Below are positions 1 through 64,000 of a stretch of 64,000 bases of DNA, one piece after another. This stretch comes from a virus. The translations under genes were made by a program, and so were the position numbers. Position 1 is the stretch's first letter. The number at the start of each line of letters is the position of its first letter. The notes under the pieces were generated by a model, which saw nothing but the letters and a program-made list of their open reading frames with translations, was not told the DNA's origin and searched no databases. The stretch spans positions 26,275 through 90,274 of IMG/VR virus record IMGVR_UViG_3300007538_000022; one strand, 5' to 3'.

Positions 1-161
1 TCTTCACGTTTTTTAATGATCTTTCCACCTGGACCTAACTCGTCACCTCGAGCATTAACCCTAACATTACCGACTGCAGGAGTTAATTCGTTTTTCTTTT
101 TGAGCAACTCCATGTCAACAATCTTTCCACGCATTGATTTATATTCACGTTTTATAGCCAT
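1..161 (-). CDS. Small hypothetical phage protein, partial (runs off the window)
   Basis: Own translation from ATG 161: MAIKREYKSMRGKIVDMELLKKKNELTPAVGNVRVNARGDELGPGGKIIKKRE; AAGGA RBS upstream; not in the ORF track. Confidence 0.75.
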   Translation of the reverse strand, partial: MAIKREYKSMRGKIVDMELLKKKNELTPAVGNVRVNARGDELGPGGKIIKKRE

Positions 162-171
162 ATCTTTTTCC

Positions 172-690
172 TTATCTTAAAAACTCTCGCCAATCTAATT
201 CATATTTGATTGGATTAATTTTGTGTAGTTCAAGTAAATATAATACAAATGAACTAACACTACTACCTCTACCTACGCCCCATAATATATTATGTTCTCT
301 CATTAAGTCAACTAAAAATTTTACATATTTAAGAACATTTAAAAAATTAAGGTTAATGTATACTTCAAATTCTTCATTCAATCGGTCAACTTCTTGTTGA
401 CTTTGACATTTATTTAACAAATAATCATAAACATCAAACTCTTTATATTTAGTAGGCATAAGCCATTCTGTTTGTAAAATTTCATCAAACATTAGTACAT
501 CAATGTCTAATGACATATACAATTTTAAACCTGGTAAATCTTTATTAAATTGTATTTCATTAAATTTCTCAACATCTTCAGATGGTTCACACAATACATT
601 AAAAAGTTTACTAGCATCATTTGAATATAAGATATCTACAATATCTTTATCAGATGCTCTTAATAAACCATACTTATCTTTAACTAACAT
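172..690 (-). CDS. dnaE: DNA polymerase III alpha-like fragment (stand-alone piece of a split DnaE)
   Basis: RLNEEF...YVKFLVD...WGVGRGSSVSSFVLYLLELHKINPIKYELDWREFL matches the DnaE GRGS region; only 172 aa. Confidence 0.8.
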   Translation of the reverse strand: MLVKDKYGLLRASDKDIVDILYSNDASKLFNVLCEPSEDVEKFNEIQFNKDLPGLKLYMSLDIDVLMFDEILQTEWLMPTKYKEFDVYDYLLNKCQSQQEVDRLNEEFEVYINLNFLNVLKYVKFLVDLMREHNILWGVGRGSSVSSFVLYLLELHKINPIKYELDWREFLR

Positions 691-721
691 ATCAACAAAC
701 TATTATTAATAAAACATTATT

Positions 722-955
722 TTAATTGATATTAATTAATGTGTCAAGCCCTTCGATTCCTGATTGTTGTCGTTGCTTTTCAGCTTCCTCTGCACGTCTA
801 TTGTACAATTCTTCTTTATACATATCAATTACTACTGCAATTTGTTGTTTTAATATTGGATTATGTGTCTGAAAATATTTCCTTTGTAAATCTATTGTTC
901 CAGTTTCAAGTTCAGATAGTGATATACTGGAAACATTAATTAATGGATTAAACAT
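722..955 (-). CDS. Hypothetical protein
   Basis: 77-aa ORF overlapping the upstream stop. Confidence 0.7.
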   Translation of the reverse strand: MFNPLINVSSISLSELETGTIDLQRKYFQTHNPILKQQIAVVIDMYKEELYNRRAEEAEKQRQQSGIEGLDTLININ

Positions 956-1625
956 ATTGCCCTTTACATTCTACAAACAATGTTTGCCCAGAGTCAGGCG
1001 TCCAAATTTCAAAAATCATAGGATTATCTTGGCTAGTTGACTTTAATAGTCTAACCGTATTATCATATCCAATTGGTGTAGTTGCAGTATCATTTGCATA
1101 AATTGCTGATGTTGCGTATTTAGTAGTAGTTGCTGTATCAAAGTTTAAATTAACAGTAACATCACTATCTACACGAGTGCTAGTTACTGCAAGTCTCATA
1201 GATGTTACTGCAATATTGGAATCTTCCCGTAATGGCCAATCTGTAAAGTTAAACCCTACAGTTTGTATATTTTGTTCATCAATTGAGCTGTCAATCACAA
1301 TGCGAACTTCTTGATATAAACCATCTGGTACATATATTGACAAGTTGTTCGATACACTGTCGTTATTAATTACCATTGTTGACCGTTTAAATTGTACTGA
1401 ACTTAATGACAATATTGGATTAATTAGAATTTTACCAGTTGATCCAAAATTGTTATTTTCATTTATTTTAACAGTAGTATCTTGTAAATCAGTAATCTCA
1501 CTTCCTGCTTTAGCAAAATTATCTTTAATAATTTGGAAATTATCTCTAAAGCCTTGTGTATCGTTATCAACACCTGCTACTGGATATTCTGCATCTATTG
1601 TTTCACTTATGATTGTACTAGTCAT
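948..1625 (-). CDS. Virion structural (baseplate/fibre) protein
   Basis: N-terminal YPVAGVDNDTQGFRDNF..IK..F motif followed by a coiled coil; structural module context. Confidence 0.6.
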   Translation of the reverse strand: MTSTIISETIDAEYPVAGVDNDTQGFRDNFQIIKDNFAKAGSEITDLQDTTVKINENNNFGSTGKILINPILSLSSVQFKRSTMVINNDSVSNNLSIYVPDGLYQEVRIVIDSSIDEQNIQTVGFNFTDWPLREDSNIAVTSMRLAVTSTRVDSDVTVNLNFDTATTTKYATSAIYANDTATTPIGYDNTVRLLKSTSQDNPMIFEIWTPDSGQTLFVECKGQYV

Positions 1626-1641
1626 TTGTTTTCCTTAAATT

Positions 1642-4600
1642 TTATACATTAACTTGATAATTCGCAAACAAAATAAATTGTTCACTTGAATTATCTTTTG
1701 TTCGTTTTATTATATATCTATCAATATCATAATTAATAGTTTGTGGATTATAATCGCTGTTTTTTATGTTTCTTAATATGTTTTCACTTGTGCCAGGTTT
1801 ACAATAACATATAGGAATAGCCATTTGATAATCCAGTTCTTGAAATTCTAATTGTGGGCTTCTCATCCATAATGGTAAAAACTCTCTTTCAGTTTTTCCA
1901 ATAGCTTTTATATTATCTCGCATATTAGCAATACTTGAAATAAATCGAATTTGATCTTTACTATTACTTACTTTAATTGATGTTGTATCTGCTTTAAAAG
2001 TATTTGCATATTTAGGTCTACGTCGCATTGGTTCACTATCACCGAGTTCTAAAACTACAGTTGCAGTAGACGAATCTCTTATGATAACTTCAAAATCATT
2101 CATATCAGTGTTTACTACTACATCAGTGTTACGAGTTTCTATAATTAGTTGATCGTTAGATACAATTAAAAATTTTGTAAGATTTCTTCCGTACACTGGT
2201 AACAGTTCGGTTCCTAAATTATATCCAGTAACGTCATCTTTTGCAGCATATTGCAAACTATCTACTGTAATATTATTAGCAGTATTTATAGTGAAGTGTT
2301 TTTTAGTTTTTCCAATTTTAGGTACCGCAGGATCAATAACATCAATATAAATTACTTCATATACAACATCACGAGTTCCAGGTAATATCGCAACTGCATT
2401 TTTAAACTCTCCCAATATATATTGTTTTCGTTTATGATTAGTTGCTGCCGCTGCTACAAATTTGTCTATCTCTTTAACTTCTATGCCGCTATAAACTAGC
2501 ATGTCTAGATTAAGTTGTAATCCAAAATTTTTATCTTGAGGTCTATAAATGCTTTCTGGTGTAAATATGCTTGAGTTACTAATAAATTCTCTATACGATA
2601 ATCTTGTAGATTCTGCTAACATTGGTCGCATATAGATGTCTGTATATAAGGTATTATCAAAGTCGTTTACAGATAACTTAAATTCACGTTCAACTGCTGA
2701 GTAATTAAATCTATCTCTAGCTTCGACTACAAAATGAAATTCTCTATCAAATGACGTATCACTTGATATGCCTCCATCAAACGTAGTAGATCTACTATCA
2801 AATATTGTTAACCCAGGTTGTTCGGGTGAGCTAGTTTGATTGGCAATTCCTATAATTTCCCCACTATACGACATATACATTCCGTATGGGAGTCTACCTG
2901 ATTTAAATGTATACACTATGCTACTATCTGGAACTGTAGTTTCTGCTTTAACAAATAATGTGCTTACATAATCTGAATTTATTGTACCTAAGTCAGAAGG
3001 AGTAATCCAATTAATATTCGAATCAATTTCTCCAATTACTGTAAGTTCAAATGTCTTAACTGAACTTGGCATAACAACATCATCCTGACTTGCTACTACA
3101 AAATCTTTAGTAAAATAGTCGTCTTTAAGTAACGCTAATCCAATATTTCTGTATATTAGTAATTGCTGTCCAATATTAGTATTAAGTTGTACTTTATCTT
3201 CGTTCTCACGAAGAACTTGTATTGTTGTAAGATCTCCAAAAATATCTTTTATATTTGTTAAATTAGTAGTATGTGCTGTTTGTGGGAGCATTACTGTCCA
3301 ATTTTTACTTGTTACTGCATTAATATAAGCATCATAATTAAATTCATGTTTTAACATTAATAAAGTTGCAGATACTATCTGGGATATTGATAGTTGATTA
3401 ATAGTTTCGGCGATTTCATCCCAATTTGATAATTCAAATGTAGAATAAGTATGATCCACTTTACATTTGTATATTTTACCATTTTCTCCTGTAACAATAT
3501 CTCCTATGAAATAGTTTGTTCCAATAACCAAATCATACGGCACATTTATTGGATATATATCGTTTTCACTAGTTATGCTATACTCAATATATGGTGAAAC
3601 AGAATTAATAGTATATGATACATACTCACTAAACTTAATAACTCTTTCTTTCACTTGTTCTCGTTGTGCATTTGTAATTCGATTAATAAAAAAGTAATCT
3701 TGTCCGGCTGCTGCTGTTCTACTTAATTTAAAGTCAATTTGTGCAATTAACGGTTGAGTTAATGTAATTGTGTCATAATCACTATTTGAATCATCTACAC
3801 TTAATACTGTATACTGATGAACTCCTAATAAGATTTTTTGATTTACTAAATTTTTTAAATCTTGAAAGTTATCATCGCTTGTTAAATCTAATTTGTATAT
3901 TTTAAATTTGGTATTTCCAGCAATTACATCTTCGTAAAAGTTTGCATAAACAGTTATATGTTCGTCGTCTTGCGTCATTCTAGTTGCACGAATTGTAAAC
4001 TTATAGTTTTCTGTAACTGCTGGCTGATATGGCAATATTCCTGCAATTTCTCCAGATAATGCATCTAATGACAAGCCTGGTGGTAGTTCACTAATTGATC
4101 CATCGTCATTAAGATCCTCAAGGGTATACACAGGTAATCCATCTAATGTTTCATTATGAATAATATCTAAAACTAATATAGTGTAATTATCGGCTCGTTT
4201 AAATCCTAGATTACGAGGAGTAATCCATACTGGAGTACGTACATTAGTATTATCTGCAGTGAAAATTCCTGTAGCTGCATGCGTAATAGTATTGTCTGCG
4301 GTTAAGAAATCATCACCAACAACATATATTGTAAAGTCACGCCTTACATACCAATCACCATCTGTTACTGTTACAGTGAATGGATAGTATCTATTTAATT
4401 TTATAGGCTGTCTTTCAGTTTCGCTAAAATCATATGGAACACTATCAAAATAATAGCTTGCAAATCCATTTGAACTTGGAACATAAAAATCTAACGGGTA
4501 TTTGGAATACGGAGCCGTATCGTACCCTCCTCCTTGATATATTTTTTCTAGACTTAATAAAGGTTCAACAATGCCTTGTATTCTACCATCTTTAGATAGT

Positions 4601-6006
4601 GTTAATCCTGGTGGCAGTTCACCGTCATGTTTTCCAATAAAAAATTCTAATTCATCTCCTGCCGGTATGTCAGAATCTGTTGCAATAAGTTGATAATCAA
4701 CTATTTCATTATCTAATACGAATACACTTTTCTTATTAGGATTAACAGGTAACAATCCAGCATTAGTTTGCCATTCGGGTGAATCAGGACCTATTACTAG
4801 TACTTCTAATGTTCTATCTTCAAATAAATCATTAAAGTATGCTCTAACAACAAATGTACTTAACTCATTATGCTGGACTTCAAATACTGTTCCAGTTATT
4901 CGATTTTTATTTAAACGCAAACCTCTAGGAAGTTTGCCACTAATTATTTCAGTATCAACAGTAGTTGAAGTTACTAACGGTAGTAATATATCTGTTGGTC
5001 TACGCTCAACTATTGTTCCTAAATTTGAGCCTGTTGGCACTTTCCATATAGTCGATAGCTCTGTGCTTGCAGAAGTTGGTTGATTAACATATGTTATTTT
5101 TTGTTTAGTACTAGGGCCAATGATATATGGATATGCCGGTGCACTTAATGTATCATCTGTAAATGTTACAAAATATGCGTAAGTACCTTTTGGATATTCA
5201 GGAGTTACACAATATCGTCCATTATACTCGTCTAAGTCGCCGTTACTATAATAAAATACATAATCATCAACAAACGCTCCTGCAGTAAATGATAATGTGC
5301 CAAAAGTTGTTGATAATGTTTTGTCATATTTCCAATCAGAAGGTCTATGAGTATCTTTAATTTTAGTTCGATACGAACTTAATAAAAGTTTTGTTCCACT
5401 ATACTGATTAATAGATGTTTTGTATCCGTATGGTCCGTAGATTGGATACCCATCAAAACAAAATCCTAAAATTTTACTATGTCCGTCTGAATGTCTAAAA
5501 AAATCACTATTAAAATTAGTAGTCCTATAATAATCATTACTAAAGTTATAAAATCGTTGAATACTCCATCCATTTGTTAGAAATGCACCGTCTCGATAAG
5601 TATACTCGTTTACCGATGTGCTTATTTGTTCTGTTACACCGTGTGCCGGATCGATAGTAAAAACACTTGGAAAATGACCTCGGTTTATTGTAAAACCTGA
5701 TGGCATTGCAATATTATTGTTTGGGATAGTAGATTCTGTTGAATACGGTTTTATTAAAACTCCATTTGCCAAAATACCAACATAATTATCAAACACTTTT
5801 TGTGGATTTTGTGTATTTGTTCCGCATCTGTCTACAAATGAAAATTTATAATCTTGTAACGTAACTCCATTTATATTTGCATTTGCAGGGAAAGGGTTTC
5901 CATTACTTTCAACTGACAGTACTCCTTGCAATGTTGAAAATATCGACCTACTATTGTAAGAGCCTTGCCGAACATTTATACTTATTAGTTTTGGGTCAAA
6001 TGCCAT
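1642..6006 (-). CDS. Baseplate wedge-like protein with N-terminal YHYH-family domain and Ig-like (He_PIG) repeats
   Basis: GILANGV/HSKILGFCFDGYPIYGPYG/DLDEYNGRYCVTPEYP motifs; repeated GxLPxGLxL...G.I.G Ig repeats; C-terminal LPLWM...YCKPG...DIDRY. Confidence 0.7.
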   Translation of the reverse strand: MAFDPKLISINVRQGSYNSRSIFSTLQGVLSVESNGNPFPANANINGVTLQDYKFSFVDRCGTNTQNPQKVFDNYVGILANGVLIKPYSTESTIPNNNIAMPSGFTINRGHFPSVFTIDPAHGVTEQISTSVNEYTYRDGAFLTNGWSIQRFYNFSNDYYRTTNFNSDFFRHSDGHSKILGFCFDGYPIYGPYGYKTSINQYSGTKLLLSSYRTKIKDTHRPSDWKYDKTLSTTFGTLSFTAGAFVDDYVFYYSNGDLDEYNGRYCVTPEYPKGTYAYFVTFTDDTLSAPAYPYIIGPSTKQKITYVNQPTSASTELSTIWKVPTGSNLGTIVERRPTDILLPLVTSTTVDTEIISGKLPRGLRLNKNRITGTVFEVQHNELSTFVVRAYFNDLFEDRTLEVLVIGPDSPEWQTNAGLLPVNPNKKSVFVLDNEIVDYQLIATDSDIPAGDELEFFIGKHDGELPPGLTLSKDGRIQGIVEPLLSLEKIYQGGGYDTAPYSKYPLDFYVPSSNGFASYYFDSVPYDFSETERQPIKLNRYYPFTVTVTDGDWYVRRDFTIYVVGDDFLTADNTITHAATGIFTADNTNVRTPVWITPRNLGFKRADNYTILVLDIIHNETLDGLPVYTLEDLNDDGSISELPPGLSLDALSGEIAGILPYQPAVTENYKFTIRATRMTQDDEHITVYANFYEDVIAGNTKFKIYKLDLTSDDNFQDLKNLVNQKILLGVHQYTVLSVDDSNSDYDTITLTQPLIAQIDFKLSRTAAAGQDYFFINRITNAQREQVKERVIKFSEYVSYTINSVSPYIEYSITSENDIYPINVPYDLVIGTNYFIGDIVTGENGKIYKCKVDHTYSTFELSNWDEIAETINQLSISQIVSATLLMLKHEFNYDAYINAVTSKNWTVMLPQTAHTTNLTNIKDIFGDLTTIQVLRENEDKVQLNTNIGQQLLIYRNIGLALLKDDYFTKDFVVASQDDVVMPSSVKTFELTVIGEIDSNINWITPSDLGTINSDYVSTLFVKAETTVPDSSIVYTFKSGRLPYGMYMSYSGEIIGIANQTSSPEQPGLTIFDSRSTTFDGGISSDTSFDREFHFVVEARDRFNYSAVEREFKLSVNDFDNTLYTDIYMRPMLAESTRLSYREFISNSSIFTPESIYRPQDKNFGLQLNLDMLVYSGIEVKEIDKFVAAAATNHKRKQYILGEFKNAVAILPGTRDVVYEVIYIDVIDPAVPKIGKTKKHFTINTANNITVDSLQYAAKDDVTGYNLGTELLPVYGRNLTKFLIVSNDQLIIETRNTDVVVNTDMNDFEVIIRDSSTATVVLELGDSEPMRRRPKYANTFKADTTSIKVSNSKDQIRFISSIANMRDNIKAIGKTEREFLPLWMRSPQLEFQELDYQMAIPICYCKPGTSENILRNIKNSDYNPQTINYDIDRYIIKRTKDNSSEQFILFANYQVNV

Positions 6007-6022
6007 TTAATCTTCCTTTGTA

Positions 6023-6718
6023 TTATACTTGTCCAAAATCAATTATTGCTAACGATGGTGATTCAAATGTTCCCATATCAATAGTAGATTCGTGTGCTAA
6101 CCATTCAATTGTAGTGTTAAACTTGGGATAAATATCTCCAAATTCCATATTTTCAAAATATGCAGAATACTGTGAAAAGTCAGATCCATTTAATGTTCCA
6201 TAAAATGATCCTGTAACTCGTGCAGCATCGATGATGCCCACTGTATAAAAATTATGCCCTTGTGCATTTAAACTGTTAGATAATTTAGGAAACGGATCAG
6301 TTTCTAATTTTGAAACAGTATTATCTATAACAAGATAATCTCCTTCTATTTTAGTTTTAATTCCATCCCCACCTACAATTTTCAGTTCAGAGTTAGCAGT
6401 TAAGTTTATATAGTTTTCATCTGCAGATATTGTAATATTAGCAAGATTTTCATTTGGAACACTAATAGTGATAGCAGAGTCTGACGACTCTAACACTACA
6501 TTAGATCCACTAACTAATTTTTTAAATTGTAAATCGTATATTAACTTTTGGGAAAAGATGCCTTCTCCTTCCCCTTCGATATTCGATGCAGTTACGTCAC
6601 CGGTGATTCTTAAATCAAGTTCTTCAAAATTTTGATTAACTTTTATAAATGCTTCTCTTAGATCATCGCCTGTTCCGTCGTTTGCAATGTATCCTATATT
6701 AATTAATTCTATTGCCAT
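6023..6718 (-). CDS. Baseplate/tail fibre protein with T4 gp9/gp10-like N-terminus
   Basis: INIGYIANDGTGDDLREAFIKVNQNFEEL. Confidence 0.7.
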   Translation of the reverse strand: MAIELINIGYIANDGTGDDLREAFIKVNQNFEELDLRITGDVTASNIEGEGEGIFSQKLIYDLQFKKLVSGSNVVLESSDSAITISVPNENLANITISADENYINLTANSELKIVGGDGIKTKIEGDYLVIDNTVSKLETDPFPKLSNSLNAQGHNFYTVGIIDAARVTGSFYGTLNGSDFSQYSAYFENMEFGDIYPKFNTTIEWLAHESTIDMGTFESPSLAIIDFGQV

Positions 6719-6730
6719 TGTTATTTCCCT

Positions 6731-8071
6731 TTAAGCAATCTGTAACCAGATATTATTTAAATAAATCATTAAATGTTGTAATCCTGATCCAGTTGGATTC
6801 CAACTAATTCCATCCGATACTGCTATTGTTCCAGGAGCAGGTTGTGATGGGATTGATCCTGGCATTAATACTAGCTGTTCTGATAACAGTTCAAATATAT
6901 TAGCATATGGTGATGATATCGAGCCGTCTACTACATTAACTACTTGTGTAGAGTCATCTGCGTAAATTGACCCTACTACATCGCTGTGTAGCACTCCTGA
7001 ATTTTGTGTAATTTCTTTTGTTGTTGGATTATAAAATAATAAACTTTGTGTAGATTCTACTCTAATAGGGTCAACAAAAAAACCTTCGTTTAACGAATTT
7101 AATATCGACGTTGATAAAATTATCGAGTTACTATGTTGCTTCGTAAATCCTGCACGATTTCCTATTGCAATACAATTAGAGCCTTGTAACTGATACCCTG
7201 CTTCTACTCCAATTGCAATACTGTATGAATTTTGATCTATTTGCCCTGCAGATGTTCCGATAGCGATAGCATGTCTTTCTTGATTTTGATACCCTGACTG
7301 TACACCGATTGCTATTGCATTAGGTTGTTGATCAACATCACCTGCAAATATACCTAAAGAAATTCTATCTTCTCTACTCCGAATACTTTCTGCGTCAACA
7401 TGACCGAAATAAGTGCTAGTACCTATATCTATTAATTTACTGCTATCATCATTATAAATATCACCTCTAATATCTAACAGAACATAGTCGGCTAAACTTT
7501 TAATATTTTCAATTTCAGCTATTAATGTGCTAGATGTTACTACTTGTAAATCATCGACAAAGTTTGACAACGATGACGGAGCATCTTCAATTTTACTATA
7601 CGAAATGGTTCCTGATAATGCATCTACTATTATTTCACCGGATGACGAGTACAGTGAACCAACTAATGCAGTGGCGTTAATTTCTCTAAAAGGTCGAGCA
7701 GATGTGCCTATTAGTCCAACATTAGGAGTTTCTGGAATAATAACACCGTTTAATATAATAGATGTTACAGATATTTGACCCATATTTTCTAATGACCTAA
7801 ACTCAACTCCATCTCCTCTTTCGTTTACTTTTAAAAACGACCCTTCATTTCCAGTATAAGATGATGGAGTATCTACTAAATCTAAAACTGTTTGTGCTTT
7901 AATACTATTGCCATTAACTGTAATAGCAGCAGCATTAATAGTACCAATTGCATCAATGTTTTGTACATTTACTATGCTTGAGTCTTGGAGATTTAGATTA
8001 TCGCCTGCAGGAAGTTCTTTAACTTGGTTACTGTTAGATGTGTCTAACACTAGTGGAAATCTATTGCTCAT
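6731..8071 (-). CDS. Tail fibre/adhesin with YadA-head-like repeats
   Basis: About five 15-aa AIAIGxxAG repeats; DLVDTPSSY...FLKVN motif. Confidence 0.65.
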   Translation of the reverse strand: MSNRFPLVLDTSNSNQVKELPAGDNLNLQDSSIVNVQNIDAIGTINAAAITVNGNSIKAQTVLDLVDTPSSYTGNEGSFLKVNERGDGVEFRSLENMGQISVTSIILNGVIIPETPNVGLIGTSARPFREINATALVGSLYSSSGEIIVDALSGTISYSKIEDAPSSLSNFVDDLQVVTSSTLIAEIENIKSLADYVLLDIRGDIYNDDSSKLIDIGTSTYFGHVDAESIRSREDRISLGIFAGDVDQQPNAIAIGVQSGYQNQERHAIAIGTSAGQIDQNSYSIAIGVEAGYQLQGSNCIAIGNRAGFTKQHSNSIILSTSILNSLNEGFFVDPIRVESTQSLLFYNPTTKEITQNSGVLHSDVVGSIYADDSTQVVNVVDGSISSPYANIFELLSEQLVLMPGSIPSQPAPGTIAVSDGISWNPTGSGLQHLMIYLNNIWLQIA

Positions 8072-8109
8072 GTATGTATCCTATTTTTATATATTTATCG
8101 CACACCTTA

Positions 8110-8619
8110 TCACCAAGTATCAGTTGACCAGGCAATCCGTTTCCATATATCAGCTTCTCCTGTTGTGTATGTTTCTACACAATAATATATGTATGTAGAG
8201 TCTACTGATATTGCTCCTTGTGTATCTAATACTTGACCTTTACTAGTAACAGGTACACTAAATTGTATTACTAAATCTCCTGCTACTATTATATTACCTA
8301 ATACTGTTAGATTTGAATTAAACACAATATCATCGGACGAATTATTAGCTAAAAATTCAGTATCGTTAATATAAGAGCTTAATGTATTTGGCACAGAAAA
8401 CTCTATAACATTATCAGTTTCGTTATAAGACACTGTTATGTTTTCTTGAACTCCATTAGTTATTATATCGGAAAGAGACTGCTGTGCTGTTTCACTAGTA
8501 AGAGCTGTAGTTTCGTACAACTCTGTAAAATTATCATTGATTTTATCAAATGCAATTCTTAATGGGTCTCCATCACCTCTATTGGGACTAGTCCCTAAAT
8601 TTATTAATTGTATAGTCAT
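8110..8619 (-). CDS. Baseplate/fibre protein with gp9/gp10-like N-terminus
   Basis: INLGTSPNRGDGDPLRIAFDKINDNFTELY; C-terminal G.I..D..YIYYC...WKR. Confidence 0.7.
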   Translation of the reverse strand: MTIQLINLGTSPNRGDGDPLRIAFDKINDNFTELYETTALTSETAQQSLSDIITNGVQENITVSYNETDNVIEFSVPNTLSSYINDTEFLANNSSDDIVFNSNLTVLGNIIVAGDLVIQFSVPVTSKGQVLDTQGAISVDSTYIYYCVETYTTGEADIWKRIAWSTDTW

Positions 8620-8648
8620 ATTTTATTCCTTATTGTTAGCAACTAATC

Positions 8649-11600
8649 TTAGTGTTTACCAACAACTACTTCGATCATTCCACGTTCGGTATCGAACTTA
8701 TTTGTTAGTGCTTTTCCTATTATTGTACCTGGAATTGCAGAATCTATAGCACACGCATACTCAGATATAGAGCTTGATACTAATAGATCTCCTTTTTTAA
8801 CTTTTCCTACTACTTTACACATTACTCGACCTTGTAATGCTAATGGAATAACAAAATTTCCATCTAACGACGAGTTCATTAAGTGTGCAGGATTTTCAGA
8901 TACAATACCTGCAACTCGTGTATCAGATTTAATATTTGTAGTAGTTAATTCATATTCTCCACCAAAGATTAAAACAGTGCCAAATGTATAATAGTTATCT
9001 GCTAAATAATTTTCAGCTAAGTCAGCATACCTAGCAGTAGTTGCAGTCCCGTTAAACAATGTTGCGTATACAGTGTTGTATACTAAATTTGATGCTCCAA
9101 TGTTATATACATTTGTAGTGTCTGGTTTTACACCTGTACGGTCAAAAATAAACGGTGTAACACTAGAGTTTGATCCAGTATTTGCTGTTACAATTGCAAC
9201 TTGTCCTGCAGTTGTTTTACCTGTTCCAGCTCCTAATGCAATTCCTGTAGATGCTGCTGTTTTTTCTTCTTGTGCTTCAATAAAACTGCTGTAAATCCAA
9301 TTAGTTGATAAGAAACTCTGGTTATTGTAAGTTGACAAGCTTTGCAATACACTCTGTGATCCAGCATCGTCGCCTATTGACAAATTTCCATAAAAAGTTA
9401 CATCAGGATATGTAGGTGATGTTCCTCCAGACCCGCCGACAGCAGTTAAAATTAAACCTTGAGAAGGAGTTTTTAAATTTAACATAGTACCTGTTAGCGA
9501 CATTACTTCGTAGCTAGAGTCGTTACCTATTATTAAGGATCGAGCATGAACACTACCGTTTGTATTTGTTTTTACTAAACTGTTAGCTTCGCCGGTAATT
9601 GATATATTACTTATTCCAAAAGTACCAGTTGACAATTTAACTAATGCAGAGCCTGGATCTTGTGCTGCTGGTATTTCTGTTGTAAAGTTACTTGGGAGCA
9701 GTGCGCCTCCTTCTGTAACTACTGTAGAAAAAGATATTTGCTCTATATGTGCAGACCCAGTATCGTTTGCCCAATTTCCTAATACTTTATTATTTTCAAT
9801 TCTGGCAATTTTATTAAAATCAATTCCATTGTCAGCAAGAGAAATCCATCCATTTGATGCAGTAAATACCGTGCTGTTAAACGATGCAACTCCTAATTCT
9901 GATTGCGTGAGTCCGGTTGCATTACTTCGTGTAGTTGCTGCATTAAGTAATAATTTACTTTGTACAATCCCTGCTGTTGCAGAAACATCGCTATTAACAA
10001 TAGTATTTGGTTTAATTTGGAAATTAATTGTCGAATATTTTTCAGTAACTTCGTTATTAACTACAGTTAATGTATTAATATTTGTAAATGATATATCACT
10101 TAAATTATCATGTACAGCATTCGCCCATTCATCAACTGGTCCTGATAATATTACAGCTTCTGCTCCTCCGACGACTTGAACAGTATCCACCGCAGGAGAA
10201 TCTCCTTCAGGTTTACCATCACTAAATACTCCAGATACTGGAGTATAAATTATCTCAGTTAAGTTTGTTCCTAAACTTTGAAAATCTCTAGTTCCTAAAA
10301 TAGTACCAACTGCTCCAGTAACTGATCCTACCATCTGATCATTAACTTCAAACGGACCGTTTACAATCGAACCTGAAATTACAAATATTTTTTTGTAACC
10401 TGTACTAATTAATAGCTGACCATTTGATATATTTGTAATATCAACGTCGTTCATATCTGCTAACAATTCACTACTACTGTTAGCTAATATCAAGTCGTCA
10501 ACGTAAATTTTAGTAGCAACATCTGAATCGTTAGTAGGAGCTTTTAAATTAGTAATAGTGTTACTACCAGCATTTAAATCTCCAGTTAAAATAGTTGAGC
10601 CATCTGCTGCAATTGCACCTGGGCCGATTTTATTAACTATAACATTTCCATTTGTATCAAATCCTAGTCTTCGATTAATGTATCCTCGAACGGCACTTTC
10701 AGTAGGTACTGTATCAGATGCATTGTCAGCCATTGCAGTGTCTGTGGAAAATTCAGTAATAACAACTCCACGCTTGAATCCTAATCCATCAACATCGGAA
10801 AGTGCAATGTTAGCAGCAAACGAAACTGTGCCTGTACCTTGGTCTACACTAAAGAATCTTCCAGCTCTAAAAACACCATCCTGATCTGTTGATGTATAAA
10901 ATACACGGCCTTTATTAATTTCTGTAACTTCTTTAGAGCTGTCTTTTTCACTTGGGCTTCCGAAAATTACATTTGGGAAATTAGTATTGTTATAACTACC
11001 TGTACCTATGTCTAAGAAATCATGCCCAGTTACTCGACATGTTGAAATACCTACAGTAATGTTTCCAGTTTGATTTGCTTTCAACCCTGCTCTAATAGTA
11101 ATATTTTCTGATCCGTAGATAACTGGAAGTGCTATACCTGTAGAGTCTGTTTGGTTAATAGTTTCAATATCTTCTAGATCAACAAGTGCATACGCTATAT
11201 TTTCTGAAACAGGGACTTCGTTTCCTTCTGAATCAACACCTCGATAATTAAACACATAATGTGTTTTTCCACCCCATGATATAATAGGTGCTTCTACTAA
11301 TGTTTCTGGTCTCCACCCTAATGGCCTAAATCCTTCAGGTGTCTTGCTATTATTGTTTAATCGATATATTTCATTAGTGTCAGAAACTGGTTGCAGTGCT
11401 AACCGCACATCTCCTATTGTTGCACCTTTAGTTGTACCTGAGCCGGCTAATTCACTAGTTTGAGCTCTTGCACTGTCAATGATTAATCGAATATAGTCGT
11501 AACCTTCATCAAAACTAACTTGTGCAGTTCCATCTGGCAATTCATTGCCTATACTATCGCTAGTTAAAAATGATATCGAACGATATACAGTATCAGTATT

Positions 11601-14600
11601 TTCATCAAAGACTATAGCAGTTGACGGTCTAATTGCTATTAATTCTTGTGATTTAATATCTGAAATTATATGTGTTTGATTTCTTCTATAATTTATTATT
11701 TTACCATATGGAACATTTTCTAATAAACCGTTACGACTAAATTGAGTTTCGCTAGTAGAAAAATTCAATTTATATACACGACCGTCAAACATCGGAGTCG
11801 ACGCTTCAACTTTAATAGTACCTGCAATTGAAAATGCTGTAATAATTCCAGTTAATGCTACAGGATCACCATTATCAATTTCAGTTACTGTAATAATAGC
11901 ATCATGTTCTACACTAGTACCTCCTAATAAGTTACCGTCAACTGTAATAGTATCTCCTACTGTAAAGTTTGTACCGTTTGAAATTATATCTGCAGAATAC
12001 CCATTGTGAATAGTTTTATAAATTGTAAATACTGCATTGTTAGCAAGAGGATTAGTTACATCTTTAGTAACTGGAATCGATGTTCCTACATTTTCGTATC
12101 TTCCTACACACGCATTAGTTTTTTCTACGTTTGCTACTTCGTATCTAGCAAAGATTTGTTTAGTTTCATGATATATGTCAAATTCAGATCTTGATGATGG
12201 AACATCTTTAAAATCGAATGCATACAAGAACAATTTTTCCAATTGGTTTGTGTACCCATCTGGATCAATTGAAACTGGCACACTGTTTGCACCTAATGCT
12301 ACAGAAGTAGGAGCTCCAAGTGCTGTTTCAGTAATTTCCAATTCATTAGTTAAATCAAATGCTCCTTGAACATTGATAAGATAAATTACAGTTGACCCTG
12401 AAGTATCGCTTGAATCAACTACAACTGTGCCGAAAGCACCGCTACTCACTTGCGTTAATACTTGCCCTTGTTCAACTACTACACCCCCAGATAATGTTAA
12501 AATAACATTAGCATTAAAAGTTCTAGCTGATTGAACCATATCTTGAGCTAGAAAAATATCATCTGGAATTTCATTTGGGTCAAACCCATCTGCTACTAAT
12601 CCATATTCACCGTAACAACTTGAACTAGACAAAGACCTAATTTGTGATCCATTTTTTGAATAGTATGATGCCCAGCAATAATATGTAAACATTGATACTA
12701 GTTCTGACAATGCCCCATTAGCAACTACTAATCCATAACCTAAATCGTTAATATTAGTAAAGTCATTACCTAATATTGATCTATTACCTGCAGTTTGCAA
12801 TGTAATAGGAATTGGACTAGATAAATCATTTAAGTTAACACCTGTAGATAAACTACTAGTTACTCCAGAAAAACCAAGATTGTTATTTGAACTATAATCT
12901 AATTTTAATTCTGCTATACCTAAATCTGGATCATATTGTGCAATTGCATTAACTTGAAATCGTTTTCCATCTATATAAAACACGCTAGGTGTTTCAGGTC
13001 TACGGACGAATAATCCTTGTGGTTCTGCTTGAGATCCATAACTCTGAACCATAATTCTAAATGGATCTCCATCTATTTTTTCATATACTTGAACAGCAGT
13101 ATTTCCCACAAATGCATCTACAAAGATACCACCACTGAATGATTGTTTGTTTGATGATTTTGAAAACGACGAAGATCCTTGAATATATGGTGATTTTGTT
13201 AATACTTGGCCTTCAGGATCAAGTACTCCCATAAATCCTCCATGACCGTGAACTGATATGTTCCTAATCATAGTTGCATCATTTAATAAAAATACATCTA
13301 AGTCTTTATTGTTTAGTGGAGGATTATATTCACCATCAAACCAATAAACAATAGTATCTATTAAATTTTCAGTTGCAGCATAAACACCGTCAATTTCTCT
13401 CCAATAATTAATACTTTCTAAATAATCAAATTCTAATGATGACGTATGTGTTTTTGTTGCAACATAATAGTAATATACACCCGATGCTAAAACTTTAACA
13501 ACTTCTTTTTCTTTATAAAGCGTACTTGGAGCCCATTCAAACGGATCAGCAATTCCTAATGAAATATCGTGATCGTATGTTTTAGTTGATTCAGTTCCAT
13601 ATGTTAATACCGGTTCTTCTGCGTTGTACAATTGTGTTAATAGCGTGTTTATAAAACGAATTGAATTATTAATTTCAGAAGTTGCATTATAACGATTCGC
13701 AATATCGTAGAATTTTCCTTGAAGTTCTAAAGCATATTCATTGCCACCGTTATTTAAATCATTAATTAATCCATCAATAATAAGACCTATATTTTTGAAA
13801 AAGATCGATCTTGAATAATCTCCAGATAGTACATATGCAGGGAAAAAATATTCTACATAATTTGTAGCTTGTTCCTGTAAAAAAAGTTTGTTAACACGAA
13901 TAATTTCAGTAGCAGCTACCCATCTTCCAACATTCTCATAGACACTGCCAACATTTTTAGTCAATGCTGGATCAGTGAGATAATGTCTGCCAAAGTATCC
14001 GTCAACTCGTTGAGTTAACGGATTTATATATTCAACACCATTTGGAACTTTAGTAACAGTTAACACAATATCTGCAGCACCGTTGTTACCTAATTGTGCA
14101 TCTTTTATAAATATTCTTTCATCTTTTTGAAATGATGTTCCAAACTCTAATATTTCTACATTTGAAATCTCACCTCCGCTTCCTACTGTTATTCTAAATA
14201 CTGCATCTTTTCCAAAAAACTCTGAAATGTAAGAACTTACAGTATATGTACCGGGTATGCGATATACATCAGTTTGAGCATCGTATGTAATAGTTTCTAT
14301 ATTACTTTTACCTAATACCATACCGTCAAATTCTGCATCACGATAAAAATACATATCAGCCCAAATAGATTGAGATATTCTATTTTTAGGTTTAATAACA
14401 CATCTACGTAATTCGTCCCCGCAGATTGATACATTCGGAGGTAATCGTATAGGGAAATCTTCTTCATATACGCCAGATTCAACAAATATAGCAATATGAT
14501 TATTTCTTACAATATTACCATATTCCAGTTCTTCGCCATTTTCAAACTCAATTGGTTCTAATAGCTGAACATCTATCTCATCTGTTTCAAGTAAACTAAC

Positions 14601-16508
14601 TGCTCTAGGCCCTGCTTCGTACTTATAGTCGATGATTCTGCCAACAGCTCCTGAAAGTTTTCCTCTAACTATTTTCCCAGGTATAATGTCTGTATTAATT
14701 GGATCTGCTTGGTCAACATGACCATTATTGCCATTGGATAAATTAATTTTATATGTAGTTCCACCGTCAATAACACCAGGCGCTCCTAATACTCCAGATT
14801 CGATTACAGTTAATACTACGTTAAATTTCGCTTCTATTACAGATGCTGCTTGTAAGTCAGGTACTACAGTTTCATTTATATACTGTGTATACTTTGTTTG
14901 ATACATAGTATCTACCGCAGTATTTGTTAAAATATAGTCTACTACTAAATCTCTTACAAATTCAATACTAGCAACAGTTTGTACTTTTTGTCTACTAATT
15001 GCATTCCTAGAACTAATATTTGAGTAGTATCGAATGCCAGCCCATCGAGATAAGTAATTAGCATTGTTTCCAGATAACGAGTCTAATGATACACTTTCTA
15101 AAATTAATTCTATATCTCTCTGACATAGCTCAATATCGTAATTGTCAGAAAAACTTGGATAAGTAGATTTTATAAATCCAATAACTTCATTCACAATAAA
15201 CACTTTATTTTTTAAAATAAGTGTTCTAGAATTATTACGACCGGAAATTGGGGAGCTCATTCCTGATGTAATAATAGTCGAATTATTGCTATTATTACCA
15301 TATGTAATTGTTTGTATATAAGGGCCGGGCTCGTATGGAGTTGCTAGTATAAGTTCTTCTGCTTTTCTAGCAGCAGCGTTTATTGTTCGATATGCATAGC
15401 CGGGTGATCTTCCTTCTCTACCTATAGGAGTTGACAGTTGACGATCGTCTCCGGATGTGTTTACAAATAGATTAACATTGCTAGTTACTGCAGCATTGTC
15501 AACATATAATTTAGTAGCTGCTTGCAAATCAGTAGCATCGTTAGGAGTTCCTGTGCCGGACAAATCGCCAGGATGATCTGATAAGTACAATGGTCCTTCC
15601 ATTGTATCTCCTTGGCGCCGTACAACTGCATATCTTGGAAGTACAGAATTAGATAACCAGTTTCCTAATAGCGACGGATCGTAGTACAAGTCTGTTAACG
15701 TAAATTCTCCAGTTCCGCCAGTTAATAATATTCTATTAACATTATTAATAGCATCTTCTGCAGAAGAATATAATCCAATATTGTTTTCATCTTGTATACG
15801 TATATAATATATTTCACCTGAAACTACACCTGCAGGATCTGAACCTGATGAGTTAAAAATGTAAGCTCCGCCGGTATATTCAGAAGTTAATCCATGATCT
15901 TGAATGTATAAATATCCAGATGAAATTGTAGATGTAGTTAAAATATAATTACTAGTATCTTGAGGTTCATCACCTATCCTAATTCCACTTCCTGAAATTT
16001 GTTTTTTTTGATATGTTTGATCTGCATACCCTTTGTTAATAACTAATGCATCTAACGTGAAATCAGTATTATGAACATTGTTAAACAAGTCAATAGCATC
16101 AGATGATACTTCTACATTTGCAATAGCATACGAATTTGCATTAAGTGGGCTTGATAATTCTGCTTTCGGGTCGTTACTTAATTTTGATGAAAGTTGACGT
16201 ACTATTAATTTTCCATCAACTGTAAAATCAAAACCAATAGTATCGGCTGTATTATCTAATGCGCTGTTACTTGCTAGTTCTAAGAAAGTTAATCCTGACC
16301 CGTCTGATTTTACAATAACTGCTTTATTTTCATTATTATTATATGCATCAGGAACATCGCCTAAATCAGTAAATGATATCTGGCCTCCTATACCAAAAAC
16401 AGCATACAATTCGTTAAAATTTTCATTTACTTTTCTAAATGATTCTCGTATACTATCTCCGGTACCGTCATTACCTTCAACACCGATATCAATTTCTTGT
16501 TTTGCCAT
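8649..16508 (-). CDS. Giant (2619 aa) tail fibre/baseplate structural protein with C-terminal intramolecular-chaperone (Peptidase G2-like) domain
   Basis: N-terminal NDGTGDSIRESFRKVNENFNELY; AATKxYVD fibre motifs; C-terminal ARYADLAENY...ALQGRVMCKVVG...GTIIGKAL. Confidence 0.75.
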   Translation of the reverse strand: MAKQEIDIGVEGNDGTGDSIRESFRKVNENFNELYAVFGIGGQISFTDLGDVPDAYNNNENKAVIVKSDGSGLTFLELASNSALDNTADTIGFDFTVDGKLIVRQLSSKLSNDPKAELSSPLNANSYAIANVEVSSDAIDLFNNVHNTDFTLDALVINKGYADQTYQKKQISGSGIRIGDEPQDTSNYILTTSTISSGYLYIQDHGLTSEYTGGAYIFNSSGSDPAGVVSGEIYYIRIQDENNIGLYSSAEDAINNVNRILLTGGTGEFTLTDLYYDPSLLGNWLSNSVLPRYAVVRRQGDTMEGPLYLSDHPGDLSGTGTPNDATDLQAATKLYVDNAAVTSNVNLFVNTSGDDRQLSTPIGREGRSPGYAYRTINAAARKAEELILATPYEPGPYIQTITYGNNSNNSTIITSGMSSPISGRNNSRTLILKNKVFIVNEVIGFIKSTYPSFSDNYDIELCQRDIELILESVSLDSLSGNNANYLSRWAGIRYYSNISSRNAISRQKVQTVASIEFVRDLVVDYILTNTAVDTMYQTKYTQYINETVVPDLQAASVIEAKFNVVLTVIESGVLGAPGVIDGGTTYKINLSNGNNGHVDQADPINTDIIPGKIVRGKLSGAVGRIIDYKYEAGPRAVSLLETDEIDVQLLEPIEFENGEELEYGNIVRNNHIAIFVESGVYEEDFPIRLPPNVSICGDELRRCVIKPKNRISQSIWADMYFYRDAEFDGMVLGKSNIETITYDAQTDVYRIPGTYTVSSYISEFFGKDAVFRITVGSGGEISNVEILEFGTSFQKDERIFIKDAQLGNNGAADIVLTVTKVPNGVEYINPLTQRVDGYFGRHYLTDPALTKNVGSVYENVGRWVAATEIIRVNKLFLQEQATNYVEYFFPAYVLSGDYSRSIFFKNIGLIIDGLINDLNNGGNEYALELQGKFYDIANRYNATSEINNSIRFINTLLTQLYNAEEPVLTYGTESTKTYDHDISLGIADPFEWAPSTLYKEKEVVKVLASGVYYYYVATKTHTSSLEFDYLESINYWREIDGVYAATENLIDTIVYWFDGEYNPPLNNKDLDVFLLNDATMIRNISVHGHGGFMGVLDPEGQVLTKSPYIQGSSSFSKSSNKQSFSGGIFVDAFVGNTAVQVYEKIDGDPFRIMVQSYGSQAEPQGLFVRRPETPSVFYIDGKRFQVNAIAQYDPDLGIAELKLDYSSNNNLGFSGVTSSLSTGVNLNDLSSPIPITLQTAGNRSILGNDFTNINDLGYGLVVANGALSELVSMFTYYCWASYYSKNGSQIRSLSSSSCYGEYGLVADGFDPNEIPDDIFLAQDMVQSARTFNANVILTLSGGVVVEQGQVLTQVSSGAFGTVVVDSSDTSGSTVIYLINVQGAFDLTNELEITETALGAPTSVALGANSVPVSIDPDGYTNQLEKLFLYAFDFKDVPSSRSEFDIYHETKQIFARYEVANVEKTNACVGRYENVGTSIPVTKDVTNPLANNAVFTIYKTIHNGYSADIISNGTNFTVGDTITVDGNLLGGTSVEHDAIITVTEIDNGDPVALTGIITAFSIAGTIKVEASTPMFDGRVYKLNFSTSETQFSRNGLLENVPYGKIINYRRNQTHIISDIKSQELIAIRPSTAIVFDENTDTVYRSISFLTSDSIGNELPDGTAQVSFDEGYDYIRLIIDSARAQTSELAGSGTTKGATIGDVRLALQPVSDTNEIYRLNNNSKTPEGFRPLGWRPETLVEAPIISWGGKTHYVFNYRGVDSEGNEVPVSENIAYALVDLEDIETINQTDSTGIALPVIYGSENITIRAGLKANQTGNITVGISTCRVTGHDFLDIGTGSYNNTNFPNVIFGSPSEKDSSKEVTEINKGRVFYTSTDQDGVFRAGRFFSVDQGTGTVSFAANIALSDVDGLGFKRGVVITEFSTDTAMADNASDTVPTESAVRGYINRRLGFDTNGNVIVNKIGPGAIAADGSTILTGDLNAGSNTITNLKAPTNDSDVATKIYVDDLILANSSSELLADMNDVDITNISNGQLLISTGYKKIFVISGSIVNGPFEVNDQMVGSVTGAVGTILGTRDFQSLGTNLTEIIYTPVSGVFSDGKPEGDSPAVDTVQVVGGAEAVILSGPVDEWANAVHDNLSDISFTNINTLTVVNNEVTEKYSTINFQIKPNTIVNSDVSATAGIVQSKLLLNAATTRSNATGLTQSELGVASFNSTVFTASNGWISLADNGIDFNKIARIENNKVLGNWANDTGSAHIEQISFSTVVTEGGALLPSNFTTEIPAAQDPGSALVKLSTGTFGISNISITGEANSLVKTNTNGSVHARSLIIGNDSSYEVMSLTGTMLNLKTPSQGLILTAVGGSGGTSPTYPDVTFYGNLSIGDDAGSQSVLQSLSTYNNQSFLSTNWIYSSFIEAQEEKTAASTGIALGAGTGKTTAGQVAIVTANTGSNSSVTPFIFDRTGVKPDTTNVYNIGASNLVYNTVYATLFNGTATTARYADLAENYLADNYYTFGTVLIFGGEYELTTTNIKSDTRVAGIVSENPAHLMNSSLDGNFVIPLALQGRVMCKVVGKVKKGDLLVSSSISEYACAIDSAIPGTIIGKALTNKFDTERGMIEVVVGKH

Positions 16509-16631
16509 TATTTTGCTCCATTAAAATCTGTATATTTATTAGAAATATGTTTAATATATTTATCTGGGATGCGTACTTGCTGCATTCTGCAAATACTAGC
16601 AAAAATAATGTATAGTAGTTATATTATGAAA

Positions 16632-16659
16632 AGAGATAGGCGTACTTGCACTATCTCTT
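16632..16659 (-). terminator. Probable intrinsic terminator downstream of the 16688-17020 gene
   Basis: AGAGATAG...CTATCTCT stem followed by TTTT on the minus strand. Confidence 0.55.
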
Positions 16660-16687
16660 AATAAAGAAAGGTATTTAAAATTATTTT

Positions 16688-17020
16688 TTATGCAGCAGTA
16701 CCTGTATCTGTTTTAGATACAGATTTAGTCTTTGATGCTGTTTTAGACTTAGATGTTGCTCTAGGTTTAGATTTTGCTCTGGGTTTGGGTTTAGGTTTTT
16801 CTACAATATTTGGGACTAATTTTTCTATAAATTGTATTTTTTCTTTTTTCCACATAGTCCATAAGCTATAACCTATACCAAAGTATGCAACATACTGGGT
16901 AAACTCTTGAACAATTAAAAATGCAACACATGCTGACAATAATATTAATCCGTCTAATGTAGTGCGTTCTTTAGATCGTTCAATAATCCAATTTTTCATA
17001 TTAATTAATGTTTGTTTCAT
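16688..17020 (-). CDS. Small membrane protein with basic C-terminal tail (holin-like candidate)
   Basis: Two hydrophobic segments followed by a K/P/S-rich tail; own CTAAATA late promoter at 17048-17054. Confidence 0.5.
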   Translation of the reverse strand: MKQTLINMKNWIIERSKERTTLDGLILLSACVAFLIVQEFTQYVAYFGIGYSLWTMWKKEKIQFIEKLVPNIVEKPKPKPRAKSKPRATSKSKTASKTKSVSKTDTGTAA

Positions 17021-17060
17021 TATTACTCCTTGCTGATGTTATAATCGTATTTAGTTCTCA

Positions 17061-17522
17061 TTATTTAAATGGATTTGTCGAATTATAAGAAAGCAATTCT
17101 TTTATGTTAATCCGTTTTGCCTTTGATCCAGATTGCTGTGTTATTATGTTTGGAAATTCGTCTTTAGACTTAACTCTATTGTTAGCTGGCAAACGTAGTA
17201 TTATTGGCATTTTAGATATATTTGATTTTTTAATCATAGTAGCTCTTGCTCGTCCTTCATGATCATAAACTTTGCCATCTATAGTTATATCTAAAGTAGG
17301 TAACCAATCGCTTGTAAATTTTTCATTATCAAATTGCCCGTACTGTAATGCACGGTCTGATGCTTGTCCGTTGCTATCGTCTGCAAGAAATAAAAAGTCA
17401 TCTGGAGATATTTCAGCAACCGCAGCCCTAGATCGATCATCTGGATAGACGTTATTCTTAATCTCTTTTTTCCATTGCTGATCTGAAATATAGATTCGAT
17501 TAGTTATTTCTACAATCTTCAT
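17061..17522 (-). CDS. ParB/Srx-fold-like putative internal virion protein
   Basis: LPTL...VYDHEGRARA...MPI resembles the ParB-N GxHR region; CTS-like start MKIVEI. Confidence 0.5.
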   Translation of the reverse strand: MKIVEITNRIYISDQQWKKEIKNNVYPDDRSRAAVAEISPDDFLFLADDSNGQASDRALQYGQFDNEKFTSDWLPTLDITIDGKVYDHEGRARATMIKKSNISKMPIILRLPANNRVKSKDEFPNIITQQSGSKAKRINIKELLSYNSTNPFK

Positions 17523-18368
17523 TTATGATCCAGATTTTGCAGTTGCAGTAGAAGTATTGTTAGCAACAGTTGTATTCATAGAGGAAACATATTTGTTATA
17601 CTTATTAGTTCGATCGTCTAACCCATTTAAGCTACTGTTAATACGTTTAGTTACTTGTTTAATATCTGTAAAATCAGTTACATGTGGTCTTACTCTTTTT
17701 TTCCAATACATTATAGCAACTTTTGCAGCAGTTTCAGGTTCAGATAATTTATTTGCATTTGTCCAAGTACTAGTAAAATCGTCACCTAACAATTTACCCA
17801 TCCAATTATAGTTCCATCTACCAGTAAGTTGAAAATAACCTCTACCGATAAATCGTTTTGCATCATTTAAATTTTTATTACCTAAACTTTTATTTTTTAA
17901 ATAACTTTTAATCCTAGGATTAGTTTCAACCATTCTAGTAAAATTTTGGCATTCGTGTGCTGCTTGTGCCATAAATGCTGCTAATTCTGTTCCTTTGATT
18001 CCAGCTTTTTTCGCAGCATCTAACAATGTTTTTTCACTGGGCTGCTTAGTTAATAATTTAACAGTAGCTGCTTGTTTAGTAGTCTTTACTGTTTTAGGCT
18101 GATCTGCATTTGATTTAGGTGTACTTTTAGACACTGAGTCTATCTTGGGAGATTTTTCTTGAGATGTTGGATTTCTAATTTTATCCAATTCTTCTTGCGA
18201 ATAAGTTTGATAAGTAGGGTCTTTAGTAAAGTCTGGATGATTATAGTCTTTAACTTTCATTAACCCAGCACCTGCTCCTGCAGTAACTGCTGCACCAATC
18301 CCTAAACTTGCTGCTAAATCCTTCCAACCTTCGTTAATCATGTCGTCAGTTATTTCTATCATTTTCAT
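17523..18368 (-). CDS. GH19 chitinase/lysozyme-family peptidoglycan hydrolase with N-terminal extension
   Basis: AAFMAQAAHE, RFIGRGYFQLTGRWNY, VTKRIN..LNGLDDR. Confidence 0.85.
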   Translation of the reverse strand: MKMIEITDDMINEGWKDLAASLGIGAAVTAGAGAGLMKVKDYNHPDFTKDPTYQTYSQEELDKIRNPTSQEKSPKIDSVSKSTPKSNADQPKTVKTTKQAATVKLLTKQPSEKTLLDAAKKAGIKGTELAAFMAQAAHECQNFTRMVETNPRIKSYLKNKSLGNKNLNDAKRFIGRGYFQLTGRWNYNWMGKLLGDDFTSTWTNANKLSEPETAAKVAIMYWKKRVRPHVTDFTDIKQVTKRINSSLNGLDDRTNKYNKYVSSMNTTVANNTSTATAKSGS

Positions 18369-18380
18369 ATTGGTATTCCG

Positions 18381-18629
18381 TTATGTTTGCCGTATACTAT
18401 ACATTTTTTTCTCTATTCGACTTAATGCTTCGCGTTGTACTCGTAATTGTGCTTCAAGTGCTTGAACATATCGTTGAGTAGGTATTTTTTGAATAACTCC
18501 ATTTTCTCCTAGTAGCTCAAAATGGTCTACTCCTTGCCCTTTTAACCCACCTGCAACTCTGTTAGGATTTTTAGTATCAGTGGAAGACTGCTGGTGTTTT
18601 TTTCCATACATTGTATTTAAATAATTCAT
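18381..18629 (-). CDS. Hypothetical protein with C-terminal coiled coil
   Basis: 82-aa ORF within the operon. Confidence 0.65.
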   Translation of the reverse strand: MNYLNTMYGKKHQQSSTDTKNPNRVAGGLKGQGVDHFELLGENGVIQKIPTQRYVQALEAQLRVQREALSRIEKKMYSIRQT

Positions 18630-19621
18630 TGTAATTCCTGTTTTTTATCTAAAAGTTGTTTGAGATTATCTCGATAATTTAATAATAACTTGCCGACTAA
18701 CTTATAAAATCGTTTAAATATTTTATATTCTGAATAATTAGTCTTATCAAAATAAGAAGCATAGTTTGCCATTATGCTACTATAATATTCTTCTTTCATA
18801 AAGTTGCCATTTTTAATAAAGATTGATAACCGTTTAAGGTAAAATTTTATATCTTCAATACTAGCATAATTAATATTATCTTCAATTAATTCATGTAAGA
18901 TGTATAATACTGCTTCGTTTGCATATGCTGATATTTCTTGTGGACTAGACAAATATAATTTTAAATCATTTTTGTCCCTTTTACCAGACATAATTGAATC
19001 TATTGCTTTATTAAAGATTTGCTGATCATTAGTTAAATATGATCGATATTCTTTTGATTGTTTATTCTGTTTTAAATCTTGTTGCATATGTACTAATTCA
19101 TGTATAAAAACATAAATTAGTTTTGCAACAGAATTACTTATTTTGTAAATAGGACTTTTAAATTTAATAGATTTAATAGTTTTGTATGCACGTTGGATGT
19201 TATGAATTGTATTAGTTTCATCAAAATCATTTTGATTAAATAATTCTTGTGTAATACTATTTTTTAAATTTTCCAAAATAGCATCAAGTAAATCTATATT
19301 TAATAAAATTTCAGTGTTTGACGCTTGGCCAGGTACTGTTAAATTTTTTGAAAATTGAATCTCTAATGTATCTGCTAATTCCATATTTAATATATGTTTT
19401 GTAAAATATCTAAACTTTTTTATAATATTATTTTTTAAAATCCGTAGTAAAGTTTTATCTAAAAATAAATAAAAATCATCATAAGATATTAATTTTTGAT
19501 TACTATATTGTTGATAGAATATCTCACCAATAGAAGCAACAGTATCATGCAACGCATTGTCAACTAGTGATAACAATTCATCTCTATAATTGCTATATGA
19601 AATTACTTCATGTAGTTTCAT
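18626..19621 (-). CDS. HExxH zinc-metalloprotease-like putative internal protein
   Basis: HELVHMQQ...YLSSPQEISAYANE; start reassigned to ATG 19621 (GGAG RBS, MKLHEV). Confidence 0.6.
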   Translation of the reverse strand: MKLHEVISYSNYRDELLSLVDNALHDTVASIGEIFYQQYSNQKLISYDDFYLFLDKTLLRILKNNIIKKFRYFTKHILNMELADTLEIQFSKNLTVPGQASNTEILLNIDLLDAILENLKNSITQELFNQNDFDETNTIHNIQRAYKTIKSIKFKSPIYKISNSVAKLIYVFIHELVHMQQDLKQNKQSKEYRSYLTNDQQIFNKAIDSIMSGKRDKNDLKLYLSSPQEISAYANEAVLYILHELIEDNINYASIEDIKFYLKRLSIFIKNGNFMKEEYYSSIMANYASYFDKTNYSEYKIFKRFYKLVGKLLLNYRDNLKQLLDKKQELQ

Positions 19622-19693
19622 AATATAATACACTCCGATATACGATCAATTAAACTAGCTCTATATTGTGTTAATTGTTGATATACAATTTTA
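19616..19693. repeat. 78-bp direct repeat, copy 1
   Basis: Identical to 20583-20660 except for one base. Confidence 0.95.
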
Positions 19694-19703
19694 TCGCTGT
19701 GAT

Positions 19704-20588
19704 TCATAAATCCCTCTCTTTGTTAAAATGTGTTGCTAATGATTGGTCAATATAATTGTACGGTTCTTCTCTAGCTGCTGCACGTTTTAAATAACGGTTC
19801 TCAGGGTCTATTTTACTAGTATGTGATAGCATTGCGCTATGTGTTCCAACTTTAGTAGCACCTACTTTAAATATTTTATCTTCAACAAAACTAACGTACT
19901 TAACCTGAGAGTTATTTTCAATAAACTTATTAATTACATCGCCTAAAATTTTGATACATTGCGAATATGCAGCAGTGTCAAATGGCATTTTTTGTTTACC
20001 AGTACCGTAATATTTTTTCCAGTCTGCTGTGAATAAGCCGCCAGACTGTTGTGTGTCATCTGTGAATAATCCGGGATTATCATATTGTGGGAAATCCCCC
20101 CATAAACTACTAGGAACAATTCCTAATGGTTCAGACACTGTTACAAAATAAACCGGATATTTATTATCGTTTATAATTCTGTTATAGCTTTTGTATATTC
20201 CACGAGCAGCATTTGCCCATGGTTTAGTTTTACCACAAGGTACAAATGCTACCATTTTATATTTAGAGGGAACTTCATACTTAACAATTTCTCGATGCCA
20301 GTTAGCAATCTCAGGATGCTTAAATAATGCAAGTGTTTCGCCAGGAGTGTATGCTGTGAGCTCAGGATTAAGCAATGGATTACTAGCTAGACTACGTTGT
20401 ACCAACCATTTTCTAAATTGCGGCCACATTTCTTTTGAAATATATTTAGGAGAACCTAATTGATCTATTTCTGTTTGAGTGAGGTTGGCAAATGCGTTTT
20501 GTTTTTCTTCTGAACTGATATTAGTCGGTGGGGCAATACTTTTGATAGATATTTTTCCTGCTTCCTGTATAAATTCACTTGCTTTCAT
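19704..20588 (-). CDS. DUF5591/archaeosine synthase (ArcS)-like domain protein with CTS-like N-terminus
   Basis: FVPCGKTKPW...VSEPLGIVP...FPQYDNPG; start reassigned to ATG 20588 (MKASEFIQEA). Confidence 0.6.
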   Translation of the reverse strand: MKASEFIQEAGKISIKSIAPPTNISSEEKQNAFANLTQTEIDQLGSPKYISKEMWPQFRKWLVQRSLASNPLLNPELTAYTPGETLALFKHPEIANWHREIVKYEVPSKYKMVAFVPCGKTKPWANAARGIYKSYNRIINDNKYPVYFVTVSEPLGIVPSSLWGDFPQYDNPGLFTDDTQQSGGLFTADWKKYYGTGKQKMPFDTAAYSQCIKILGDVINKFIENNSQVKYVSFVEDKIFKVGATKVGTHSAMLSHTSKIDPENRYLKRAAAREEPYNYIDQSLATHFNKERDL

Positions 20589-20660
20589 AATATAATTCAC
20601 TCCGATATACGATCAATTAAACTAGCTCTATATTGTGTTAATTGTTGATATACAATTTTA
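20583..20660. repeat. 78-bp direct repeat, copy 2
   Basis: Covers the last codons of the 20597-21637 gene, the RBS and ATG AAA. Confidence 0.95.
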
Positions 20661-21637
20661 ATGAATCGTTTATAGATAGCAAACTCTTTTTTATTTGCAG
20701 GTTTATAGAAAAAATCTCGATACGTTTGAATAATCTGATAACTTGTTGTATTATTTGACAAGCCTAATATTGCTTGATCCAACTTAAATAAAACATCACG
20801 TACAGAATCTTTGTTTTCAAGTGAAGAATCTAATACAGTACCTAAAATCTCTAAAATAATCCCATAAGCAGATTCTTGTGCATACGCAGCTATTTCTTGA
20901 GGACTAGCATAATATAATTTAAATTTGTAATCAGTGTCTTTGTTTTTCATTAGTTCCGCAAACTTTTTCTTATCCTTCATTAAGTAGGATCTGTACTCAA
21001 GTGCGTCTACGTTTTTTTGATAATGCAGTTGTCTTGAAATTTGGATAAAATGTCCAATTTCATGGATAAGAGTTGTTACAAAAGGAATTGTCACGTCTCG
21101 ATATTCTCTAAACATAAAATTCCAAGTATTAAACATTTTTTTCAATACCGAAATCGCTTCACCTACTGTTGGAATGTATGCATCTTCATCTTCTTCTTCT
21201 TCTTCATCATCATCGTAGTTAAACCCTAGACTATCTAGTTCTAACACATCTGTTAACATCATATGCATAGAGTCTATCACAACAGACACCATATCCATTA
21301 TTAAGCTAATATTAACGACTATATATTCATTTCCAACAGCTTTTGCTTGAATTGACGGTCCTAACGCATCAAACCGAACTCTAACTAATGTTTTTTCATA
21401 TATTCTATTAGACATTGCATCTAACATTGTAGAAAAAAGTGAGTCTGGATCGTTAAAGTTAAGTTCTGATCTCATGCTTATAGGGGGTTCTAATAACTCG
21501 TCAGTAGGATCGTCTTCCTCTAATCGATTAACCAATGCTCGAAGCGTATCGTCCATTGCTTGTAAAATTGCTGCTTTAAGTTTAACTTGCAGCTCTCTAT
21601 GATCTACTGCTTCGATTATTACATCTTTTATTTTCAT
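20597..21637 (-). CDS. HExxH zinc-metalloprotease-like putative internal protein (paralog of 18626-19621)
   Basis: HEIGHFIQ...EYRSYL...YYASPQEIAAYAQE; start MKIKDVIIEA. Confidence 0.6.
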   Translation of the reverse strand: MKIKDVIIEAVDHRELQVKLKAAILQAMDDTLRALVNRLEEDDPTDELLEPPISMRSELNFNDPDSLFSTMLDAMSNRIYEKTLVRVRFDALGPSIQAKAVGNEYIVVNISLIMDMVSVVIDSMHMMLTDVLELDSLGFNYDDDEEEEEDEDAYIPTVGEAISVLKKMFNTWNFMFREYRDVTIPFVTTLIHEIGHFIQISRQLHYQKNVDALEYRSYLMKDKKKFAELMKNKDTDYKFKLYYASPQEIAAYAQESAYGIILEILGTVLDSSLENKDSVRDVLFKLDQAILGLSNNTTSYQIIQTYRDFFYKPANKKEFAIYKRFIKIVYQQLTQYRASLIDRISE

Positions 21638-21638
21638 T

Positions 21639-22079
21639 TTAGTCCTCAGTATTGAAAAAATCTAAACTTAATACATTGCAATATATTGTTTTCTTTCCTT
21701 GAAGATAACTAGCGACAATTCTATGGTTGCCATCAGCTGCATAGTATATTTCATTAGCAAGATATAGCAAAGGCGGTTCAAAAGAATCGCCTTTATTTTT
21801 CACGATATTTTTAATATGCTCGGAGCTTAGTTTTTCTTCAATACACTTAATAGATTTAATTGGCACTTCCATTCGTGTTCCATATAACATATTCCTTTGT
21901 ACAAATGGAACGTCAGGATACATATATTCATACACTTCGTCGATTATATCCATTGTATCTGAAACAATTTTACCTTTTGCAACTGGCAATGGATTGATAA
22001 AATCATATATTGGCTTTTTTTGCTTATTTTCTGCAATATAAGATTGCACTACTCCATGTATAATTTCACTTAAATGCAT
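21639..22079 (-). CDS. ParB/Sulfiredoxin-like domain protein
   Basis: PPLL...YYAADGNHRIVA; start MHLSEII. Confidence 0.7.
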   Translation of the reverse strand: MHLSEIIHGVVQSYIAENKQKKPIYDFINPLPVAKGKIVSDTMDIIDEVYEYMYPDVPFVQRNMLYGTRMEVPIKSIKCIEEKLSSEHIKNIVKNKGDSFEPPLLYLANEIYYAADGNHRIVASYLQGKKTIYCNVLSLDFFNTED

Positions 22080-22134
22080 TAAATATTTCCTATATTTTTA
22101 GTACAATGTATTGCACGTTTATTGTAGATAGAAA

Positions 22135-22142
22135 TATTTATG
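22135..22142 (-). promoter_or_regulatory. T4-like late promoter (nATAAATA/CTAAATA) heading the internal-protein array
   Basis: CATAAATA. The same motif precedes genes at 8092, 16557, 17048, 24183, 39603, 44172, 46369, 49936, 58258, 60384, 61569, 62723, 63647 (minus) and 29425, 33326, 38314 (plus). Confidence 0.7.
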
Positions 22143-22151
22143 CAAAATTGG

Positions 22152-23171
22152 TTACATCAACTGATCTTTAAACTTATTATAAAGTTCAGTTGTTGCAAGA
22201 TTTTTATTTTTTGATTCGCACATAATATCGGCAGTATTTGAAAAGGACAATGCCCATTCATTTACTGTATGATTTGGGTAATTATCACTATGCGCTCGTA
22301 ACTTTTGTCGTTTACATCCAGACTCTTTCAACAGTTGCATATTTGGAAAGTCATTTTCAATATGACCAACAAATTCGTGTCTACTATAACTATAATGAAT
22401 TACCGGTCTTACTCCGTTCCACGAATCTATAATACGTAGATATCGACTGTCATTTGGTTTGATATATTCTCCAGTGTTAACAAAATGATGATGAATATCT
22501 AATACTAATGCACAATCATTAGCTAGTTCTAAACTAGCATCGATACCCCATTTATTTTCGTCATTTTCAATAGTTATACAATTCCTTGCTTCAGACGATA
22601 GTCTAGGTAATACTTGTTTAATACCATCAGGCCCACGTTTACCTGAAATATGAACATTAATTTTAAAATCTTGAAATTGTTTTCCATATCCCATCCATCG
22701 AGCAATGTCGGTGTGATATTCAAATTCTTTAATTGAATTTTCAACAATAGCATCATTATCGCTTGCTAAAACAGTAAATTGACCTGGATGCATTGATAAT
22801 CTAATATCATTATCTCTTGCAATTTTTCCAATTTTTGATAATTCAGATTCGCATAGAGATCTAACATCTGATTGTTTCCAAAACGGTTGAAACTGCTCAT
22901 GAGTGTATAATGGAAGACAATCACTTCCTATACGATACATTCTTAAACTTTGATCTAATTTTGAAACATATTCAATTGCATTTTTTAATGCAAGTAAGTT
23001 ATGCTGTGTTAAGTACCATAACCGTTCATTTACACCATATGCTGTTTGTTCAGATAACCATTTAACTGTTGTAGATTTAAAATTTAAATTAGGTACAGCA
23101 ACTACTTTATTTTTTACTTTTTCTGATATTTTACAAGCAAACCCTAGACGTTTGATATTTTGATTAAACAT
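22152..23171 (-). CDS. uvsE: UV damage endonuclease UvsE/UVDE
   Basis: RLGFACK, RIGSD, RLSMHPGQF, IENDE, LDIHHH, HYS, AHSD, DIMCESK; likely start MFNQ at 23171. Confidence 0.92.
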   Translation of the reverse strand: MFNQNIKRLGFACKISEKVKNKVVAVPNLNFKSTTVKWLSEQTAYGVNERLWYLTQHNLLALKNAIEYVSKLDQSLRMYRIGSDCLPLYTHEQFQPFWKQSDVRSLCESELSKIGKIARDNDIRLSMHPGQFTVLASDNDAIVENSIKEFEYHTDIARWMGYGKQFQDFKINVHISGKRGPDGIKQVLPRLSSEARNCITIENDENKWGIDASLELANDCALVLDIHHHFVNTGEYIKPNDSRYLRIIDSWNGVRPVIHYSYSRHEFVGHIENDFPNMQLLKESGCKRQKLRAHSDNYPNHTVNEWALSFSNTADIMCESKNKNLATTELYNKFKDQLM

Positions 23172-23251
23172 GATTATTTTTTCCAAGTTAGTGAATTGCG
23201 CTTGATTGATGTTAAGCATAGAGGTAATGTGTACTATACAACATAGTGTAC

Positions 23252-23281
23252 ATTATACTGTAGTTTTTATTGATTTGTCAA
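23252..23281 (-). promoter_or_regulatory. sigma70-type early promoter for uvsE
   Basis: TTGACA-18-TATAAT. Confidence 0.75.
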
Positions 23282-23355
23282 TAGTTTTTGTAAGTTCGAT
23301 TTAACCGTTGAATTGCTGCATAAATATATGTATCAATTTGATTACATTATATACA

Positions 23356-24177
23356 TTAGTACGATCCCCAATTAGATTCTTCTTCGTCGTGTGCTAATTG
23401 TGCTTTAGTGGGTTGTATTGGTGAATATTTGTTATCTACTAATTTTCTATTTTTAATGATAGAAGTTTTAAAGAAAAGTGCTTGAATCGGTTCATTATGA
23501 TGTATGATTCCAGTATTATCAATAAAACCATCTATTCCAAGATGTTTTGTGAATAATACAGTTAGTGCAGATGGAATTGACTTTGGTGTTGGTAAATAAG
23601 GAATATGCTGAACTGCGTAACAAAACGCCCAAAATCTACCACCTGGTAACTTTGATCTTAACGCTGTTTTAAAGACTTTTTGTTTCAACTCGTTTATATA
23701 TTCTACTAAAAATGATGTATCAACATCTTCGATACTAATTTCATAGTCAATTTCTTTCATTTGTGCAAGGTATTGAGTAATCCAAGAATAGATAATACGT
23801 TCTTCTATGACTTTGTAGTAATGAGAAACTTGTTCTTCGGATATTGATGGCAAATCGATAATATTTCCAGAAACTGAAAACAAATTAGCATACGGAGATG
23901 TTCCTGCAAATGGTAAAAAATAAGCAGATTTGCCATCTTTCATAATGTTATATACATATTCAAGTGGATATGCGTATATTCCAACTGGAGTGTTGTATGA
24001 TGTTTGAGGATTGATTCCTAACTTCTCAATGTTTGTAAATGAAATAAACGCATTTTTAATAGTCGAGTTAGGCAATGTACCTGCTTTTTCTAAGTAATCT
24101 TTAATATGCTGATTAATAGATATTTTTGGATTTAATATCGAATGTTTTCGTGCTTCTAAGATATCTTTTACTTTCAT
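23356..24177 (-). CDS. Putative internal virion protein, possible ADP-ribosyltransferase fold
   Basis: CTS-like MKVKDILEA; GIYAY...YA...GIDGFID...EPIQALFF pattern; late promoter at 24183. Confidence 0.4.
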   Translation of the reverse strand: MKVKDILEARKHSILNPKISINQHIKDYLEKAGTLPNSTIKNAFISFTNIEKLGINPQTSYNTPVGIYAYPLEYVYNIMKDGKSAYFLPFAGTSPYANLFSVSGNIIDLPSISEEQVSHYYKVIEERIIYSWITQYLAQMKEIDYEISIEDVDTSFLVEYINELKQKVFKTALRSKLPGGRFWAFCYAVQHIPYLPTPKSIPSALTVLFTKHLGIDGFIDNTGIIHHNEPIQALFFKTSIIKNRKLVDNKYSPIQPTKAQLAHDEEESNWGSY

Positions 24178-24189
24178 TACAGTATTTAG

Positions 24190-24897
24190 TTAAATCCAAT
24201 TATCAATTACCCATTGATCTTTACAATTGTGAGGATTTGGATCTCCATGAAACACTGCAATAGAAGTTTCTTTTTTTATTATAGGATCTCCGTTTTTTAT
24301 AAAATCACGTTTTCCTTTAATTCCTTTTTCTAACGGAGATTTGTTACGCATTTCCCATTTATAACTTTGTATCCATTCATCGGGCCAAAATTCATAATTC
24401 TTTTTAATTGAATATCTAATCCAATCTTGATCACCTAAAAATCGATTCATTACATTTTTAGGATTTTTCATAAATTCAGTATAAACGTAACTATGCTGTC
24501 CTGTTTCTAATCTAAATACACTTGAATTAAACTTCTCATAATTTCTAATCACACATCGATTAAAGTCTCGGATAATTAAAAATTCATAAGGATTATATGT
24601 AAACAAGTAATTTATATTTTTAAATATAATTAGATCTAAATCTAAAAAGAGAATAGTACCTTTTAATACATTATTGGGATTAAACATTAGAGTTTTAAAC
24701 CACCAACCTGTAATATCATATTCTAATGATAGTGGTTCAACTCTAATGTTCTTATTAATTTTAAAGTCGTTGTCAGTAAAACATACAAATTCATGATCCA
24801 ATGTTAAATTACGTTGGATCATGTTATATAATTTGTTTACATACGTTGAGCTATATTTCTCTCCATACTTTAGGCAAACTACATATCTTTTTCCCAT
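24190..24897 (-). CDS. GT-A (GT8-like) glycosyltransferase
   Basis: VCLKYGEKY, GWWFK, LFLDLD, NSSV, GDQDWI, FHGDPNPH. Confidence 0.8.
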   Translation of the reverse strand: MGKRYVVCLKYGEKYSSTYVNKLYNMIQRNLTLDHEFVCFTDNDFKINKNIRVEPLSLEYDITGWWFKTLMFNPNNVLKGTILFLDLDLIIFKNINYLFTYNPYEFLIIRDFNRCVIRNYEKFNSSVFRLETGQHSYVYTEFMKNPKNVMNRFLGDQDWIRYSIKKNYEFWPDEWIQSYKWEMRNKSPLEKGIKGKRDFIKNGDPIIKKETSIAVFHGDPNPHNCKDQWVIDNWI

Positions 24898-24900
24898 GTT

Positions 24901-25536
24901 TTACCCATATCTGCAATGACTTTTTTTAGTTTCCCATAATTCTACTGCAGATACAGTTGCTATATTACCGATTTTTGATTGTGCATAATCTTTTAAAAAT
25001 TTACAAATGTTTTCACTTGTAGGACAAAAATCAACAATAACAAAACTATCACGGTGTAATTGTAAATTTTCATCATCTACCGGAAATTCAGCTCCTAAAT
25101 GAATAATCTTATTTTTAAGAAAGTTTTCTTTAATTGCAATATCATACGGACTTACTGTAGTAATTATCATACAATTTGGATCATTAATATCAACCATAAA
25201 TTTATGATCTAATATTTCATCTAAAAACTGTTTCATAAAGTTTAAATTTTTGAAATCAGTTACCATAAACGACTGGTCTAATTCAGATGATGATAACTCA
25301 ATTTTTACTTCGTATGAATGTCCATGTAAATGTTTACATGCACAATCTGTTGTTATACTTAAATCCTCATGCTCCAACTTTTGAGACCATACACGATGTC
25401 CCATTTCAAAATTAAATGTCTTATCAATTGACCAAATCGGCTTTTGTTCCTGTGGTTCAACGTCAGGAGTAACTGGAATATCTTCTACTACTGGCAATTC
25501 TACTACTTTTTTTGATTTTTTAAAAAAACTAAACAT
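24901..25536 (-). CDS. queD: 6-carboxytetrahydropterin synthase QueD-like
   Basis: FEMGHRV, CKHLHGHSY, DF, DH, PTSEN, WET. Confidence 0.85.
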   Translation of the reverse strand: MFSFFKKSKKVVELPVVEDIPVTPDVEPQEQKPIWSIDKTFNFEMGHRVWSQKLEHEDLSITTDCACKHLHGHSYEVKIELSSSELDQSFMVTDFKNLNFMKQFLDEILDHKFMVDINDPNCMIITTVSPYDIAIKENFLKNKIIHLGAEFPVDDENLQLHRDSFVIVDFCPTSENICKFLKDYAQSKIGNIATVSAVELWETKKSHCRYG

Positions 25537-25562
25537 GATTTATCCTATATTTAAAGTTTAAA

Positions 25563-25820
25563 TTAATCATTACTAAATGATTTACGAATATTTTTTATTT
25601 CAGTATATATTTTGGTAATATTTTTCGACGCAGATGTTAGTATCTTATAAACTTTTAACGTATGAAACAGCGTCCAAGTACACCATATTACTGAAAACAA
25701 GGCTGTAGACAATATAAATTTGTCATGTAATGTAAATACGTAAAGCCCAACAAAGCATAGTATAACTACAATGTTACTAATAACTACATATTTTTGCCAT
25801 GTGTGTAATTTTTTGAGCAT
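25563..25820 (-). CDS. Small membrane protein
   Basis: Two hydrophobic helices. Confidence 0.6.
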   Translation of the reverse strand: MLKKLHTWQKYVVISNIVVILCFVGLYVFTLHDKFILSTALFSVIWCTWTLFHTLKVYKILTSASKNITKIYTEIKNIRKSFSND

Positions 25821-25834
25821 AGTATTACTATTTA

Positions 25835-27166
25835 TTAAATAGTAATGTTAAGTGCGTCTTTAAGTAAAATTTCTTCAAAAGTAAATGTTCCATATTCTAT
25901 AATTTTAGAGTGCAAATCTGCAGATTTAGCATTCAACTTAGCAATTTCTTCCTCAGTTAACGACTTCATTGGGAGAGATAAGAATTTTTGAATATACGGT
26001 GTTAACAGTTGATTATATTTTTCTGCTTGTAAAATAACATCTTGCTCTTTTTTATTGCGTAGCTCAATTTTACCATTAACTACTCCTGATATAAAAATAG
26101 ACTTTGCTGTAATATAATCTAAATCAACTTGCATTTGTTGTAGTACATGTTGCTTTCTTAAATTATTAAATTCAATCCGTTTTTCATACCATGCATTTAA
26201 TAACTCATCAATTGAATTAAATATAATTATTTTATTATCTTCATCTATACAAGTAAAGTTTTCTGTTATTTTTTTTACTAATTTAAGTTTATTAAGAATC
26301 CACTCATCGTCTCGTTCGCTAAACTGTCTATCTACTAGAATTTCAAATAAAAATTCGTCGTTATCTGACAAGTCGTCGTAATCTTTAATGTCTTTATCAT
26401 CAACTAATTTATCCAAAACTGCTTGATATTGTTTTAATGTATATCCAATTGGAAGGGCATCAATTACTAATCTGTGTTTTAACTTTCGATAAAAATTTCC
26501 TTTAATAATCCATTGTGTATCTAACTCTCCTGATTCAACAGTACACTTCATTCCATTCCAATGTGGTGTTAAATTAACTTTAGGTTTTCTAATTTTTGTT
26601 CGTTGCTTAACCCACTTTAAGATTTGTTTTGGATCTCTTGGCAGAATTTTCTGTGCAAATCCAATTGACACACCTTCCGATCCATTAATTGCAATTAATG
26701 GTAATACAGGAACGTAGAATCTAGGTTCAATAGATTCATTTTCAAATAATTGATGATTTAATATTTCATAATCGTCTTTAATAAATATTGATTTAAGAAT
26801 GGGATTCATTCTTGCAAAAATGTAACGTGTAGCTGAAGCATCTGGAATAAACGTACTACCAAAATTACCATCGCCTTCTAATAAAGGTAAATTATTACCC
26901 GAACCTACGTAATCCGCAGTCATATTTACAATAGTACTTTCCAGAGAACCATGCAAGTATTGTGCATAGTCTTGAACTTTAGGACCTAAATTTGATACTT
27001 TTACAAATTTATCAATATTTTGTCTAATAACAGTGTGAAGTATTTTACGAGAAGCATTTTTTTGCCCATCAATATAACTTCCTAATTTACGAACATTATC
27101 ATAAACTGAAAATGAAATATATTCATCTTTGAAAAAGTCTTCCAATGGTAATGTATGTGTATTCAT
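25835..27166 (-). CDS. Type IIA DNA topoisomerase, GyrA/ParC-like subunit (T4 gp52-like)
   Basis: IDGQKNASRKIL, YLHG, GNFGS, ASATRYIF (catalytic Tyr), EPRFYVPVLP. Confidence 0.92.
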   Translation of the reverse strand: MNTHTLPLEDFFKDEYISFSVYDNVRKLGSYIDGQKNASRKILHTVIRQNIDKFVKVSNLGPKVQDYAQYLHGSLESTIVNMTADYVGSGNNLPLLEGDGNFGSTFIPDASATRYIFARMNPILKSIFIKDDYEILNHQLFENESIEPRFYVPVLPLIAINGSEGVSIGFAQKILPRDPKQILKWVKQRTKIRKPKVNLTPHWNGMKCTVESGELDTQWIIKGNFYRKLKHRLVIDALPIGYTLKQYQAVLDKLVDDKDIKDYDDLSDNDEFLFEILVDRQFSERDDEWILNKLKLVKKITENFTCIDEDNKIIIFNSIDELLNAWYEKRIEFNNLRKQHVLQQMQVDLDYITAKSIFISGVVNGKIELRNKKEQDVILQAEKYNQLLTPYIQKFLSLPMKSLTEEEIAKLNAKSADLHSKIIEYGTFTFEEILLKDALNITI

Positions 27167-27173
27167 TGTTTTC

Positions 27174-28961
27174 CTATATGTGCATTATATTAAATGGAGC
27201 TGCTTGTAAAATTTGATCTTTTCTAAATGTTGTTGTACTTCCAGAAAACCATTGATTAAACAGTTCTGTATCTGTAATTGAAACTGTAGGTAACATACTT
27301 GCTAAAGTATCAATTGCAATAATATCTTTTAAATCTCTTTCACTCCATGAACCTAATCCTTTTTGATATTGTATATCTAATTTGTTATCTAACTTTGACA
27401 CGTCGCTAAATGTATATGCCCACTCTTTAACTTTGTTATTCTTTTTTCCAATAGCAATCGGAGTTCTTAGAATTTTAAGGAGTCCGTTATTTAAATGGTC
27501 TGGAAAAAACTTAAACATAAATAACGCCACTAAACCTCTAATTCTAGAGCCGTCTGCATCTGCATCAGTTGCGATACAAATTTCTGCTTCTGGGAAAGTA
27601 GTTATAATAGCATACAACTCAGATAGTTCTTTGTTAGCCATAAACTTTTGATGGGACACTTCTAGAACGTTTAGTGGAACTCCTTTCAACGCATAAAATG
27701 CGTTACCTTTCCTACCGAGACACTTAATAAGACCGCCCGAAGCTGAGTCACCTTCAACAATTAGTATACGTTTTGTGCCACCAATTGCAGGAAAGTATTT
27801 ATCAGACGCTATTTTCTTTTTCTTTTCTAGCTTATTAAGATCTTTTTTAGCAGCTAATTCTTCCTGTAGCCTAGTGTACGCACAAATTTCATCAATTAAT
27901 TCTTCATTAGTTAAAAGCTTTTTTACTATCTTCGTTACATCAAACTCGCCAATCGCATCTCGACACTCTGTAGCGGAATTTGTAATTCGTTCTTTTGTTT
28001 GTGAATCAAATTTTAATGCAGGGAAATTATTAATAATTGCATGAACTCTTAAATGTTGTTTCAATCTAGCAGCAGTAATATCAACTTTCTTTTTCTTTTT
28101 TAATACTTCCCTAAATTCGGAAATAACAGCATTTGTAAAGTAGTCAATGTGTGTACCTGCTTTAATGCCTAATCCATTAACTACTGAATATGTTTGAAAT
28201 GCTCCATCTGATTTTGTAATACCAAACAATGCTTTTTCTGTTTGAAACTGATCGCATTTTCCAAAAAAGTCTTCAAATTTTACTTTAACTACTTGGTTAT
28301 TAAATTTGAATTTAATTGTATCAAACGCTAATGCTAACGATTTTACACGTTCTTCGATCATTTTAACATGATCTTGATCTATATTTGTAATACCAAAAAA
28401 ACTATAATCTGGTTTAAATTTAACAGTTGTACCTTTATGCGACGATGCTTTAGTGTTAACTGTCTTAATTTGACCTCGTGAACCAACTAATTGAACTTCT
28501 GTAGTACCATCAGAAGATGTTGCATGAAACATTTCCGTTGTTACAAATGTAATCATTGATCCTACGCCATTCATACCAATTGATTCTCGATTAGAATCAT
28601 CAAAATTTGATCCTGCTCTTGCCCTAGTAAATGCTGCAACCATTTGGTATTCTAAACCGTCTGGAGTTTCAATTTTATTGCTGGGGATCCCCCTTCCATT
28701 GTCAGATACTGTAACTATGCCATAATTATCTATAGTAATATCAATTTTATTAGCATATTTGCGATTAGTTCTTACATGTTCGTCTACCGAATTATCTATA
28801 ATTTCATTAATAATCTTTAGTAATCCCCCAACAATATTTACTTTTGTAAATTCAGCATCTGCAAACACTGTTTCTTCTTGAGAAACTTGACTTCCTCCAT
28901 ACATAGAAAATCTCTTTCTAATATGGGAAGCGTCACTTAAAATTTTAAAATCATTATTCAT
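27174..28961 (-). CDS. Type IIA DNA topoisomerase, ATPase+TOPRIM subunit (T4 gp39+60-like, unsplit)
   Basis: EIIDNSVDE, DNGRGIP, GMNGVG, VEGDSA, TDADADG, KGLGS. Confidence 0.93.
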   Translation of the reverse strand: MNNDFKILSDASHIRKRFSMYGGSQVSQEETVFADAEFTKVNIVGGLLKIINEIIDNSVDEHVRTNRKYANKIDITIDNYGIVTVSDNGRGIPSNKIETPDGLEYQMVAAFTRARAGSNFDDSNRESIGMNGVGSMITFVTTEMFHATSSDGTTEVQLVGSRGQIKTVNTKASSHKGTTVKFKPDYSFFGITNIDQDHVKMIEERVKSLALAFDTIKFKFNNQVVKVKFEDFFGKCDQFQTEKALFGITKSDGAFQTYSVVNGLGIKAGTHIDYFTNAVISEFREVLKKKKKVDITAARLKQHLRVHAIINNFPALKFDSQTKERITNSATECRDAIGEFDVTKIVKKLLTNEELIDEICAYTRLQEELAAKKDLNKLEKKKKIASDKYFPAIGGTKRILIVEGDSASGGLIKCLGRKGNAFYALKGVPLNVLEVSHQKFMANKELSELYAIITTFPEAEICIATDADADGSRIRGLVALFMFKFFPDHLNNGLLKILRTPIAIGKKNNKVKEWAYTFSDVSKLDNKLDIQYQKGLGSWSERDLKDIIAIDTLASMLPTVSITDTELFNQWFSGSTTTFRKDQILQAAPFNIMHI

Positions 28962-28981
28962 GTAATTTCCTTGATAAGAAG

Positions 28982-29155
28982 TTAGAGTGAACTATGTTGT
29001 TCTGTATGTTCACTATCGTTATTAGTTGATTTCATTTTTTTGTAATAGATAATGCAGAAAGAACATTTTCGGTCACTTCCCTCAAGTCTATTAATTAACT
29101 CACTAAGGGACGGGTAGTCTTCTTCTGATATATTTCTACATGTACATGCTATCAT
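28982..29155 (-). CDS. BFD-like [2Fe-2S] mini-ferredoxin candidate (57 aa, not in the ORF track)
   Basis: MIACTCRNISE...CSFC = CxC-x24-CxxC; ATG abuts the upstream TAA. Confidence 0.6.
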   Translation of the reverse strand: MIACTCRNISEEDYPSLSELINRLEGSDRKCSFCIIYYKKMKSTNNDSEHTEQHSSL

Positions 29156-29362
29156 TTATTCAGGTTTTTTAAACATTGCGGAATTTTTGCAGGTAACAGT
29201 GCTATAACTAATTGTGCTAATTCCTTCGTTCTTTTCACAAACAGAAGTAGCCCATTCAATATCTTTAATAGTAATTTCATTATTTGAAATGGTCATTCCA
29301 ACCATTACTGCTAAACTACAAATTATAATAATAGCAAGTATAATATCAGTCATTAATTTCAC
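29156..29362 (-). CDS. Small membrane-anchored protein
   Basis: N-terminal TM segment, C..NEG...C.N motif; follows a consensus promoter. Confidence 0.65.
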   Translation of the reverse strand: MKLMTDIILAIIIICSLAVMVGMTISNNEITIKDIEWATSVCEKNEGISTISYSTVTCKNSAMFKKPE

Positions 29363-29394
29363 CTTTTATTTTTTATTAAAACATATATGTATAT

Positions 29395-29423
29395 ATTATA
29401 TAGCATTTTTTTACTTCTGTCAA
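29395..29423 (-). promoter_or_regulatory. sigma70-type early promoter
   Basis: Perfect TTGACA-17-TATAAT. Confidence 0.85.
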
Positions 29424-29454
29424 GCTAAATAGTTAATACTATACAGGAGTACAA

Positions 29455-30297
29455 ATGTTATCACTAAAACAACTATTAATAGAAAAAATTATATTAAGTA
29501 ATGAAATTTTTTCTAAAATCGAACGAGCAGTAGACAAATGGTTTAATATAGTTAGTAATGGTCAATTAAGTGTTCAGTACGATCGGCGAGATCGAATTAA
29601 AGAAGAAAAAGGGAAACTTGAAATCCTACGCAAAACCCTTCATCCTACTATTAACAAAGTATTAAAAGATAATTTAAATTTCATAAAAGATCAACACTAT
29701 TTAGGTCATAAGTTACGACTAGTTATTAATACTAATACATTTGCAGACGATGTTTCAGTTTCTGGGTGGTTTTCAAAAAAACCTTTCAAATTGAGCAAAT
29801 CACCGCACAGTTTAGACTACTTTCTAGTATGTGAGCTATATCTCGAGGTTCCACAAAAAGTTAACAAGAATACTACCCGTGATGAATTAATATCAGTAAT
29901 TTCACACGAACTAACTCATTTGATTCAATTAGCTCGAACTAAAAACAAAGACCACCAAATAACTGCTAAACCTAGTAATCTAAAAAATTCTGACAACGAC
30001 ACTAACTACTTAGCATTAAGATATGAAATTGATGCATTTGCACAATCTGTTGCTTCTGATATCATTTTACATGCAAAACAGTTTGACGATCCTTATCAAA
30101 CTGTTCAAAATCAATTAACTGCTGTGAAACATGGTTTAGACAGCCTATTTGGTAAAAAAATAATCCCTAGTGATAGCTATCATACATACAAGAAAAAGTT
30201 TTCAAATATTAAAGATGATCGTAACCGTACTGCTGTTTGGAAAATATTTAACAAAAAATTGTACGAAAAATTAGTTAATTGGTTAGAACATAATTAG
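29455..30297 (+). CDS. HExxH metalloprotease-like putative internal protein
   Basis: HELTHLIQ...YLALRYEIDAFAQ; CTAAATA late promoter and AGGAG RBS; start MLSLKQLLIE. Confidence 0.65.
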   Translation: MLSLKQLLIEKIILSNEIFSKIERAVDKWFNIVSNGQLSVQYDRRDRIKEEKGKLEILRKTLHPTINKVLKDNLNFIKDQHYLGHKLRLVINTNTFADDVSVSGWFSKKPFKLSKSPHSLDYFLVCELYLEVPQKVNKNTTRDELISVISHELTHLIQLARTKNKDHQITAKPSNLKNSDNDTNYLALRYEIDAFAQSVASDIILHAKQFDDPYQTVQNQLTAVKHGLDSLFGKKIIPSDSYHTYKKKFSNIKDDRNRTAVWKIFNKKLYEKLVNWLEHN

Positions 30298-30557
30298 CTC
30301 GAGTGAATTACTTTGTTATATTCGTCACGCATTTGTTCAAATTTTAAATGCTGCTGACATACTGATTTTAAATATTCATGTGCTGATTCAACTGCTACAT
30401 CAATTGTTAAATAGCCTGACATGGAAAAATTATTAAACTCGAAAAAAAATTTAATTTCTCGATTAATACATACACCTAATTTAAAATTATGTATATTATC
30501 GTCATATTTGTTTAATAGTGCTATCAATTGATTAATTTGTTGTTCCTTAGATTTCAT
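30294..30557 (-). CDS. Hypothetical protein
   Basis: 87-aa ORF. Confidence 0.6.
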   Translation of the reverse strand: MKSKEQQINQLIALLNKYDDNIHNFKLGVCINREIKFFFEFNNFSMSGYLTIDVAVESAHEYLKSVCQQHLKFEQMRDEYNKVIHSS

Positions 30558-30563
30558 TCTATA

Positions 30564-31277
30564 TTATTCCCAGTATTTTCTATTATCTAAATTAGTCCAG
30601 TACGTTTCATTATTGCGATTTATGAAATTTTTAATAAGATATATAGTCATTCCAAGATATCCCATTTTCTTAAATCGTCTGCTATCCTGTCCAAAATAGT
30701 GGTTGAGAATTTTGAATTTCTTAGGATTATACATTCTTGATAGAAAAAAATCTTCACTAGTAGAATATTTTGCAGGAAAGCCGCCTAAGTTATCAAAGAT
30801 TGTTTTTCTAGTAAGCATAAACGCTCCTACAGCAAATGGGACTTTATATTTCATAATATTATTAATAACATTGAAAATTTTAAATCCTATAATAGTTCTA
30901 AAATCATTATCATAACATTTAATGTTTAATCCGACTAAATCTAAATTTTTAGTTTCTAGTGCTTGTACTGCATCGTATATTGTATTAGAGTTAAAGAAAA
31001 TAACATCAGCATCTATAAAAAGTATATAAGGAGTTTTAACTAATGCTGCACCATTATTCTTAGCAATTGATACAGGACCACCTTGAATTACTTCAACCCG
31101 TAAATCACCTTTATATTTTTTAATTATTTCTCTAGTATTATCCGTCGAAGCATCGGCAATAATAATACGAACTCCTTCTATTTCTTTTTGTTTTTTTAAA
31201 CTATTTAAAAGATTGTGAATATAATCTCTTTCATTTTTACACGGTACAACAATTGTTATTTTATTTGCTAGAGTCAT
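30564..31277 (-). CDS. Family 2 glycosyltransferase
   Basis: IVVPCKNE, ADASTD, AKNNGA, LFIDAD, GGF, SEDF; likely start MTLANK. Confidence 0.88.
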   Translation of the reverse strand: MTLANKITIVVPCKNERDYIHNLLNSLKKQKEIEGVRIIIADASTDNTREIIKKYKGDLRVEVIQGGPVSIAKNNGAALVKTPYILFIDADVIFFNSNTIYDAVQALETKNLDLVGLNIKCYDNDFRTIIGFKIFNVINNIMKYKVPFAVGAFMLTRKTIFDNLGGFPAKYSTSEDFFLSRMYNPKKFKILNHYFGQDSRRFKKMGYLGMTIYLIKNFINRNNETYWTNLDNRKYWE

Positions 31278-32004
31278 AGTAAATTTCCCAAGTGCCATCT
31301 GTATGTTCAAGTAAGGCTGTGGCACTTTCAACCCAATCTCCGTCGTTCATATATAATACACCATTAATTTTTTTAATTTCTGCATGATGTATATGTCCAC
31401 AAATTATTCCATTATAATTGTTCTCAATGCAATAATCTGCAATATAATTTTCATACTTATTGATAAAATTAACAGCTTGCTTAGTATTATCTTTAAGCCA
31501 TTTGCTTAAACTCCAATACTTTAATCCTAAAAGTTTTCTAATCGAATTAAAATGAATATTCACCCATATTAGTAATTCATACAACGTATCGCCTAAGTGC
31601 ATCATCCACTTATACTTATCTATCATTAATTTATCAAATATATCTCCATGAACTACAAGGTATCTTTTATTATCAACACCTGTATAGTCGTAGCTGTTTA
31701 TAATTTGAATACTTCCTATGTTAATGTCGTAGTTTAAAAATTTACGAATTCCCTCGTCATGATTTCCGATAATATAATAAACATTAGTACCTTTTTTTGC
31801 TAATGTTAATATACGTCGAATAACATTAGCATGCGATTGTGGAAAGAACCATTTTTTTCGTAATTTCCACCCGTCAATTATATCACCTACTAGAAATAAA
31901 TTATCAGATGTATTATTTTTCAAAAAAAGACACAAAGCATCAGCTTGACAACCCCGTGTTCCTAAATGAACATCTGAAATAAAAATACTTTTATAATGTT
32001 TCAT
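31261..32004 (-). CDS. UDP-2,3-diacylglucosamine diphosphatase-like (LpxH family) metallophosphoesterase
   Basis: ISDVHLG, VGDIIDGW, GNHD, HGD, CGHIH, NDGDWVES. Confidence 0.85.
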   Translation of the reverse strand: MKHYKSIFISDVHLGTRGCQADALCLFLKNNTSDNLFLVGDIIDGWKLRKKWFFPQSHANVIRRILTLAKKGTNVYYIIGNHDEGIRKFLNYDINIGSIQIINSYDYTGVDNKRYLVVHGDIFDKLMIDKYKWMMHLGDTLYELLIWVNIHFNSIRKLLGLKYWSLSKWLKDNTKQAVNFINKYENYIADYCIENNYNGIICGHIHHAEIKKINGVLYMNDGDWVESATALLEHTDGTWEIYYDSSK

Positions 32005-32012
32005 AATTATTT

Positions 32013-33314
32013 TTAAATCTTTTCGCCTATTTCAAAACCTCTAAATGTTTTAAATCTTGGAAATCGTAGCGAGTATGTACTATCTTGATTTTGAGTTATT
32101 GCATCTGCACGAACTTCCACCATATGCCCTATAACATTAGTGTTCCATATATCATTTCTCTGTTCATCTGTAAATCCAGATCCAACATTAACTTTAATGA
32201 TTTTCCCGCTATCAATCCCTTCACATACTAACGCCCCTAATCTTCCTATATTTTTACCTGTTCCTTCCTCAACAGAAATAACATTTAATGTAACTTCGAT
32301 AAATGGTTTTATTTTTAGCCACGAATGTGTTCTTTTACATTCATACGGTGCATCAGGATCTTTTACCATAATACCTTCGTATCCTAACTCGATTGCTGAT
32401 TGATTAATTTCTTTAAATCTATCACTTCCATTAGGTGTATCTAAATCTACTTCTTCATTTCCAACTATTCGAATAATTTCATCATTAAACAATTTTGATA
32501 ATCTCGATAAGTTAGTTGACCTATCTTTTTGAGGAACTAATGACTTTCCATTTTTAAAATCTTTCAAACTAATTACATCAAACAGATATAGTACTGCATC
32601 ATTTGTTTGAACATTTGTTTTTCGATGTACTTGTTTCATTAGATCTTGAAAGGTTGAACTCATCACTTCTCCATCAAACACAGTGTCTTCTGTTAGCTGT
32701 GAAGAAATATGATTTTTAAACCATTTTGCTATTCTAGGAAAGTTTTGTAATTCTTTACCATTTCGGCTATACATTGTTACAATGCCGTTTGTCCTGACAA
32801 CAGTTATAACCCTAACGCCATCTAATTTAACTTCGATTAGTTTATTGCCACTTAGTTTTTTTTCGTGATTAGCACCGTCATGTGCTAATTGACATGAAAA
32901 TACAGGTATTGAATATTTTGGGTACGTTTTAGTTACTTTATTAACTGTTTTTACACTAACTCCACATTTTAAATCTTTAGTTAAAATGCGTCTGTACCAC
33001 ATATTCCATTCTACTGTAGTTGCAACATCCATGCACAATTTAATTGCATCACGAGCAGCATATCCTGTTAATTCTCTATTATTTAACTTGTTTGCTAAAT
33101 CTTCAAATACATTCCATGCTAATCCCTGCCCATTAACTGTTGACTCTGGTACTTGTTTGATCCCAAACGTGAATAATGGATCCAAGCACATTTTTAAACC
33201 TGAAAAAAATGTATCCACATTCTCATTCATTGCAAGTGTTAAAATAGATTCTTTTGCAAGTCTAGAATTATTTGATTCTAAATTTTTAATTATTTCGTGT
33301 GGCAAAGTATGCAT
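32013..33314 (-). CDS. ATP-dependent DNA ligase
   Basis: EVKLDGVR, DGE, FD, EGIMVK, WLKIKP, SLRFPRF. Confidence 0.93.
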   Translation of the reverse strand: MHTLPHEIIKNLESNNSRLAKESILTLAMNENVDTFFSGLKMCLDPLFTFGIKQVPESTVNGQGLAWNVFEDLANKLNNRELTGYAARDAIKLCMDVATTVEWNMWYRRILTKDLKCGVSVKTVNKVTKTYPKYSIPVFSCQLAHDGANHEKKLSGNKLIEVKLDGVRVITVVRTNGIVTMYSRNGKELQNFPRIAKWFKNHISSQLTEDTVFDGEVMSSTFQDLMKQVHRKTNVQTNDAVLYLFDVISLKDFKNGKSLVPQKDRSTNLSRLSKLFNDEIIRIVGNEEVDLDTPNGSDRFKEINQSAIELGYEGIMVKDPDAPYECKRTHSWLKIKPFIEVTLNVISVEEGTGKNIGRLGALVCEGIDSGKIIKVNVGSGFTDEQRNDIWNTNVIGHMVEVRADAITQNQDSTYSLRFPRFKTFRGFEIGEKI

Positions 33315-33497
33315 AGTAGCGATCCTATAAATAGTAGTGTGATGTATGTAAGGCTATAGTTAATTGATATTTAATTCTTGTTGTAGTGATTCGATTCGTT
33401 CAGCGGCAAGAATTAATAGCATCGACAACGATTCGTTGTTTGAATAATTAACTGACATTATTAAAAGTGTATTTACAAGTTCGGTATTTGTCATATT

Positions 33498-33809
33498 ATG
33501 AAAGAAATTAAAGAATTATATAATCATTTAAAAAATTCAGCAAAAAAAAGAAATATTCCATTTTCGCTAACATTAACAGATCTAAATAACTTATCATTTC
33601 CGTTAACGTGTCCAGTGTTAGGTATAAAATTACAATGGAATACTGGAAATCCAAAAGATAATTCGTATTCCATTGATCGAATTGATTCTACTAAAGGGTA
33701 TGAAATTGACAATATTATTGTCATTAGCTATAGAGCTAACAAATTAAAAAATAATGCAACATTAAATGAATTAAATCTAATAGCTGGATTTTACAACTCT
33801 TTAATGTGA
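33498..33809 (+). CDS. HNH-like endonuclease domain protein
   Basis: CPVLG...SIDRIDSTKGY..DN...S..AN.LKN; plus-strand TATAAATA at 33326. Confidence 0.7.
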   Translation: MKEIKELYNHLKNSAKKRNIPFSLTLTDLNNLSFPLTCPVLGIKLQWNTGNPKDNSYSIDRIDSTKGYEIDNIIVISYRANKLKNNATLNELNLIAGFYNSLM

Positions 33810-33970
33810 TTATTAATGTAATTTATCCAATGCCCTTTAACATCAACAAAATCGTGTGGATTGTAAAAAAATCGAGTATATTTAACATTTGATTCTTCTT
33901 CAACCCACTCTTTAATAGCAAATACTTGGTTAATGTTTATTAAATATTGGCTAATATGTACAAAGTTCAC
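33791..33970 (-). CDS. Small hypothetical protein (59 aa, GTG start, not in the track)
   Basis: Own translation MNFVHISQYLININQVFAIKEW...NHIKEL. Confidence 0.45.
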   Translation of the reverse strand: MNFVHISQYLININQVFAIKEWVEEESNVKYTRFFYNPHDFVDVKGHWINYINNHIKEL

Positions 33971-34204
33971 GCACGTGTTGCCTGTCTTTTACGAAGTTCT
34001 TTATTAATTTTAACTTGATCCTTTTTTCTACCTTTAAAGTTAAGAAGTTTTTCAGTTGACATACCTTCTACTGAAACTTTTGAACCTTTAGAACCTATTT
34101 TCATCATATTTCTCCAATTAAAATTTTTGAATTGTTACAATTCTACCAATAATGAACCCTAATATAAAAGAAATTAGCATCCACCCTATAAATAATTCCA
34201 TTGT

Positions 34205-34498
34205 TTAATGCCCGTAGTTAAACCCGTATAAATATGATTTTCCACTTTTACATCTCATTTGACTGTCAAAAAACCCACAGCAACCTTCATTTTTTATTTT
34301 TGTGTATTGTTTATGTCCATTATATGTATTAGGAAAAATCCTAAAATTATCTTCATATTCAGTATCTAGCATTGCTATAGATAATGCAACTAAAATTTCT
34401 AAACGATCTTCCATAGGAATTTCTTGCATCATTTCATCATCTAACAAATACCCTATTTTATCTATCGCATACTTTTCATAAGAATCTGTAGTATTCAT
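34205..34498 (-). CDS. Hypothetical protein
   Basis: ORF directly after a sigma70 promoter; GCCGFFD...GFNYGH. Confidence 0.7.
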   Translation of the reverse strand: MNTTDSYEKYAIDKIGYLLDDEMMQEIPMEDRLEILVALSIAMLDTEYEDNFRIFPNTYNGHKQYTKIKNEGCCGFFDSQMRCKSGKSYLYGFNYGH

Positions 34499-34529
34499 AC
34501 AGTTATTTTTTTATTTTGTTAAAAACTAT

Positions 34530-34558
34530 ATTATACATGTTTGTTAATATTATGTCAA
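34530..34558 (-). promoter_or_regulatory. sigma70-type early promoter
   Basis: Perfect TTGACA-17-TATAAT. Confidence 0.85.
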
Positions 34559-34611
34559 CTGTTTTTAAAAAATATCGTTTATGTGTTAGTAAATGTAAAT
34601 TTGATCGAGTA

Positions 34612-34845
34612 TTATTCGTTATCATCTAATAACTTTCCAGTATTACAATAATATATAAATTTAACCCATTTAATATCATCATTTAACTTGTTAATATCCA
34701 TATCGTAGGAGCTTATAACTGTTGCATATCGCATTTCGCTATGTCGATTTTCTCTAATCATTAATTCTAAATCGTTTAATCTACGAGATTTAATTCGTTG
34801 TTTCAGTTTAATTTTTTCTTTTAGTGCTCTAATTGTTTGTTTCAT
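34612..34845 (-). CDS. Hypothetical protein
   Basis: Likely start MKQTIR, which avoids overlap with the upstream gene. Confidence 0.55.
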   Translation of the reverse strand: MKQTIRALKEKIKLKQRIKSRRLNDLELMIRENRHSEMRYATVISSYDMDINKLNDDIKWVKFIYYCNTGKLLDDNE

Positions 34846-34867
34846 TGTGTCTCTATTGTTAAGTAGT

Positions 34868-35500
34868 TTAAGTCCATAGGGAATGATAATATTTACCAAA
34901 TAATCTAAGACCATTATTAATTCGTTCATGATACTTATCTAGATTCTCCTTATCAATTTCAAAGTTAAAAGGTTTGTCCGGTGTACTAGGTAGTTCTTTA
35001 AAAAACTCATCTTCTCCATCGATTAATTTTTGCTGAAATGCCCAAATCATTTCATCTATGATCCAATCCCACCTTAAAAACCAGTTGTCGTCAACATCGT
35101 CAAATTGTTGATTTTCATTTTTATTCCGTAAGTTATCTGGAACATCATCATTATCAACAAATGGAGCTCCATGTTTTTCCTTTTTTAGTTCAATAAGTAA
35201 CGGTACAATGATATGCGCCAAAGTTACATCAGCAGACCATGTATCATACTTATCTATTTTTACTTTTACTTTTTGTTTCTTTTTAGAATGTATCCACTCT
35301 AAAAAGTTATACAATATTGTTTGATTACTTTCAATCCGTTCTTTAAATCCATAAGCAAGCCAGTCACCGAACTTATGAACACAATCTGCTGAACATTTAA
35401 TACCATACTCGTCAGTTTGTTTAGGATACCACCACATTAACATTTCTGCTAATTGATACGGACCTATCCAAGTTATATATGGGCCTACATACACTTTCAT
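34868..35500 (-). CDS. Hypothetical phage protein
   Basis: Trp-rich ORF (KIDKYDTWS.D.TLA...GLRLFGKYY.SLW) in a coupled operon. Confidence 0.7.
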   Translation of the reverse strand: MKVYVGPYITWIGPYQLAEMLMWWYPKQTDEYGIKCSADCVHKFGDWLAYGFKERIESNQTILYNFLEWIHSKKKQKVKVKIDKYDTWSADVTLAHIIVPLLIELKKEKHGAPFVDNDDVPDNLRNKNENQQFDDVDDNWFLRWDWIIDEMIWAFQQKLIDGEDEFFKELPSTPDKPFNFEIDKENLDKYHERINNGLRLFGKYYHSLWT

Positions 35501-35814
35501 TATTTTTCCTCTAAAAAGTCAAGAGCATCTTTAACTGCAGATATCCAATTTAATGCTGTTTGTTTAGATAATATAATTTCATGATCGATAGTGTTTGAAC
35601 CACTAAACAAGAATTTAAGTTTTTCAAAAAATGTAAACTGTTTTTGAACATAAAAACTTACTTCCACACACTGCAAATCTTTTTCAGCATTAACTTCAAC
35701 CCATGTATTTATTGAATGCTCGTGTGACATGCAATCACATTGTACTGTAAAACAAATTGCATTATCGTATTCAGCAGAAGTTGATATTCCAACCGTAGGT
35801 TTTTCTCTTTTCAT
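35500..35814 (-). CDS. Hypothetical protein
   Basis: CDC...H motif; coupled to the downstream gene. Confidence 0.65.
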   Translation of the reverse strand: MKREKPTVGISTSAEYDNAICFTVQCDCMSHEHSINTWVEVNAEKDLQCVEVSFYVQKQFTFFEKLKFLFSGSNTIDHEIILSKQTALNWISAVKDALDFLEEK

Positions 35815-35938
35815 AGCTATTTATTTTTTTTAAACTGTGGAAATAATGAAATTAAAACAATCGGTACTATTTTGAAAACGTATAGTATTTTAATTTCAAT
35901 CCAGATAGTATTAGATTTACGCACAATAACAACTAATG

Positions 35939-36712
35939 CTAAATTTCAAGTACTTTAGTAAAATAACTAGTATCTTTAAGCTCACCGGGATATCCTTTGG
36001 GATTACTTTCAATTTGAGTATTTCCAATTTCATAACTCACTGATTCATGTATATGTCCGTGAATCCATAACTTTGGGTTATACTGTAATATATGTTCGGA
36101 CAAATCTGAACAATAACCGTGATTAATTGATGAATTTTTAAATTTTTCTGCAATTGATTTAAAACTAGGAGCATGATGTGTAATTACAATATTAGTATGC
36201 TCAGTTGAGTACGATTTTTTAAAAAACTCAATAGTTTTATTAAATTCAACAAATGCATCTTTAGGATCAAATTTTCTCATATATGGCACTCCATATGATC
36301 CTGTTCTAATACAGTGAAAATCATTCATTCGTTTTCTAACTATAAACGCAGTTAATTCATCATAGTTATTATAGTCCGACCACATAGTACTACCTAAAAA
36401 TCGGTAGTTTTCAATGTCAATGTAAGATCGATTAAGTACAGTTAAATTAGGATAGCTCAATTGACTAATATAATCATTAACTAGTTTAACTGAACCTTTA
36501 TAAAATTCATGATTACCAAATACATATAAAACATGTTTAAATCGTGTAGTTACATCATTAAAAAAATATTCAAACTTTTTAATTTTGGATAAAATGCAAA
36601 TATCTCCTGCTAGAATTAGTATAGTATTTTGTTCATCTTCTGAACTGTCTAAACAAAATGGTTCTTTATCATACCATTCTAAATGTAAATCTGATTCTAT
36701 TCTTACTTTCAT
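35939..36712 (-). CDS. Calcineurin-like metallophosphoesterase
   Basis: SDLHLE, LAGD, GNHEFY, THHAP, HGHIH, NPKGY. Confidence 0.9.
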   Translation of the reverse strand: MKVRIESDLHLEWYDKEPFCLDSSEDEQNTILILAGDICILSKIKKFEYFFNDVTTRFKHVLYVFGNHEFYKGSVKLVNDYISQLSYPNLTVLNRSYIDIENYRFLGSTMWSDYNNYDELTAFIVRKRMNDFHCIRTGSYGVPYMRKFDPKDAFVEFNKTIEFFKKSYSTEHTNIVITHHAPSFKSIAEKFKNSSINHGYCSDLSEHILQYNPKLWIHGHIHESVSYEIGNTQIESNPKGYPGELKDTSYFTKVLEI

Positions 36713-36915
36713 TTTTTGTATAATCTCTTATGGGTTAGTCTATGATGTTTTAATATTTTACCTATAGATTTATATAGGGCATATTCTGTATATAAAAACG
36801 AACTTGCTAATCTTAACATAAAAATTAAATCTATAACTGTATCTGAAACTAGCAATGCTCCAATGGAAAATGATAATACTATAGTTATTATAACATCTAT
36901 AAACATAGTAGTCAC
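36709..36915 (-). CDS. Small membrane protein
   Basis: Hydrophobic ORF within the operon. Confidence 0.5.
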   Translation of the reverse strand: MTTMFIDVIITIVLSFSIGALLVSDTVIDLIFMLRLASSFLYTEYALYKSIGKILKHHRLTHKRLYKK

Positions 36916-36916
36916 G

Positions 36917-37939
36917 CTATACTGCTACAGGAGCAGAAATTTTTCCTAATGGATTATAATTAACAACATTAAAATCGGATAACTTAAAATCATTAATATT
37001 ATTAACAGTGTTTGTTATATATAGTTTTGGATCAGATAAATTGTATGTATCCCTAGACAATAACTCCGTAACTTGTTCGATGTGATTCTTATATATGTGG
37101 CAATCACCTCCTGTCCAAATAAATGTATGGGGGATCATATTTGTTATATGTGCAATCATATACGTTAGCAAGGAATAACTAGCAATATTATATGGCAATC
37201 CTAAAAACAAATCTGAAGATCTTTGATACAATTGACAAGAAAGTGCATATCTTGGAATATTCCTTTCATCCAAATCCATATTAATTATGTATTCTTCTGT
37301 TTTTAACACAACACTACTACATTTTGATAATCGATCTCTTACCATATCAACATATTCGGTGTCGTTTGTTAGCCTAGCTCTTTCAATTGTAGGAATTTGA
37401 CTAGTATAAAACTGAAAAAAACAGTGGCATGGAGCTAATGCCATTTTACCATTTAATACATTATTGTGTGGGGATTGTGTTTCATCTGGTAAGTCTGCTA
37501 CATTCCATGCTGACACAATATGTCGTCTACTTGCTGGTCTTTCAATTAATGATTGAATAACTTGTTCTATTTGATCTATTGTTTGCCCGTTTGGAGTTTT
37601 CCATGATCTCCATTGATGTCCGTAAATTGGGCCTAATTCACCTGAATGATTATTATCATATACTGCCCATTCTTTCCATATAGTGTCTTGATTTTCTTTT
37701 AAATTACAAATTTTGGCAAGATCTTCGTTATTCGTTGATCCTGATAACATCCATAATAACTCACCCGCGATTAATTTAAATGATGTGTATTTTCCACTAA
37801 GTAACGGGAATTGATTATTTTGCAAATCAAACGTCAACTGTTGTCCAAACAAACTAAGTGTTCCGACAGAAGTCCTATCGTTATCAATATGATTTCCATA
37901 TTGCAACACCTGGTGTAATAAACTGTAATAATTTTTCAT
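36917..37939 (-). CDS. thyA: Thymidylate synthase ThyA
   Basis: DRTSVGT, ELLW, GPIYGHQWR, MALAPCH, YQRSSD, PYNIASY, HIYKNH; contains an insertion of about 45 aa. Confidence 0.95.
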   Translation of the reverse strand: MKNYYSLLHQVLQYGNHIDNDRTSVGTLSLFGQQLTFDLQNNQFPLLSGKYTSFKLIAGELLWMLSGSTNNEDLAKICNLKENQDTIWKEWAVYDNNHSGELGPIYGHQWRSWKTPNGQTIDQIEQVIQSLIERPASRRHIVSAWNVADLPDETQSPHNNVLNGKMALAPCHCFFQFYTSQIPTIERARLTNDTEYVDMVRDRLSKCSSVVLKTEEYIINMDLDERNIPRYALSCQLYQRSSDLFLGLPYNIASYSLLTYMIAHITNMIPHTFIWTGGDCHIYKNHIEQVTELLSRDTYNLSDPKLYITNTVNNINDFKLSDFNVVNYNPLGKISAPVAV

Positions 37940-37953
37940 ATAGTTGTACTAAG

Positions 37954-38295
37954 TTAATAATTTATAATTTGAACTTCTAATCCAAGTTTTTTAGCTTGAT
38001 TAATCATATGTTTAGTTCCTTTTGATTCACCGTCCCAAAATGCAATTAATTGTTCAGCATAGTTTGCCATTTCTGTATTACGCTTAGGACCTGCGCCTCT
38101 GCCGTATCTTTTCCAATCTGCAGGGAACATTTTTACAGGAACATTACGCAATTCTGCCCACTTTTTACCCATTGCATCAGCACCTTTAGCACCGCCGCAT
38201 ACGATTTCTGTAATTGAATTTGCTTTTTTATCTAATATAGTTGATAAAAAGTTAAAATCTGTAAAGTCTCTTCCACCAGCGACTATAGTTTTCAT
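37954..38295 (-). CDS. SLOG-family (DUF2493/YspA-like) protein
   Basis: IVAGGRDF, GGAKGAD, ADW..YGRGAGPKRN.EM, WDGESKGT. Confidence 0.85.
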   Translation of the reverse strand: MKTIVAGGRDFTDFNFLSTILDKKANSITEIVCGGAKGADAMGKKWAELRNVPVKMFPADWKRYGRGAGPKRNTEMANYAEQLIAFWDGESKGTKHMINQAKKLGLEVQIINY

Positions 38296-38333
38296 AAAAA
38301 CTCCGTGTTATAACATAAATATACTTTGTATAT

Positions 38334-38362
38334 ATTATATATTTATTTTATAAGGAAGTCAA
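38334..38362 (-). promoter_or_regulatory. sigma70-type promoter for the SLOG-thyA operon
   Basis: TTGACT-17-TATAAT. Confidence 0.7.
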
Positions 38363-39208
38363 ATGAGAAAGTTAGATATATTATTTGAAAATATAATTAA
38401 AAAAACTAGAGTCGATGATCAAGGTGAGGAGGAAAATTATGCTGATATCGATATGAAACCTACTGCAATGCCTTTAAAAATGATTCCTGCATCTACAGGC
38501 AGTAAATTTAAAAAGAAAAATCCCGAATATGATAAACCACAAATTTCTACTCGTTTTGGAAAAGATGCAAAAAATACCCCGTACGAGTTAACTCCACACC
38601 AATCATCTTTTAAAGTATATTCATGTTATAGTACATCGTTAGATGCAAAAAAAACAAAAGACAGTATTGTTAATTTAATTAAAAATAAAATGGTCGGTAA
38701 TGACGAGCAATATACTAATTTGCTTTCTGCATGTGCTGATTATACTGCAAAAGCTATGAAAATTATATCAAGTAATAATGGGTTTCCATATTTTGATGCG
38801 ATTGTTGTTGCACCTTCTTCATCTAGTCTTGCACATGATTATGCCGAAGCAATTCGTGATGTTTATCCTAATGTAATAGTGTATCATCGAGATGTTGCTA
38901 AGAAAACTACTGACACTTCCAGAATTAAAATTACAGGTAATTTACCAGAAAAAGAAAAAGAAGATTTACGCAGAGAAATTGACAAACAAAATGGTAAACC
39001 GTTTAATATAAAAGCAATGAGAAATGGTGGTCATTGGAGAAGATTTATCTCCAATTTTATTGAAATAAATGAAATGTTTGGTTTTACTGGAGCTAATATA
39101 TTAGTAGTTGATGACAAAGCAACCTCTGGCTCTACTATTAAAGATATTGGTACACAAATTTTACAAAAAGGTGCTAATACTGTAGTTGGGTTTACCCTAT
39201 TTAAGTGA
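38363..39208 (+). CDS. Type I phosphoribosyltransferase-fold protein with CTS-like N-terminus
   Basis: PRPP loop ILVVDDKATSGST; VAPSSS; CATAAATA late promoter at 38314. Confidence 0.75.
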   Translation: MRKLDILFENIIKKTRVDDQGEEENYADIDMKPTAMPLKMIPASTGSKFKKKNPEYDKPQISTRFGKDAKNTPYELTPHQSSFKVYSCYSTSLDAKKTKDSIVNLIKNKMVGNDEQYTNLLSACADYTAKAMKIISSNNGFPYFDAIVVAPSSSSLAHDYAEAIRDVYPNVIVYHRDVAKKTTDTSRIKITGNLPEKEKEDLRREIDKQNGKPFNIKAMRNGGHWRRFISNFIEINEMFGFTGANILVVDDKATSGSTIKDIGTQILQKGANTVVGFTLFK

Positions 39209-39216
39209 ACTAGATA

Positions 39217-39597
39217 TTATTTAAAATTACGTCTTTTAAGAAGTGCGCTAATTTCTTTCATTATAGCTGGTTCGGTATTAATTGCTTTAGTTTGTTCTCT
39301 TACTACCTTTTCCAGCTTTAATGAATTTATTTGATCGTTTTGTACAAACCTCCAAATATAATTACCGTCTGGCTTTACTACACCAAATATTGAGTATTTA
39401 ACACCAATCTTTACAATAATAGCGTATTCGTCGTCAATTAGTACAGTATCACCTTCATTAAATAAAGGATTATACTTAAATAAGAGACCTTTAACAAACG
39501 ATGTTGAAACGTCTTTAACGGCTAAAGACATAACTAATCCTATTAAGGTTGCTAAGTAAGGAGCAACTAATTCCATTTTAAATATATCTTCCATCAT
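39217..39597 (-). CDS. MscS-like small mechanosensitive-channel domain protein
   Basis: TM helix followed by KD..FVKG..F...FNEGD.V.ID...IVKIG. Confidence 0.6.
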   Translation of the reverse strand: MMEDIFKMELVAPYLATLIGLVMSLAVKDVSTSFVKGLLFKYNPLFNEGDTVLIDDEYAIIVKIGVKYSIFGVVKPDGNYIWRFVQNDQINSLKLEKVVREQTKAINTEPAIMKEISALLKRRNFK

Positions 39598-39814
39598 ATA
39601 TCTATTTATCTTAATCGCCGATATATTTAATCCCTAATTTGCAAGGGCCAAACTCGCTGTAACTATAAACACAATTCACAGTAAGCATATACTCAGTAGT
39701 GGTATACTTTTCATATTGCGTCTGAAAAGAAGCACATCCTTGTGTAAAACATAATAATAGTATAATAATTATAAGTTTCATAAATCCATATCTACAATAA
39801 GGAGCATTGCATTA

Positions 39815-40105
39815 CTATTTATCATCCTCAAAAACAATATTATTAATTCGATCATACTTAAAACTTCTCCAGCCGTTAGCATTGAGATCCCAAACATTGA
39901 CTGTATTAGGAGCTGGCTCTTTATTTGTTTTTGGATGGTGTTCTTTTGGAATAACATTAAGTGATTTTGTACATGTCATTACACGGTTACTACCATCTAA
40001 CTTTTTAAAGGTAACTATCGCTACTTTTTCAAGTAATATTTCAGATAAGTCTGGTAATGAAGGGATATCACAGTTGGCTACTTTATAATCTTTTTCTTCT
40101 AACAT
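39815..40105 (-). CDS. Phage SH3/WYL_2-like protein
   Basis: VTFKKLDGSNRVMTCT...VWDLNANGWRSF. Confidence 0.7.
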   Translation of the reverse strand: MLEEKDYKVANCDIPSLPDLSEILLEKVAIVTFKKLDGSNRVMTCTKSLNVIPKEHHPKTNKEPAPNTVNVWDLNANGWRSFKYDRINNIVFEDDK

Positions 40106-40106
40106 A

Positions 40107-40700
40107 TTAACCTCTATTAATAACAATTTCGTCTACTAAACCATATTCTAAACTTTGTTCAGCAGTCATAATATTATCACGATTCATATCATGTTCTAAT
40201 TCATCAAATGTTTTGCCTTTTGAATTATGCTTAACATATAGTTCTGTTAATGTTTTCTTCATTCTAACAATTTCTTTAGCATGTATTTCAATATCGCTTG
40301 CTTGTCCTTGTGCCCCTCCTAATGGTTGATGAATTAAATGTCTTGCATTAGGTAGCATTTTACGTTTACCCGGTGCTCCTGCCTGCGCTAAAAAAGAGCC
40401 CATTGAACATGCTTGACCCATTACAATAGTTTGAACATCTGGTTTAATAAATTGCATAGTGTCATAAATGCTTAATCCTGAAGTAATTACACCACCAGGT
40501 GAATTAATATACAAGTAAATATCTTTTTCAGAATTTTCTGATTCTAAGAATAACAATTGGGATACAATAGAGTTAGCAACATGATCATTAACTTCGCTAC
40601 ATAACATTACAATACGATCTTTTAATAATCGACTGTAAATATCCATAGCACGTTCGCCACGTGGACTTTGCTCGATTACCATTGGTACTAGATTAGTCAT
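40107..40700 (-). CDS. clpP: ATP-dependent Clp protease proteolytic subunit
   Basis: [35 protein letters not shown]. Confidence 0.97.
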
Positions 40701-40701
40701 T

Positions 40702-40962
40702 TTATTTTCTACCTTGATATGTTACAGTTTCAGTTGGGCCTTTGCTAGTAAGATTAAAGCCAGCCATTGATGCTTGATATTCATCAAATTTCTCATTGTA
40801 TCTGAGAACTAATTTTAAACTTCGTTGCAATGCTACAGATAATGTTTGTTTTGGATAAAAATCTAATATTTCTGCTGTAACAGTTTGATTTTTATCAACA
40901 TTATACACTTCACACGTGTCGCTATATGTAGTTTTTAAATTATTCATGTTCTTTACTATCAT
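40702..40962 (-). CDS. Hypothetical protein
   Basis: ORF within the operon. Confidence 0.65.
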
Positions 40963-41194
40963 TTAATGCTGATTTTAACAAAATATTTTCCACTAATGTT
41001 TTTACTAAAGTTGCGAGCATAACAACAACTTTTTGGTCATCTTGTATTGACTCAAAATCATTTAATACACTAGCTGACACTTTTTCAAAGAGTTCTTCTT
41101 TAGAACACGATAACTTCTCCCATTTTACTTCAAATGAAAAATCGGTACTTTGTGCAATCTCTGCTATGTTTTTTATATTTTCTTCGTTAGCCAT
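40940..41194 (-). CDS. Hypothetical protein
   Basis: ORF within the operon. Confidence 0.65.
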   Translation of the reverse strand: MANEENIKNIAEIAQSTDFSFEVKWEKLSCSKEELFEKVSASVLNDFESIQDDQKVVVMLATLVKTLVENILLKSALNDSKEHE

Positions 41195-41195
41195 A

Positions 41196-41651
41196 TTATT
41201 TCAACCTATGTTGGTTATTTGAATACCATTCTTTAAATATTTGCTGTTCCTTTTCAAATGCTTCTACTTCCCACGGATAGTTTGAGTAGGAAGTAGATGA
41301 AACATCAAACACCTTAGAATGCCATGTTAATTGATTTGTTTTAATTAATTGTTTAAGTTCATTTCTAGCATATTGCTTTACATGAACTAATTCGTGTGCT
41401 AATGCAATTAATAATTCTTTCAATCCTAAAGAATTATCTACTTCTATGGAAAACCATCGTGGTCGATGATTAGTATCTTCCCATGCACACACTGCGTCGA
41501 TACCTGTGTTTTTTTTAAGACCTGTAACAAACTCTATTTCAATATAAAGTTTATTTTGTAATTTAGGCATTAACATTTTAACACCTAAATTGTACATATC
41601 AGTAATACATTGTTGTTTTAACTTTGTTCCACCTTTAAAATCAATCGTCAT
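41196..41651 (-). CDS. Small HExxH metallopeptidase-like protein
   Basis: LAHELVHVKQY...YPWEVEAF; likely start MTIDF. Confidence 0.7.
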   Translation of the reverse strand: MTIDFKGGTKLKQQCITDMYNLGVKMLMPKLQNKLYIEIEFVTGLKKNTGIDAVCAWEDTNHRPRWFSIEVDNSLGLKELLIALAHELVHVKQYARNELKQLIKTNQLTWHSKVFDVSSTSYSNYPWEVEAFEKEQQIFKEWYSNNQHRLK

Positions 41652-41958
41652 CTTTGATAATTTTGTTGTTAACAATAGCTTTATCAAGACGTTCTTTGAT
41701 TAATTCTTCTGTTTTTTTAATTAATAATTCCATAGAGCCTGGACCTTCCCAAACTTCATTTAATGCTTTATTAATTTCATCCATTGGAACTCTTGATAAT
41801 TTAGTATATGAATAAAAATATTCAGACAAATAATTCCTAACAGGACTTGGAATGTTCTGATGAGCTGAAATATTCCATGTTCCATTAAATCCATTAACAT
41901 TATGTGGTGCATCGTTAATACGAGTTTTCCAATATTCACCTGGAAGATAATTCATCAT
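41641..41958 (-). CDS. Hypothetical protein
   Basis: ORF downstream of TAGACA-18-TATAAT (42022-41993). Confidence 0.6.
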   Translation of the reverse strand: MMNYLPGEYWKTRINDAPHNVNGFNGTWNISAHQNIPSPVRNYLSEYFYSYTKLSRVPMDEINKALNEVWEGPGSMELLIKKTEELIKERLDKAIVNNKIIKDDD

Positions 41959-42022
41959 AGTTTTTTCTCTTTGTTATGTTGTGTAAAATAATATTATATA
42001 ATATAAATGCACGTATTGTCTA

Positions 42023-42244
42023 CTATAAACGTAAACTAATACGTCCTTTTGATAAATCATATGGGGATATTTCAAGCTTTACCTTGTCGCCGAGTACTAT
42101 TCTAATGTTAAATTTCCTCATTTTACCACTAGAATAACATATTACGGTATGATCTTGATCATCTAATTTAACTTTAAACATTTGGTTAGGTAAGATATCT
42201 GTAATTGTTCCAATTACTTCTATTAAATCTTTTTGTGTTGCCAT
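42023..42244 (-). CDS. infA: Translation initiation factor IF-1
   Basis: IEVIGTI...LPNQMFKVKL...SGKMR..IRI..GDKV..EISPYDLSKGRI. Confidence 0.96.
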   Translation of the reverse strand: MATQKDLIEVIGTITDILPNQMFKVKLDDQDHTVICYSSGKMRKFNIRIVLGDKVKLEISPYDLSKGRISLRL

Positions 42245-42294
42245 TAATTTCCTTTAAAATATATTCGTTTAATAGTGTTATTTATTTGTAATAT

Positions 42295-42471
42295 TCATTT
42301 TTTCTGTATTATAATTTCACCATCATCGTTTACTGACACTAATAATGCATCTCCAGCTTGCCATCCCATTTTTTCCATAATATCTGGAGGGATATTTAAT
42401 AATACATTTTTATCATCACCGTCAATTTTAGTGAATATTTCTTCAGTTTTATATGAGACTGTTTTAGTCAT
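42295..42471 (-). CDS. AbrB/MazE/SpoVT-like small DNA-binding protein (58 aa, not in the track)
   Basis: Own translation ...LLNIPPDIMEKMGWQAGDALLVSVNDDGEIIIQKK; AAGGA RBS. Confidence 0.7.
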   Translation of the reverse strand: MTKTVSYKTEEIFTKIDGDDKNVLLNIPPDIMEKMGWQAGDALLVSVNDDGEIIIQKK

Positions 42472-42473
42472 TG

Positions 42474-43205
42474 TTAATCCTTAATTGAAATTTTTTCAAA
42501 ATTCATAATTTCCAATATGAGAAAATCTGACACATCAGATAATCGTAATGGATACACTGTTGCATTATGAAATGTAATAGTACGATTCACTACACTGTTA
42601 AGAAGCACAGTTGCAGTATGATCAACTGTGCTAATTTTATATAATCGATTAGTTCGATCTTTAAAAATAAATTGATCGCATTTATTGTTTTTACGGCTTT
42701 TTATTATAGTTTTTACATAATCTAATGATACTTCATTAACTTCGTAGCTACCCGAAGCTTCTGCAGAAATATATGTACATGAAAGTTGTTTGTATTCATT
42801 ATCTTCTTTAAAAAATGTTGGCATTTTTATAATAAGACCTATAGAATTAACAGTGATCTTAGTAGGACTAGTAAGCACTTCTGCTACAGCTTTCCAGTAG
42901 TCTGAAATATTATCTCCATTTAATGCTTTTAATGTTAACTTATTTTTAAAGTATTTTCTAATACATTGAGCATCATCATTAAATCTACAAACAGCATCAC
43001 AATCTATTAATGTTTCAATAGGATGTTCTTCTTTAATTTTATATACAATATCAACAAGATTACTATACATTGTAGAATAAGAATAAGATAGACTACCATA
43101 ATATAAACATATAGCTATAGGATCTATGTTTAATTCATGAGCACTATACGACTCACTCATTGCTATTGTTTCACATATGCTTTCAAGCATTGATTGTTTA
43201 GTCAT
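42474..43205 (-). CDS. Hypothetical protein
   Basis: 243-aa ORF. Confidence 0.7.
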   Translation of the reverse strand: MTKQSMLESICETIAMSESYSAHELNIDPIAICLYYGSLSYSYSTMYSNLVDIVYKIKEEHPIETLIDCDAVCRFNDDAQCIRKYFKNKLTLKALNGDNISDYWKAVAEVLTSPTKITVNSIGLIIKMPTFFKEDNEYKQLSCTYISAEASGSYEVNEVSLDYVKTIIKSRKNNKCDQFIFKDRTNRLYKISTVDHTATVLLNSVVNRTITFHNATVYPLRLSDVSDFLILEIMNFEKISIKD

Positions 43206-43379
43206 ATTAAGCCTTTACATTATAAAATTATTTAATTACTATTAACCGTTGATTTCATCAACGTATTTCGTTACTGATGTCTTGTTTGTGACTTCGTCAA
43301 AACAGACATTACGTAACTCATATTTTTTATTTTTTTTAGAATAATTATAATTTTTTAATTATTTCTTTTATGATACTTT

Positions 43380-43848
43380 CTGTAGATCGTTAGCCATAGG
43401 TCACCCTAGCAAGCTAGAGTGACAAAAAGATTTTTCTGTGAGTCGCTTCGCACATGAGTTTGTCAGCGGACTTTGTGACTCTCCCTTAGGCTCTGTACCT
43501 TACCTATGCCGCTACGAATTTTAAGAAATACTTTCAGGTGACTGTGTATTTCATAGGGATCAAACGTCAAAAACTTTTATACTATAAACAAACTAGGCAT
43601 TACCCTAATCATCGTCCTGTAAAGGATAGTGTATTATAGTCTGACAACAGACAGCCAAATTACGCATAGACCACACTCTCGATAATGTGACATTACGCAG
43701 CACTATTACAATCGGCGTGCCAACCTTAATTCTGTTTGTTTAAATGCCTAAGTATGATGTGATAGATGCCATTGAGATTTGCCTGTACTAACTTGCCTAA
43801 CTTTGTGCCTAAATTTTGTATTTAAAGATTGCCTGTAATTTTTTAATT
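43380..43848 (-). ncRNA. Candidate large structured non-coding RNA (or RNA-primed origin)
   Basis: No ORF of 60 aa or more; visibly more GC-rich than the flanks; multiple stems incl. a G(CUUG)C-capped hairpin with a G-U pair on the minus strand; consensus promoter directly upstream. Confidence 0.6.
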
Positions 43849-43854
43849 GTGTAT

Positions 43855-43883
43855 AGTATAATGCTGAATAAAAGATTTGTCAA
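43855..43883 (-). promoter_or_regulatory. sigma70-type promoter driving the non-coding region
   Basis: TTGACA-17-TATACT. Confidence 0.85.
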
Positions 43884-43895
43884 CACTTTTTTAAA

Positions 43896-44144
43896 TTAAT
43901 TTTTATCTTCAATGGAAATTATTTCTGTTTTCTGAATAATTAAAGTTTTAAATGATGCAGAGTCAGATAAGTCTGGATTGTTTAAGTCTGTAGAGATAAT
44001 TTGTATTGGTATAAATTGTCTCGGATCGTTCAAAAGATCTTGTAATCGTTCATCTTTTGAAAGATAAATGTAACCTACAAATGCAGGCATTGATTTTGTT
44101 TTAATATTAACTCGTTTACACTCTTTGTATGAATTGTTTTTCAT
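43896..44144 (-). CDS. Hypothetical protein
   Basis: G.IYL..ERLQDLLND.R.FIP; late motif at 44172. Confidence 0.65.
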   Translation of the reverse strand: MKNNSYKECKRVNIKTKSMPAFVGYIYLSKDERLQDLLNDPRQFIPIQIISTDLNNPDLSDSASFKTLIIQKTEIISIEDKN

Positions 44145-44181
44145 AAATTAAATTAATATAGTTAAAGAAAATATTTATCAT

Positions 44182-44868
44182 TTAAATTTGCGGAAAAAGC
44201 ACATTTTCTGAAAAATATTCTAATTCATTGTCTGAAAATCCTAACTTTTTTAATACTGCAGGTGTTTTTGGATTTTGTTTTTGATTATGACAATAAAAAT
44301 TATGTTTCTTAATTACAGTCTCCGACAGTTCTGTGTTGTTAAACATCTGAATAGATGTTAAGTATTGATTTAACACTTTTAACATTAAATGAATAAGTAG
44401 AGATACTTCTGCAATATTTTGAATGTTGCCAGCAGCAATTATACGATCGCTAAAGATATTCTTTGCCCATTCTGGAAGAACTCGTTCTTTAGAAACAGAT
44501 GTATTTTTTACTAAAGAATAATATTGAGAAGATACTAAATGGTTAGCTCCGGCAGACCCTGGACTAACATCCAAAAATAAGCCAGTTACTTTGTTAGCAC
44601 CGGCTATAACATCAAACCCAAAAATTGGGCTATTATTAGTATGACTTGGAAAAATGCATAAATGCATCATCCATAATTTTTTTGTAGTTCTAGCATCGAT
44701 AATATTTAGATGTGCTCGACTTATGTAATCGTTAGTCCAACTTCGATTTATTGAAGTAACAGAATTAAATGGTAATGTATGTACAGGGATTTCAGTTGCA
44801 TATGTATTAACGCATGTAACTGCAGACTCTGCACATTTTTCTAATAAGTCCCATATTTCACTATTCAT
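44182..44868 (-). CDS. Ferredoxin-dependent bilin reductase (PcyA/PcyX-like)
   Basis: RAHL, WMMHLCIFP, PIFGFD, R.LPEWA..IFS, YC.NQKQNPKT; adjacent to heme oxygenase. Confidence 0.88.
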   Translation of the reverse strand: MNSEIWDLLEKCAESAVTCVNTYATEIPVHTLPFNSVTSINRSWTNDYISRAHLNIIDARTTKKLWMMHLCIFPSHTNNSPIFGFDVIAGANKVTGLFLDVSPGSAGANHLVSSQYYSLVKNTSVSKERVLPEWAKNIFSDRIIAAGNIQNIAEVSLLIHLMLKVLNQYLTSIQMFNNTELSETVIKKHNFYCHNQKQNPKTPAVLKKLGFSDNELEYFSENVLFPQI

Positions 44869-45397
44869 ACAATTGACGAAAAACATTAATAATAAACTTA
44901 AAACACGTTTTAGCTTCGTCAGCCATTGTGTCGTCTAAGTTAGATTTAATAAATGATTTTAAAGCGTCAACATCCCCGTCAAATGTATACATTTTTCCAC
45001 TACCCGGAGTGCGAGATGCTAACAGTTGACCTCCATTTAAATCACCCATAAAGTGAACATATATATGTGACCACAGTTTATGTACATTATTGCTGATAGA
45101 GTATAGGTATGTAATATACTCAGTAGTACTAGTTAAGATTTTAGGAGGTTTATCGTATGGATTTAGCTCTAATAAGTCTTCAGATATATAGTTAGTTCGA
45201 TATAATTCGGTATGATCTTTAAATAAATTATGTAGTGTTATAAAAGATTCTAAAGTATTGTATATAAGATATCTATTTTGCAAAAAAACAACGTAATCGG
45301 CAGTATTAATATTATTATTAAGCAAATCTTTAACAAAAAGTTGATTTTCTGCTTCTTTGTGTAATTCCCAAATAGCTTTAGCTAATGTAGACATCAT
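44861..45397 (-). CDS. Heme oxygenase (HemO/Ho1-like)
   Basis: LHKEAE proximal His, Y..LE, L.R...I.EDL, HIYVHFMGDLNGGQ, EA..CF. Confidence 0.9.
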   Translation of the reverse strand: MMSTLAKAIWELHKEAENQLFVKDLLNNNINTADYVVFLQNRYLIYNTLESFITLHNLFKDHTELYRTNYISEDLLELNPYDKPPKILTSTTEYITYLYSISNNVHKLWSHIYVHFMGDLNGGQLLASRTPGSGKMYTFDGDVDALKSFIKSNLDDTMADEAKTCFKFIINVFRQLYE

Positions 45398-45693
45398 TCT
45401 TCCTCTAATTTAATTTGTAATGGAAATCTGTGAGATCTACTTAACAGTTGTGCTTCTGAAGCTTTTTGTTCAGCAATCTCAAAGTGATAAACACCTACAA
45501 TAGCTGAGCCTTCGTTGTGGATTTTTGAAGTTAAGTTTATTGCAGATTGTTCAGAGTGTTTAAACACATTTATTAAAATGTTAATAACCCATTCAAACGG
45601 AGTTTGGTCGTCATTCACAAACACAACTTTATATTTTTTTGGTTTTTTAAGTGACTTTTTAGTTTTAGTATCTAATACAGCTTCGGTAGTCAT
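45394..45693 (-). CDS. clpS: ClpS N-degron adaptor
   Basis: YKVVFVNDDQTPFEWV...IHNEGSAIVGVY..EIAE.K...FPL. Confidence 0.93.
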   Translation of the reverse strand: MTTEAVLDTKTKKSLKKPKKYKVVFVNDDQTPFEWVINILINVFKHSEQSAINLTSKIHNEGSAIVGVYHFEIAEQKASEAQLLSRSHRFPLQIKLEEE

Positions 45694-45715
45694 TGTAAAT
45701 CCTTAGTGGAAGTAT

Positions 45716-45746
45716 AAAAATACGCCCTTTATTTCTAAAGGGCGTA
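45716..45746 (-). terminator. Intrinsic terminator after hsp20
   Basis: TACGCCCTTTA/TAAAGGGCGTA stem plus T tract. Confidence 0.8.
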
Positions 45747-45754
45747 TATAGTAA

Positions 45755-46216
45755 TTAGTTTTTTGATAATGTTAATACATTGTCATCGACTTGACTAATT
45801 TTAATTTGTTTAGGTTGCAGTTCTTCAGGTACATTTCTTACTAAATGAATATCTAACATACCAATATTTAGTTTAGCAGATTTAACTTCGATATGATCAG
45901 CTAAGGTAAACTCTCTTTGAAAATTGCGACCACCAATACCTCGATGTAAGTACTGCACATTGTCGTCTACTCTAGGTGAAGTTCCAACGACTTTTAAGGT
46001 GTTTTGATGATATGTAATTTCCAAGTTTTCCATGCTAAACCCGGCAACTGCTAATGAAATAAGATACTCATTTTCATTAAGTTGACAAATGTTATAGGGA
46101 GGATACCCTGATGAATGATTACTCGAATAATGTCGATCTAATGTATTAAATAATTGATCAAAGCCGATTGATGCTCTGTAAAACGCAGGTAAGTCTAATG
46201 AAGTTACTTTTTTCAT
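45755..46216 (-). CDS. Small heat-shock protein (Hsp20/IbpA-like)
   Basis: IGFD, YPPYNI, LAVAGF, YLHRGI..RNF.R.F.LA, GML.I.L. Confidence 0.95.
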   Translation of the reverse strand: MKKVTSLDLPAFYRASIGFDQLFNTLDRHYSSNHSSGYPPYNICQLNENEYLISLAVAGFSMENLEITYHQNTLKVVGTSPRVDDNVQYLHRGIGGRNFQREFTLADHIEVKSAKLNIGMLDIHLVRNVPEELQPKQIKISQVDDNVLTLSKN

Positions 46217-46272
46217 TTTAATTTCTCCTTATATTAAGCAAGATATATGATTAAGCCTGAAAGCACTTAATC
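46217..46272 (-). promoter_or_regulatory. ROSE-like RNA thermometer in the hsp20 leader
   Basis: UCUUGCUUA pairs with the UAAGGAGA Shine-Dalgarno; upstream hairpin GAUUAAG...CUUAAUC. Confidence 0.7.
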
Positions 46273-46378
46273 TAAAAAAACACTTATAGCAAGGCGACTT
46301 GGCTTCATATTTTTCTTACTCGCTATAAGTGTTAAAGCTATTACATATTAAGCATTACTGCTTATTTTTATTTATCAT

Positions 46379-48019
<1,641 letters not shown>

Positions 48020-48026
48020 CTATTTG

Positions 48027-48311
48027 TTACTGTACAACTGCTAAAATTTGTGATTCATCTAAAATTAGATAATCAACCCCATCTTCGGATACTTTAATAC
48101 CTGCCCCTTTATTAAAGATAACAGTATATCCAATCGATACTTCGAGAGGAACAATTTGTCCATCGGCAGTAACTCGACCACTGCCTACTTCACATACTTC
48201 CCCTTTGATTGGTTTTTCTTTAGCGTTGTCTGGAATAAATAAACCACCAGATGTTTTTGTTTCAGTTTCACAAGGTTTGACAAGAATTTTGTCACGAATT
48301 GGTTTCATCAT
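48027..48311 (-). CDS. groS: Co-chaperonin GroES
   Basis: KPIRDKILV...TSGGLFIPDNAKEKP..GEV..VGSG. Confidence 0.97.
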   Translation of the reverse strand: MMKPIRDKILVKPCETETKTSGGLFIPDNAKEKPIKGEVCEVGSGRVTADGQIVPLEVSIGYTVIFNKGAGIKVSEDGVDYLILDESQILAVVQ

Positions 48312-48362
48312 AAAATTTCTCCTTTATTAAGCAAGATAAAAATGAGCCCATTATTGGCACTC
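48312..48362 (-). promoter_or_regulatory. ROSE-like RNA thermometer in the groES leader
   Basis: UAUCUUGCUUAAUAAAGGAGAAAUU, nearly identical to the hsp20 leader; upstream hairpin GAGUGCC...GGGCUC. Confidence 0.65.
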
Positions 48363-48383
48363 TACAATACGCACAATGCGTGG

Positions 48384-48629
48384 TTAAAAAAGCCGTTTCG
48401 ATCTAATTGAATCTTTTTCAATCTTTTTCAAATGTCGAACTCTTCCTGCGGCTTTATCCTTTTTACGTTGTACACTAGGTTTAGTGTAAAACTCACGTTC
48501 ACGTAACAGTTGTAAAAGTCTGTCTTTTTGTACTAGTTTTTTAAGTTTTCTTAATGCAAAGTTTACGTCGTTATTTCTAACTTCTACAGAAAGACCTTTT
48601 ACTTTATTGTAACTTCGTTTGTTCTTCAA
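48384..48629 (-). CDS. rpsU: Ribosomal protein bS21
   Basis: VEVRNNDVNFALRKLKK...LREREFYTKPSVQRK. Confidence 0.9.
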   Translation of the reverse strand: MKNKRSYNKVKGLSVEVRNNDVNFALRKLKKLVQKDRLLQLLREREFYTKPSVQRKKDKAAGRVRHLKKIEKDSIRSKRLF

Positions 48630-49017
48630 TCGTACCTCCTAAGATACTTGTTAGTATGTCTAATGAAATTATTTTATTATTACTTATAATACTATATATA
48701 CTTTTTGTTGCTTTTGATAACCAAAAAGTTTTCGATTTACTAATTAAAAAACTTAGCAAATCTCGCACACATCCAGATGTGTTATCTACATCAATAATAG
48801 CTATATCACACATGTTAAACGACGATAATAACCAGTTAATTTCTTCAGTTGTGTTTTCTAAACTATTATAATAGTAAATATTTATGTTTTTGTCAATTTT
48901 ATTTAGTAAAATGTCTTGTACATTTTCTTTTAATTCTATACTAGGGTATAACAATAATACTTGAAACGACTCGTTAAATAAGTTATCAGGGTATGAAATA
49001 ATGTTAATTTTATTCAT
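48604..49017 (-). CDS. Hypothetical protein
   Basis: ORF within the operon. Confidence 0.65.
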   Translation of the reverse strand: MNKINIISYPDNLFNESFQVLLLYPSIELKENVQDILLNKIDKNINIYYYNSLENTTEEINWLLSSFNMCDIAIIDVDNTSGCVRDLLSFLISKSKTFWLSKATKSIYSIISNNKIISLDILTSILGGTIEEQTKLQ

Positions 49018-49426
49018 TTATTACAATTAATCCCTCGTTAATCAGTTTAGCTCTATTTTGTAAATGTAAAACATCCCTTTCTTCTTTACTATCAACATAC
49101 GGAACAGCATATCCTTCTGATAACATTGTTTCAGCAACAGACACTGCATCTACTAAAAAGTCGCCTAAAATTCTTCCAAATTTACCTTTAAATTGATTAG
49201 ACACTAGTACAACTGTAGAACCATTATTAAAGATTTCTTTTAACCGTTTAGTAGATAATAATCCAAACTGTTTCTCAACTAAATCAGAAGATCTAGATTC
49301 AGGAGCATCAATCCCAACTATTCGCACCCTTTCATTATAAAGCCAGACTCCAAACCCTAAATCGATGTTAATATCAACTGTGTCACCGTCTACTATTTTA
49401 TTTATTACACAATTGTAACTGTACAT
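49010..49426 (-). CDS. Thermonuclease (SNase-like)
   Basis: IVDGDT, RVRIVGIDAPESR, GKFGRILG. Confidence 0.9.
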   Translation of the reverse strand: MYSYNCVINKIVDGDTVDINIDLGFGVWLYNERVRIVGIDAPESRSSDLVEKQFGLLSTKRLKEIFNNGSTVVLVSNQFKGKFGRILGDFLVDAVSVAETMLSEGYAVPYVDSKEERDVLHLQNRAKLINEGLIVINE

Positions 49427-49445
49427 AAAAAATAACCTATATGTG

Positions 49446-49474
49446 AAAAAAAGTTGGGGGATTTCTCCCCCAAC
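49446..49474 (-). terminator. Intrinsic terminator ending the tmRNA transcript
   Basis: GTTGGGGGA/TCCCCCAAC stem plus T7. Confidence 0.85.
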
Positions 49475-49475
49475 G

Positions 49476-49915
49476 GCATAAGTAGTTCTGTTGACCGGAT
49501 ACTTACAATCCGCGAACCTGCTGGTTATTAAGCAGCCATTTCCAGATCGGAAAACAATCCTTCAATTTTCAGTTCAGGGGTAAATGTTTTATTGTCATTT
49601 ACATTAATTACTTCTTTGTCTAATCTAATTAGACTTATGTTAATTCCGCGAATACTAATATTCAAGCATACATTAACAACGGTTTTCCGTATTAACCGAT
49701 TCTCACTATTACCAAACATACCACGTCGAAACTATGTCACCCCCATCGTAAGCACTATTCATTAACTAACGCATTACGATATTCGTCTTAGGTTTTTAAT
49801 TTGCTATGCTGGAAGATACCTTATCTCCCGATTACCACTTAATAGTGCTTATGGTGGAGGTGGCGGAGAATCGCACTCCGCGTCCGCAATATCCCTAATA
49901 ACAGGTCAACGAATT
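49476..49915 (-). ncRNA. ssrA: Circularly permuted two-piece tmRNA (alphaproteobacterial type): acceptor piece about 49915-49852, intervening segment 49851-49745, coding piece 49744 to about 49476
   Basis: The 3' end GGACGCGGAGTGCGATTCTCCGCCACCTCCACCA precedes the 5' end GGGGGTGACATAGTTTCGAC; 7-bp acceptor stem with G3-U70; tag frame VNDN...EMAA followed by TAATAA; GGTCAACAGAA 3' motif. Confidence 0.92.
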
Positions 49916-49916
49916 C

Positions 49917-50063
49917 TTAATAAAACTTATTTTTATATTTATAATCTAAGTCAATTCGAGCTTTTCTATCGAGGATCTTTCGTTCTTTCCACCAAGAAAT
50001 TGGAGGATCAAACTTAGAAAAGTAATCCTTAGGCCTTTGTTGAGATTTAATTTTTTTACTCAT
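49917..50063 (-). CDS. Small basic protein (48 aa, not in the track)
   Basis: MSKKIKSQQRPKDYFSKFDPPISWWKERKILDRKARIDLDYKYKNKFY; overlaps the upstream stop. Confidence 0.5.
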   Translation of the reverse strand: MSKKIKSQQRPKDYFSKFDPPISWWKERKILDRKARIDLDYKYKNKFY

Positions 50064-50373
50064 TTGAAATAGCAATAGTTAAAACTTCTTTTAATGATAA
50101 CTTATTTAAGTCTGCAAAGCAACTTACAATAGATAAGTTTCCTTTTGACAAGTCACCACCGCAAAACATAATAATGTCTTGCTCAGTTAGCAATTCATTT
50201 TTATGTTGTGCCAACCAAAGCAATGCTAAAACAACAGCAGATGATGCTTTAGATTCGGAGATTCTATTTTGTTTTTTTATAAATCGAACTGCTTGATCTT
50301 TTACAGTTACATAATCTATAATACGATGTGTTAAGGATTCAAAATATGCGATTGTTTCTTGTCTAGGGGTCAT
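50056..50373 (-). CDS. Hypothetical protein
   Basis: ORF within the operon. Confidence 0.65.
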   Translation of the reverse strand: MTPRQETIAYFESLTHRIIDYVTVKDQAVRFIKKQNRISESKASSAVVLALLWLAQHKNELLTEQDIIMFCGGDLSKGNLSIVSCFADLNKLSLKEVLTIAISNE

Positions 50374-50959
50374 TGTATTGTTTAGTAGTTAAAATAAAAT
50401 TTGTAATTTCTTTCCATGTACTAAATCTATGTACGTTAGAATGCTCGATTTCTCTGTTATATTTATGATCTAAAATAATTGGTTGTAAATTATGCGATAA
50501 TCCATCAAAAATATTTTCCCATTTATCTTCAATCCAAAACATATTAGTATCTTTATACCTACTTAATGAATTATACTTGCTAGAGCTACATGGTAAACAT
50601 ATTATACTATTAAATGCGTAATAACCAAAGACATTTTTTAAATTTTTTTCCCTTAATGCAACGGAATACACATCATTTGAAAAACTAGTAATACATTCAA
50701 TTATAAATCCATTCCTACGTAGAGTATCGATACCTTGTTTAGCATCTCTTAATGCAGGTAAAAATCCAATCCACGACGAGTTATTAAATTCATTTACAAA
50801 GTTAATAGCAGTATTTACTGGAATTTCATAACGATCTGAAGGATAGTACGCATTCTCGTTTTTTATCTTATAAGATCCTTTTAAATTAAGCCATTCATGG
50901 AAATATTCATCCCAGTTAAGTAATACACCGTCGACATCGACTAATACTTTGTTAAACAT
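50363..50959 (-). CDS. HAD-family 5'(3')-deoxyribonucleotidase-like protein
   Basis: LVDVDGVL, ITS, WIEDK, YNR. Confidence 0.8.
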   Translation of the reverse strand: MFNKVLVDVDGVLLNWDEYFHEWLNLKGSYKIKNENAYYPSDRYEIPVNTAINFVNEFNNSSWIGFLPALRDAKQGIDTLRRNGFIIECITSFSNDVYSVALREKNLKNVFGYYAFNSIICLPCSSSKYNSLSRYKDTNMFWIEDKWENIFDGLSHNLQPIILDHKYNREIEHSNVHRFSTWKEITNFILTTKQYNDP

Positions 50960-51252
50960 TAGTTACATCCACAATCTTCAGTTGTTTTTGGTCTTTTTGT
51001 ATTATAAACTGCAATATCTAATTGCTTTTGAATGTCTTGAAATTTAATAGTTTTTAATGCAACTGGCAATACAGGATTCATATGAACTTGATGCCCTGAT
51101 ATAATTTGACTACCAGACGCATTAATAATATTTACACCGTTAATTTCGTGTGCTACATTTGATTTCCATCTAATAATTACTGAGCCGTCGTTGAATGTTT
51201 CAACTTCGTTAATTGCGTTTAATAGTGAATTTAATTTTTCTTCATTTGTCAT
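50959..51252 (-). CDS. Hypothetical protein, possible short beta-helical spike-like segment
   Basis: NDGSVII...INGVNIINASGSQIISGHQVHMNP; lies in the PAAR operon. Confidence 0.45.
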   Translation of the reverse strand: MTNEEKLNSLLNAINEVETFNDGSVIIRWKSNVAHEINGVNIINASGSQIISGHQVHMNPVLPVALKTIKFQDIQKQLDIAVYNTKRPKTTEDCGCN

Positions 51253-52881
51253 TTAATTACCCTCAGTCGGTGGTATGAAATTTAAATCTTCGTATGTAAA
51301 TTCTTTTACGACATTTACTAAATAGTCGATAGTTTTTGCATTTTTTGGAGTAGAGCTATGATTTTCTTCAAACACTGATAACCTACCATCTAAGATTGTA
51401 GGAAATAATAATGCACGAACTTCATCTATTTTTTCTTCAATATCAAATGCGTTGCTGTCTAACATTAGAACTTTAGACCCATCTCGAATCTCATAAACAG
51501 CTTCTAATCTTAATCTCATAGGTACTATACTAAACGGTTCTAAAACACCTTCATTAGGTTGTCCGTTTGCACTTTCAAAAACGTATTCTACACCTGGTAC
51601 AATTCTTGGATTTTTAGGATTATTACGATAGTACGGACTGGTTTCTATTTCATAAAACAACACTTTATCTAAAAATTGATAGCCTAGTGAATACGGTCGC
51701 ATAGTTTCACCTTTGCCAAATGGGTCATCAGTTTCTGCAAGTTTTTGAATTGTATCTTCGCTACATTCGTCAAATTCATCAATAAAAACCCCACCTGCAG
51801 GATTTTGACCGTATAGTTTTTCTCTAACTAGAAAATCAGGATCGCTGAACACATTATTTTGTCCTATAAATTCTGTAGGATATTGATTCACACACGGGTC
51901 CGTATCAAGAACACACAGCAAATACTGATCAGCTAATTGATTTTTAATATAAACTTCGTTGTAGTAAGGCATAGAGCTTCGAACTTCATCCTCTCCAATA
52001 GGTTCTATGCATGGGCTTGATACTTTTAAATATAACCAATTCTTTGTTAAAACATCATCTAAATTGCTATAGTCGTATTTTAGTGATCGTAACTGGTTTA
52101 AATGAAATATTAAATTAGTAAGTAACCCAATATCATAATGTGATGGAGAATACTTAGTTGTGTAGTATACATCGATTATTTCACCATCGATTTCAACTTG
52201 TTCATATAAATCTGTACTTATGTCAAATTTTTCATATTCAGGCATGTACCCAGCAAATTCACCCGCTTCACCTATTTTAAAGTATTCATAAAGTCCAGCT
52301 TCGATAAAAGTGTAACTGTAATCTTTTACATATACCCAAGATTCACCATTGAGCGATACTGTTTCTTCTTCTAGTCGACTTGCTGGATTTACTGTAATTG
52401 TATGTTTCTCTGATTGATTAAAACCTTGCCATTCGTATGTAAACACAGACAGTAATCTTAAATTATCAAAAAAGTCGTGACTAGATGGTAAAGTTTCAAC
52501 ATGATACCAATTGTATTGAAAATACCAGCGTTGTAATTCATGTGTAAGAATTGCAACATTATTGTTAATATAATTATTTAATGCTAAATTCCACAAAGAT
52601 TCTGGTAATTTTTTATTATTCCAACTTAATACATTGTCTAATAGATGAGTTCTAAATCGCTCCAATCTAAGCCACGGTATCGAACCCCCATATTCAGATT
52701 CGTAGTCGCCTCGAATAATGCTACGATATGGAAATTCTCTAACATTTGTACCACTATGTAATAATTTATCACCGTTTGTGTACTCTTGAATTACATCAGC
52801 AGATTCATTAATTTCCAAGAAATATTCTTCTCGCATAGTTCGATCTGCATTAGGCGATGCATGGATGTTAGTATCGACCAT
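51253..52881 (-). CDS. Large acidic hypothetical protein downstream of PAAR
   Basis: 542-aa ORF rich in E/D/Y. Confidence 0.7.
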   Translation of the reverse strand: MVDTNIHASPNADRTMREEYFLEINESADVIQEYTNGDKLLHSGTNVREFPYRSIIRGDYESEYGGSIPWLRLERFRTHLLDNVLSWNNKKLPESLWNLALNNYINNNVAILTHELQRWYFQYNWYHVETLPSSHDFFDNLRLLSVFTYEWQGFNQSEKHTITVNPASRLEEETVSLNGESWVYVKDYSYTFIEAGLYEYFKIGEAGEFAGYMPEYEKFDISTDLYEQVEIDGEIIDVYYTTKYSPSHYDIGLLTNLIFHLNQLRSLKYDYSNLDDVLTKNWLYLKVSSPCIEPIGEDEVRSSMPYYNEVYIKNQLADQYLLCVLDTDPCVNQYPTEFIGQNNVFSDPDFLVREKLYGQNPAGGVFIDEFDECSEDTIQKLAETDDPFGKGETMRPYSLGYQFLDKVLFYEIETSPYYRNNPKNPRIVPGVEYVFESANGQPNEGVLEPFSIVPMRLRLEAVYEIRDGSKVLMLDSNAFDIEEKIDEVRALLFPTILDGRLSVFEENHSSTPKNAKTIDYLVNVVKEFTYEDLNFIPPTEGN

Positions 52882-52883
52882 TT

Positions 52884-53174
52884 TTAATCTCCTGCAAATA
52901 CATCTGGACTATGCTCGTTGCATCGACTACCGCATGAGATAGGATCGCTTTGACGAGCATATTCTAAGTTATTTGCAAATACAGTTTCACTGCCATCTGC
53001 AACTACTCCAGAATGACACCCATTACCGCAACAATGAACAACATAAGAATCTGTTAATCTAATTTGATTTAAATTGTTTGCAAACACATCTGGACTCCAT
53101 GACGAAGGAGGTCTAGGAGGCCAGCATCCGTGTCCTGTACAATTATCTGTTCTTCTATGTACCGGTAATGTCAT
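52884..53174 (-). CDS. PAAR-domain spike tip protein (T4 gp5.4-like)
   Basis: PVHR.TD.CTGHGCWPP...SPDVFAN...H.C...H...GSETVFAN...ARQSDPISCGS. Confidence 0.92.
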   Translation of the reverse strand: MTLPVHRRTDNCTGHGCWPPRPPSSWSPDVFANNLNQIRLTDSYVVHCCGNGCHSGVVADGSETVFANNLEYARQSDPISCGSRCNEHSPDVFAGD

Positions 53175-53177
53175 AAT

Positions 53178-53465
53178 TTATAATGTAAGTCCTGAAGTTT
53201 GTTGCATATATGCTGATGCAATTTCTTTTGTTGTTTTGACAATTGAAATAATATGCGATGTGTTAATTTTAAAAGAATTGTCTAAATCAACTGAAAACAT
53301 ATAGGGAGTTAATCCTACGCCTTGTTGATTAATAGAAAGAGACATTGCTTTTGCTACTACAACAGCAGTAGAACTTTCATTCTCAAATCTTCCAATAACT
53401 TCTTCACCGGAAGTTAATTTTAATGAAATGATATCGTTTTGTTTATATGGTACATCTAACAGCAT
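53178..53465 (-). CDS. Conserved phage Sm-like/SH3-fold protein
   Basis: ISLKLTSGEEVIG...Y.QQTSGL. Confidence 0.6.
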   Translation of the reverse strand: MLLDVPYKQNDIISLKLTSGEEVIGRFENESSTAVVVAKAMSLSINQQGVGLTPYMFSVDLDNSFKINTSHIISIVKTTKEIASAYMQQTSGLTL

Positions 53466-53477
53466 ACTAACCTCTAT

Positions 53478-53702
53478 TTAAAGTTGAAATTTTAATAATT
53501 CATTAAGACCGCCAATGTGCATATCATCGACGAAAATTTGAGGAACAGATCTTGCACTTGGAACAGCACTTAATAAATCCTCTTTAGACCATCCATTGCC
53601 TATTTTTCTAATTTCAAATTCTAAGTTTTTAGAATTTAAAAATGAAACTGCTTGCTCGCATTGCGGGCATTGATCTTTACTCCATACAATTATATTATGC
53701 AT
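53478..53702 (-). CDS. Glutaredoxin (NrdC/NrdH-like)
   Basis: CPQC, RSVPQIF, IGG. Confidence 0.93.
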   Translation of the reverse strand: MHNIIVWSKDQCPQCEQAVSFLNSKNLEFEIRKIGNGWSKEDLLSAVPSARSVPQIFVDDMHIGGLNELLKFQL

Positions 53703-53727
53703 CTAGTTTTTCCTTGTATAAAAATAT

Positions 53728-54831
53728 TTATAGTTTGTAATTTGAAAAATTATTTATATTTAAGTCATGTTTAATACCGCCTACTATATAACTTTCAATT
53801 TCTGTCTCTTGAGGAGCATTTTGTAAAGTTGAACTAGACAACCAGTGTGTAGTCCACGGTAACGGGTTGTTATTAATCGGTGCATCAAACATTGGATTAT
53901 ATCCAATAGATTTAAGTCTTCGATTTGCAATATATTTACTGTACTGGTGTAACAATGTGCTGTTTAGACCTATAATCGAACCATCTTTAAATAAGTAATC
54001 AGCCCATGCCATTTCTTCAGCAATACAAGTTTCCCACATTTGATAAACTTCATCTTCGCACTCTTTAATAATGCTAACCATTTCAGGATCGTCTTTTCCC
54101 TGAGCCCATAATTTAATTATATGTGTAGAAATAGCTAAATGTTGTGCTTCATCTCTTGCAATTAAACTAATAATTTTAGCCGAACCTTCGACTAGTTTTA
54201 ATTCACCAAATGCAAATGAACACGCAAATGATACATAAAATCTTAATCCTTCTAAGATATTAACATTCATCATTGCAAGAAATAGTTTTTTCTTAACTTC
54301 CCGTAATGTTCCAGATTTGTTATAGATAAAATTATTAGCAGCATCTATGAATGAATCGTAATTCTTAGTTACACTTGATGCACGTTTAATAATCTCTTCG
54401 TCATTTAAAATAGTATCAAAAATTTCACTAGGATCAGGGTAAATATTTTTTATAATATGAGTGTATGATCTAGAATGAATTGTTTCAAAAAAGTCCCAAG
54501 TAACAACAGCACCTTCTAATTCAGGTAAACTGATAAATGGTAAAAATGCAGTACATGGACCTCTACCTTGTACAGAATCTAATAAGATTTGATACTTCAA
54601 GTTACTAGTGAAAATATGCTTTTGTTCAGGTCTAAATTCAGCATAATCTGCTCGATCTTTTTGGAGACTAACTTCCTCAGGCCTCCAAAAGTATCCTAAC
54701 ATTGTTTGATTTAATTTGTCAAATACGGGAAATCTAAAAACATCATATCTTTGTGTATTTTGATCCTCACCAAAAAACATATATTCTTTAGTAAAATCTA
54801 TGTTTTTATTATTGAAAATAGTTTTAGCCAT
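53728..54831 (-). CDS. nrdB: Class Ia ribonucleotide reductase beta subunit
   Basis: FWRPEEV, LLDSVQGR, ETIHSRSY, LEGLRFYVSF, RDEAQH, APQETEIESY. Confidence 0.97.
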   Translation of the reverse strand: MAKTIFNNKNIDFTKEYMFFGEDQNTQRYDVFRFPVFDKLNQTMLGYFWRPEEVSLQKDRADYAEFRPEQKHIFTSNLKYQILLDSVQGRGPCTAFLPFISLPELEGAVVTWDFFETIHSRSYTHIIKNIYPDPSEIFDTILNDEEIIKRASSVTKNYDSFIDAANNFIYNKSGTLREVKKKLFLAMMNVNILEGLRFYVSFACSFAFGELKLVEGSAKIISLIARDEAQHLAISTHIIKLWAQGKDDPEMVSIIKECEDEVYQMWETCIAEEMAWADYLFKDGSIIGLNSTLLHQYSKYIANRRLKSIGYNPMFDAPINNNPLPWTTHWLSSSTLQNAPQETEIESYIVGGIKHDLNINNFSNYKL

Positions 54832-54841
54832 TTATAATTCC

Positions 54842-55357
54842 TTACAGTTTACATGCGCTACATTCTTCATCTGAATCAGTAGCAGAATCGTCAATTTCAC
54901 TTGGGTCAGTTTTATAATCGTATGTATTTGAATAATAAACTGTTTTTAATCCATACTTATATGATTGTAGTAAATCTTCAGTTAACACGCTCATTGGAAT
55001 TTCATTGTTAGAATACTGAGTTGGATTATAACTCCAGTTAGTTGAAATAGATTGATCAAAAAACTTTTGCATAACTGCCATTATATTTAAATATCCTTTA
55101 TTTGAAGGCATATCCCACAGTAAAGTATAATGGTTTTTAAGTGTTTGATATTGAGGTACAATTTGCTTTAGTGGTCCTTTTTTTGATTTTTTAACAGATA
55201 AAAACCCTCTAGGAGGTTCTACACCGTTAGTTGCATTAGACACAACTGAGCTGTTATGCGAGATTAAATTCTCAACAACGTAATGATGAACATCAGGAAC
55301 TTCGATGTCATACGTTGGTAACACTTCATTTAAAAACTCTACTTTTTTAACTTTCAT
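54842..55357 (-). CDS. nrdA: NrdA fragment 4: split-intein-2 IntC (35 aa) plus C-terminal extein
   Basis: ...TYDIEVPDVHHYVVENLISHN|SSVVSNATNGVEPPRG; DQSISTN; KTVYY; C-terminal CSAC. Confidence 0.95.
   Translation of the reverse strand: MKVKKVEFLNEVLPTYDIEVPDVHHYVVENLISHNSSVVSNATNGVEPPRGFLSVKKSKKGPLKQIVPQYQTLKNHYTLLWDMPSNKGYLNIMAVMQKFFDQSISTNWSYNPTQYSNNEIPMSVLTEDLLQSYKYGLKTVYYSNTYDYKTDPSEIDDSATDSDEECSACKL
55253..55357 (-). mobile_element. Split intein 2, C-fragment (Ser+1)
   Basis: Blocks F/G: YDIEV..H.Y...SHN/S. Confidence 0.92.
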
Positions 55358-55359
55358 TA

Positions 55360-56307
55360 CTAATCCTTTAAGTTTAATTCAATAATATCATCATTTTCAT
55401 TTAATTCACTTGCATGCTTCCATAATGTTTGGTTATTTTCTGTTCGAACTAAGAATTTATGAGTCGGTGTACATTTAATTACTTTCCCATTATCTAAAGT
55501 AATCGATACAACTTCTTTATGACCGTTGAAATAAATTTTAGTTACTTCTTTATTCCCTTCAAGAGTTGGAACTATTAACGGTTCTTCTAACGTAAACCAT
55601 CCTATAGCATTATTTAATTCAATTCGATACCAACTAATATGATTCATTTCACAAATTTCGTGAAAGTTTAAATACCCTTTATTTGTTAAAATTTTATGTT
55701 CCCAGTTTAAGCACGATTCACTAGGCATTTGTGCAGATAATGTTGAATGACGTAAGCCATGTGTAACGATATCAGCTCTTAAACTTTCCCAATCGTAAGC
55801 AAGAGAATGTGGAACAATTAAGTCAACATCTTTTTTGTAAGTGTCAATTGGTAAGATTCCTTTTGAATATTTTGTACGGTTAAAATACAAACAAGGGCCT
55901 TTTTCTTTAGCTAAGTTGTTACTTGCTTTTAATAAGTAATATTGAAATGCCTCAGATAAATCGTGTACTAATTTCCAAGCCTTTGGATCATCATATTTCA
56001 CATGATGTTTAGCTAAGTAATGTGCTAACCCTACGTATCCGATTCCTAGAGATCTTCGAGCTTTAGTTTCAATTTCAGCCGCTTTAACAGGATATTCCTG
56101 ATAATCTATCAATTCATCTAAAGACCGTACAGTTAACTCGCACAGTTCTTCTAATTGATCTAAATGTTTAATAGATCCTAAATTAATAGCAGATAAAATG
56201 CAAAGAGCAATTGCAGGAGAATCTTTACTTACAATAACGTCTTCTTCAAAATACACATACTCATCGTCGTTATCGCACTCTGTTACAAAACTGTATAATT
56301 CATTCAT
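55360..56307 (-). CDS. nrdA: NrdA fragment 3: acidic head, central extein and split-intein-2 IntN (117 aa)
   Basis: AIALCILSAINLG, RRSLGIG..GLA, GLRHSTLSAQMPSES|CLNWEH...CTPTHKF. Confidence 0.95.
   Translation of the reverse strand: MNELYSFVTECDNDDEYVYFEEDVIVSKDSPAIALCILSAINLGSIKHLDQLEELCELTVRSLDELIDYQEYPVKAAEIETKARRSLGIGYVGLAHYLAKHHVKYDDPKAWKLVHDLSEAFQYYLLKASNNLAKEKGPCLYFNRTKYSKGILPIDTYKKDVDLIVPHSLAYDWESLRADIVTHGLRHSTLSAQMPSESCLNWEHKILTNKGYLNFHEICEMNHISWYRIELNNAIGWFTLEEPLIVPTLEGNKEVTKIYFNGHKEVVSITLDNGKVIKCTPTHKFLVRTENNQTLWKHASELNENDDIIELNLKD
55363..55713 (-). mobile_element. Split intein 2, N-fragment
   Basis: Block A CLNWEHKILT; block B IKCTPTHKFLV. Confidence 0.92.
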
Positions 56308-56318
56308 TATATTTCCTT

Positions 56319-56576
56319 TTAAATAGAACGATCTTGTAAATAATTACCAATCGATTTTTTGTACTCATTGTACTTATCCATATCTGATTTCTTAACTTTT
56401 ACTAATCGTTTTTCAGTAGTGCCGATGTCATCGATGTGTTGCAATGGAGTAGTAGGTAACGTAATTTCTTGGCAATTGTGTACAAGAATGTCATTTGCAT
56501 AAAAATTATGATTATCCTCGACGGTTATATCGTAAACTTCAATAGGGGCATCTAAATATTCTATAATTAAACTCAT
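56319..56576 (-). CDS. nrdA: NrdA fragment 2: split-intein-1 IntC (34 aa), 16-aa extein carrying the radical Cys, and basic tail
   Basis: VYDITVEDNHNFYANDILVHN|CQEITLPTTPLQHIDD followed by a 35-aa non-RNR tail. Confidence 0.95.
   Translation of the reverse strand: MSLIIEYLDAPIEVYDITVEDNHNFYANDILVHNCQEITLPTTPLQHIDDIGTTEKRLVKVKKSDMDKYNEYKKSIGNYLQDRSI
56475..56576 (-). mobile_element. Split intein 1, C-fragment (Cys+1)
   Basis: Blocks F/G: VYDITV..NHNFYAN..LVHN/C. Confidence 0.95.
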
Positions 56577-56587
56577 TGTGTATTTCC

Positions 56588-58228
56588 TTATTCTTGTGAA
56601 AAATTATTTATTATACGTAATTTGTCGGTTTCTGTCAAGTTTTTTGCTAACACATAACCTCTATTTTCAGTATAAACTTTATGCTCTGGTGTACATATAA
56701 TGGATTTACCGGACGTTGAGTCTGTAATTTTCATTACCTTAGCAGAAGTGTTAGTTAACGCACTGTTAGAAATCCGTTTGTATTCAGACTTTTGAGTGTA
56801 TTCGTTAAACGATAGTACATCAATAGTTTCGCCATTATGAAAATGTGTATTAGCTTGTTCTAATGTAATAGCTTGTTCGGTATTATTTACAATAGCATGG
56901 ATAATAGTATCACCGGACAAACACAAGTTACTCATATAAACAGTATCTAAAAATGAACTATGATTATTACAATGATCGGTAAACATTATATACAATCTGC
57001 CAGTTTCAGTTTTTTCTTTAATTAAAGTAGAAAACAGTTCAACAGCAGGAACTACTGATTGTTTAATATTTGAATTTTTTTCATATGCAGAATATAATTT
57101 AGAAAATACATCAGGGTCTCCAAAATACGCTTCGTATAAATCTGGAACGTCATGAGGGGAAAATAAAGTAATATTTCCATTACTGAGAAATCTCTCAATC
57201 ATAGTTTTATTAATTTGAATAGAATAATCTAATTTTCTAACTCGATTATCTTCAGTACCTTTGTTGTTTTTCAAAACTAATATATCTTTAATTTCTTGAT
57301 GCCAAATTGGAAAATGAACAGTTGCACTTCCACCTCTAACACCGTTTTGTGTACAGCATTTAACAGTAGATTCAAATTTCTTTAAAAATGGAATAACGCC
57401 AGTATGTGCAACTTCTCCTCCTCTAACTTTAGAGTTTACTCCTCTAATTCTTCCAGAATTAATACCTATACCTGCACGTAAAGCAGTATACCGACCAATA
57501 GCCATATCACTTGAAAAAATGCTGTTTAACGTATCGTCGCTATCAACTAGCACACAACTAGCATACTGCCGTACAGGAGTCCTAACGCCTGCATTTACAG
57601 GGGTTGGAATATTAATATGAAATAATGATAGTCCGTCGTAATATTTTTTAATATAATGCATACGAGATGCTTTATCGTATTGAGAAAACATAGTAGCAGC
57701 AATCATAATGTACATTATTTGAGGAGTCTCAAAAATTTGTCCAGTTGATCTGTCTTGAACTAAATATTTGTCAACAATTTGTCTTAACCCTGCATATGTA
57801 AAGTTTTCATCGCGATTATAATGGATCATTGATTCTAATTTTTCTATGTCTTCTTTAGAAAACATATCTAAAAATGATTTATCATACACTCCTCGATTAA
57901 CATTAGAAACAATAATATCATACAAAGGAACCGGTCGATATTGTCCGTACACCTGTTTGTTTAAATTATAACTCATTAAACGAGCAGCAGCATATTGATA
58001 ATTAGGAGATTCTAATGATATTAAATCACTAGCAGACCTAATAAGGATTTTTTGTATTTCATGGGTACTCATTTTGTTATAAAATTGTAAATTTGCATTC
58101 ATTTCAATTTGACTAGCACTTACTCCTGCAAGATTTGCACATGCCTCCTCTACTACAAAATGAATCTTTTCAATGTTTAATGGTTCTTCGACCCCATCGC
58201 GTTTAACGATCATAATCTGTTCTGACAT
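56588..58228 (-). CDS. nrdA: NrdA fragment 1: ATP cone, N-terminal extein (435 aa) and split-intein-1 IntN (111 aa)
   Basis: IVKRDG ATP cone, ETPQ, PTPV, ASCVL, QNGVRGG, SNL|CLSGDT...CTPEHK. Confidence 0.96.
   Translation of the reverse strand: MSEQIMIVKRDGVEEPLNIEKIHFVVEEACANLAGVSASQIEMNANLQFYNKMSTHEIQKILIRSASDLISLESPNYQYAAARLMSYNLNKQVYGQYRPVPLYDIIVSNVNRGVYDKSFLDMFSKEDIEKLESMIHYNRDENFTYAGLRQIVDKYLVQDRSTGQIFETPQIMYIMIAATMFSQYDKASRMHYIKKYYDGLSLFHINIPTPVNAGVRTPVRQYASCVLVDSDDTLNSIFSSDMAIGRYTALRAGIGINSGRIRGVNSKVRGGEVAHTGVIPFLKKFESTVKCCTQNGVRGGSATVHFPIWHQEIKDILVLKNNKGTEDNRVRKLDYSIQINKTMIERFLSNGNITLFSPHDVPDLYEAYFGDPDVFSKLYSAYEKNSNIKQSVVPAVELFSTLIKEKTETGRLYIMFTDHCNNHSSFLDTVYMSNLCLSGDTIIHAIVNNTEQAITLEQANTHFHNGETIDVLSFNEYTQKSEYKRISNSALTNTSAKVMKITDSTSGKSIICTPEHKVYTENRGYVLAKNLTETDKLRIINNFSQE
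56591..56923 (-). mobile_element. Split intein 1, N-fragment
   Basis: Block A CLSGDTII; block B IICTPEHKVYTENRGYV. Confidence 0.95.
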
Positions 58229-58273
58229 AATAATTCCTTGTTGAAAAATATTTTAAATATTTAGTGTTTAAAT

Positions 58274-58705
58274 TTAATGATTTATTTTAGTCGACAAGTT
58301 AAACGACTCAGAAACTGACAATGTATTTGGCAATTCTGATACATGTATTGCTTGGTCATTTTCGAACCCTACAACACAATCGTTTATAAAAAGCAAATAA
58401 AAATATTTTGAAGTTGAATGATCATTCATAAACTTTAATGAAAAGACACATTCTTTAAATCGATTAAGTAATGATAATGAGTAATAGATTGCTAATATTT
58501 TGGTAAATTCACAATATGAATTGTAATCTAATAGTTCCCACGCAGATGGCCATGACGATTGATCATATGGGTCAGTTTGCAGTTGACTAAGTGGCGCAGC
58601 ATTGTAAAAGTTAATTGCATCGCGTATTGGATCAGAAGATGTTTCTAATTCCAGTCTAAAATTTCTCCAAATTAATATTCGATCTTCATAAGTAGAATTG
58701 AACAT
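58274..58705 (-). CDS. Hypothetical protein
   Basis: W..FR...DPY..SWPSAWELL...YC. Confidence 0.7.
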   Translation of the reverse strand: MFNSTYEDRILIWRNFRLELETSSDPIRDAINFYNAAPLSQLQTDPYDQSSWPSAWELLDYNSYCEFTKILAIYYSLSLLNRFKECVFSLKFMNDHSTSKYFYLLFINDCVVGFENDQAIHVSELPNTLSVSESFNLSTKINH

Positions 58706-58736
58706 TTTTATCCTAAAAGTGTATTATATAGTTTAA

Positions 58737-60356
58737 TTAAGATTTAATAGTAACTTTATAATGAAACATTGCATTGTCACTATTTGTTAAGTTTATAATC
58801 ATTATAGCAATAGTATCAACAATTAAATTAGTATTTTCGTCAAAATGTTGTGGAAATAATGTTAAATTTTCAGAATATATTGAATCTCCGGTAAAGTCAT
58901 ATTCTTCACTTGCACTCCAAGTATTATTGTATGGATCAGATACTAGTGTTATAACTCCAGAACGATATGCATTAACTACACTACTTTTATAAAAATAATC
59001 AATTACATACCCTGTAACATTATTAGCAGGGAGTCTAAACAACTTAACAGGCTCAGTATATTCATTAATTGATATTACGTGAGTTTGATTTAACTCAGTA
59101 ATCGCAGGAGCATCGATTTCTGTTATATAGGGAATATGTAGCAAATATGAAGGGTTATATCCGAGGTCGCTTGATCTTGAAAACCAATCGTTACTGCTGG
59201 TATTACTTTCTCTTAAAAATGATAATACTGGATATAATGCGTTAGAAGAAGAACCGCCATCGTTGCCAATAGAAAAGAATTTGTTAAACGAACTAAAGTT
59301 ATTCCGACCTTCAGTAATTTTTATGGCATTTGTTCGAATACGATCAAATGTACTGTTAGAAATACTATTTGTAGAAGGGCCGAACTGCATTCCACTAGCA
59401 CCTAATGTAATGTTTTCACCAAACATTACCCCGCAATCTAATGTATCAAATACGCAGTAATCCCAATTGTTATTATCAATATCGTGATCTGAATATATTC
59501 CAGAATAATAGTTATTAATAACTATTGATTTGAAATAGTTATAAGAACACGTTACAGAAGAACTAAAACTTTCTAATATAATTGCCGGAGCCTGCGGACT
59601 ACTTTGATTATCAAAATCCCAAACACCTTGCACTTTTATGTTTTCAAAATAGCTATGTCTACAACTATCTAAATGTAATGCAGTGCTCCCAACAGTTTTA
59701 ATTGTAAAGTTTGATAATAGTATATTTTGTGGTTGTGAAAGATATGATACAGGTTGCGATGGAACGTAAGAACCTATATCGCACGACTCGTCGATTGTTA
59801 CAAATGCTGGAAATGAATCATCGATAGTTTCAAAAATAGTTTTATCTATTCCAGCTCCAATTATAGTTGAATTTGGAGGAATAAATAAGGAATTTGATAA
59901 TTTATAAATACCTGCTTCTATGAATAGTTCAATTCGACTTTGAGTAGATCCTTTTGTTGCTGGATTTAAGAACAGTTGATCAATAGCCCTTTGCAGTTCT
60001 TCAGTCTCATCACCACCAATTCCTAATGCACCAAACGCACGAACACTAACACGATCGTCAAGCCTATCTTGCAACGATCTATAAATTGGAAAGTCAGTTG
60101 AAGACCCGGTTTGAATAAAACTGTTATTTTTCTTATATGCGTAGTTACTAACATAATCGAAAATGTTGTCATTCTCGCTTAACAGTCTAGTGTTTCCTAC
60201 ATACGGTGCTCCTTCTGATACTGCACCGTTACCAATATATAATTCTTGAGAGTCAATTGCCCATCCAAGTTCTCCGCTTGCTAATTGCGGTAAACCCTCG
60301 CCTTGATTTTTTCTCCCTCTTCGAACTTGTATTCTGCTTATAGATACAACTGCCAC
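58737..60356 (-). CDS. Tailspike-like structural protein (Mtd-like N-terminus plus pectin-lyase beta-helix)
   Basis: ISRIQVRRG...LASGELGW..D..ELYIG; VSVRAFGA.G.G.DET..LQRAID; G.Y...L.IP..STIIGAG. Confidence 0.75.
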   Translation of the reverse strand: MAVVSISRIQVRRGRKNQGEGLPQLASGELGWAIDSQELYIGNGAVSEGAPYVGNTRLLSENDNIFDYVSNYAYKKNNSFIQTGSSTDFPIYRSLQDRLDDRVSVRAFGALGIGGDETEELQRAIDQLFLNPATKGSTQSRIELFIEAGIYKLSNSLFIPPNSTIIGAGIDKTIFETIDDSFPAFVTIDESCDIGSYVPSQPVSYLSQPQNILLSNFTIKTVGSTALHLDSCRHSYFENIKVQGVWDFDNQSSPQAPAIILESFSSSVTCSYNYFKSIVINNYYSGIYSDHDIDNNNWDYCVFDTLDCGVMFGENITLGASGMQFGPSTNSISNSTFDRIRTNAIKITEGRNNFSSFNKFFSIGNDGGSSSNALYPVLSFLRESNTSSNDWFSRSSDLGYNPSYLLHIPYITEIDAPAITELNQTHVISINEYTEPVKLFRLPANNVTGYVIDYFYKSSVVNAYRSGVITLVSDPYNNTWSASEEYDFTGDSIYSENLTLFPQHFDENTNLIVDTIAIMIINLTNSDNAMFHYKVTIKS

Positions 60357-60457
60357 AGTATTTCTCCCAAAGTATATAGTATATATTTATCAGAATTATG
60401 TGATTTAAAACTACATTAACTTAATAATTGATATAGTTAATACTGTAGCAGATATGT

Positions 60458-60484
60458 AAAAATGCGAGATTAATCTCGCATTTT
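60458..60484. terminator. Bidirectional-type hairpin terminator
   Basis: AAAATGCGAGATTAATCTCGCATTTT perfect palindrome. Confidence 0.7.
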
Positions 60485-60486
60485 CA

Positions 60487-60801
60487 TTAGTTGGATAAAT
60501 CAGTTGCGTGTTTTGCCATTTGGGAAACAGTATTTTCCCCACTATTTTCTTGATCTTGAACAGCTAAATCAGTTTCATCGGGTGATTTTATAACAATAGC
60601 ATCTTTATTAAAATTAGATACTAATGATTGTATTTCAGGATCATGGTCATACATTGTTTTAAATAGCTCAGGAGTTAATGTTTCATCTGACAAATTTTTA
60701 AATAACTTATTTAATTTATTAAATGAAATATTTTTATAATTACTATCTCTCAAGTGTGTTATTAAAAATGTAAGAGCAGATGTGTCTATATCTTCAGTTA
60801 C
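60487..60801 (-). CDS. Hypothetical virion protein region, possibly expressed as a -1 frameshift extension of 60798-61538
   Basis: Frame is open back to the A9G run; no ATG or RBS in its 5' part, only an internal TTG at 60753. Confidence 0.55.
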   Translation of the reverse strand, partial: VTEDIDTSALTFLITHLRDSNYKNISFNKLNKLFKNLSDETLTPELFKTMYDHDPEIQSLVSNFNKDAIVIKSPDETDLAVQDQENSGENTVSQMAKHATDLSN

Positions 60802-61538
60802 TTTTTTTTTAACCGACGAGCATTATAATCGACTGATTCGCGTTTTTCACGACCGATAGGTTCAGCACCGCCTGCACTAGCCTCAGCTGATGCAAAATCG
60901 TCAGTTTCAATAGGTTCCATAGGAGCTTCCATGTTTGCTGGCTCTTCCATATTAGGTTCTTCTTCGGAACCTAGTGGAACAGGCATTTCACCTTCACCTG
61001 CTAATACTGAAACATTTTGATCTAATACTTTTCGAGTTTGTTCTAATGTATCATACATTTGTTCTAAAGCAGGTCTTACACTAGATACAAATTGTTCAGC
61101 AACTTGATCACCTAATTCATCTCTAATAGCATCAGCTAAATCAAGCATCGACTCAGTTCTCATTTCACCTGAATCTTCCATCCATCCAGTAACTCGATCA
61201 ACCATATCTTTTGCAGCCATGATAATTTCTGCACGTTGTTCTTCGCCTTCTGTTACTATGCGATTTTGTGCATGTTCGAGTTGAATATAGGTTCTTTCTT
61301 TTAATTCTGCATTTAACACATTTAAAAACAATACATTTTTCTGATGGGACAACGAATGTGTTGTATCATAGCTTTCTGTAGTCTGTGTTTGACTCATTTT
61401 AGTCCGTAGTTTATTTCGTACATCTTGTAATTCCTCTGTAGTAAACTTTGACAAGTTAATTTTCTGTCCAAACTGTTTAGCAAGAGAATTGTTTAATAAT
61501 TCCGCAGTTAACGGTTTTGAAAAATCTCTAATGTTCAT
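60798..61538 (-). CDS. Putative prohead core/scaffold-like protein
   Basis: Acidic helical protein with an IVTE putative protease site; late promoter at 61569. Confidence 0.5.
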   Translation of the reverse strand: MNIRDFSKPLTAELLNNSLAKQFGQKINLSKFTTEELQDVRNKLRTKMSQTQTTESYDTTHSLSHQKNVLFLNVLNAELKERTYIQLEHAQNRIVTEGEEQRAEIIMAAKDMVDRVTGWMEDSGEMRTESMLDLADAIRDELGDQVAEQFVSSVRPALEQMYDTLEQTRKVLDQNVSVLAGEGEMPVPLGSEEEPNMEEPANMEAPMEPIETDDFASAEASAGGAEPIGREKRESVDYNARRLKKK

Positions 61539-61571
61539 TTTTATTTCCTGTAAATACTGATATACATATAT

Positions 61572-61994
61572 TTATGCTATACCGAAAATTACCTTTTCTA
61601 GTTTTTTATTAATTTGAGCAGCTTTAGCATTTGATAACTCTAATCTAGTTTCAATTATACTAATAGTTTCAAAATCTGTAGAGTTTTTAAGAATGTTTTC
61701 ATAAAACAACGATTCGTTATGCAGTTTAATTAGTTCTTGATCATAGTTTAACAATGTTTTTGATATTTCTTTATTAAATGCGAGTTGCTTTGTAATAGCT
61801 AACGCTGTTGACTTAAAATAAGTACATGCTACGCAGATATTGCTACGGTTATAGATATAGAATTTGTTATCATTAGACACTATTGTAAAGTTTCTAATTT
61901 TAATACACCCATTTACTACAGATGGGATTGTAACATATTCGAGTTCTTCTGTGAGAAATTGGTCTAAATTTTCAGCAATACGGTCATTTAACAT
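61572..61994 (-). CDS. Hypothetical protein
   Basis: ORF in a late operon. Confidence 0.65.
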   Translation of the reverse strand: MLNDRIAENLDQFLTEELEYVTIPSVVNGCIKIRNFTIVSNDNKFYIYNRSNICVACTYFKSTALAITKQLAFNKEISKTLLNYDQELIKLHNESLFYENILKNSTDFETISIIETRLELSNAKAAQINKKLEKVIFGIA

Positions 61995-62190
61995 TTTTAA
62001 TTACCAGTTGGTTAGAATTTATAAAAACTTTTTTAACTAGATCTTTTTTAACTAAACTATTTAATATAATTTGGTCATGCTCTGAAAACGAACTAAAATC
62101 AGTAAGTTTATCCCCCATATTTTCGAGCATTTTAGATTCTTCATTTGTTGTAAAAATGAAAAAATTAGGGATTAATTCGTTTAATTTCAT
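61984..62190 (-). CDS. Small putative head protein (CTS-like start MKLNELI)
   Basis: Coupled ORF. Confidence 0.55.
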   Translation of the reverse strand: MKLNELIPNFFIFTTNEESKMLENMGDKLTDFSSFSEHDQIILNSLVKKDLVKKVFINSNQLVIKNVK

Positions 62191-62444
62191 TATGCTGTAG
62201 TAACCTTATCACCAGGTTTGATTATATTCTTAGGATCTTTATCGTCATCTCCAGATAACGGTTTAGTATTTAATGTAACTTCACCGGTATTCGGATCTTT
62301 AGTTAACGCATTAGGATCTTTTTTTAAATCTAGTTCAGTCTCGGTACCTGTTTTTTTGTCTTTTATAGTGGCTGTTTTTCCAGGTATAAGTTTGGTAATA
62401 GAACTTTGAGATGGTTGTTTTTGATATAGTTCTCTGATTTTCAT
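62190..62444 (-). CDS. Small putative head protein (CTS-like start MKIRELY)
   Basis: Coupled ORF. Confidence 0.55.
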   Translation of the reverse strand: MKIRELYQKQPSQSSITKLIPGKTATIKDKKTGTETELDLKKDPNALTKDPNTGEVTLNTKPLSGDDDKDPKNIIKPGDKVTTA

Positions 62445-62454
62445 ATGGGCTCTC

Positions 62455-62691
62455 TTAGCTGAATGATATTAGTATTACTATAACAGTTGAAAGCAATCCT
62501 GCGATAATTGTTCCAGTAGTACCTATTAATACTTTAGTCATTGACTTATTACTATTTAACATGTCTCTGTGAATTTCTTCTACTTTCGATTCAATTTTTG
62601 TAAGGCGAAAGTCTAAAATTTTATATCTTTGATGGCATAAATCAACATGTGCTTCAAGATTTGTTTTTTCAAGATCTGTTGGATTTGACAT
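62455..62691 (-). CDS. Coiled-coil protein with C-terminal TM segment
   Basis: LEAHVDLC..RY...hydrophobic C-terminus; late promoter at 62723. Confidence 0.65.
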   Translation of the reverse strand: MSNPTDLEKTNLEAHVDLCHQRYKILDFRLTKIESKVEEIHRDMLNSNKSMTKVLIGTTGTIIAGLLSTVIVILISFS

Positions 62692-62745
62692 AGTTATTAT
62701 TCCCTTAAATTAAATTTAAATGTATTTATCAGAATTATTAAGGTT

Positions 62746-63135
62746 TTAATAATTATCAAAGTGAATATTTGCCATCTTTTTATCTAAGGTATTGAATGAT
62801 GGAATTTTAATCGGAGCAGTTTCGTCTAATCCTAATATGATGGGTATTAAATTAAAATCAGATCGAAGCATTTCTACACTTAATGCATTTTCATGTTCGA
62901 TTTCAAAAATAAATGACCATATTTGATGCTGATCTTTATATGCTGATCCTAATTTGTAGTTTATTGGTTTATCTGTAAACTTAATAGGACTAACTGAATA
63001 AATTGGGTTAACACGTAATCCAATAGTTTGTAATACAGTTAAAAAGTTTTGTTGCTGATTTACAATGTAGTCAGCATCTCCTCTACGACCGTGTGTTTCG
63101 GTAATATCTATTAAAGTATATAGTTGGAATTTCAT
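62746..63135 (-). CDS. Hypothetical virion-module protein
   Basis: Likely start MKFQLYTLIDIT; QQQNF.T.LQ.IGLR. Confidence 0.65.
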   Translation of the reverse strand: MKFQLYTLIDITETHGRRGDADYIVNQQQNFLTVLQTIGLRVNPIYSVSPIKFTDKPINYKLGSAYKDQHQIWSFIFEIEHENALSVEMLRSDFNLIPIILGLDETAPIKIPSFNTLDKKMANIHFDNY

Positions 63136-63190
63136 TTTAATCTCATTTGTGTTATGTAATGTATTATATAAAATATTTAGTAACAGCATC

Positions 63191-63224
63191 AAAAAAAAAG
63201 GCTTACAAAAATGTAAGCCTTTTT
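63191..63224 (-). terminator. Intrinsic terminator
   Basis: AAAAAGGCTTACA/TGTAAGCCTTTTT stem plus T tract. Confidence 0.85.
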
Positions 63225-63261
63225 GTGGTGTAACACACCGTTCCTAAGGTAGTAGGAATCT

Positions 63262-63585
63262 TTATGCAGTAGCAGTAATACCTACCAGTGAAGTTGCTTC
63301 AACTACAACTGTATTATCTACACCTAATACTTGATCTGCACGAATTTTAACAATATCAGCATCCAGTGCATGACCGTCACCAATAATAATCATATCTTTA
63401 CCATTTGTGGTAAATTCAAATAAAGCACCTGTAGTGCCGAACTCACGAGCTAATGCTTCAGCAGTACCACCGATACCGGTAGTTAATGCAGCTGATACAG
63501 TAACTTTAAATACTTTTAATTGTAAAGTACTGTATAAAGTGTTTAATTCGTGACCAATGCCGTTTACTCTTTCAAAAGTTGCCAT
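63262..63585 (-). CDS. Small structural protein, probably highly expressed
   Basis: Own late promoter, AGGAG RBS and terminator; A/T/G/V-rich. Confidence 0.6.
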   Translation of the reverse strand: MATFERVNGIGHELNTLYSTLQLKVFKVTVSAALTTGIGGTAEALAREFGTTGALFEFTTNGKDMIIIGDGHALDADIVKIRADQVLGVDNTVVVEATSLVGITATA

Positions 63586-63672
63586 TGCTAATTCTCCTAT
63601 TCTTTAATAATGGCAAATTCGCTTTCTCTGCGAACTTGTATGTAAGTATTTATCTTTTTATGTTAATTTAAC

Positions 63673-63999
63673 CTAGATATATGATTTTGTAATATGATAA
63701 AGTTTTTTTCCTTTAGATTCAACAAGTGAAAATCTAACTCCTAAATTATTCCATGATATATGATATTCTGTTAACATATTTGAAATTGATCGATATGTAG
63801 AGTCAGAAATAAACTTATCTTTTTCTCTTGCAGAGGAAAGCCATTTACTTTTAACAGTAGATACATCCAAACCTTTTTTAGCTAGTCGTATTATTAAATC
63901 ACCGATATCTGATAATTGTTTGTTTTTTTCTTTCCCAAAAAGTGTATCAGCATGTTTTAACAGTTTATTGATGTATACAATTTTACTATGTGGTATTTT
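63673..63999 (-). CDS. Hypothetical protein, 5'-partial
   Basis: Frame stays open from the window end to the stop at 63673. Confidence 0.65.
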   Translation of the reverse strand, partial: KIPHSKIVYINKLLKHADTLFGKEKNKQLSDIGDLIIRLAKKGLDVSTVKSKWLSSAREKDKFISDSTYRSISNMLTEYHISWNNLGVRFSLVESKGKKLYHITKSYI

Positions 64000-64000
64000 C

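What the first reader, a model, noticed from the sequence alone, without database searches (positions are those of the whole stretch)
43380..43883. Promoter-driven structured non-coding RNA candidate of about 470 nt that I cannot assign to a family
Seen: the largest ORF-free gap in the window (43206-43895), starting at a consensus sigma70 promoter. Minus-strand stems include GUCACUCUAG-CUUG-CUAGGGUGAC (43423-43400), GAGUC...GACUC, GAAAUAC...GUAUUUC, GUCUG-UUGU-CAGAC, UCCU-UUAC-AGGA and CAUAGG/CCUAUG. An extremely AT-rich tract follows (43321-43375). Inference: either a novel large phage ncRNA, or an R-loop primer transcript followed by an unwinding element (replication origin).
Basis: partly seen in the sequence, partly recalled or inferred. 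Interest (0 to 1): 0.8.

Follow-up and report, generated by a model that had tools for sequence, protein, structure and literature searches.

The report
Promoter-driven twin-box Polynucleobacter-1 phage RNA
The gene-free gap holds a real, about 470-base folded non-coding RNA with its own promoter; it is a divergent full-length member of a phage RNA family of unknown function, of which only the first third is catalogued (Rfam Polynucleobacter-1).

Summary
Window 43206-43895 is the largest ORF-free gap. It is closed in every frame under any single stop reassignment. It starts at a TTGACA-17-TATACT promoter on the minus strand, and its core is GC-enriched (0.40-0.48 against 0.31).

The RNA can be assigned to a family. 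Positions 43748-43570 (-) are a divergent copy of Rfam Polynucleobacter-1 (RF01718): 22 bits, below the 37-bit cut-off. They carry the family's invariant 20-mer and keep helices P4 and P6 through compensatory changes. A model built without the window finds only this site (31 bits, E 5e-5).

The family RNA is really about 400-470 nt. Its uncatalogued 3' part ends in a hairpin flanked by two identical 7-nt boxes. The window has this signature exactly once (box ACAGAAA, 43439-43433 and 43383-43377).

The invariant 20-mer is in at least 119 uncultured viral contigs and is almost absent from prokaryote genomes.

This copy has no nuclease gene upstream, whereas 113 of 123 relatives have a GIY-YIG gene there. 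It has its own sigma70-type promoter and a leader with five AGGCA repeats, so the RNA is an autonomous gene. Its function remains unknown, and the origin reading is not supported.

This scan found the same family before on other DNA.

The parts
43855..43883 (-). Sigma70-type promoter: TTGACA (43883-43878), 17 nt, TATACT (43860-43855), with an A-tract upstream. The predicted transcription start is near 43848.
   Evidence: 11 of 12, the best site in 3 kb. A second nuclease-free relative, L224, has TTGACT-18-TATAAT at the same place relative to its AGGCA leader. The start site itself is inferred.
43738..43848 (-). A/U-rich leader with five AGGCA motifs (43834-43830, 43810-43806, 43798-43794, 43784-43780, 43749-43745) and one UGGCA (43771-43767), spaced 12-24 nt apart.
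   Evidence: AGGC[AU] on the RNA strand is enriched from -300 to -85 and from +50 to +99 relative to the core in 63 family RNAs, and the antisense motif is rare there. L224 has 5 copies and L199 has 9. In L069 the motifs lie in three different reading frames of the upstream gene, so the signal is at nucleotide level.
43570..43748 (-). 5' domain, homologous to Rfam Polynucleobacter-1. Helices: P1 43721-43717 with 43703-43699; P3 43652-43648 with 43643-43639; P4 43640-43631 with 43589-43581; P5 43626-43623 with 43618-43615; P6 43610-43604 with 43597-43591.
   Evidence: Rfam hit 43725-43581, 22.2 bits, E 0.016. Model R1, built without the window, gives 31.2 bits and E 5e-5 and is the only significant hit in 64 kb. 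P4 and P6 are kept by compensatory changes.
43612..43631 (-). Invariant 20-nt core, CACUAUCCUU-N-ACAGGACGA, which contains hairpin P5.
   Evidence: Invariant in all 62 cluster representatives. An exact match is found in at least 119 viral contigs. All 24 hits of a looser pattern are RF01718 above its cut-off.
43525..43552 (-). Hairpin GAAAUAC...GUAUUUC, at the position of the family's variable hairpin.
   Evidence: Only the position is matched; covariation was not tested for this copy.
43489..43508 (-). CAUAGG (the 5' strand of a long-range helix with CCUAUG at 43400-43395) followed by the GGUACAG motif (43499-43493). This corresponds to the family's GGUAC(C/A)GG...ACCGCC loop.
   Evidence: GGUAACAGCCUAA and GGUACAGG variants in relatives. 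The correspondence is inferred from order and motif.
43433..43445 (-). Twin unit 1: CGA-CUC-ACAGAAA (box 1 at 43439-43433).
43400..43423 (-). Terminal 10-bp hairpin between the two boxes.
   Evidence: A hairpin of unrelated sequence sits at this place in every relative inspected.
43377..43399 (-). Conserved tail CUAUGGCUAA and twin unit 2, CGA-UCU-ACAGAAA (box 2 at 43383-43377). This is the last conserved element and so the likely 3' region of the RNA.
   Evidence: the tail is nearly the same in L221. No canonical intrinsic terminator follows, so the 3' end is not determined.
43321..43375 (.). Extremely AT-rich spacer between the RNA and the next gene (start codon at 43205). It was not seen in the relatives inspected and may carry that gene's promoter.

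Best explanation
The gap encodes an autonomous gene for a folded non-coding RNA of about 470 nt, read on the minus strand from a sigma70-type promoter from about 43848 to about 43377. It is a divergent, full-length member of the phage RNA family whose first third is catalogued as Polynucleobacter-1 (RF01718). The uncatalogued remainder ends in a hairpin flanked by two identical 7-nt boxes.

Shown:
- family membership of both halves;
- RNA-level covariation in the family;
- the family is almost confined to viral contigs;
- this copy has no adjoining nuclease gene.

Inferred (my odds about 0.35): it acts in trans as a stable folded RNA, probably in a ribonucleoprotein.
- The invariant 20-nt core hairpin would be the contact for a conserved partner.
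- The AGGCA-repeat leader would be a multi-site platform for a protein.
- The two identical boxes would be read twice by one reader, either a dimeric protein or a base-pairing strand.

The GIY-YIG or PD-(D/E)XK genes next to most relatives are best read as homing endonucleases that invaded beside a conserved gene. On that reading this window carries the empty, endonuclease-free allele.
For: Membership of the 5' half:
- Rfam sub-threshold hit over the full model length.
- Exact match to the family's invariant 20-mer. A pattern of 19 fixed bases retrieved 24 viral contigs, and all 24 are RF01718 above its cut-off.
- Model R1, built without the window, hits only 43570-43748 (-), at 31.2 bits and E 5e-5.
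- The P1 loop GCCGAU is shared. P4 and P6 are kept with different letters.

Family structure: 86.4% of cells are paired against 35-42% for slid partners; 28 of 36 pairs carry compensatory changes; 0 of 500 shuffles reach the observed values.

Membership of the 3' half:
- Conservation runs about 250-300 nt beyond the Rfam model.
- The signature NN-ACUC-box ... NN-AUCU-box occurs once in the window, at the expected place, and in none of 200 shuffles.
- The best nhmmer hit of the subgroup's 3' profile is that same site, E 0.075.

Autonomy:
- Its own promoter, and the same layout in L224.
- 113 of 123 relatives have a SegE-like gene just upstream. No SegE-like match was returned for this 90-kb record, but the same search also found nothing in its 14 control genomes, so it does not show absence. 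The gene directly upstream of the RNA is DUF6812, not a nuclease.
- The window's neighbours have no relatives near other members.

Viral confinement: at least 119 viral contigs, against one 1.3-kb MAG contig among 185,579 prokaryote species genomes.

Composition: GC is 0.40 in the RNA against 0.31 in the window.
Against: - No transcript evidence. No RNA run holds the stretch, and the ends are only inferred.
- Folding energy is not better than shuffles.
- The Rfam score is below the curated cut-off.
- R1's score rests largely on the invariant core, because the model carries few base pairs.
- The middle of the 3' domain (43575-43450) shows no significant sequence similarity to relatives.
- No partner for the boxes was found, so the mechanism is conjecture.
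Confidence: 0.8

Rival explanations
1. It is the RNA partner (guide or scaffold) of a small nuclease. On this reading the family RNA works together with the minimal GIY-YIG or PD-(D/E)XK enzyme encoded just upstream, and the twin boxes set its specificity.
For: - 113 of 123 loci carry a 142-aa GIY-YIG-only protein that ends 100-140 nt before the core.
- Other loci carry a PD-(D/E)XK gene at the same spot.
- The boxes come in discrete types that recur in distant RNAs.
Against: - This window has the RNA with its own promoter and no nuclease beside it. A search for SegE-like genes in the 90-kb record returned nothing, though that search was uninformative because its controls also returned nothing.
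- Two unrelated nuclease families at one site is the usual picture of homing endonucleases invading beside a conserved gene.
- A 7-nt guide would be too short to give specificity.
- No complementary site was found.
Confidence: 0.1
2. It is a replication origin. The promoter would make a primer RNA that stays as an R-loop, the AGGCA repeats would be iterons, and the AT-rich tract would be the unwinding element, as at T4 oriF and oriG.
For: - A strong promoter.
- Five or six direct repeats of one short motif.
- A 55-nt tract of about 5% GC after the RNA.
- The phage is T4-like: topoisomerase II, ligase, thymidylate synthase and baseplate wedge genes.
Against: - The family's helices covary as RNA over about 400 nt, which is far more than a primer needs.
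- The AT-rich tract lies 470 nt from the promoter and was not seen in the relatives inspected.
- In relatives the AGGCA motifs lie inside coding sequence, all in the sense orientation.
- There is no change in GC skew here.
Confidence: 0.07
3. It is a cis-acting leader (a riboswitch-like 5' UTR) of the co-oriented 243-aa gene at 43205-42474.
For: - Same strand as the gene, with no canonical terminator between the RNA and the gene.
- Weinberg et al. 2010 marked the motif as possibly cis-regulatory (PMC2864571).
Against: - In most relatives the next gene is convergent or unrelated.
- The 243-aa protein has no homologue at all, so it cannot be a conserved regulated gene.
- The RNA's conserved end lies 170 nt before the start codon.
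Confidence: 0.05

Closest known systems
Polynucleobacter-1 RNA motif (Rfam RF01718; Weinberg et al. 2010, Genome Biol 11:R31, PMC2864571)
   Same: The invariant 20-nt core, the P1 hairpin with its GCCGAU loop, the three-way domain closed by P4 with hairpins P5 and P6, and a freshwater origin.
   Different: - The window scores 22 bits against the 37-bit cut-off.
- The catalogued model covers 141 nt, whereas the real RNA is about 400-470 nt with a twin-box 3' domain that Rfam does not list.
- The motif was listed for Burkholderiales and possibly cis-regulatory. Here it is a phage gene with its own promoter.
Full-length 'twin-box' Polynucleobacter-1 RNAs of uncultured T4-like phages
   Same: The order of elements: AGGC motifs, the 5' domain, a variable hairpin, the GGUAC loop, unit 1, the terminal hairpin, the tail and unit 2. 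Each box is preceded by NNA-CUC or NNA-UCU.
   Different: - No GIY-YIG or PD-(D/E)XK gene upstream.
- Its own sigma70-type promoter.
- Five AGGCA repeats in a non-coding leader.
- The box ACAGAAA is not seen among the 87 core-bearing relatives but is shared with 29 metagenome contigs of other subfamilies.
- A genome of 31% GC, against 37-44% in the relatives.
Large ornate orphan RNAs found in phages (GOLLD, ROOL)
   Same: They are large, structured, phage-borne and of unknown function.
   Different: No match to either model in the Rfam scans. No sequence or architectural relation was found. This is a resemblance in kind only, recalled from general knowledge.
T4 oriF/oriG R-loop origins
   Same: A promoter followed by an AT-rich element in a T4-like phage.
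   Different: At oriF and oriG the unwinding element lies directly behind a MotA-dependent middle promoter, and no conserved folded RNA is involved. Here 470 nt of covarying RNA lie in between.

Membership tests
Rfam RF01718 Polynucleobacter-1 | A score at or above the curated gathering cut-off (37 bits). | tested here: not met
   22.2 bits, E 0.016, over the full model length 1-141. There is no hit at the gathering threshold.
Rfam RF01718 Polynucleobacter-1 | The invariant core CACUAUCCUU-N-ACAGGACGA with hairpin P5. | tested here: met
   An exact match at 43631-43612. It is invariant in the 62 representatives.
Rfam RF01718 Polynucleobacter-1 | P1 hairpin, closing helix P4 and hairpin P6 around the core. 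| tested here: met
   - P1 is GGCAC/GUGCU with a GCCGAU loop.
- P4 is ACUAUAA(U)AC with GUUUAUAGU.
- P6 is GAUUAGG with CCUAGUU.
P4 and P6 use different letters from the family but pair. The family helices covary. The window's P2 region does not align well.
Rfam RF01718 Polynucleobacter-1 | Recognised by a model of the wider family that was built without the window. | tested here: met
   R1 gives 31.2 bits and E 5e-5, and the next hit has E 1.4. Caveat: the model has only 9 base pairs, and the invariant core dominates the score.
Full-length twin-box form of the family | Two identical 7-nt boxes, preceded by NNA-CUC and NNA-UCU, flanking a terminal hairpin about 190-250 nt after the core. | tested here: met
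   The strict pattern is found once in the window, at 43445-43377, and 0 times in 200 shuffles. The same layout is seen in 87 relatives.
Full-length twin-box form of the family | A small nuclease gene directly upstream (usual but not universal). | tested here: not met
   The upstream gene is DUF6812. A search for SegE_GIY-YIG in the 90-kb record returned no match, but it also returned nothing in its 14 control genomes, so it does not show absence. 113 of 123 relatives have such a gene.
T4-type R-loop replication origin | An unwinding element directly downstream of a middle promoter, and a persistent RNA-DNA hybrid. | not testable with these tools
   The layout differs: the AT-rich tract is 470 nt from a sigma70-type promoter. 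Hybrid formation needs experiments.
Riboswitch or cis-regulatory leader | Consistently upstream of one class of genes. | tested here: not met
   The downstream genes differ among relatives and are mostly convergent. The window's downstream protein has no homologues.

The most novel reading that the evidence does not exclude
The twin boxes are specificity determinants that come in a small set of discrete types. ACAGAAA, for example, is shared by RNAs with quite different 5' domains and 25-55% GC. One reader would read them twice, so that this widespread phage RNA superfamily would be a programmable recognition device: an RNA-guided or RNA-scaffolded system for phage DNA or RNA transactions, possibly for exclusion between co-infecting phages. 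The AGGCA-repeat leader would serve as its protein-loading platform.
Probability: 0.1. Interest if true: 0.9.

Novelty: new variant of a known kind. Interest (0 to 1): 0.6.

Why it matters
A structured RNA of 400-470 nt is conserved in hundreds of uncultured T4-like and jumbo phages. It is almost absent from cellular genomes, and only a third of it is catalogued. That puts it in the same class of open problem as other large orphan RNAs.

This copy adds three points:
- The RNA stands alone as a gene with its own strong promoter, so it is not merely an appendage of the nuclease genes usually found beside it.
- The family reaches below Rfam's threshold into a 31% GC T4-like phage that carries its own translation and proteostasis genes. 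By CheckV's 25% completeness estimate, that phage may be very large.
- The repeated AGGCA leader and the recurrence of one box type across distant subfamilies give concrete handles for experiments.

Tried and rejected
**Searches that found no relatives**
- Close relatives through neighbouring proteins. The 243-aa protein has no relative in viral contigs and only itself in 5.8 billion proteins.
- The 58 loci found with the bilin reductase contain nothing like the gap.
- GenBank phages: no match to the window gap, to two family RNAs, or to a 44-nt core query.
- Relatives of a virus record cannot be drawn. The whole-record search with RF01718 found nothing because its first look is coarse.

**Sequencing runs**
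- No RNA holder is listed.
- Contigs of four DNA runs are fragmentary. One strain differs by 5% in the downstream gene and is nearly identical in the gap, but the pieces cannot be linked.

**3' domain similarity**
- A profile of the canonical 3' extension gives no hit in the window.
- A profile of the regions upstream of the 29 same-box contigs gives no hit at this locus.

**Search for a partner of the boxes**
- An apparent complementary site 40-49 nt after the core start is a conserved U/G-rich segment that pairs with any purine-rich box through G-U pairs. It does not covary, so I rejected it.
- Reading the boxes as anticodon-loop complements fails for most box types (by hand).
- Pairing of AGGCA with the UGCC(U) of the P6 loop shows no covariation (by hand).
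- Perfect 10-nt complements of the box units: 1 found in 467 kb of held loci against about 1.8 expected. There are none beyond the RNA gene itself in five other phage records, 442 kb in all.
- The window's 11-nt match in the bS21 mRNA is therefore probably chance.

**Other checks**
- The leader is not a recognisable remnant of a nuclease gene.
- The first automatic consensus structure for the model was poor, with 9 pairs. I supplied helices by hand for the pair counts.

Full report
**What is there.** The window is part of a 90-kb IMG/VR virus record that CheckV rates 25% complete. Near-identical DNA is held by freshwater metagenome runs. The phage is T4-like: it has both topoisomerase II subunits, DNA ligase, thymidylate synthase, baseplate wedge and tail fibre genes.

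Positions 43206-43895 form the largest ORF-free gap in the window. Every frame holds all three stop codons, so the gap is truly non-coding. A TTGACA-17-TATACT promoter faces the minus strand at 43883-43855. GC rises to 0.40-0.48 between 43400 and 43800, against 0.2-0.3 on either side. Folding energy is no better than shuffles on either strand, so the stems alone prove nothing.

**Assignment of the 5' part.** At the gathering threshold Rfam reports only a permuted tmRNA elsewhere in the window. A permissive scan of the gap gives one hit: Polynucleobacter-1 (RF01718) at 43725-43581 (-), 22.2 bits against a 37-bit cut-off, E 0.016, over the whole model.

I took what the window and the Rfam consensus share (19 fixed bases) and scanned IMG/VR. 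It found 24 contigs, and all 24 carry RF01718 above the cut-off. The aligned sequences share with the window more than the search pattern:
- the whole 20-mer CACUAUCCUU-N-ACAGGACGA;
- the GCCGAU loop of P1;
- the 3' strand of the closing helix.

The 135 loci held fall into 62 clusters at about 80% identity. The same 20-mer occurs in only one 1.3-kb MAG contig among 185,579 prokaryote species genomes, and nothing similar was found in GenBank phages.

A covariance model built from 62 representatives without the window hits the window once, at 43570-43748 (-), with 31.2 bits and E 5e-5. That model has few pairs, and the invariant core carries much of its score.

The structural argument is independent of that score. 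On the 62-sequence alignment, eight helices that I defined by hand are 86.4% paired, against 35-42% when the partners are slid. 28 of 36 pairs show compensatory changes, and no shuffle of 500 reaches the observed values. In the window P1, P3, P4, P5 and P6 are all present. P4 (ACUAUAA(U)AC with GUUUAUAGU) and P6 (GAUUAGG with CCUAGUU) use letters different from the family's but still pair. The window is nearest to a subgroup that includes L132, L124, L189 and L069.

**The RNA is longer than the catalogued motif.** In the relatives, conservation and visible covariation continue for 250-300 nt past the end of the Rfam model. The order of elements is:
1. a variable hairpin;
2. a GGUAC(C/A)GG...ACCGCC loop;
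3. a terminal hairpin;
4. a conserved tail.

Two identical 7-nt boxes flank the terminal hairpin. The first is preceded by NNA-CUC and the second by the same NNA-UCU. Among 87 relatives there are 17 box types.

The window has CGA-CUC-ACAGAAA at 43445-43433 and CGA-UCU-ACAGAAA at 43389-43377, around the 10-bp hairpin 43423-43400. This strict signature occurs once in 64 kb on both strands and never in 200 shuffles. The best hit of the subgroup's 3' profile is the same place, though weak (E 0.075). The stretch 43575-43450 matches relatives only in the order of its elements.

**What is special about this copy.**
- *No nuclease gene upstream.* In 113 of 123 loci a 142-aa SegE-like GIY-YIG gene ends 100-140 nt before the core, in a T4-like setting: an SbcC-like gp46, an Hc1-like protein and a convergent baseplate hub gene. 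A few loci have a PD-(D/E)XK gene there instead. The window has neither. The upstream gene is DUF6812. A search for SegE-like matches in the 90 kb returned nothing, but the same search also found nothing in its control genomes, so it does not show absence. Neither neighbour has relatives near other members. The leader is not a decayed nuclease gene.
- *Its own promoter and an AGGCA leader.* The RNA has its own sigma70-type promoter, followed by a leader with five AGGCA and one UGGCA. AGGC(A/U) motifs on the RNA strand are a family trait. In L069 they sit in three different reading frames of the upstream gene, so the signal is at nucleotide level.
- *Relatives with the same box.* A metagenome scan for the window's own twin unit gave 29 contigs. 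Most show the same box-hairpin-tail-box layout but lack the Polynucleobacter-1 core. They belong to several different subfamilies with 25-55% GC. One of them, L224, has TTGACT-18-TATAAT followed by five AGGCA repeats, as in the window. L199 has nine such repeats. So box types recur across distant RNAs, and the promoter-plus-AGGCA-leader form is a second, nuclease-free way of carrying this kind of RNA.

**How it most likely works.**

Shown: a conserved, covarying, virus-confined RNA gene that is here autonomous.

Inferred: it acts in trans as a folded RNA. A 20-nt core that never varies across 62 clusters points to contact with a conserved partner. Five to nine evenly oriented short motifs in an A/U-rich leader look like a multi-site protein platform. 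Two boxes kept identical while differing between lineages point to one reader that reads both. I give this general picture about 0.35.

I read the neighbouring nucleases as homing endonucleases that settled beside a conserved gene, for three reasons:
- two unrelated nuclease families occupy the same site;
- about 8% of loci are empty;
- this window shows that the RNA stands without them.

My search for a partner of the boxes failed:
- no covarying complementary segment lies inside the RNA;
- there is no excess of complementary 10-mers in 467 kb of flanks;
- there are none in five other phage records beyond the RNA gene itself.

The window does contain a perfect 11-nt complement of unit 2 in the first codons of the phage bS21 gene. 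Given the negative controls I treat it as chance.

**Rivals.**
- *RNA partner of the nuclease.* The adjacency favours it. This nuclease-free copy weakens it.
- *Replication origin.* The family's RNA covariation disfavours it. The AT-rich tract lies 470 nt from the promoter and was not seen in the relatives I inspected. GC skew shows no change here.
- *Leader of the downstream gene.* The downstream genes of relatives are unrelated or convergent, and the window's downstream protein is an orphan.

**Relation to earlier work.** The only paper in the library that names the motif is Weinberg et al. 2010 (PMC2864571). It lists the motif as a possible cis-regulatory RNA of Burkholderiales and fresh water. 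After I had reached the family on my own, the scan's notebook showed that other agents had described the same full-length twin-box RNA on other genomes. My results agree with theirs on length, the boxes and the nuclease neighbours. One note says the RNA also lies in bacterial genomic islands. My scan with the exact core found a single tiny MAG contig, so I could not confirm that.

**Verdict.** It is a new variant (sub-threshold, promoter-driven, nuclease-free) of a known but barely described and functionally unexplained RNA family.

Noticed in passing
window 49528-49915 (-): A circularly permuted (two-piece) tmRNA gene, Rfam RF04321, 73 bits, E 4e-12. ARAGORN does not call it. Permuted tmRNAs are typical of Alphaproteobacteria and a few other groups (general knowledge), which hints at the host.
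   Followed up: partly
window 40107-49426 (-): A cluster of translation and proteostasis genes around the RNA: ClpP, IF-1, ClpS, Hsp20, GroEL, GroES and ribosomal protein bS21. It also holds a staphylococcal-nuclease homologue, heme oxygenase and a ferredoxin-dependent bilin reductase.
   Followed up: partly
window 48593-48583 (-), in the bS21 gene 48629-48384: A perfect 11-nt complement (CUUUCUGUAGA) to twin unit 2 of the RNA (UCUACAGAAAG) at codons 12-15 of the phage bS21 mRNA. The chance expectation is roughly 0.03-0.1 per window. No comparable second site was found in five other phage records.
   Followed up: yes
window 43213-43192 (-): The ribosome-binding site and first codons of the downstream 243-aa gene (GGCUUAAUAUGACUAAACAAUC) resemble the family's conserved tail (GGCUAAGUGUGACUGAACAAUC). 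The nhmmer E-value is 6, so this is at chance level.
   Followed up: no
window 43829-43863 (+): On the opposite strand, overlapping the RNA's promoter, lie TTGCCT-17-TATAGT and a perfect TATAAT. A transcript from here would read antisense into the DUF6812 gene. It may be no more than a by-product of the AT-rich palindromic -10 region.
   Followed up: no
loci L196-L224 (metagenome contigs): Twenty-nine contigs share the window's exact twin unit (ACUC-ACAGAAA ... AUCU-ACAGAAA) but lack the Polynucleobacter-1 core. They fall into several subfamilies, for example those with GGUAACAGCCUAACCCUACC. The twin-box module therefore defines a wider superfamily than RF01718. L200, L209 and perhaps L219 may be chance matches.
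   Followed up: partly
L173, L111, L150 (viral contigs): Here the 20-nt core lies inside long ORFs on the opposite strand, with no recognisable RNA around it. It is probably a chance or relic match, not a family member.
   Followed up: partly
window 42510-42885 against 43077-43876, run X6: In one metagenome, contigs differ from the window by 20 letters in 376 within the downstream gene, but by 0-1 letters in 724 within the gap. The pieces are short and may come from different strains.
   Followed up: no

Follow-up and report, generated by a model that had tools for sequence, protein, structure and literature searches.

How can a phage obtain a working ribonucleotide reductase (RNR) when the gene for its catalytic subunit is broken in three places? 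Here, we analyse an nrdA locus at positions 54842-58228 of a 64,000-nt window, the whole stretch of DNA examined, which covers positions 26,275-90,274 of the record IMGVR_UViG_3300007538_000022; the genome record is about 90 kb long and an estimated 25% complete. Four minus-strand ORFs (P1 to P4) jointly span a complete class Ia NrdA (Table 1). We consider it very likely that the four genes yield a working class Ia RNR alpha subunit, built from two trans-spliced chains that join non-covalently, a reading based on canonical motifs, conservation and the homology with systems already tested. If so, the enzyme needs two trans-splicing reactions and one non-covalent join, and its active site is assembled from four translation products.

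Table 1. Predicted features of the nrdA locus and its surroundings, in window coordinates.
Feature	Position (nt)	Strand	Residues (aa)	Remarks
P1	56588..58228	-	546	
P1, extein 1	56924-58228	-	1-435	ATP-cone, all-alpha domain, first barrel half; ends ...MSNL
P1, IntN1	56591-56923	-	436-546	starts CLSGDT; block B TPEH
P2	56319..56576	-	85	
P2, IntC1	56475-56576	-	1-34	ends VHN
P2, extein 2 core		-	35-51	CQEITLP..., with radical Cys and Glu
P2, basic tail	56322-56423	-	52-85	net charge +4, pI 9.6
P3	55360..56307	-	315	
P3, acidic head	56230-56307	-	1-26	net charge -9, pI 4.1
P3, extein 3		-	27-198	AIALC (C462 equivalent) to MPSES
P3, IntN2	55363-55713	-	199-315	starts CLNWEH; block B TPTH
P4	54842..55357	-	171	
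P4, IntC2	55253-55357	-	1-35	ends SHN
P4, extein 4		-	36-171	SSVVSNATNG..., YY pair, C-terminal CSAC
nrdB, small subunit	53728..54831	-	367	PF00268, E 1e-46; start 11 nt downstream of P4
Glutaredoxin	53478..53702	-	74	CPQC; PF00462, E 4.8e-12
Perfect sigma-70 consensus promoter	56610..56638	-		TTGACA, 17 nt, TATAAT; within 3' end of IntN1 coding region

Are the breaks real? The ORF calls and junction sequences confirm what a first-pass annotation of this DNA had described: neighbouring ORFs differ in frame and are separated by gaps of 11, 11 and 2 nt (P1/P2, P2/P3 and P3/P4), with AAGGA 6-9 nt upstream of the ATG in all four pieces. Between P2 and P3 the gap consists of TAA, a Shine-Dalgarno-like AAGGA and then ATG. 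No ORF and no endonuclease gene lies between any of the four pieces. The record is a metagenome assembly, and the stops and frame changes could in principle have arisen as errors of sequencing or assembly in what is really a single contiguous gene with inteins. However, Logan contigs assembled independently from a 2023 study and from a separate sample and study of 2017 span all three junctions with 0 differences and 0 indels, so that instead of the contiguous ORFs that would speak against the annotated layout, material from elsewhere keeps all three breaks. The exact P2 protein is recorded from 7 contigs and the exact P3 protein from 8. The breaks moreover sit at the canonical intein split site, each with stop, AAGGA and ATG, and the ORF ends are identical in relatives, leaving assembly error with a practically negligible chance.

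The four pieces together retain the anatomy of E. coli R1, to which they match with E values of 1e-149 and 2.5e-62. Pfam identifies the ATP-cone (PF03477) and the all-alpha domain (PF00317) in P1 and the barrel (PF02867) across P1, P3 and P4, with profile positions 1-212, 215-392 and 393-522, respectively; matches to intein-splicing profiles lie C-terminally in P1 and P3 and N-terminally in P2 and P4. P1 residues 1-438 align with E. coli R1 1-441, which places the beginning of the first intein exactly at C439, and P3 residues 27-200 align with E. coli R1 453-626, which places the second intein between residues 624 and 625. The class Ia catalytic set is complete across the pieces, as judged from this alignment and the translations: the equivalents of C225 (SCVLV) and N437 (SNL) are in P1, those of C439 and E441 (CQE) in P2, that of C462 (AIALC) in P3, and those of Y730/Y731 (VYYSN) with the C-terminal Cys pair (CSAC) in P4. 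The annotated spread of catalytic residues over all four genes is thereby borne out, and the extein lengths (435 + 51 = 486 aa; 198 + 136 = 334 aa) agree with the predicted products of about 486 and 334 aa. The gene for the partner NrdB adjoins the nrdA pieces and a glutaredoxin gene comes next, whose CPQC-bearing product probably reduces the C-terminal Cys pair of NrdA.

By their motifs, break 1 is a predicted class 1 split intein of 111 + 34 aa, inserted just ahead of the radical Cys, and break 3 a second, unrelated predicted split intein (117 + 35 aa) at MPSES/S, with Ser at +1. Both N fragments begin with Cys and carry TxxH in block B (CLSGDT...TPEH in IntN1, CLNWEH...TPTH in IntN2). Both C fragments, of about 35 aa, show block F as YDI(T/E)V...H and an HN end followed by C or S, reading ...VYDITVEDNHNF...VHN before C in IntC1 and ...TYDIEVPDVHHY...SHN before S in IntC2. 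Positions 122/126-155 of the PF14890 profile match the N ends of P2 and P4, and the fragment sizes of both inteins fit the usual intein split site. IntN1 matches the NrdJ-1 intein (PDB 8UBS; E 2.7e-14), and IntC1 the C ends of the solved inteins gp41-1, DnaB and DnaX (E about 1e-5 to 1e-3). IntN2 scores 41 bits against PF14890 (cut-off 35.8) with weak PDB matches, and IntC2 aligns end-to-end, weakly, with the C termini of RecA and DnaB mini-inteins (E 0.25-0.55); the assignment of intein 2 rests on motifs and the Pfam match, with weak support from solved structures. Net charges are -2 for IntN1, -7 for IntC1, -5 for IntN2 and -3 for IntC2; every fragment is acidic, and at the level of net charge the two inteins show no opposite polarity. 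Two canonical split inteins free of endonuclease genes, as proposed in the first-pass annotation, are thus upheld by motifs, Pfam matches and gap sequences, and the splice junctions SNL-CQE and MPSES-SS by the translations and the alignment to E. coli R1. That the radical Cys is also the +1 nucleophile holds here, but it is no novelty, as this arrangement has been described as the commonest RNR intein site (PMC2677866).

Break 2 is, judging from the gap, tail and head sequences, an intein-free break of the Aeh1 nrdA-a/nrdA-b type, in line with the single intein-free break annotated between P2 and P3. Aeromonas phage Aeh1 carries nrdA-a / mobE / nrdA-b as 'genes in pieces' (Friedrich et al, 2007, as cited in PMC3045599), where NrdA-a ends in a basic C-tail, NrdA-b starts with an acidic N-tail, and the two chains make up an active (alpha-a/alpha-b)2 beta2 enzyme (PMC3045599). 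As in Aeh1, break 2 falls in the loop between the strand bearing C439 and E441 and the strand bearing C462, the upstream chain ends in a basic C-tail and the downstream chain begins with an acidic N-head (pI 9.6/4.1 here, 10.4/3.8 reported for Aeh1), and two chains would assemble with no splicing at the break. This homology supports the heterodimer of two chains that had been put forward. In contrast to Aeh1, where mobE occupies the gap, the 11-nt gap in the window holds no endonuclease gene, relatives of the window hold a SegE-like GIY-YIG gene there instead of the HNH mobE, and the window's two chains are each predicted to need prior trans-splicing.

The basic tail and acidic head have no counterpart in the E. 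coli R1 loop, and the tail has the motif EK.L.KVKKS..DK(Y/F) in common with Aeh1. A tail profile built without Aeh1 was run against the 7 kb Aeh1 nrdA locus, translated into 184 six-frame segments, and matches only the NrdA-a tail (whole-sequence E 0.0027, domain E 0.037, next match E >300; search space Z = 20,000 sequences, composition correction off); the match is gone with the HMMER composition correction on, and what carries the homology is a compositionally biased motif about 19 residues long. The acidic-head profile does not match the Aeh1 head in the 7 kb locus, and a word-based protein search with the acidic head returns the window's own protein only. In a fold model of P2 (residues 35-85) against P3 (1-198), the median ipSAE of three runs is 0.67, with a best control of 0.00. 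Of 80 solved complexes, 58 reach this mark, as do 2 of 110 mismatched pairs; these counts calibrate the score only approximately because our own alignments were fed to the fold model. The runs share at least 62% of contacts, partner pLDDT is at least 65, and the modelled interface brings tail residues 48-85 together with head residues 3-30. Tail and head are thus predicted to pair as a beta-zipper, which offers a testable model for the action of the tails. In Aeh1, the tails are dispensable for alpha-a/alpha-b binding and required for dimerisation of the heterodimers (PMC3045599), so the predicted zipper may be only part of the story.

Could the middle break be repaired as well, by a cryptic third splicing, ribosomal bypassing or frameshifting, or RNA splicing, to give one 820-aa chain? 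Crona et al (2011) considered that the Aeh1 tails might derive from a degenerate intein (PMC3045599), some other phages have, at the same loop, tails similar to the C half of an intein N fragment, and fused tail-linker-head forms occur in nature (L063 group, L245, L261 and P0084 among the related sequences). Here, however, the tail has neither Cys/Ser at its first position nor TxxH, the head has neither a terminal HN nor a junction nucleophile, and comparison of tail and head with intein-half profiles gives a probability of about 0.1%. The gap offers no matching take-off and landing codons and at 11 nt is too short for an intron; an Rfam scan of positions 54500-58500 found no intron and no other RNA family. 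The homologous Aeh1 enzyme, moreover, works as two chains (PMC3045599). Taken together, a single 820-aa chain is extremely unlikely. As to where the K-rich tails and acidic heads come from, the IntN/IntC profile comparison just given, together with that of K-rich tails with 'dead-intein' tails (P 0.03, probability 1.7%), does not support an intein origin for Aeh1-class tails.

We compared the two-chain layout with about 290 related loci, the window's own record left out; the census of architectures is biased, as the loci were sampled through our own choice of queries. Three-piece intermediates are common and every pairwise combination of the three breaks is present. More than 25 distinct piece-2-like proteins are on record, and middle pieces with a split intein on either side make up at least 12 clusters. 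In relatives, GIY-YIG or HNH genes sit at the corresponding breaks: the split-intein gaps hold HNH/NUMOD3 or GIY-YIG genes, and the middle gap holds a GIY-YIG gene in L003-L010 and L216-L225 and is free of endonuclease genes in L110, L213-L215, L226, L231 and L292. The loop insertion of L063 has no tblastn match in the phage collection. Only one other locus, on the divergent 152-kb contig Ga0306897_1000001 (L292), has the same four-gene, endonuclease-free layout, so that the triple combination noted in the first-pass annotation is not unique. L292 encodes, in order, extein 1 with IntN, IntC with core and basic tail, acidic head with extein and IntN, and IntC with extein, broken at corresponding places. 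However, its exteins are only 46-53% identical to those of the window, its intein 2, about 30% identical, lies one residue earlier (MPAE/C...HN/T), an extra contiguous mini-intein sits in its piece 1, and there is an 11-nt overlap between its pieces 2 and 3.

These relatives also bear on whether the locus is an nrdA in decay, no longer functional after repeated invasions by mobile elements, in a phage that uses a host or other RNR. Phage RNR genes that are fragmented and whose function is doubtful have been described, and decay has been suggested for some Campylobacter phage nrdA genes (PMC3653736); an intact second RNR could lie outside the quarter or so of the genome that the record holds. 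Yet the four ORFs are intact in AT-rich DNA, each with AAGGA and ATG, all catalytic residues and intein motifs are retained, the adjoining nrdB and glutaredoxin genes are intact, samples from 2017 and 2023 do not differ in sequence, and the layout is kept in L292 despite the divergence of its exteins. We regard decay as very unlikely and the locus, from these features of its sequence, as probably functional.

How does the locus compare with known fractured nrdA genes? Dassa et al (2009) described NrdA-1 to NrdA-7 from ocean metagenomes, where, as here, a split intein directly precedes the thiyl-radical Cys in a cyanophage-like NrdA and the intein halves are on adjacent genes, each with its own regulatory elements (PMC2677866). 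Those loci differ in having one split intein and a free-standing endonuclease gene, whereas the window has two split inteins and no such gene; the nearest analogue without an endonuclease gene in that study is a single gp41-7 locus. Klebsiella jumbo phage KP13-7 (OP617745, Alcyoneusvirus) likewise has split inteins at ...SNL/C and ...MPGE/C with ...HN/T and a middle piece made of IntC, extein and IntN. In KP13-7, however, the halves are separated by a GIY-YIG gene and by an ORF of 323 aa that bears an HNH-like motif; the C439-C462 loop is unbroken and without tails, site 2 is one residue before that of the window, and an additional break occurs near residue 294. The KP13-7 nrdA middle pieces are deposited as hypothetical proteins. 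Our literature search, with most subscription journals outside its scope, found no description of a four-gene nrdA and none of two natural split inteins in one gene. The four-gene form combines three already-known devices; the combination itself is new. Among the natural RNR catalytic subunits found in the searched literature or the related loci, it would rank as the most fragmented.

We propose the following path for the two-chain enzyme of this uncultured freshwater T4-like phage. The four nrdA genes, translationally coupled and followed by nrdB and the glutaredoxin gene, would be expressed, P1 and P2 would associate through the first split intein and trans-splice to SNL-CQE, giving alpha-a, with the thiyl-radical Cys itself as the +1 nucleophile, and P3 and P4 would trans-splice through the second intein to MPSES-SS, giving alpha-b. 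Alpha-a and alpha-b would never be joined covalently but would complete the ten-stranded barrel as NrdA-a and NrdA-b do, the alpha-a tail (TTEKRLVKVKK...) and the alpha-b head (...EYVYFEEDVI) forming an intermolecular antiparallel beta-sheet, and the holoenzyme would be (alpha-a/alpha-b)2 beta2. With GIY-YIG or HNH endonuclease genes still present at each of the breaks in relatives, we interpret the layout as the probable end state of repeated homing endonuclease gene invasion, with all three endonuclease genes lost here.

Might this layout instead be a selected, stable design? Two orthogonal split inteins and the beta-zipper could impose ordered, all-or-none assembly of the enzyme. Splicing of intein 1, and with it the supply of DNA precursors, could be redox-gated, which is conceivable because the +1 nucleophile is the radical Cys and adjoins Cys1 of the intein. 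The Aeh1-type tail and head could be an old transferable module, re-fusable as a loop insertion, that travels with differing endonuclease families (HNH in Aeh1, GIY-YIG here). That all three hold jointly seems to us unlikely. The Aeh1 tails are nevertheless no one-off: the module is conserved in several uncultured phage lineages, with GIY-YIG genes, without an endonuclease or fused as a continuous loop insertion, which bears on the origin of the Aeh1 tails. A natural pair of split inteins on one protein, which must avoid cross-reaction, may also be useful for multi-fragment protein ligation.

Finally, the expression signals of the locus include no terminator-like site within the operon on the coding strand, and the late promoter motif TATAAATA was not found in the nrdA region. 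The perfect sigma-70 match inside the IntN1 coding region ends 34 nt upstream of the P2 ATG and is one of 4 such matches that the window contains, each of them on the minus strand, against an expectation of 0.19; none of 100 shuffles gave 4 or more.

The alpha subunit of class Ia ribonucleotide reductase (NrdA) is encoded in the window by four open reading frames of 546, 85, 315 and 171 aa (pieces 1-4), which are separated by gaps of 11, 11 and 2 nt, are never in the same frame as a neighbour, and each carry AAGGA 6-9 nt upstream of the ATG. By Pfam, piece 1 holds the ATP-cone, the all-alpha domain and positions 1-212 of the barrel, piece 3 holds barrel positions 215-392, and piece 4 holds positions 393-522; intein-splicing matches are C-terminal in pieces 1 and 3 and N-terminal in pieces 2 and 4. 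Residues 1-438 of piece 1 align with residues 1-441 of E. coli R1, and intein 1 therefore begins exactly at C439; residues 27-200 of piece 3 align with residues 453-626, which puts intein 2 between residues 624 and 625. The first-pass annotation had claimed that the catalytic residues are spread across all four gene products, which the E. coli R1 alignment bears out, and that splicing yields chains of 486 aa (alpha-a, pieces 1 and 2) and 334 aa (alpha-b, pieces 3 and 4), to which the extein lengths sum exactly. Genes for nrdB (PF00268) and a glutaredoxin (PF00462) lie directly downstream. An ORF of 141-143 aa without a Pfam family is found directly upstream, and ORFs that look similar by eye occupy this position in several divergent relatives.

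Are these breaks real? The window comes from an IMG/VR virus record of 90 kb, and this stretch of DNA turns up both in freshwater metagenome runs of 2017 and in a 2023 study unrelated to them. The junctions are bridged, with 0 differences and 0 indels, by contigs of run X5 from 2023 (records 9, 10 and 11) and of X7, a run from a different 2017 sample (records 18 and 20), and exact copies of the piece-2 and piece-3 proteins are recorded from 7 and 8 contigs, respectively. These independent bridging contigs exclude, for practical purposes, sequencing or assembly error as the source of the breaks. It is also unlikely that the locus is a decaying gene, as the ORFs are intact in AT-rich DNA, the motifs are intact, the sequence is identical across years and the layout is kept at ~50% identity.

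Both intein N fragments (IntN1, 111 aa; IntN2, 117 aa) start with Cys and contain a TxxH motif (TPEH and TPTH, respectively), while both C fragments (IntC1, 34 aa; IntC2, 35 aa) contain a YDI(T/E)V...H block and terminate in HN, followed by the radical Cys for intein 1 and by Ser for intein 2. IntN1 has a relative in the NrdJ-1 split intein (PDB 8UBS, E 2.7e-14), and IntC1 has relatives in the C-terminal ends of the gp41-1, DnaB and DnaX inteins. Intein 2 reaches 41 bits in Pfam, with a cut-off of 35.8, its PDB matches are weak, and judged by such similarities it is the more isolated of the two. RNR inteins occur most often at site 1 (PMC2677866), which is also where the fractured loci NrdA-1 to NrdA-7, described by Dassa et al. 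in the same paper, have theirs.

The middle break is free of inteins. Piece 2 ends in a basic tail of 34 aa (pI 9.6) and piece 3 begins with an acidic head of 26 aa (pI 4.1), neither of which has a counterpart in the E. coli loop. In Aeromonas phage Aeh1, mobE splits nrdA at the same position; its NrdA-a tail is basic (pI 10.4) and its NrdA-b tail acidic (pI 3.8), and both tails are required for activity of the enzyme, which has the composition (alpha-a/alpha-b)2 beta2 (PMC3045599). Read side by side, the tails are ...KEKMLFKVKKSEVDKFK in Aeh1 and ...TEKRLVKVKKSDMDKYN in the window. A profile of 33 environmental tails, from which Aeh1 was left out, matches nothing but the NrdA-a tail when run against the 7 kb Aeh1 nrdA locus in 184 six-frame segments (whole-sequence E 0.0027, domain E 0.037, for a search space of 20,000 sequences with composition correction off; next match E >300), and with composition correction on the match to this locus is gone. 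The heads of the window and Aeh1 have in common their composition and a loose LYE(F/V)...EY pattern, without statistical support. Covalent repair of the middle break is unlikely: splicing residues are absent from tail and head, neither has profile similarity to intein halves, no RNA family was found at the locus, the gap is only 11 nt, with stop, AAGGA and ATG, and the Aeh1 homologue functions as two chains.

Fold modelling supports, as a prediction, binding of tail-bearing piece 2 to head-bearing piece 3. For residues 35-85 of piece 2 with residues 1-198 of piece 3, ipSAE was 0.67 (median of 3 runs), against 0.00 for the best control; 58 of 80 solved complexes attain the ipSAE mark, as do 2 of 110 mismatched pairs, counts that are approximate given the custom alignments used. 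Agreement in contacts between the runs was at least 62%, and partner pLDDT was at least 65. The predicted interface is formed by tail residues 48-85 and head residues 3-30, with T53-K63 of piece 2 antiparallel to Y17-I25 of piece 3. Because sequence searches of the PDB found no structure of such tails, the score is unlikely to stem from known structures alone.

Perfect promoters of the form TTGACA, 16-18 nt, TATAAT occur four times in the window, each time on the minus strand (chance expectation 0.19). One of these promoters sits within the 3' end of the IntN1 coding region and stops 34 nt short of the piece-2 ATG; a separate early transcript of pieces 2-4 and nrdB may start from it. We infer each step of the most likely course of expression, which would have three parts: transcription from upstream, and probably also from this sigma-70 promoter; coupled translation of the four ORFs; and two independent trans-splicing reactions giving alpha-a and alpha-b, which would assemble non-covalently, aided by a tail-head zipper, then dimerise and bind NrdB.

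A classification by script of ~290 related loci, drawn from IMG/VR and JGI metagenomes, shows all intermediates. Intein 1 is absent, a contiguous mini-intein, or split, with an HNH/NUMOD3 gene, a GIY-YIG gene or none between its halves; intein 2 is missing from some loci and split in others, where its halves may or may not have an ORF between them. The C439-C462 loop is short and unbroken in most loci (broken and fused forms are listed in the table). A middle piece between two split inteins occurs in at least 12 clusters (50% identity). The fused tail-linker-head insertion either shows how Aeh1-type tails were arranged ancestrally or results from a re-fusion that followed endonuclease gene loss; proteins P0020 and P0022 are split forms of the same lineage as the fused protein P0084.

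Coordinates of nrdA features in the window and in related loci (L) or proteins (P)
Feature	Location	Strand	Basis
Four nrdA ORFs	window 54842-58228	-	
ORF directly upstream of nrdA	window 58274-58705	-	
Similar upstream ORFs	L003:1956-2381, L215:2956-3381, L292:3365-3790		ORF listings, by eye
Perfect sigma-70 promoter in IntN1 coding region	window 56610-56638	-	sequence match
Perfect sigma-70 promoters, others	window 23252-23281, 29395-29423, 34530-34558	-	sequence match
Loop broken, SegE-like GIY-YIG gene in gap	L003-L010, L216-L225; second lineage L101-L109		
Loop broken, endonuclease remnants in gap	L093, L094		
Loop broken, gap without gene	L110, L213-L215, L226, L231, L292		
Tail, linker and head fused, one 88-98-residue insertion between radical Cys and C462 equivalent	L063 group (L063:5103-5360), L245, L261:5998-7308, P0084		
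Four-gene nrdA of L292 (piece 1 with additional mini-intein)	L292:3756-7908		
KP13-7 nrdA (L001)	OP617745, record 30877-36407		
ORFs between IntN2 and IntC2	L077:6059-7126, L090:5407-6483, L231:4474-5775		
nrdA with apparent extra break	L090:1598-5342		

Among the loci classified, all three breaks are combined only in the window and in L292, a 152 kb contig with four nrdA genes, breaks placed as in the window and no endonuclease genes. Its exteins are 46-53% identical to those of the window. Its intein 2 is probably a separate allele, since the insertion lies one residue earlier (MPAE/C...HN/T) and identity is ~30%. Piece 1 of L292 has an additional contiguous mini-intein after ...AVKSC, near residue 292 of the window's piece 1; in total, this one gene has three inteins and the tail break. 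Each single mechanism at the window's nrdA is already known, and no new principle is involved. Our literature search found no description of two natural split inteins in one nrdA, and no paper on the four-gene form or on the spread of Aeh1-type tails. The four-gene nrdA is relevant to inteins, homing endonucleases and RNR.

In KP13-7, a cultured jumbo phage of Klebsiella, a middle piece likewise has a split intein on either side, and the proteins are annotated as hypothetical. Its nrdA comprises at least 4 coding pieces, mostly annotated as hypothetical; a GIY-YIG gene and an ORF of 323 aa separate the halves of its 2 split inteins. A further break, at about residue 294, contains an HNH-like ORF and leaves ~12 extein residues unaccounted for; it may be an intron.

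The ORFs of 355-433 aa between the halves of intein 2 in the relatives L077, L090 and L231 match no Pfam family above threshold and could represent an undescribed or poorly modelled endonuclease family. A different tail class is found at the same loop in L099 (tail and head) and in proteins P0026, P0029, P0030, P0032 and P0033; these tails look like the C-terminal half of an intein N fragment: the similarity runs from block B through to the end, and block A is missing (13.7 bits in hmmsearch; E 9.5e-4 and probability 22% in hhalign). The nrdA of L090, which also has a split intein 2, shows an apparent extra break near residue 300 of extein 1, with a 331-aa ORF between the parts.

Follow-up and report, generated by a model that had tools for sequence, protein, structure and literature searches.

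The large subunit of ribonucleotide reductase (RNR) in Aeromonas phage Aeh1 is reportedly encoded as "genes-in-pieces" (NrdA-a / MobE / NrdA-b), an arrangement attributed to Friedrich and colleagues in 2007. The two tails of the Aeh1 proteins, with pI values of 10.4 and 3.8, stay unprocessed on separate chains (PMC3045599). Although NrdA-a and NrdA-b still heterodimerise without them, the dimer of heterodimers, (aa/ab)2, tight NrdB binding and activity all require the tails, and the tail-less enzyme is inactive (PMC3045599). Crona et al. 2010 found these tails to be AT-rich relative to their surroundings, reported no database match for them and left their origin open (PMC3045599). The same study noted oppositely charged tail-like extensions on gp39 and gp60 of the T4 topoisomerase (PMC3045599), an essential enzyme split by the free-standing homing endonuclease gene (HEG) mobA and carrying charged extensions at its new termini; that protein is unrelated to NrdA, and its likeness to the locus described here is one of arrangement.

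Further precedents are found among the GOS fractured genes of Dassa et al. 2009 (PMC2677866). As in the locus analyzed here, they include a cyanophage-like NrdA with a split intein directly before the thiyl-radical Cys, relatives in which GIY-YIG HEGs lie between the halves and overlap the downstream ORF with their 3' ends, and a fractured locus without a HEG (gp41-7). The only intein-less fractures by a HEG mentioned there are those of Aeh1 nrdA, of a gp43 polymerase and of one further gene (PMC2677866).

In the window, the whole 64,000-nucleotide stretch that we analyzed, a freshwater T4-like phage encodes the RNR large subunit in four genes (Table 1). The ORF of piece 2 covers positions 56319-56576 and that of piece 3 positions 55360-56307, both on the minus strand and in different frames. 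The break between them lies between the equivalents of E. coli C439 and C462, after approximately E. coli residue 455 according to PDB alignments of the homologous insertion. With ORFs and coordinates as originally predicted, piece 2 ends in a basic tail (nine K/R and five D/E in 35 aa) and piece 3 begins with an acidic head (ten D/E and one K in 31 aa), after which the sequence runs ..AIALCILSAINLG. The equivalent loop of S-PM2 NrdA, PLHQIDGNGEIALC, has ~4 residues, so that ~66 residues replace ~4 in the window.

Table 1. Features of the four-piece nrdA, with positions in the window.
Feature	Positions	Strand	Description
NrdA piece 1	56588..58228	(-)	ATP cone, all-alpha domain and first barrel half; ends ..SNL, followed by split-intein N half 1 (starts CLSGDT)
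Split-intein C half 1 (start of piece 2)	56475..56576	(-)	34 aa, ends ..VHN; Pfam Intein_splicing at residues 5-34
Extein segment CQEITLPTTPLQHIDD	56427..56474	(-)	16 aa; thiyl-radical Cys (E. coli C439 equivalent)
Basic tail	56322..56426	(-)	35 aa; strands 1 and 2 of the NrdA loop-insertion domain, with helix 1 between them
Stop codon (56319-56321) and 11-nt spacer (56308-56318, AAGGAAATATA)	56308..56321	(-)	Shine-Dalgarno for piece 3; HEG 3'-end remnant
Acidic head	56215..56307	(-)	31 aa; LYxFV and Y.YFEEDV, the two final strands of the insertion domain
Piece 3 extein core	55714..56214	(-)	..AIALC (C462 equivalent) to ..MPSES
Split-intein N half 2 (starts CLNWEH) and stop codon	55360..55713	(-)	
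Piece 4	54842..55357	(-)	Split-intein C half 2 (ends ..SHN) and C-terminal extein, SSVVSN to C-terminal Cys pair

Intein motifs had been noted in neither extension, and the Pfam intein signal is indeed confined to residues 5-34 of piece 2 and residues 252-309 of piece 3, with none in the tail or head. We rejected a split intein at this junction: the tail and head together comprise 66 aa against the ~130 aa expected, no Pfam intein match falls there, and the termini lack the N-terminal Cys/Ser nucleophile and the C-terminal HN before Cys/Ser/Thr that mark HINT-fold blocks, the tail beginning IGTT after ..HIDD and the head ending ..KDSP before AIALC. A group I intron was likewise discarded, as the region lacks an Intron_gpI match and is coding sequence under apparent purifying selection; the Rfam scan of positions 54500-58600 at E <= 10 returned noise only. 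Unlike the fractured genes flanked by inteins in Dassa et al. 2009 (PMC2677866), the tail and head halves have no intein, so protein splicing is not indicated and separate chains are expected. From the Aeh1 biochemistry, we infer that pieces 2 and 3 would reassemble non-covalently.

It is scarcely credible that pieces 2 and 3 are instead joined covalently, whether because ribosomes slip into the -1 frame at ..ATT TAA A.. or because the 212 nt from tail to head contain a splicing element that escaped recognition. The -1 frame is open from the last tail codons into the frame of the piece 3 ATG, and other lineages have contiguous tail-linker-head proteins; however, the zero frame contains no X XXY YYZ slippery heptamer, and no shift site is conserved among close relatives, in which both the overlap or frame relation (-35, -1 or +11 nt) and the length of the A run vary. 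In addition, piece 3 carries a Shine-Dalgarno site and an ATG of its own, intron (Rfam) and intein blocks are absent, and both tails of the Aeh1 enzyme remain unprocessed on separate chains (PMC3045599).

Run X5 of an independent 2023 study yielded a contig that matches positions 56282-56564 with zero differences, although its 26 nt on the head side fall below our bridging rule of 31 nt; it overlaps a second X5 contig (54800-56294). Positions 55825-58300 lie on a contig of run X2, possibly the source sample, and no insertion-bearing form of the junction was seen among the contigs compared. Near-identical DNA was not found in isolated phages. The exact piece 3 protein is encoded on eight contigs.

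Conservation of the tail and head in many relatives, with pN below pS, indicates that the arrangement is more than chance. The division of nrdA into four pieces and the loss of every HEG could also describe a pseudogene decaying after mobile-element damage, a reading that we consider very improbable. Against it, all four ORFs are intact and equipped with ribosome-binding sites of the AAGGA type, no active-site or intein junction residue is missing, and intact nrdB and glutaredoxin-like genes follow the nrdA pieces. Moreover, the arrangement recurs in diverged relatives (the exteins of L118 and L164 are 76% identical) and in samples of 2017 and 2023, and dN/dS is far under 1.

The window resembles Aeh1 in being split within the same C439-C462 loop, as the original prediction had recognized, without intein or intron, into halves bearing a basic C-terminal tail and an acidic N-terminal head; the homology of the tail to that of Aeh1 NrdA-a takes this resemblance beyond analogy. 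In the alignment suggested at that stage, the window tail EKRLVKVKKSDMDKY and the NrdA-a tail EKMLFKVKKSEVDKF gave a Smith-Waterman score of 57 (shuffle z 6.7, p <= 3e-4), with 51% identity over 35 aa in BLASTP. The head, an acidic sequence of low complexity, gave a non-significant p 0.06 alone against the Aeh1 head, with equivalent position and composition. Tails have pI values of 9.1-9.9 and heads of ~4.05 in all members including Aeh1, the window tail having been cut at 41 aa for this calculation, LQHIDD included. The window differs from Aeh1 in its longer tail and head (35 and 31 aa) and in the two extra split inteins that cut its nrdA into four ORFs.

Related loci were sought with a degenerate DNA pattern for the head region; tblastn with a 32-aa head query gave no confirmation, and the sole match in a word-based protein search with the head region was the head's own protein. 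The tail and head are both present in ~12 distinct environmental phage nrdA loci, most of which have a GIY-YIG-like HEG exactly between them, and homologues of the window tail occur in 11 other environmental sequences. This tail/head family occurs in freshwater and marine T4-like phages. The intervening ORF, of 250-254 aa in L003, L004, L005, L085, L087, L098, L113 and L157, matches phrog_314 "homing endonuclease" (3e-28) and just misses the Pfam cut-off of 25 for SegE_GIY-YIG, with 23.9 bits. Its DNA-binding half, the C-terminal 137 aa, shares 39% identity with MobE (E 2e-22), and, again as in Aeh1, the HEG extends with its 3' end into the beginning of the downstream half. The nuclease half is GIY-YIG-like in these relatives, whereas Aeh1 MobE is HNH, which suggests that the tails travel with HEGs sharing one DNA-binding module but differing in their nuclease modules.

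Unlike Aeh1, the window has no HEG. The absence of an endonuclease gene had been noted from the outset; the 90-kb record contains no HEG homologue, and an 11-nt spacer is all that separates pieces 2 and 3. Relatives form a decay series leading to this state: L101 retains only the C-terminal 87 aa of the HEG, L099 the final ~170 nt of the cassette, and L103 17 nt together with its final 130 nt, while in L164 and L118 the tail continues into ..KKQKGDFNV, the last nine codons of the HEG. What is left in the window is AAGGAAATATA-ATG, spaced as in L164 and L117. Its spacer aligns with AAGGAGAT(T/C)TTA, the coding sequence for the C-terminal ..GDFNV of the HEG in L005, L087 and L164; the 3' end of the HEG alone survives, as a ribosome-binding site. 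The passage from intact HEG through remnants to this spacer identifies the gap between pieces 2 and 3 as a mobile-element relic. The original prediction had applied that term to the extensions; it holds for the gap, given the HEG at the exact spot in relatives and the 3'-terminal nucleotides kept here, but not for the tails, which appear to be halves of a pre-existing NrdA domain. In the C-terminal extein tree, HEG-bearing L003 nests beside HEG-less L164 and L117, which implies either repeated loss of the HEG or its re-invasion. These intact, truncated and deleted HEGs at one site, in a host gene that stays functional, recall the homing cycle known from HEG-less mini-inteins, in which invasion is followed by degeneration and loss, except that the remaining "scar" would be a non-covalent split of a host-protein domain rather than a self-splicing element. 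The tails persist after HEG loss, and the window, as a natural "HEG-deleted" state, suggests that such a gene split can become fixed.

The source of the tail and head is suggested by ~40 contiguous NrdAs (L189/P0005, P0004, L063 and others) that carry a homologous insertion of 65-80 aa at this loop. An HMM of 12 tails had only three matches among 50%-identity representatives, since tail-bearing proteins are mostly represented there by ordinary NrdAs; one of the three, P0004, led to the contiguous forms. The distance from NLC to C.LSAIN is 87-103 residues in these proteins versus 24-28 in others, and L189/P0005, with 846 aa, has no intein. The window tail matches the N-terminal half of the insertion in 33 of 40 comparisons (p <= 0.01). 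For the acidic, low-complexity head, the C-terminal half is matched in 4/40 (P0005, P0006, P0036 and P0134; for instance, KYTYFEEDVEMV vs EYVYFEEDVIV), and similarity to most contiguous insertions is not significant. From ..HIDD to ..PAEIALC, the insertion shows the order GK.VK..I.VK, helix, LY, linker and acidic Y.FEE..E.V; the window tail and then head carry these motifs in the same order, the sole difference being a break of the polypeptide in the linker.

The AlphaFold2 model of P0005 (pLDDT 87.4, pTM 0.90) places a strand, helix, strand, linker helices, strand and strand in the insertion. The tail-like part comprises strand 455-463, helix 464-476 and strand 479-482, and the head-like part strands 500-503 and 518-528; the linker has lower pLDDT (67-80) than the tail-like part and the final strand (~90). 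For a C-terminal fragment of L063, modeled from a shallow alignment, pLDDT was 48.6, too low to be informative. The P0005 model suggests that the insertion is a compact alpha/beta mini-domain with the HEG site in its variable linker. That the extensions form one small domain, as proposed originally, has indirect support, both parts being joined in contiguous NrdAs and compact in the AlphaFold2 model; "heterodimerisation" itself may overstate its role, as the Aeh1 heterodimer forms without tails. No fold relative of the insertion was found in the ESM Atlas at TM >= 0.5. Likewise, tblastn of the L063 insertion found no match in isolated phages, and the search of prokaryote genomes for a contiguous-insertion NrdA returned just three MAG matches at 55% identity, all short-looped. 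The contiguous-insertion NrdAs constitute a large environmental clade, apparently viral, of which we found no published description in the literature consulted.

One clade of the C-terminal extein tree holds 35 of the 39 contiguous-insertion NrdAs, and split forms appear at at least six separate places within an otherwise insertion-less clade. Judging by the size and diversity of the contiguous clade, evolution would have run from contiguous to split rather than from split to re-fused. The reverse, in which the tail and head are foreign DNA brought by HEG insertion, as proposed for Aeh1, and a later in-frame fusion by HEG deletion created the "domain", seems improbable to us. The AT-richness of the Aeh1 tails relative to their surroundings (Crona et al., PMC3045599) and the variable length of the linker would suit it, and one frameshift in an overlap like that of L118 could fuse the ORFs. 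Yet the contiguous forms are far commoner and more diverse, belong to one deep clade and share conserved linker motifs, whereas the split forms are few, shallow and scattered; a search of the linkers in all frames for HEG remnants returned noise only, although none would be expected under either direction. A contiguous ancestor, unlike the account of 2010, makes the Aeh1 tails traceable to the NrdA insertion domain and provides a testable answer to the question of their origin: they would be its halves.

Substitution patterns indicate that purifying selection acts on both tail and head, with dN/dS of 0.10-0.34 for the two together, comparisons with the window included, and pN of 0.12-0.41 against pS of 0.46-0.92 among relatives. 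This bears on whether the tails are neutral, dispensable leftovers while the barrel halves pair through the large native NrdA interface, which is unlikely in our view. The extreme C-terminal end of the tail does vary freely (RSI*, ..GDFNV* or ..KRRL*), and Aeh1 NrdA-a and NrdA-b heterodimerise without tails (PMC3045599); however, removal of the tails inactivates the Aeh1 enzyme (PMC3045599), selection acts on the tail and head while synonymous sites are near saturation, and both retain the motifs of a domain conserved in ~40 contiguous NrdAs.

We consider it likely that the nrdA of the window descends from an Aeh1-type "genes-in-pieces" arrangement and has lost the endonuclease gene, its tail and head being the halves of an insertion domain that was split by this HEG; the halves would now rejoin non-covalently. 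The tail and head would derive from the 65-80-aa alpha/beta insertion domain in the C439-C462 loop, whose variable linker was presumably invaded by a free-standing HEG with a GIY-YIG-like nuclease half and a MobE-like DNA-binding half, splitting the gene. The unit of tail, HEG and head may then have spread by homing into insertion-less nrdA genes of T4-like phages, and in the lineage of the window the HEG would have been deleted, its last nucleotides being kept as the ribosome-binding site of piece 3. With pieces 2 and 3 translated apart, the basic strand, helix and short strand of the tail could combine non-covalently with the two acidic strands of the head, rebuilding the mini-domain through sheet completion and charge complementarity. 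This would align the two halves of the barrel, together with the active-site residues C439/C462, and probably restore the interface for the active dimer, as in Aeh1.

There is about an even chance, in our estimation, that the half-domain, HEG and half-domain together constitute a mobile cassette with its own antidote, in which homing co-converts self-complementing domain halves into a naive nrdA and the fracture is mended non-covalently. Such a cassette would be the functional counterpart, at the protein level and without splicing, of a split intein, and HEG loss, as in the window, would leave the enzyme permanently split yet functional. T4 gp39/gp60 and other genes that have been fractured by a HEG and bear charged tails may follow the same logic. 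The tail/head pair (~35 + 31 aa) also represents a compact natural module, putatively heterodimerising, and a candidate protein-assembly tag alongside split inteins.

The flanking split inteins would join pieces 1 and 2, and pieces 3 and 4, covalently, so that the mature large subunit would be two chains. A working enzyme from this four-ORF RNR would depend on cooperation between two trans-splicing events, which make covalent joins, and a single non-covalent association. The split-intein site between pieces 1 and 2 is also occupied in L003-L082 and KP13-7.

A single class Ia RNR large subunit (NrdA) is encoded in the window by four closely packed minus-strand ORFs, P1 to P4, which are followed by nrdB and then by a glutaredoxin-like gene. 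The source record, a viral contig of 90 kb in IMG/VR, derives from freshwater metagenomes, and the nearest NrdAs are those of T4-like cyanophages, with 70-76% identity. According to the ORF list only, the nrd operon is immediately followed on its own strand by three ORFs, one PAAR-like, one small, and one acidic and 542 aa long (52884-53465, 51253-52881).

Open reading frames that together encode NrdA in the window
ORF	Coordinates	Strand	Content
P1	56588-58228	minus	ATP cone, all-alpha domain, first barrel half to ..SNL, then intein N half CLSGDT..
P2	56319-56576	minus	intein C half (..VHN), then CQEITLPTTPLQHIDD, then 35 extra residues (tail)
P3	55360-56307	minus	31 extra residues (head), then ..AIALCILSAINLG.. 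to ..MPSES, then second intein N half
P4	54842-55357	minus	second intein C half (..SHN) and C-terminal extein

The original prediction of a basic tail and an acidic head at this NrdA loop was confirmed by the ORFs, the loop comparison, and independent contigs. Its charge counts are exact (9 K/R and 5 D/E in the tail; 10 D/E and 1 K in the head), and both segments lack intein motifs as it had stated, the Pfam intein signal being limited to residues 5-34 of P2 and 252-309 of P3. Across the same loop S-PM2 NrdA reads PLHQIDGNGEIALC, so that approximately 66 residues in the window replace about four. Contigs from an independent 2023 study match the junction without any difference (56282-56564, overlapped by 54800-56294), with the head side of the first covering just 26 nt, below the 31-nt bridging rule; no insertion-bearing variant of the junction was seen across four runs, and an Rfam scan found no intron there. 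P2 and P3 lie in different frames, separated by TAA and 11 nt (AAGGAAATATA). This spacer forms a Shine-Dalgarno site at a suitable distance from the P3 ATG, which counts against an unlikely rival explanation, a covalent P2-P3 product made by -1 frameshifting.

This kind of system is already known from phage Aeh1, whose NrdA-a ends in ..PTVPMGKKEKMLFKVKKSEVDKF.. and whose NrdA-b starts with MIEHERIYEVYEDEEY.. The proposed alignment with the Aeh1 tails gave 10/15 identities over EKRLVKVKKSDMDKY between the window tail and that of NrdA-a (z 6.7, p ≤ 3e-4 in a composition-preserving shuffle test; also found by BLASTP), which makes the window tail an Aeh1-type tail. Similarity between the heads is not significant alone (p 0.06), and the two are alike in position, length class, pI (~4), and a D/E-E-Y motif. 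Crona et al. (PMC3045599) reported that the mature Aeh1 chains retain their tails, which are indispensable for activity; the aa/ab heterodimer does not need them, whereas formation of (aa/ab)2 and tight binding to NrdB do. Their database searches with the tails gave no match, and they inferred that the tails are foreign DNA acquired with mobE, the homing endonuclease gene (HEG) between the two Aeh1 genes.

Searches of IMG/VR and JGI metagenome contigs, run with P2 and with a degenerate DNA version of the head motif Y-E-Y-F-Y-E-D-V, recovered approximately 12 separate loci that carry homologous tails and heads, a family of tails that is new relative to the literature searched. The consensus is HIDDIG.TEKRKVKVKK..V..YKKY.K..GG.LYDH for the tail and ..LYEFV....ED..NYEYFYEDV.VD..PPA for the head. 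Upstream of the split, the loci carry a split intein, a contiguous intein, or no intein, which indicates that the split is independent of inteins. In eight loci (L003, L004, L005, L085, L087, L098, L113, and L157), a gap of 786-840 nt holds one ORF of 250-254 aa that starts with a GIY-YIG-like motif and matches phrog_314 “homing endonuclease” (E 3e-28), as well as SegE_GIY-YIG at 23.9 bits, slightly below the Pfam cut-off. Over its C-terminal 137 residues, this ORF shares 39% identity with the DNA-binding half of MobE from Aeh1 (E 2e-22; L003:3324-4076 against Aeh1 locus L083, 2783-3496), whereas the nuclease halves are unrelated, MobE being HNH; one targeting module therefore appears on two nuclease modules at the same nrdA site, a swap also new relative to that literature. 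The final HEG codons (..GDFNV*) overlap the head ATG, paralleling the mobE/nrdA-b overlap, and the HEG 5' UTR carries a T4-type late-promoter-like ATAAATA, reminiscent of Aeh1 mobE and the GOS fractured genes, for which control by a late promoter and hairpin has been described. The ATAAATA / TATAAATA motif lies right after the tail stop in L003 (~3290-3300), L087 (~1610-1620), L005 (~3280-3290), and L004 (~3275).

Other loci retain progressively less of the HEG. In L101 and L097 it is reduced to its C-terminal 87 aa beside three unrelated ORFs (131, 226, and 157 aa) that replace its N-terminal part and may represent the insertion of one element into another; in L101 (reverse strand), about 1.8 kb separates the tail stop from the head ATG. 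The final ~170 nt remain in L099, and in L103 the first 17 nt of the cassette are joined to its last 130 nt. The tail ORF of L164 and L118 ends in ..KKQKGDFNV*, formed by roughly nine terminal HEG codons, and shares a 35-nt overlap with the head ORF. One extra A in the A-run before GGAGAC (A6 in L117, reverse strand, versus A5) changes this end to ..KRRL* and the overlap to 1 nt, which implies that the last tail residues are not constrained. The 90-kb record that includes the window has no copy of the relatives' HEG, in agreement with the absence of an endonuclease gene stated originally. Its TAA-AAGGAAATATA-ATG is homologous to AAA-GGAGACTTTA-ATG in the compared relatives, and its head ATG lies 26 nt from the conserved Asp codon, versus 25 and 26 in those relatives; the 11-nt spacer is thus a remnant of the HEG 3' end, kept because it is the P3 ribosome-binding site.

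The suggestion that the tails are a mobile-element relic therefore holds for the spacer and not for the tails, which occur in contiguous NrdAs and appear from sequence comparison to be older than the split. Profile searching with the tails led to P0004, a metagenomic NrdA fragment whose single chain has a linker of 14 aa between a tail-like and a head-like part. A complete 846-aa NrdA lacking an intein (P0005, from locus L189) reads ..GKNVKRLIEVKTDKIEEYKEY.., linker, ..KYTYFEEDVEMVYGDKPAEIALC, and L063 is another contiguous form. In about 40 further sequences, 87-103 residues lie between NLC and C.LSAIN, versus 24-28 in other retrieved NrdAs; the N-terminal half of the insertion matches the window tail in 33/40 (p ≤ 0.01), and the C-terminal half matches the head in 4/40 (z up to 6.7). 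Alignments of every solved NrdA structure with P0005 cover residues 5-452 and 531-817 as two blocks, leaving the insertion without a solved structural counterpart, and the ESM Atlas yielded no confident fold relative. An AlphaFold2 model of P0005 (133 homologues; pLDDT 87.4, pTM 0.90) predicts, within residues 453-530, a strand (455-463), helix (464-476), strand (479-482), two linker helices, and strands at 500-503 and 518-528, with pLDDT of ~90 in the tail-like part and last strand and 67-80 in the linker. On this model, the tail would be the strand-helix-strand and the head the last two strands of the domain, and the HEG position would correspond to the variable, lower-confidence linker. This derivation of the tails is likewise new relative to the literature searched. 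Some contiguous forms lie on very long contigs (P0023, 723 kb; P0035/P0129, 229-365 kb; P0046, 182 kb) and scanning the representatives of prokaryote species did not find them; an origin in jumbo or huge phages is therefore possible.

In a maximum-likelihood tree built from extein sequence on the C-terminal side of the insertion (104 rows), 35 of the 39 contiguous-insertion NrdAs fall within one clade. All split forms lie inside the strongly supported (99*) T4-like/cyanophage clade, whose remaining members are short-loop, in at least six separate places demanded by starred branches; the window's neighbours are L003, with a HEG, and the HEG-less L164 and L117. The simplest reading of these sequences is that a HEG first entered the linker of an insertion-bearing nrdA and that homing with co-conversion then took the flanking half-domains into insertion-less genes. 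Few stretches of the gene are as conserved as the flanks NLC.EI..PT and EIALC.LSA.N. Such a history would make the foreign-DNA inference of Crona et al. compatible with a host-protein origin of the tail DNA. The opposite direction, in which contiguous forms arose secondarily by fusion of split ones, fits the tree poorly, and no HEG remnants were found in the contiguous linkers.

Tail and head are under purifying selection, with pairwise pN of 0.12-0.41 versus pS of 0.46-0.92 and dN/dS of 0.10-0.34 where dS is unsaturated, comparisons with the window included; the far tail end varies freely. These values count against two rival explanations, dispensable tails and a window nrdA that is a pseudogene. 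The likely working mechanism, drawn from Aeh1 and the contiguous-insertion model, is that inteins 1 and 2 would join P1 to P2 and P3 to P4, that the resulting two chains would pair via the barrel interface, and that tail and head would rebuild a mini-domain required for the active dimeric large subunit.

With no HEG at the tail/head junction or in either intein, all three mobile-element sites of the gene are HEG-free, and this end state, together with two HEG-free split inteins, is new relative to the literature searched. Only 11 nt (56577-56587) and 2 nt (55358-55359) separate the intein halves in the window. At the intein 1 site, by contrast, L003 has an HNH/NUMOD3 HEG between the halves (2102-3010), Klebsiella jumbo phage KP13-7 a GIY-YIG ORF (L001, 3304-4017), and L004 and L005 a contiguous mini-intein.
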